From the NCBI GenBank assembly GCA_950097015.1, contig CATNEN010000013.1, positions 434,001 to 498,000 on the forward strand: a stretch of 64,000 nucleotides of DNA. The letters run 5' to 3'. The stretch is from Macrostomum hystrix. Lineage: Eukaryota > Animalia > Platyhelminthes. A program made the position numbers and the translations under genes. Positions 1 through 64,000 of this stretch are shown piece by piece. The notes beneath the pieces were generated by a model. That model was given only the letters and a program-made list of their open reading frames with translations. It was not told where the DNA came from and searched no databases. The number at the start of each line of letters is the position of its first letter. Position 1 is the first letter of the stretch.

Positions 1-238
1 GGTGTCAGGCCTGAACATCAGGGAGGGAGTGGGTGTCAGGCCTGAACATCAGGGAGGGAATGGGTGTCAGGCCTGAACATCAGGGAGGGAATGGGTGTCA
101 GGCCTCAACACCAGGGAGGGAATGGGTGTCAGGCCTCAACACCAGGGAGGGAATGGGTGTCAGGCCTCAACATCAGGGAGGGAGTGGGTGTCAGGCCTGA
201 ACACCAGGGAGGGAATGGGTGTCAGGCCTGAACATCAG
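1..238. repeat. 31-bp tandem minisatellite, about 8 copies, truncated by window start
   Basis: Unit ggtgtcaggcctgaacatcagggagggaatg recurs at 1, 32, 63 and onward. Confidence 0.95.
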
Positions 239-314
239 GGTGTGGAAACTGTTGTTTTGAAGTGACAGCCCAGAAACTAAGCTTGTGGTCTTCTATTGAT
301 CACAGCGCAAGTAT

Positions 315-3300
315 TCAAGCAGATCGAACGCTCAAAGACGGGCTGGTGCCGGGCCTTGGCAGCAGACAGTCGCCGCTGACCGAATCGGCGCTGCCCGGAG
401 TCACCGACACGGCGGCCGCTGCAGCCGCCACCGCTACAGCGGCTTCGCTGTCGGACGCCGGATCGGATGATGAAGCTACGGCGATGCCAGATGCCGAAAC
501 CAAGGGCCGCTCAATCTGAAAGCCCAGGGGACAGACGGACTTGTCGCTGGCTGGCAGTAGGACATTTTCGGATGGCTGACCGGCCAGGAAGCCGAGAAGT
601 TCGCGCAGATTTTGCGCTGTAGCTCGCAGATTCGGAGGTCGCCTGGTGTTTAAACCGGCGTTGCACCACAGGCCGTAGATGTTCAAATTGAGTAGGAAGA
701 CGCCGCGCAGAAAGTAGCTGCGCTCCTTGCCCCTACTGTAGAGCGGGAATTCGCGATCGGCAAAGTTTAGAATGACGTCGTCGCGAACGCGTGATTTCGA
801 GCCGCGACAAATCAGACAGTGACGCTGAGGGGAGTGATGATCGGAATATTTTCACACCGAGAACATCCTGGCTAACTCCTCCGAAGGAGGAATTCCGCTC
901 GGTAAATTTTAATTGCTATCAAACCTTCATGGAACTAACTGAATTCTGTAAACATGTTCTGAACAGCTGAAAATGTAGCGAAGCGGTTGAGGCAAACAAA
1001 TATCATTTCAAATTTTGTATTCGTAGTCCTAGGAGACCCCGGCTGTCCTGTCTACTGAGCGTAAATGGGAATTTTGCTTTGCCCCACTCCCGCGCTAGTG
1101 AAATTTCGGGGTTTGCTTCTAGTCTCCATGTTCAGAGATCATTAAGGGAACCCAACGATGCAATGATTATAAAGCTTTTTATTTATCAATAACCGAAGCC
1201 TTCCAGCCTTACCAGGGGGCAGTCCATAACTGACGCAATCAGCTGGGTGAGCTGGGCAGTCATGCCGAATGCGGCCGCATATTTGGCCTCCTCGGCGCTA
1301 CTGAGCCGGCCCTCTAATCGTTTCGACACCGGCAAGGGCACGTCTGCGATGCTCTCGTCGCCTAGACGAAAAATTGCGGCCAGCTGGTCGAACCAGGCCC
1401 GACGCTGGTCGGCTAGCTGGGCGCGGGCCTGCTGCAGCTCCAGCTGGCCTACGCGCAGGCTGGAACACCCCGACCGGACAGAGTCTGCGGCAGCTTCAGC
1501 GGCGACGCTCACTGCAGAGCGGCCAAGAAGTTTTCGAGTTTGAGTTTGACTAGCAGCGGAGAGATAGACACCGAAAAAAACCAAACAATGGCCGGAACTC
1601 ACGCGCGGCAAGGTTATCTGCTAGCTGGCTGGTCTCCTGACGCAGCGCGGCCAGTCGCTGGCGCCATTCGTCTAGCATAGCGGCCTGGCCGGCCACCTGG
1701 CTGCGTCGCAGTCGTACCAGGGCGCGCATTTCCTCTGCGCGGCGTCGGCCAGCCAGCGGGCGTTCAGCTTCGGCCAGTTGACGCCTGACGGCCAGCTGAT
1801 CGGCTTCCAACTCGACGGAGCGCAGCCCGGCTGCTATGAGGCGGCGCATTCCGGTGAGACTGTAGGAGCTGGAATGCTCTCTGCGACTCCGATTGGGCAG
1901 TACTGCGCCAGCCAATGGGCAGGCGAGCGGGCCGCGATTGGCCAGGAAAGTGACGCCCTTAAGGCGCAAGACCAGTGTGGGTCTAAAAGTACATTGAGAT
2001 TGACGCTGCTAGCTAAAGTTACAGTTTTTGATACACAATGTTAGCAATACTTGCAGGGGGATTATGCGCAAAAAAGCAACATTTGGGAACAGTGGAGGAC
2101 AAAAATCTGCCCATCCCGCAGACCGCTGAGCAAGCACTCACTCAGGTGTGTACAACTGGACTGACTTTCGTGTTCTTTCTCACTGTGCCCCTTGCGGTTT
2201 CGCCCTTAATGGGCGTAAATTTCGGGACTTCAATGATTAAAGCGTTCTTGTTTATCCGCCTAGAAACACATGCAGGGCCGCAGATACAATATTAAAATAG
2301 TTTTTTGCTTCTTAAAAAGCTTTCTAGTAAAATAAATAAATAAATAAATTTACGTTTCACTGGTGCAGGCAGCGGCCATCAGTAACGCTGCCACATCGTC
2401 TTCCCGCTGGGCCGGCCAAGTCAGGCCGTCTGAGTCCAAACGGACGGCGGCTTCGAACCATGGCGAGGCCGCGGAGCGAACAGCCCTACCCGGGCCACGA
2501 TAGAATGCCACAGTGAAGGCGGCCAGGGCGCGGCTCTGCTCTGTTAGGGGCGAGCCAATCAGAGGCAGGCGATCCCATGTGGCCAGGCGGGCTCCCTGGA
2601 GTCCAAGATGACAATCGATGGATAGATAAACATTACACCTAGTCTATTACGGCCAGACGTACAGCTATTCTGCCCAGAGAGGAGGCAATTCTGCCCATTC
2701 AGCTGACTCCTGAGCACACACGCACACTGATACCGTACGCAGGCATACGCTCACACAGGCAGTTTATCATCGTCAGGCAGTGCACTCTTCACTGTGCCAT
2801 GGAGGTTGGCACTCAAGGGTGTAAATTGCACGACAAACCCCCGTGCCTTCTCTCCGCTGCTGCGCCCCAATTTAATGTATTCTTGCAGCGAAATCGAGCT
2901 CAGGGACCTTTGTGCGAGAGGCAAACGCGTTAGACCCATCTGCCACTCACCGCCCTTGCTCAAGGACACAATCTTTTTCTATGCGGCAGGATTTGAACCT
3001 CCGACCTCTCGTTTATAAGTGATATGCTTTTAAAGTGATCCATGAAACTGTTGCTAAACGTGCTTTTGGGTGCGCAAATGTCGCCCCTGGCCTCACCTGC
3101 CGATGGCTGAGCTCAAACTGGCCGTGATCAGACTTATAAAAGTACTCTCCGGGCTGGCTGTCCGGGTGGCGCAGGGTGAAGAACACGGGCTGGCTGCGAA
3201 GGCGAGTGAACTCCAGGCCAGACTCGGCGATCTGCAGGGCCAGGCAGTCCAGATGGCGAATCCGCAGCGAGGCGACAAAGTCGCGCAGGGCCGCCTCTTC

Positions 3301-3441
3301 AACGGCCGCCTCGGCGACACCATTTGTAATTTTATTGCCATCAACAATGCCAGAGCTAAGGTCACTGCTGCTGCTGACAACTGCGGGCATAGTGGGATAA
3401 GTTATAATCGGAGCTGCTTGCGACTGTCTCTTGGGGCCCAT
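315..3441 (-). CDS. UVRAG: UV radiation resistance-associated protein (PI3KC3 complex II subunit), 5 exons: 3441-3097, 2595-2354, 1859-1603, 1511-1213, 824-315; about 550 aa
   Basis: All junctions are GT-AG and phase-compatible (total 1653 nt). Motifs match UVRAG from memory: LRIRHL..VFFTLRH..FYKSD (C2-like region), a coiled coil, AAAFGMTAQLTQLIASVMDCPLRH, and GSKSRVRD..REFPLY..F..GVFLLNLNI. Confidence 0.88.
2681..2955 (-). mobile_element. tRNA-derived SINE family A, in UVRAG intron 1
   Basis: A-box-like tggcagatggg and B-box-like gagctcgatttc; body shared with copies at 26499, 51004, 58520 and 59558. Confidence 0.85.
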
Positions 3442-3582
3442 GGCGTGTCAGAAACGCCATGGAATGCTGGATTCAGCGGCACGGTGCGCGATACAACAGA
3501 AACTGACCGATTGCCGGCAGAGCAGAATAGCGACTGTTGGCTGCGGGTGCGAAATCAACACACAGTAATGCGCGACTGCTTC

Positions 3583-6208
3583 CTGGTGGGGCAGGTCACT
3601 CACTAGTGTACTGGTGGGGCAGGTCACTCACTAGTGTACTGGTGGGGCAGGTCACTCACTAGTGCACTGGTGGGGCAGGTCACTCACTAGTGTACTGGTG
3701 GGGCAGGTCACTCACTAGTGTACTGGTGGGGCAGGTCACTCACTAGTGCACTCACTGGTGGGGCAGGTCACTCACTAGTGCACTCACTGGTGGGGCAGGT
3801 CACTCACTAGTGCACTCACTGGTGGGGCAGGTCACTCACTAGTGCACTCACTGGTGGGGCAGGTCACTCACTAGTGCACTCACTGGTGGGGCAGGTCACT
3901 CACTAGTGCACTCACTGGTGGGGCAGGTCACTCACTAGTGCACTCACTGGTGGGGCAGGTCACTAACTAGTGCACTCACTGGTGGGGCAGGTCACTCACT
4001 AGTGCACTCACTGGTGGGGAAGGTCACTCACTAGTGCACTCACTGGTGGGGCTGTTCACTCACTAGTGTACTGGTGGGGCAGGTCACTCACTAGTGCACT
4101 CACTGGTGGGGCAGGTCACTCACTAGTGTACTGGTGGGGCAGGTCACTCACTAGTGCACTCACTGGTGGGGAAGGTCACTCACTAGTGCACTCACTGGTG
4201 GGGCAGGTCACTCACTAGTGTACTGGTGGGGCAGGTCACTCACTAGTGTACTGGTGGGGCAGGTCACTCACTAGTGTACTGGTGGGGCAGGTCACTCACT
4301 AGTGCACTCACTGGTGGGGCAGGTCACTCACTAGTGTACTGGTGGGGCAGGTCACTCACTAGTGTACTGGTGGGGCAGGTCACTCACTAGTGTACTGGTG
4401 GGGCAGGTCACTCACTAGTGTACTGGTGGGGCAGGTCACTCACTAGTGTACTGGTGGGGCAGGTCACTCACTAGTGTACTGGTGGGGCAGGTCACTCACT
4501 AGTGTACTGGTGGGGCAGGTCACTCACTAGTGCACTGGTGGGGCAGGTCACTCACTAGTGCACTGGTGGGGCAGGTCACTCACTAGTGTACTGGTGGGGC
4601 AGGTCACTCACTAGTGCACTGGTGGGGCAGGTCACTCACTAGTGCACTCACTGGTGGGGCAGGTCACTCACTAGTGCACTCACTGGTGGGGCAGGTCACT
4701 CACTAGTGCACTGGTGGGGCAGGTCACTCACTAGTGTACTGGTGGGGCAGGTCACTCACTAGTGTACTGGTGGGGCAGGTCACTCACTAGTGCACTGGTG
4801 GGGCAGGTCACTCACTAGTGTACTGGTGGGGCAGGTCACTCACTAGTGCACTCACTGGTGGGGCAGGTCACTCACTAGTGCACTGGTGGGGCAGGTCACT
4901 CACTAGTGCACTGGTGGGGCAGGTCACTCACTAGTGCACTGGTGGGGCAGGTCACTCACTAGTGCACTCACTGGTGGGGCAGGTCACTCACTAGTGCACT
5001 GGTGGGGCAGGTCACTCACTAGTGCACTGGTGGGGCAGGTCACTCACTAGTGCACTGGTGGGGCAGGTCACTCACTAGTGCACTGGTGGGGCAGGTCACT
5101 CACTAGTGCACTCACTGGTGGGGCAGGTCACTCACTAGTGCACTCACTGGTGGGGCAGGTCACTCACTAGTGCACTGGTGGGGCAGGTCACTCACTAGTG
5201 CACTCACTGGTGGGGCAGGTCACTCACTAGTGCACTCACTGGTGGGGCAGGTCACTCACTAGTGCACTGGTGGGGCAGGTCACTCACTAGTGCACTGGTG
5301 GGGCAGGTCACTCACTAGTGCACTCACTGGTGGGGCAGGTCACTCACTAGTGCACTCACTGGTGGGGCAGGTCACTCACTAGTGCACTGGTGGGGCAGGT
5401 CACTCACTAGTGCACTCACTGGTGGGGCAGGTCACTCACTAGTGCACTCACTGGTGGGGCAGGTCACTCACTAGTGCACTGGTGGGGCAGGTCACTCACT
5501 AGTGCACTGGTGGGGCAGGTCACTCACTAGTGCACTCACTGGTGGGGCAGGTCACTCACTAGTGCACTGGTGGGGCAGGTCACTCACTAGTGCACTCACT
5601 GGTGGGGCAGGTCACTCACTAGTGCACTGGTGGGGCAGGTCACTCACTAGTGCACTGGTGGGGCAGGTCACTCACTAGTGTACTGGTGGGGCAGGTCACT
5701 CACTAGTGCACTGGTGGGGCAGGTCACTCACTAGTGCACTGGTGGGGCAGGTCACTCACTAGTGCACTGGTGGGGCAGGTCACTCACTAGTGCACTGGTG
5801 GGGCAGGTCACTCACTAGTGCACTCACTGGTGGGGCAGGTCACTCACTAGTGCACTCACTGGTGGGGCAGGTCACTCACTAGTGCACTGGTGGGGCAGGT
5901 CACTCACTAGTGCACTGGTGGGGCAGGTCACTCACTAGTGCACTGGTGGGGCAGGTCACTCACTAGTGCACTCACTGGTGGGGCAGGTCACTCACTAGTG
6001 CACTCACTGGTGGGGCAGGTCACTCACTAGTGCACTCACTGGTGGGGCAGGTCACTCACTAGTGCACTCACTGGTGGGGCAGGTCACTCACTAGTGCACT
6101 GGTGGGGCAGGTCACTCACTAGTGCACTGGTGGGGCAGGTCACTCACTAGTGCACTCACTGGTGGGGCAGGTCACTCACTAGTGCACTGGTGGGGCAGGT
6201 CACTCACT
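3583..6208. repeat. 28/32-bp satellite, about 88 units
   Basis: Unit ctggtggggcaggtcactcactagtg(t/c)a, with or without an extra ctca. Confidence 0.97.
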
Positions 6209-7012
6209 TATTCAAAAGCCACAAATAATATTTGGAGGTTTATAGCTCATAGATTTCAGACTCGCGAAGAAATCTTGAAACTATGAAAAGAAAGAAAACA
6301 AACTCGCATTCTGCATCCTGATGACAAACGAATAGGATTTATACCTGTATATTGAACAGCCATAGCAACATTGGGTTAGGAGAAACAGTAGAAATTTTCT
6401 GAAACTTTGTACACTTTTGAAATTCATTTCTTTTACATAGTGTGAATTGAAAATTAAAATTAACCAATTAGCACATAATTGTGCAGTTAATTATACAGAA
6501 GATAACGCTGCGAATAATCTTATTCATTTAGCTTGCTTGAATTTACTAGTAATCTTGAAAGTTGATTATACATTTTTATACTAGTTAAGCACTGAATAAT
6601 TTGTTTTGATGATTGAATCAAACAAGAGTCACAAACAACACAGGGGCAATCAAAGTTATTTTTTAAACTAAAATTAATGAAAATAGCGATCAACAAGTCT
6701 TGCGGGTGTTAAATATATATTTGTTTTCACCCCTCTGCCAGACAATATTTCAAATACCCCAAATTTACATTTTACTGTACGCTCGTATCTCCCAGAATAT
6801 TCAACCAGTCGCCATGAAAATCCAGAACTTGGCTAAAATTATCCAATGAAACAACTTCCAGAATCACAAAACATCACAAAATTGTCAAGAAATTTCATCG
6901 GTCATTCGGTTTGGGAGCTGGCGTGAAGTAGGCACTGGGTATTTGAATATCCCCGTTGTCTTTCTCCAGGGAGAAAATAGGCTGGTCTCTCTACAGCTAA
7001 ATAATATGAACA

Positions 7013-7237
7013 TTACTTTCCCGTAATCTTGCTAATTGGATCGCGAAGCGAATCGGCCAATTTAGCCGCCTTCAATCGAAGCATGCCCAATGGCACAGAT
7101 GAATTGGCGTACATGCACAGCAGGATGCTACTAACGTAGGCTATGTAAAGACTGCCGTTGGCGCACACCACCGTCATGTCCTGCAGGCCGGCCGGGGCAA
7201 TGGAAGACTGGCTGCCGCTGCCAAGACTGCTGCTAGG

Positions 7238-7268
<31 letters not shown>

Positions 7269-7483
7269 ACAGAGCAGCGTTCCATGGTGTCCCACAGGTT
7301 GGCAGCGATAGCGGCCAGCACGCGAGCATCTGTATCAGCCGTGTAACCGGAGCAGGCCAGGAGAGCGCCATCTGGCGATAGCAGCAGCGAGGATTGGACA
7401 CCGTCGGTGTTGGTCTGGCTCAGTAGCTGCGCTACGGAGCGCGGCTTCAGCGTTATTCCAGTCTGCAATTCATGCGGCTTTAA
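7013..7483 (-). CDS. LAMTOR2: Ragulator subunit LAMTOR2 (p14, roadblock fold), single exon, no genomic in-frame ATG
   Basis: LKPRSVAQLLSQTNTDGVQSSLLLSPDGALLACSGY..DTDARVLAAIAANLW..LLCMYA..V..GML..KA..L closely follows LAMTOR2 ([25 protein letters not shown]..). Confidence 0.93.
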
Positions 7484-7520
7484 CTAGCTATTTGATTTTT
7501 TAATTGGATGGCGAATGATT

Positions 7521-9797
7521 GGACTGGCTTAGCGAAGCCACACCTGTAGGGACTGGCTTAGCGAAGCCACACCTGTAGGGACTGGCTTAGCGAAGCCACA
7601 CCTGTAGGGACTGGCTTAGCGAAGCCACACATGTAGGGACTGGCTTAGCGAAGCCACACCTGTAGGGACTGGCTTAGCGAAGCCACACATGTAGGGACTG
7701 GCTTAGCAAAGCCACACATGTAGGGACTGGCTTAGCGAAGCCACACCTGTAGGGACTGGCTTAGCGAAGCCACACACGTAGGGACTGGCTTAGCGAAGCC
7801 ACACCTGTAGGGACTGGCTTAGCGAAGCCACAAATGTAGGGACTGGCTTAGCGAAGCCACACCTGTAGGGACTGGCTTAGCGAAGCCACACATGTAGGGA
7901 CTGGCTTAGCAAAGCCACACATGTAGGGACTGGCTTAGCGAAGCCACACCTGTAGGGACTGGCTTAGCGAAGCCACACATGTAGGGACTGGCTTAGCAAA
8001 GCCACACATGTAGGGACTGGCTTAGCGAAGCCACACCTGTAGGGACTGGCTTAGCGAAGCCACACCTGTAGGGACTGGCTTAGCGAAGCCACACCTGTAG
8101 GGACTGGCTTAGCGAAGCCACACCTGTAGGGACTGGCTTAGCGAAGCCACACATGTAGGGACTGGCTTAGCGAAGCCACACCTGTAGGGACTGGCTTAGC
8201 GAAGCCACACATGTAGGGACTGGCTTAGCAAAGCCACACATGTAGGGACTGGCTTAGCGAAGCCACACCTGTAGGGACTGGCTTAGCGAAGCCACACATG
8301 TAGGGACTGGCTTAGCAAAGCCACACATGTAGGGACTGGCTTAGCGAAGCCACACCTGTAGGGACTGGCTTAGCGAAGCCACACCTGTAGGGACTGGCTT
8401 AGCGAAGCCACACCTGTAGGGACTGGCTTAGCGAAGCCACACCTGTAGGGACTGGCTTAGCGAAGCCACACCTGTAGGGACTGGCTTAGCGAAGCCACAC
8501 ATGTAGGGACTGGCTTAGCGAAGCCACACATGTAGGGACTTGCTTAGCGAAGCCACACCTGTGGTGACTGGCTTAGCGAAGCCACACCTGTGGGGTCATA
8601 TCTGTGGGGACTAGCTTAGCGAAGCCATACCTGTGGGGACTAGCTTAGCGAAGCCACACCTGTAGGGACTGGCTTAGCGAAGCCACACATGTAGGGACTG
8701 GCTTAGCGAAGCCACACATGTAGGGACTTGCTTAGCGAAGCCACACCTGTGGTGACTGGCTTAGCGAAGCCACACCTGTGGGGTCATATCTGTGGGGACT
8801 AGCTTAGCGAAGCCATACCTGTGGGGACTAGCTTAGCGAAGCCACACCTGTGGGGTCATACCTGTGGGAACTAGCTTAGCGAAGCCACACCTGTGGGGAC
8901 TGGCTTAGTGAGGTCATACCTGTGGGGACTGGCTTAGCGAAGCCACACCTGTAGGGACTTGCTTAGCGAAGCCACACCTGTGGTGACTGGCTTAGCGAAG
9001 CCACACCTGTGGGGTCATATCTGTGGGGACTAGCTTAGCGAAGCCATACCTGTGGGGACTAGCTTAGCGAAGCCACACCTGTGGGGTCATACCTGTGGGA
9101 ACTAGCTTAGCGAAGCCACACCTGTGGGGACTGGCTTAGTGAGGTCATACCTGTGGGGACTGGCTTAGCGAAGCCACACCTGTAGGGACTGGCTTAGCAA
9201 AGCCACACCTGTGGGGACTGGCTTAGCGAAGCCACACCTGTGGGGTCATACCTGTGGGAACTAGCTTAGCGAAGCCACACATGTAGGGACTGGCTTAGCG
9301 AAGCCACACCTGTGGGGTCATATCTGTGGGGACTAGCTTAGCGAAGCCATACCTGTGGGGACTAGCTTAGCGAAGCCACACCTGTGGGGTCATACCTGTG
9401 GGAACTAGCTTAGCGAAGCCACACCTGTGGGGACTGGCTTAGTGAGGTCATACCTGTGGGGACTGGCTTAGCGAAGCCACACCTGTAGGGACTGGCTTAG
9501 CAAAGCCACACCTGTGGGGACTGGCTTAGCGAAGCCACACCTGTGGGGTCATACCTGTGGGAACTAGCTTAGCGAAGCCACACCTGTGGGGACTGGCTTA
9601 GTGAGGTCATACCTGTGGGGACTGGCTTAGCGAAGCCACACCTGTGGGGACTGGCTTAGTGAAGGCACACCTGTGGGGACTGGCTTAGCGAAGCCACACC
9701 TGTGGGGACTGGCTTAGCGAAGCCACACCTGTGGGGACTGGCTTAGCGAAGCCACACCTGTGGACTGGCTTAGTGAAGCCACACCTGTGTGGACTGG
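7521..9797. repeat. 29-bp satellite with internal hairpin; higher-order variants in the distal half
   Basis: Unit gactggcttagcgaagccacacctgtagg; variants containing ggtcatatctgtggg recur after about 8570. Confidence 0.97.
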
Positions 9798-10225
9798 GTT
9801 TGGTACGCATGAAAACAATAGAGAAAATATAGACAAAGACTTTCATATGAATGGGCTAATGTACGAAGCTTACAGAATTTATTTATTAAAAATCGGCTAG
9901 CGCAATAAGAATTTGCAGTCGGAATTGCAATAAAAATATTATTTTTTACATAAAACTATTTGACACAATGAATTGCAAGAAATAATTTACCAATTTTACT
10001 TAGTGAAATGAAGCACCTATAAGCTAAATATAAGAAATCATACACTAAATTTGTGGCACTAAAATTTAGTTTTTGCTGGTATAATAGACTACAATATGCA
10101 AATGCTATAATTGCAATACAAAATTCATAAAACTAAAAATGTCGCTCGCAGTATATCAAACACTTTTTCAGAAAAGCACAAGCAAAGTACAGAAAAAATG
10201 CTATAAAATGCTGCCAATATACAAC

Positions 10226-10777
10226 TCAACGCCTGTCCACACTGAGCGACTCCAGTTGATTAGACAGATTAGACAGATCCTCAGCAATGGACTGCAGGCC
10301 GCATATTAAGCTGCTGGCCCGCTCATTGTACACTTGCAGGGTGTCAGTCAGTTGGGATAATTTCTGACGCGCCGGAGACGGTATTTGCTCAACGTCGGCG
10401 AACAGGTTGATGTTCAAGTTTACCTGCTGCTGCTGCTTCCCCGGCTGCGATGGAGGCGGAAGCTGCAGTCGAGGAGACGAAACTGACGGCGGATCAAGTC
10501 GCAGGTTTTCATTCTCTGTTGGCCTGCTTGATTTCGCGCGATTCGGAGCCTGTATGAGCTGTTTAGACTGTTGCTTCTGGCCAGTGGCAGCGGTTCGAAT
10601 CGGCGGCTGCGGCTCCTTCGAGGCTGTCGCAGTGACGGCGGCGCGAGTTCGATTAGCAACAACGGAGGCGGGAACTGGCAGCCGGGACTGTCTCCAGTAG
10701 CGGTGGCCCGCACTGGCAGTAACTGGCGCCTGCTGCTGCTGCAGGGTAGGCCGCGTGCTGCCCGATTTGGTTGCCAT
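10226..10777 (-). CDS. Disordered N-terminus plus C-terminal coiled-coil protein, possibly BLOC-1 subunit 3-like (about 183 aa)
   Basis: GC-rich single-exon ORF with ATG at 10777, preceded by a strong pyrimidine tract and AG. The C-terminal heptads NLNINLF..ARQKLSQLTDTL..LQSIAEDLSNLSNQLESL resemble the BLOS3 architecture; that assignment is from memory only. Confidence 0.6.
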   Translation of the reverse strand: MATKSGSTRPTLQQQQAPVTASAGHRYWRQSRLPVPASVVANRTRAAVTATASKEPQPPIRTAATGQKQQSKQLIQAPNRAKSSRPTENENLRLDPPSVSSPRLQLPPPSQPGKQQQQVNLNINLFADVEQIPSPARQKLSQLTDTLQVYNERASSLICGLQSIAEDLSNLSNQLESLSVDRR

Positions 10778-13770
10778 CACTGCTTGCTGAAGAGGAAATG
10801 AAAAACCGTAATCATTTTCTAATCTAACACAGAGCTTTCCTTCAACAAATTGTATGAAAAAACACCCAAAAATTTGGTGTGCCTTAATATTTTCATCTTA
10901 CATTCTGACATTTCCATTCCACAATCCAAATAATCTGAGCAGCAGTAAATAAAAAAATGGGATTAGAGACTTTGAATGTATTTGCCATCAATTGAGTTTT
11001 ACAAGGTCTGTAATTGTAGCTCATGAAATGCTCTTTCTTCTCCTTCCAACACTTTTAAAGGTTTAAATAGAAAAAAAGGATTTTACAAAAATGTTAAACA
11101 ATTTACAATTTATTTGACAATATATAATTAGTCATATTTATTGTTGTACAGACCTAAGTTATAATTGACAGACAACTGAAAAGGTTAAATTATCAAGTTA
11201 GCCAATTAGTTGAGCTAATTTAAAAAAGTCTCTAAAGGTCAAACAAATGATTTCAAAAAGGTTTCCCATTTAACATTGGTTTTATACCCATTCACAATGA
11301 ATTTTCTGGTTTCTTATAATCATGCAATGCTTCTTGTAAAAAAAGAAATCATGCACAATTCTTTTAAAGTATTGATTTGGTAAATACAACAATTAAAGGC
11401 AATTGTCAGTGCCAAGTAGCTATTATAATTTCAAAAACTATGAGTATATATAGTCTACTATTCTTGACTCCATGGGCTAAGCAAAAAATGCTACACCTAG
11501 TAAAAATCCTGAGCTATAGCTAAAACTATTTCTGTGCTACTTTTTGTATCATACACATTTCTTATAATATGGAACATAGATGTGCTAGGGAAGAAGACAA
11601 ATTCACAAATGATAGCTAGTTATCATAAATGCACAAATATAATTAATTTACATTATCTTCCATCTTTTGTATACATTTCTACCCAAAACTTTTGCTTTGT
11701 GTATTGATAACAGACAAGTTTCTCAATAATTTATTATTTTTAAGTTAATTGTTATGTATAGGGCCTATCATATAAAAATATCTTACAGGTAGGCCAACCA
11801 AAAAATACTAGCTATATTACACCCACCCTTACCCACCCTAGGAGCTTAGGAGCCATACCGAAAAAAAACTAAAAAAACACTGTCTGCAGGTAGGCCTAGG
11901 CCTACCAAAATACAAAGTACTAAAATGCCTTGATACAAAAATGCATGGCACCCTTTCTAATGAAATGAACAGACACAGGTAAGATAATGACTGACAGGTT
12001 GTCTGGTGCCCCTTGGCCTTGATTCATGGTTGCATTCTACAATTAGCCTAGCAGGCTAGGATTTAAAGTAAAAAATGCACCAACAACATATTCATCACAA
12101 AGCAAAGGGTTATGAAATAGAGTATAATAACAAAAAATACATTTTAGACATCTTAAGGTACGAAGTAAAAAAATTTAATCCACTTTCTTTGAAAATTAGT
12201 CTTTTAAATTGGCTATTATCTTTGACCAGCTAGAACTAGAACCTAAAGAACACACAAGAAAACCCTAACAATGAGACTACAGCTACCACTAAGCTTATTG
12301 CACTGTTAGTTTCAGAGAAGGGCTAAAGGCGGTTAGACACTAAAAAATTACTTAAAAAGTTACATCTGAAAACCTGTTAAATACGCAACAGCGAATGTTA
12401 CGAAATGACATGTCAAAAATAACGCTCCATCCTCCATGGAATAACATCAGTGAATGACATCATGTTACACATCCAACATTTTTTGACTGGATGATTGCAC
12501 AGGATGTTTTATGATGAGTGAAACTTATTAATCTTTATAATAGACCAATAGAACTTTATTAGCGAAAACATAACGCAACCCGGCTCGTTGATTATGGCAT
12601 AGGCCAAAGTAAAATAATTAGAAACTTTACGTCGACTGTTATTCGTTGAAATAAAAGGTTTGAAAAGCGCAACGTTAGGAATACACAGAAAAGCAAATCC
12701 TATTAACTTATAGAAACTCATTTGCCTCTAGTTTCTTAAAAAAGTATCTCAATAAAATATTAAAGATTTCAACAATAAAAAAAAGAACTGTACAAAAATT
12801 TGTGTGCCCTAGTCTTGTATCTTTCTACTATTTTAATTTACCCGTTCTTCCCAGTTAAATTATCATACTTTTTGCAATAAACTGTCAATATCTGATCTAT
12901 CGACGTACGCAGAACCAATATAGTAATTAGTCATGCTTAAATTGTAGGAAGAGGGATTTTTCGATTTTTCAGGGAAGAAATATCCCGCGCATTATTGTGT
13001 TTGTTTCTTTGTGTCTTCTTATTTTCACGTCGTTACGTCAGTAGCTATAGACATATAGTGACTACGCGGTCTTGGCTTTAACCTAGTCCAGTCTCTCGAT
13101 ACCTATTGCCAAATGTCAATGAGCGAATTTATTAAAAACTGTAAAATATTATGCTGTTTCTTTTCAAATTTGTCCTGATATAAGTCGTATGAATCATTGC
13201 TTATTTTTTCTTTGTATAGTATTTTTTTCTTATCGCTTTAGATATTTATTGAACATTATTAGTTGTTATGAACCTAAGTCCTTCAATATAGTTAATTGCA
13301 GTTATTGAATATTTTTTACTTTTTACAATGTCATAAAGTTATGGTAAAGGCCGCCATACATAATACTTTGATAAGACACATCAATGGTTTTCATATAAAG
13401 GCCTGCTATCTTTTTGATATAGGAACAACCCTTTATCATATCCAATAGCAATATTATACATAATTATGATTAGTCTAACTATCAATACACAATAGCTTAG
13501 TCAGTTAGTTCTATTATGAAGTTTTCTATTCTATATGATTGAATGAGTCATGGTCTATTTACCTTCAAACAAAAAAATAATTTTAGATTCAAAAATGTTT
13601 CATAGTTATTTATTATTACTTACTCAATTTGCCATAATATAAGGCTATAAGCAGAAAAATCTGTATGTGTCAAAGATGTTTACGTTTTTTATTCAATTTT
13701 ATCAGAATTAATTATTGGCCTACTTAGTATTTTTTGCCTGACCTGTATAATTCTGCTAATTTTCAGTGAG

Positions 13771-14368
13771 ATGGGCATGTGTCCAATACTACAGGCAGTT
13801 GCTGTCTGCTTTGCCCTGTCATCAGTGATCAGCCCATGTCTGGCTATCAAATGCTACTTATGCAACTCGACCATCCAGTCTGACTGCCTCGAGGAGTTTA
13901 ATTATCAGAGCAGATCAGTTGCTCCAATGAACTGCGATGTGGCAGATGGCAAGTTTTGCATCAAGACAACTGGAGTTTGGGGCGGTGAGTGAGCTCTGTT
14001 TCTATAAATTATCCTCTCGAAATGAACTAAATGCAGGGCAGGTTTGTAGTTGATAGGAAATCATAAAAGTGCAGCCAGTGTCCCACATTCGTGTGTGGAG
14101 TGCAAATCCACAATGCAATGTTTCCTTTGCAGCCGTGGTCGGAACCACCAGATTCTGCTCCAGCATGGACATGGGCAATCAGTGCCAGTACCTGCCGTTT
14201 CCTGACCACAATCGCATCTACCGAGCCTGCGTGTACACCTGCGACTCCGACGCGTGCAATGCCGCCGCTCCGCTCGGCGCTGTCAGCAGCGTCCATCGGC
14301 TGCTGACGTCGCTGATGCTGACGGTGGTGCCTGCACTGCTCACTGGCAGCTTCCTGCATCTCGTTTGA
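13771..14368 (+). CDS. GPI-anchored Ly6/uPAR three-finger protein (quiver/sleepless-like), copy 1; exons 13771-13984, 14133-14368; 149 aa
   Basis: Signal peptide, IKCYLCNS start, 10 Cys ending in CN (TCDSDACN), hydrophobic GPI-signal tail; phase-1 GT-AG intron. Confidence 0.88.
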
Positions 14369-15134
14369 CTGGTCAGCTGATCGCTGCCTTTATTTGTTAA
14401 AAGTGTTTTCCGTGTTGTTTATTCACAGTTATGAGTGTCTGTGCATCATTGTAGCACAGTGCCACATAAATTTGAATGAAGCTTTAATAGCCGCAGTTTA
14501 AAGTACATTGTTAATTGCCAGGGGTCTCAATAACTCGAACTGATTTAAACCATTTATTTGTGATAGTAGGTGCTGCTGTTGGTTGCTAAGGCCTTAACAT
14601 GTTACGTGTGCGTTCTTAAGTTCGATTCTGTGCTGCGGTAGGTCTGTCACTTTTAAATGAATTAATTTCCATTTAAAATCGCTAGTTTAATATTGAATCC
14701 GTCATTTAAAACATGCTTTAAAGCTTATTTGGCCTTGCATCGTTGACCTCCTCTTTGTATTTTTTATTTAAATTTTAATATTGTCCAAATTAATTTCACC
14801 TCTAATACATTCCCTTTGCATACTTACCAATGTGATTTAACTGGTTGCTTTTGGATCCAGTTTCTACTTGATGCTGATTGCTGCTTTACCTGACTGCCGC
14901 TCTATATTCTTCTGCTTTGCTTCGTGAAGTGAGTCGGTCCGTTTTTTTATTGCTTACTCATCAACTGTGTACAGAATTTGTCGCTATTCATTGTTAATTA
15001 AAAAATTTTCGGGTGCAACTACGGTAGTAGTGTATGTTCTTATCAAACTTAAAATACCAATAGTAAATGTTAAACCCAATAAATGAGCACACAGAATGTG
15101 CGGACATTAGAGCCGAAAACATTCCACGATTTTT

Positions 15135-15548
15135 TCAATAAGAAAATGAATGCTCAAAGTCTGGGTTTCCATTCTTAGCTGAATTTAATTTTACCAAAAT
15201 ATTCTTGGTACGTTCCAATATTGGCGGGTAAGCCTCCTCGTCAGTTCTCAGTAAAATAGGCTCAAGATTTTCACGAGTGAGACGAGGCATGGCTAGCTCC
15301 ATATCTGGCAGGGCATTCCAGCACAGGCGATTGTGGACACTGTCCGCAAAGTGCTTACTGCAAACAATCAGACCTTTTCTACGAATCTCGTCGAGCTCCA
15401 TAAAGTTGAGCTCTAAAATCTGCTGCCAGCGTCTTGCGACATCATCCTTGCTTGGAAATTGGTGCATTCGAATCGGGACTCGATCCTCGGGTAGCGATGT
15501 CACAGAACTCGAGCAACCGGAAGCGGAGCATGTCCTAGCATTCAGCAT
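15135..15548 (-). CDS. THAP-domain protein (C2CH zinc finger), 137 aa; possibly transposase-derived
   Basis: C-x4-C (CSASGC), HQFP, conserved W, VCSKHF, and ALP (AVP-like) motif. Confidence 0.8.
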   Translation of the reverse strand: MLNARTCSASGCSSSVTSLPEDRVPIRMHQFPSKDDVARRWQQILELNFMELDEIRRKGLIVCSKHFADSVHNRLCWNALPDMELAMPRLTRENLEPILLRTDEEAYPPILERTKNILVKLNSAKNGNPDFEHSFSY

Positions 15549-15936
15549 ATTATAGCTATGGATTTAGCAATTAAAACACTGCTGCTGTTATTGATATTAA
15601 CCTTGAGAGCTCAGAGCTTTACTCTTATAAGCTCTAAGCGGGACATTTTGGTCTACATTCACCTTATTTGTACTTAGAATTCTGTCTGTGGTAATGAAAT
15701 CTTGTGACTTGTGAGCCTTGTTCAGGGCTCATGGTTCATCGATCATGGTTTTATTGATCCATGGTGTCATGTTGAAGTTTTTCAAACTACAATCAGCTAA
15801 ATTTGGCGAGTACAACTACTTTGTCTATGGCTCAGACTGCAATAAGTCCAATCAATTTCAAACACTCAAATCCAATTCGACAGGCTTTGCAGACATGCTC
15901 GTCTTACCTAATTTTGTTGCTTGGGTAAACAACTCG

Positions 15937-16019
15937 ACAAAAAGTCTATGGCCACTGACAAAAAGTCTATGGCCACTGACAAAAAGTCTATGGCCACTGA
16001 CAAAAAGTCTATGGCCATA
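15937..16019. repeat. 21-bp tandem repeat x4
   Basis: acaaaaagtctatggccactg repeated. Confidence 0.9.
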
Positions 16020-16197
16020 AAAGGCGGTTTTTCGTGACAAAATTATGTGTATATGCAGAATATATGTATGAAAAGTGTCTGAATTGATTGGACTTATCGC
16101 ATTCTGAGCCGTGGACAAAGTAGTTGCAACTCGCTTAATCTAGCCAACTGTCGGAATTGAATGCAAAATTTTTGAATTGAAGGCAAGTTGTAAATTA

Positions 16198-18176
16198 TAG
16201 AAAAGGTGCACTCGATATTGACATCGTTGCATCCAATTTTGACAGTCTGTGGCAGTGCTAGCTAAAATGTTCAACCTACTTTGACAAACTTTGGTTCACT
16301 TCTGACAATTTGCATCCAATATTGACAAACTTCAAGCTTTGTTGACACTTTGCAAGCAACTATGACATCGGGCAATCGATTCTGACACCGGGTTACAAAT
16401 CAATGCCTTTTTCTCGCTGTCTATGGGAACAAGTCTGCTCATATGCATCCGTCTTTGACACTGTGCATCAAAAATTGACACAACATTATTGATACAACAC
16501 AAGTAATATCTTTTCCACAAACTATTCCTTTTTGCCATAGACTACGTGTACCATATACGAGCTATGTGGCCTACATGTAACATGGATTTAGGCTTCCGAT
16601 GAATACGTAGTTGTTGTCCTATTAAACATTTTCTCGGTTAGCCCTGCCGTTTAGCCTTTTGTATGGCCGGGGCGCGTGTCAACGTCAAAGTCAGCGACGA
16701 CGACAGGAGGCGCTTAATTATTGCCCATGAAAATGGTGACGACTTCGCTCACCTTGCTCATGCTTTAGGTATCAAGAGAACCACTGCGTATGCTATTGTT
16801 AGCAGTGGACGAGTAGAAAAGTTACCAAAAGGTGGCCGTACATTCACACGAGTGGATCAGGACATGCTTTAGTTCATGGAGAATACAATCGAGACAAATC
16901 CCAGTGTTACTCTGGCTGAGATCAAAGCTGGACTGCACGCTCGATTTCCGGCGAAGCCTGAAGTGTCGCTTACAACCATTAGTCGTCATCTCGATGGGCT
17001 TCTCTACACGACAAGGCTAGTGAGGAACCTGCCCGTGGAGCGGAACTCACCAGAAAACCTCCAACAGCGTCGAGCCTACTCCGAGAGGTGGTGTTCTGCC
17101 GAGGTCGTGAACCGCCCAAAGGTCTATGTTGATGAGTTCGGATTTGATTGCTGGACGAGAAGATCATTTGGCAGAGCGCAGCAAGGTCAGAGAGCCTAAT
17201 CGACGTGTCGCTGGATCGAAGGGACCACGGCTGACTATTTGTTGTGCAATTTCTCTAGCCGTCGGAGTCATTCACTTCCAAAGTTACCCGACCGGCATGA
17301 CGAGGGAGCGGTTTGCCGAATTTCTGAACATCTTGGTGGGCAACATGCAGCAAGCTTTCAACGAGCCGGCCTATATAGTGTTTGACAATGTGAGCTGCCC
17401 CAACGGCGGTGAAGACCAAGAACTGCCTGGCGTCGTCGAGAAGAAGCGTTTGCCACCATACAGCCCATTTCTCACGCCTGTCGAGAACGCAATTTCTGCA
17501 TGGAAGGCTGCCATCAAGGCGGAGCTAGCCACCAACATGGATGCATTCCTGAATCCTGGCCAGCTTGAACTAGCGGGACGAACAAAGACAGCGTACCGAC
17601 GAGACATGCTCGAAAGATTTGCAAACGGTTGGTGTTGTTGCTCCTGCCATCTGCCAGGCCTGGTACAATCATTGCTTGGCGTACGTGCCTCGGTGCATTG
17701 GACTGATACCCATTGATGGTTGAAGTGACAGGCCACGATGCTTGGAGTTAACGTGAGGAGATAAAAGACTAGATGTAACAACACGTTAATTTACTGTGTA
17801 CATGTTTTGTTCCCGTTTGGAATTTGTTCGTACGTACTTGAGGAAAAGTTATTACTTGAAGTAATATTATGTGAATAATGTGTCAATTTTGGATGCACAG
17901 TGTCAAAGATGGATGCATATGAGCAGACAACTGTTCCCATAGACAGCGAGACAAAGGCATTGGTTTGTAACGATTGTCACAACCGGTGTCAGAATCGATT
18001 GCCCGATGTCATAGTTGCTTGCAAAGTGTCAACAAAGCTTGAAGTTTGTCAATATTGGATGCAAATTGTCAGAAGTGAACCAAAGTTTGTCGAAATAGGT
18101 TGAACATTCTAGCTAGCGCTGCCACAGACTGTCAAAATTGGATGCAACGATGTCAATATCGAGTGCACCTTTTCTA
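16198..18176 (+). mobile_element. IS630/Tc1/mariner-superfamily DNA transposon, about 1.98 kb, about 295-bp TIRs, TA target duplication
   Basis: Left end ta|tagaaaaggtgcactcg is the reverse complement of right end cgagtgcaccttttcta|ta; near-identical TIRs at about 16198-16490 and 17875-18176. Confidence 0.93.
16663..17723 (+). pseudogene. Decayed DDE transposase: N-terminal HTH, VYVDE..GF, FDN, LPPYSPFLTPVE
   Basis: In-frame TAG at 16870-16872; frameshifts near 17195 and 17628; reconstructed C-terminus ICQAWYNHCLAYVPRCIGLIPIDG*. Confidence 0.9.
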
Positions 18177-18473
18177 TAATAGAAAGTAAAAAAGCATATG
18201 AGCAGACTTGTAATTTCTGGTGGTTCCTCAGTTGAAATAACAAAGGTGTAGTTATTTTTATTTGCCTACTTTTTTCTGCAGTTGACTAAAAACCATTAGA
18301 TTGCATGAGTCTTCTATAAAATCTAGATTTGTCTGTGGCTCAAACGCTTCTTAAACGAGTGGTGCTTTACATGATAAGGGGGTGAATCGATTTTAATCAT
18401 TTGAATCAAAGAAAGAAATAGTAAGCTCGTGAATAAAAAAGATTGTATTAGTTAGGATTCGGAACCATCTATC

Positions 18474-20611
18474 ATGTCGGGAGATCCCAATTCCATCTCG
18501 CAGCGGCTGATGCAGCTCGAGCTGCAGCAGCCGCAGTCTTCAACAGAGGATGCAGTGCCAGAGGCTGAGACAACAGCAGGACTAGATGCCGGAGAGGGCA
18601 TTTTTCGCGCTGATGCAAACAAGGACTGCCAGAAGGCGCTCGAAGTAGACAGTGGCTCAGTTAAAAACATGTGCGACATGTGCGACGAGGATGTTAATGA
18701 CGAAGAAGTCATCGAGGGTGGTGAACCTGACGATCTCGACGAGTTGGCTGAGCTTCTGGTGAGCAACAGCCGGCGCGACCGCCTACTTGGCGCGCGTAAC
18801 CTCCGCAATCGGCTCACTGATAAGCACGAAGCACCTCTATACTCAAGGCTGCTGACGACGCCGGCATTTGACGCTCTTGTGACCAACCTGGCAAGTGACG
18901 CTGATGAAGAGCTGCAGTTCGAGTCAGCCTGGGCTCTCACGAACCTCCTGGCTGGAAGTGGAGCTACTCAAGCGGACCTGGTGATGACCAGCGGACTGGG
19001 CAGTCAGCTGATTCGCATGTTCCGATCGGCTAAGAGTGAGCGCCTTCGCGAGCAGGTAAACGTATTGATTGCGTACTTATTGCTAAAAAGGTTCTGTTTT
19101 TCTACATGTCTGCACAATCTCTTCATACTTAATCAGGCCTGTTGGGCTCTCGCAAACGTTGCTGGCGAGTCGCCCGCCTGGCGCGACAAGCTGCTGCAGG
19201 TGGAAGACGGCAGTGGCAGCAGTCTTCTTCAAGCGCTAGTTGAAATGTGGGACTCAGACCCTAGCAATGGTCTGCTGGATGCATCGTCTCTGCTGCTGGT
19301 GAGTCTGTTCCGCGACCAGCACCCGCGTCTCAAGTTTGAGCATGCTCAGCTATTGCTACCTAAAACACTGAGCCTTCTGCGGCATCCCTACGAGTCGATG
19401 GTGCCCAACCTGCTTTGGGCGCTGTCCTACGCAGTGGAGGGAAGCGAGCCGCGAACCCTTCTGCTTCTGCGTGACCCTGAGACTGTCGCTTTCCTGCTCG
19501 ACTTCTTAGAAAGTAAAGATGAATCCCTTTTGATGCCGACGCTTCGGCTGCTGTGCTGCGCTGCTGCCTGTCTGGAGGCTCTGCCAACTAGTCTCTATGC
19601 CATGTTCTCTGCTGTCCGGCAACTCATGGGTCACACGGACGCCAAACTGCGTCGCCAGGCTTTGCTGCTCCTCGGCTCTGCGGCCGGCGGACCTGACGCT
19701 CAGTTGGAAGCCGCTGTTCAGGCTGGCTGCTTGACCGCTCTAGGCCACATCCTGTCTGGTCGCTGCCCTCACGTCGAAGCTTCTGATGAGACTGAGGTCG
19801 GCGCTTGCGGTGGCGGGGCCAGCCCCATCAGCGACCTTGAAAAGCGCGACGCATTCTGGATTTTGCCGGACTTCATGCTGTCCAGAGCACATAAGTTTGT
19901 AAGTCCGTGGGTGGTGTTTGTGAGTTCGCAAATACTGTGCCAAATTGGTGTCAATTATAGCCCGCTAGGTGAATGAGGGAGTGTTGTTGTTGCTCTTAAG
20001 CAGGGTAAAACACAGGACTGGACCTTCTCCCAGCGTGTCAAAACTATGAGCATTTTTAAGTCCTGTATAACCAGATAACCAGTAAAACAGTTTCTTTACC
20101 TTTCGTATTAGTTCCGCAGCATCCACAATCTAAACTAATTTCACAGAGCAAGTGCATCATAGAAGAGTGCCTAGAAGGCCTTCTGGCGTCTCTGAATGTT
20201 CAGGAAGTCGAGGTGACTCGCTGCGCTCTCCTCTGCTTGCGTCACATTCTGTTTGCAGCTAAATATAAGGACCGACCTGATCTTGACTTTGAAACTTTGA
20301 AGCAGAGAATCGAGCAGTTTGATGGACTCAAGAAAATTGAAACGGTACAGAATATTGACGACAAGGAGGTTATTAAATTAAGTGACCAAATTCTCAACCA
20401 ATACTTCTGGGGCAACGAGAAAAAGTACCTGGAGTATAATGACCAATCGCAGGACGCTAGTCCATCGCCTGTTGCAGCTGCCGAAGGTGAGCCCTGCGAT
20501 GAAATGCTTGACGATGGAGACGCAGACGAAGAGGCGTGCGGCATGGTAAAGGATGAAGCCTTCAGCTCGCTCATTGGGGGCCTGCAAGTCTACGAAGATG
20601 GAACAATCTAA
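18474..20611 (+). CDS. Divergent importin-alpha-like ARM-repeat protein; exons 18474-19055, 19137-19898, 20147-20611; about 602 aa
   Basis: LQFESAWALTNL, REQ|ACWALANVAG, and C-terminal IEQFDGLKKIETVQ..VIKLSDQILNQYF (importin-alpha last ARM); phase-0 GT-AG introns. Confidence 0.85.
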
Positions 20612-22389
20612 GGTTGAATCAATATAACTTACAGCTCTATGGATTGACACAGCACTTTATAAACTGCATTTATTTTAAAGTAAGAACAAATTAATAATAG
20701 TACCTTTTACAGAAGTAAAGCCTATAAAATCCATACAAACTTAATATTTACTTTATATACAAATGTTATTCACGATAGGAACGAATGATTTCAGTACTTT
20801 TTGTAATTCAAACTCAAAATGTTAGTCTATAAAGTTTAGTGGCATTTTGTTGTTAAACACAAACAGGAAAGTAGTCTATTTAACAGCTTCCTTTTATTGG
20901 GTGACAATAAAAACAAAACTATAATCTCGTTTTTTTAATATTACAGCATGGATTATTCGCTACTGAATTCAATATACATATATTCTACCTTCCACATTTC
21001 ACCTTTGGATGGCGAATGTGAAAGTACAGACGAAATTAATAACGAAGGATACTATCACGTCATAGCATCAGAAAGCCAGTTTTTTCTGCAATACCGCCCA
21101 ATGAATTTCAAAGGCAAAAGTGTCATAATGCATTTCATGGAATTTTAATAGCCATTGTGAAACAGTGAATGGGAAAACTGAGCCAAGGTGTAGGACAAAA
21201 GTCAGCAAAACAAAAAATTATATGAGAAGCTTTCCATTTCTTCTTCCTTCCTTAAACGCCACTTAAGATTTTGAGATATTTTAGTATCCATCTGTCTTAA
21301 TAAGTTTATCTACGCTTACCTGCGCAGAAATGAGCGGAATATTAAATGGCACGAATTTAAATATTTACGTTTTCTCGTTCTTGCTTCCTGCTTGATTTCG
21401 CACTTTCGTGTTGTCTGGAAACGAACTGGTGTGACAATTTTCACCAGCTGATAATATATGCATGCATTTTACAAGTGTATTATGTGACAGTAATATGTAT
21501 CCTCGCAATTTTTTGTTCCTAGTTTTTTATAGTAAGCTATAACATATAAGAAATCTATTTGGATGTTCCTCTAATAAAAAGTTTTTAGGGCCCATTATAA
21601 GTTCTTATTTGCAGTTTCATAAGGTTAGATTTTACGAACTGTTATTGTTTTCTCCTTAAGCCATATGATATGATGCTGCTTCAAAGACTGTGTTTCTGTT
21701 CTAGCAGCTAGCTAGTTGTGGTCTGGATAATCAAAATGTTGTTAAAAAATCAATATATATATATATATATATAATGCTATAATATGTTTACATGCTAATG
21801 TGCTATATATATATATATATATATTATGCTATATTATGTTTACATGCTAATAAGCTATATATATATATATAATGCTATATATATATAATTGCCCATGCAG
21901 AGGTATCAATTAATTTAAAAGTTATTGCTATAAATGAAATTTGAGTGTAATACGAATTTAGCAAAACATGTTCATATAATACTTATGTCTGTGATATTGG
22001 CTCAAAGTATAGGTAGTTAATAGAAAAAAATTCAATCATTCAATCAATATGCCAGCAGTTTAAAGGTCAGCAATTGGCAGAAGCTCCGGCCAAGGCTCCA
22101 CCTGTATTAATATTAATAATATCATGTGTATGCAACAACAGGTGCTTATATATATTTTCATTAAAAAAAGAATTATATGAAGTGCACAAGAACAGTTTTA
22201 TGTTAAAAAAACATTATAAATATTATTTGTGGTTATTGTGATAGCACCAATAGAAATGAATTAGAAATTCAGTGGTATAAACAAACAAATTTTGCTAAAG
22301 AAGCGAAAGCTATGGCTACACTACAGCCATTTCTCAAGCCTCTGTCGTATATTTATGTAATAAATTAGTTACTCGTTCTTTTCAGTGAA

Positions 22390-22969
22390 ATGGGCATGTG
22401 TCCAATACTACAGGCAGTTGCTGTCTGTTTTGCCCTGTCATCAGTGATCAGCCCATGTCTGGCTATCAAATGCTACTTATGCAACTCGACCATCCAGTCT
22501 GACTGCCTCGAGGAGTTTAATTATCAGAGCAGATCAGTTGCTCCAATGAACTGCGATGTGGCAGATGGCAAGTTTTGCATCAAGACAACTGGAGTTTGGG
22601 GCGGTGAGTGAGCTCTGTTTCTATAAATTATCCTCTCGAAATGAACTAAATGCAGGGCAGGTTTGTAGTTGATAGGAAATCATAAAAGTGCAGCCAGTGT
22701 CCCACATTCGTGTGTGGAGTGCAAATCCACAATGCAATGTTTCCTTTGCAGCCGTGGTCGGAACCACCAGATTCTGCTCCAGCATGGACATGGGCAATCA
22801 GTGCCAGTACCTGCCGTTTCCTGACCACAATCGCATCTACCGAGCCTGCGTGTACACCTGCGACTCCGACGCGTGCAATGCCGCCGCTCCGCTCGACGCT
22901 GGCAGCAGCGTCCATCGGCTGCTGACGGTGGCGCCCGCACTGCTCGCTGGCAGTTTACTCCGCTTTTGA
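22390..22969 (+). CDS. Ly6/uPAR three-finger protein, copy 2; exons 22390-22603, 22752-22969; 143 aa
   Basis: Near-identical to 13771-14368 including the intron (offset 8619); diverges only in the GPI-signal tail. Confidence 0.88.
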
Positions 22970-62402: not shown

Positions 62403-64000
62403 ATGGCAGGCAGGACTGCCCCAGACCTGCTGGGAAGGCACAACACCACCCAGGCCGGAGCTGAGTTCGCCCTGCCACCAACCATCAAGCAGATGCGAGG
62501 TGAGCCTCCCATTGCTTTATGCGAGGATCGTTGAATAAGTTAACGAATAACTCAAACGGGCTCTGGTTAGCAGTAGAAAGTCCACTGTCTTCAGGCGCTA
62601 AAAAATTCTGCTCTATCCGATGACAAGAATCGCTGATTATCTCGACGATTTTGACGTCGGACGGTTAGTGAGTTCAAGTTGGTTCATCGTTAAGGGTGGA
62701 AAATTAGGAACCATGAATATGGTGGATTTAAAAATATAAGTCTTAATTTTCCAATTGTAACGAAAAATTAATCGGGGAAGTAGCCTAGGGGCTAGCGGGG
62801 TAGTAGCCTAGTGGCTAGCGGGGTAGTAGCCTAGTGGCTAGCGGGGTAGTAGCCTAGTGGCTATCGGGGTAGTAGCCTAGTGGCTAGCGGGGTAGTAGCC
62901 TAGTGGCTAGCGGGGTAGTAGCCTAGTGGCTATCGGGGTAGTAGCCTAGTGGCTAGCGGGGTAGTAGCCTAGTGGCTATCGGGGTAGTAGCCCAGTGGCT
63001 ATCGGGGTAGTAGCCTAGTGGCTAGCGGGGTAGTAGCCTAGTGGCTATCGGGGTAGTAGCCTAGTGGCTAGCGGGGTAGTAGCCTAGTGGCTAGCGGGGT
63101 AGTAGCCCAGTGGCTATCGGGGTAGTAGCCCAGTGGCTATCGGGGTAGTAGCCCAGTGGCTATCGGGGTAGTAGCCCAGTGGCTATCGGGGTAGTAGCCC
63201 AGTGGCTATCGGGGTAGTAGCCTAGTGGCTATCGGGGTAGTAGCCCAGTGGCTAGCGGGGTAGTAGCCTTGGGGCTATCGGGGTAGTAGCCCAGTGGCTA
63301 TCGGGGTAGTAGCCCAGTGGCTATCGGGGTAGTAGCCCAGTGGCTATCGGGGTAGTAGCCCAGTGGCTATCGGGGTAGTAGCCCAGTGGCTATCGGGGTA
63401 GTAGCCCAGTGGCTATCGGGGTAGTAGCCTTGGGGCTATCGGGGTAGTAGCCCAGTGGCTATCGGGGTAGTAGCCTTGGGGCTATCGGGGTAGTAGCCCA
63501 GTGGCTATCGGGGTAGTAGCCGAGGGGCAATCGGGGTAGTAGCCCAGTGGCTATCGGGGTAGTAGCCCAGTGGCTATCTGGGTAGTAGCCTAGGGGCTAT
63601 CGGGGTAGTAGCCTAGTGGCTATCGGGGTAGTAGCCTAGTGGCTATCGGGGTAGTAGCCTAGTGGCTATCGGGGTAGTAGCCTAGGGGCTATCGGGGTAG
63701 TAGCCTTGGGGCTATCGGGGTAGTAGCCCAGTGGCTATCGGGGTAGTAGCCCAGTGGCTATCGGGGTAGTAGCCTAGTGATTAGGGCGTCGGATTCACGA
63801 CTTAAAGGTCGGGGGTTCGATTCCCTAATCCACTGGAACAATTTGTGTCCTTCAGCAAGACACTTAAGTCTGCATTGCTTTGCATGTGCTGTCGGCTGCA
63901 CATCTGGCCCAATCGGGGCTGGTCTATCAGCTATTACTGCTTTTATTAATATCATTATTCCACAGGCAACCGCGGAGACGCGATGCTTTTCACCCAGATG
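62403..64000 (+). CDS. 5' part of an unidentified gene; exons 62403-62499 and 63966 to beyond the window
   Basis: MAGRTAPDLLGRHNTTQAGAEFALPPTIKQMR|G NRGDAMLFTQM; gtgagc donor and ttccacag acceptor are phase-compatible. Confidence 0.5.
62566..62770. mobile_element. Internally deleted copy of the MITE-like element at 36921-37395 (inverted)
   Basis: gaatcgctgattatctcgacgat..gacgtcggacgg..gttcatcgttaagggtggaaaatt is the reverse complement of 36950-37030. Confidence 0.65.
62773..63765 (+). repeat. 23-bp satellite (about 43 units) derived from the SINE family B A-box
   Basis: Unit ggggtagtagcc(t/c)agtggcta(t/g)c runs seamlessly into the SINE head. Confidence 0.95.
63765..63930 (+). mobile_element. 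tRNA-derived SINE family B (internally deleted)
   Basis: gtagcctagtgattagggcgtcggattcacgacttaaaggtcgggggttcgattccc..cagcaagacacttaa..gctgtcggctgcacatctggcccaat. Confidence 0.85.

Follow-up and report, generated by a model that had tools for sequence, protein, structure and literature searches.

According to PMC12582326 and PMC9851317, every flatworm spliced leader reported so far ends in ATG, and more than 40 cDNAs of Schistosoma mansoni need this ATG as their initiator. Both trace the use of the 3'-terminal AUG of the leader as a flatworm initiator to Cheng, Cohen, Ndegwa and Davis (2006, J Biol Chem 281:733). In the genus Macrostomum one 35-nt spliced leader has been described, ending in ...TTATTGCATG; the M. 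lignano leader ends in ...TTGCATG (Ustyantsev and Berezikov 2021, PMC8629364), and those of M. cliftonense and M. hystrix likewise end in ATG (Wiberg et al. 2023, PMC10468722), which agrees with the expectation of an earlier note on this DNA that the host leader is AUG-terminated. Leader addition is described as a routine step of maturation for ~20–30% of Macrostomum genes (PMC8629364, PMC10468722). For M. lignano, PMC8629364 gives [T/C]TNCAG as the trans-acceptor motif and GT[G/A]AG as the donor motif; it uses 1 kb as the operon criterion and states that repeats inflate intercistronic distances.

Here we describe a LAMTOR2 gene in a stretch of 64,000 nucleotides from M. hystrix (the window). 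From the reading frame, assembled transcripts and a comparison with M. lignano, we conclude that the start codon of this gene is very probably donated by the leader, trans-spliced at 7462, and that the genome holds no start codon for it. The locus shares with the class of Cheng et al. 2006 an AUG-ending leader, a phase-0 acceptor, the lack of an own AUG for the conserved N-terminus and the leader AUG as the first AUG. It differs from that class in that the host is a free-living Macrostomum and not Schistosoma, the gene is LAMTOR2, and translation at the leader AUG is what we infer here. With the Macrostomum leader and operon system, as far as it is set out in PMC8629364 and PMC10468722, it shares a leader that is identical over the 22 nt seen, an acceptor that fits [T/C]TNCAG, a gene conserved from flatworm to human, a same-strand neighbour at ≤1 kb after repeat adjustment and a repeat-filled spacer. 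As a mechanism, this was described in flatworms in 2006, and the LAMTOR2 case is confirmed but ordinary, with nothing new in principle; our literature search found no paper that names LAMTOR2 as dependent on a leader AUG. The features of the locus are collected in Table 1, in which, as in the text, a slash at a splice junction marks the exon boundary.

Table 1. Features of the LAMTOR2 locus, in window positions.
Feature	Positions	Strand	Basis or remark
Upstream gene, own ATG, 183 aa, coiled-coil-like C-terminus	10226–10777	minus	holds internal CAG/GTAAAC, last exon base 10424
29-nt tandem array, ~78 units, 2.28 kb	7521–9797	none	most of the 2.76-kb spacer from the upstream gene to the LAMTOR2 acceptor; presumed outron/intercistronic
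In-frame TAG closing the LAMTOR2 frame upstream of the acceptor	7484–7486	minus	ORF reading
TTA after gctag/, alternative acceptor	7481–7483	minus	no evidence of use
Out-of-frame ATG, 6-codon ORF	7471–7473	minus	in outron, lost on trans-splicing; contigs without coverage past 7463
Trans-splice acceptor TTGCAG/	7463–7468 (AG 7464–7463)	minus	contigs of X2, X3 and X5 depart from the genome here; fits [T/C]TNCAG
LAMTOR2 coding exon, TGITLKPRS...ISKITGK	7462–7013	minus	149 codons plus stop, intronless, phase 0 right after the acceptor
ACG (Thr) at the place of human LAMTOR2 Met1	7451–7453	minus	PDB alignment; codon is ACA in M. lignano

Judged by sequence similarity, the minus-strand ORF is LAMTOR2. 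It matches the Pfam family Robl_LC7 (PF03259) with 41 bits (cut-off 23), and a phmmer search against solved structures returned human and mouse LAMTOR2 chains (E = 5e-25), the alignment running from residue 1 to ~125 in two blocks (1–60 and 71–125) that flank a Gly/Ser-rich insert of ~28 residues. The predicted protein thus shares the Roadblock/LC7 fold sequence with human and mouse LAMTOR2 (p14, ROBLD3; a Ragulator subunit; PDB 6nzd_B and 1vet_B) in an almost full-length alignment, and the N-terminal motif L(K/R)P..(A/T)Q(L/V)LSQ(T/A)NT.GVQS is kept. Compared with these proteins it would carry four additional N-terminal residues (M-T-G-I), a Thr for Met1 and the Gly/Ser-rich insert, while its gene lacks introns and, on our reading, receives a start codon in trans.

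The ORF extends from the in-frame TAG (7486–7484) to a TAA stop at 7015–7013, and no in-frame ATG is present from this TAG down to Met61 (LWDTMERC; residue number of the leader-initiated protein). The reading of the ORF together with the Pfam and phmmer searches therefore bears out the earlier note as to the identity of the gene, the upstream TAG and the missing in-frame ATG. The note had further described a single ATG nearby (7473), lying in another frame and closed by a stop after six codons; it indeed reads ATG AAT TGC AGA CTG GAA TAA, and this description was correct, as was the observation that two candidate acceptors, AG/TTA (7483) and CAG/ACT (7462), each open the LAMTOR2 frame at phase 0. 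The further proposal that M-LKP at 7483 corresponds to the canonical LAMTOR2 start ML(R/K)P proved mistaken: in the structure-chain alignment the stretch homologous to ML(R/K)P is T-LKPRS at 7453–7439, which puts the position of human Met1 at ACG 7453–7451. By alignment, the ancestral genomic start codon is gone in both the window species and M. lignano.

Five public runs contain the stretch, and the contigs of four of them were mapped to 6215–7520. Runs X2, X3 and X5 belong to one study and bear one organism label, that of the species of the window. The run data are assembled contigs whose library type is unrecorded; the leader joint and the missing intergenic coverage point to RNA. Each of these three runs yielded a contig of ~630 nt with a depth of ~117, spanning 6846–7463 with 0 mismatches and, in a GGC run, a single length difference of 9 letters. 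Past 7463, these contigs carry 22 non-genomic letters, the reverse complement of which is positions 13–34 of the published M. lignano leader, the 13 bases at the 5' end of the leader being absent from the contigs. The G at 7463 (minus strand) can be read either as the end of the genomic AG or as the final G of the leader. With this letter assigned to the leader, the joint is canonical, ...TTGCATG/ACTGGAATAACG, and the exon begins at 7462; the loose end of the leader in the window species is ...TTATTGCAT plus G. In RNA letters the joint reads ...UUGCAUG/ACUGGAAUAACG, which translates in frame as M-TGITLKPRS.... The central claim of the earlier note, that a leader ending in AUG donates the LAMTOR2 start, is thus upheld by an in-frame leader joint at 7462 and by the terminal ATG of the Macrostomum leader. 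Two places had been offered for the joint, of which 7462 is seen in the contigs of all three runs and 7483 in no contig. The acceptor at 7483 is rejected: no contig reaches it, it is unconserved in M. lignano, and it offers TAG where [T/C]TNCAG has CAG.

In each of the three runs, the summed depth over 7271–7446 equals the depth of the single leader-joined contig, and contigs of the mapped runs give no coverage of 7464–7520. The leader-joined form is therefore the sole assembled 5' end, in assemblies of a kind that lose rare isoforms. Moreover, no variant letters were reported in the RNA contigs within 7013–7463, which argues against editing or an ATG-restoring allele at 7452. A search of the window for the leader RNA gene gave 0 matches at ≤2 mismatches, and no Rfam family reached its gathering score.

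We propose the following course of events. The pre-mRNA probably forms the downstream portion of a transcript that is either polycistronic or extended far to the 5' side. At TTGCAG/ACT (exon start 7462) it is joined by trans-splicing to the 35-nt spliced leader common to the genus, the last three bases of which are AUG. Ribosomes would then start at the leader AUG and produce a protein of 150 aa, M-T-G-I-T-L-K-P-R-S..., that is, the human LAMTOR2 N-terminus extended by four residues and with Thr where the ancestral Met stood. In the mRNA composed of leader and exon, the AUG at position 33 comes first and opens a 150-aa ORF starting MTGITLKPRSVAQLL; it directly abuts ACU GGA AUA ACG CUG, in frame and with no intervening stop. 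The two AUGs that follow (positions 127 and 169) belong to other frames (ORFs of 65 and 51 codons), and a start at the next in-frame AUG would cost 60 residues and with them about half of the roadblock fold. It follows from this layout that full-length LAMTOR2 can be obtained only via the leader AUG or via an AUG from another upstream exon. That ribosomes start at the leader AUG is strongly suggested by the Schistosoma precedent and by the lack of any other route to the conserved N-terminal half.

Initiation at a near-cognate genomic codon, which would make the leader irrelevant, was considered for ACG 7453 at the ancestral Met place, TTG 7468 and CTG 7450. ACG 7453 sits exactly at the aligned human Met1, and low-efficiency initiation at ACG, CUG and UUG is possible in eukaryotes according to a general statement in PMC9851317. 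However, scanning ribosomes would first reach the in-frame AUG that lies 12 nt upstream of ACG in the mature mRNA, TTG 7468 is part of the outron and hence not of the mRNA, and in M. lignano the places of ACG and CTG are taken by ACA and TTA, so that no near-cognate codon is kept. We regard this explanation as highly improbable, and ACG 7453 is rejected both as a start and as a sequencing error or edited site, in view of the ACA in M. lignano and the invariant RNA contigs.

The comparison with M. lignano covered three loci of assembly GCA_002269645.1 (L001–L003, of which L002 lies on NIVC01002849.1). The best protein match of the ORF is an M. lignano protein annotated as 'partial' (83% identity), which bears out the flatworm origin that the earlier note had inferred. 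All three loci have the identical junction ...ccgcag/ACTGGAATAAC and carry ACA at the Met1 position, and none has an in-frame ATG upstream of the junction. The window and M. lignano are 87% identical over the 60 nt that follow the acceptor and 35% identical over the 60 nt that precede it. Within the first 12 codons the two differ by synonymous changes only (ACG to ACA, CTG to TTA and TCC to TCA), and over 149 codons the comparison with the orthologous M. lignano locus gave dN 0.068, dS 1.14 and dN/dS ~0.06. Given this dS, the window belongs to a Macrostomum species other than M. lignano. The synonymous-only beginning and the low dN relative to dS indicate that the frame is under purifying selection from the acceptor onward. 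The ACA at the Met1 position in M. lignano argues against a sequencing error in the window and also against a conserved near-cognate start. The cluster of M. lignano proteins to which the best match belongs consists of three members, two 'partial' LAMTOR2 proteins and one fusion model; the label of the former two suggests that the annotators, too, found no start. Both 'partial' coding sequences begin at VAQLL, 27 nt past the acceptor (L001:5974–6001), and omit nine conserved, evidently coding codons (TGITLKPRS).

These comparisons also bear on whether the missing start codon could be an artefact or the gene could be dead. LAMTOR2 is intronless in the window and lacks an ATG, as a processed pseudogene might, and a single T-to-C change, by sequencing error from ATG to ACG, would account for the ACG. 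Set against this, the RNA contigs of three runs agree with the genome, with 0 mismatches and no variant at 7452, and the three M. lignano loci are likewise without ATG; dN/dS is ~0.06, the locus is expressed at a depth of ~117, and its synteny with both neighbours is kept. We find either an artefact or a dead gene scarcely credible; a pseudogene or retrocopy is rejected on the grounds of selection, expression and synteny. The loss of an ATG by sequencing error had been named in the earlier note as a finding that would refute the proposal, and it did not hold, given the ACA in M. lignano and the mismatch-free RNA contigs.

On the minus strand, the upstream gene (10777–10226) is followed by the 29-nt array, LAMTOR2, a 28-nt array and an ATG14/UVRAG-like gene (start 3441). 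The upstream protein is 54% identical to its M. lignano counterpart; Pfam gave no significant match for the ORFs neighbouring LAMTOR2 in the window, the upstream protein included. The downstream gene is called ATG14/UVRAG-like on account of a weak precomputed match of its M. lignano orthologue. The order of upstream coiled-coil protein, LAMTOR2 and ATG14/UVRAG-like gene (window 315–10783) is kept at the three M. lignano loci despite a dS of >1. The upstream gene ends 2763 nt before the LAMTOR2 acceptor, a gap that shrinks to 486 nt once the 7521–9797 array is subtracted. LAMTOR2 therefore has a same-strand neighbour within 1 kb after repeat adjustment and is itself the trans-spliced downstream gene, which together are what PMC8629364 uses to define an operon.

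The neighbourhood offers another possible source of an AUG. The upstream gene, from its ATG at 10777 through 118 codons to a donor after 10424, might be cis-spliced to 7462, giving a fusion of 268 aa as the main or functional source of LAMTOR2. Such a product is modelled in M. lignano: PAA54869.1 (282 aa; L002:3001–5703) has an exon 1 that takes in 129 codons from the start of the upstream gene, ends at CAG/GTGAAC inside that gene and is spliced in frame, across a 1854-nt intron, to ACTGGAATAAC at the same acceptor. In the window, joining 10424 to 7462 at the homologous site (CAG/GTAAAC) likewise keeps the frame, which is open for 268 codons plus stop, and acceptors are described in PMC12582326 as widely common to cis- and trans-splicing in flatworms. 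Against this stands the transcript evidence, since in all three runs the 5' part of the ORF is covered by a single contig, which bears the leader and accounts for the whole depth there. Two of the three M. lignano loci are annotated without a fusion. Furthermore, the GT of the 'donor' is what any Val codon begins with, and the Val here is conserved, hence the conservation of the GT is uninformative; GTAAAC and GTGAAC only half fit the donor motif GT[G/A]AG, and the upstream ORF stays conserved beyond the candidate donor site. We therefore consider it improbable that the fusion is the main or a functional source of LAMTOR2. In the window, where the contigs show the leader-joined form only, it may be a minor by-product. 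The M. lignano model could reflect a genuine minor isoform, point to co-transcription or be an artefact of annotation; should real RNA underlie it, co-transcription in that species is implied. The claim of the earlier note that LAMTOR2 is translatable only after trans-splicing is thus sustained in part: the leader-joined form is the only 5' end assembled, but PAA54869.1 cis-splices an ATG-bearing upstream part to the same acceptor.

A combination of both sources can also be envisaged, in which LAMTOR2 lost its own start codon throughout Macrostomum and receives an AUG either from the leader, yielding the free protein, or from the cis-spliced upstream cistron, yielding a fusion with ~120 residues of the neighbour, with a choice that is perhaps regulated, perhaps via the acceptor-rich array. 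We think this very unlikely; if true, splicing would decide how much of a Ragulator subunit is made, or in which form. The suggestion of the earlier note that Ragulator/mTORC1 output is coupled to trans-splicing is speculation, leader addition being routine in Macrostomum.

Donation of the start codon by the leader, which we prefer, makes this locus a transcript-backed case of a conserved housekeeping gene, encoding a predicted scaffold subunit of Ragulator/mTORC1, whose correct annotation and expression need the leader AUG. Gene finders mishandle such genes in two ways, both seen in M. lignano: two copies carry the label 'partial', and the third is merged with its neighbour. Designs of transgenes or knock-ins for Macrostomum must provide an ATG for genes of this kind.

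Both spacers of the three-gene cluster are mostly satellite. The 28-nt tandem array has ~89 copies over 2.6 kb (3583–6208) between the 3' end of LAMTOR2 and the ATG14/UVRAG-like gene. Read on the minus strand, the 7521–9797 array contains 34 ATGs, and the trans-acceptor motif YTNCAG occurs in it 23 times (10 per kb, vs 2.5 per kb in the window); these sites may, going by their sequence, act as decoy acceptors.

Within the LAMTOR2 gene, the window and the contigs of X2, X3 and X5 have GGC (poly-Gly) runs at 7232–7275 whose lengths are 9 letters, or three codons, apart. The Gly/Ser-rich insert is thus polymorphic in length with the frame kept, and its length also differs from that in M. lignano. 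The 3' UTR includes a dispersed short repeat (6839–6947) to which dozens of unrelated contigs per run match over ~50–110 nt at 90–95% identity; summed depth over the repeat rises to ~1560, and the LAMTOR2 contigs stop at its edge (6846–6848). Contigs of lower depth (17–31 vs 117) run on downstream of the LAMTOR2 contig end over 6311–6875, with several SNPs and indels of 8 to 16 nt relative to the window, and possibly represent an isoform with a longer 3' UTR, precursor RNA or another haplotype.
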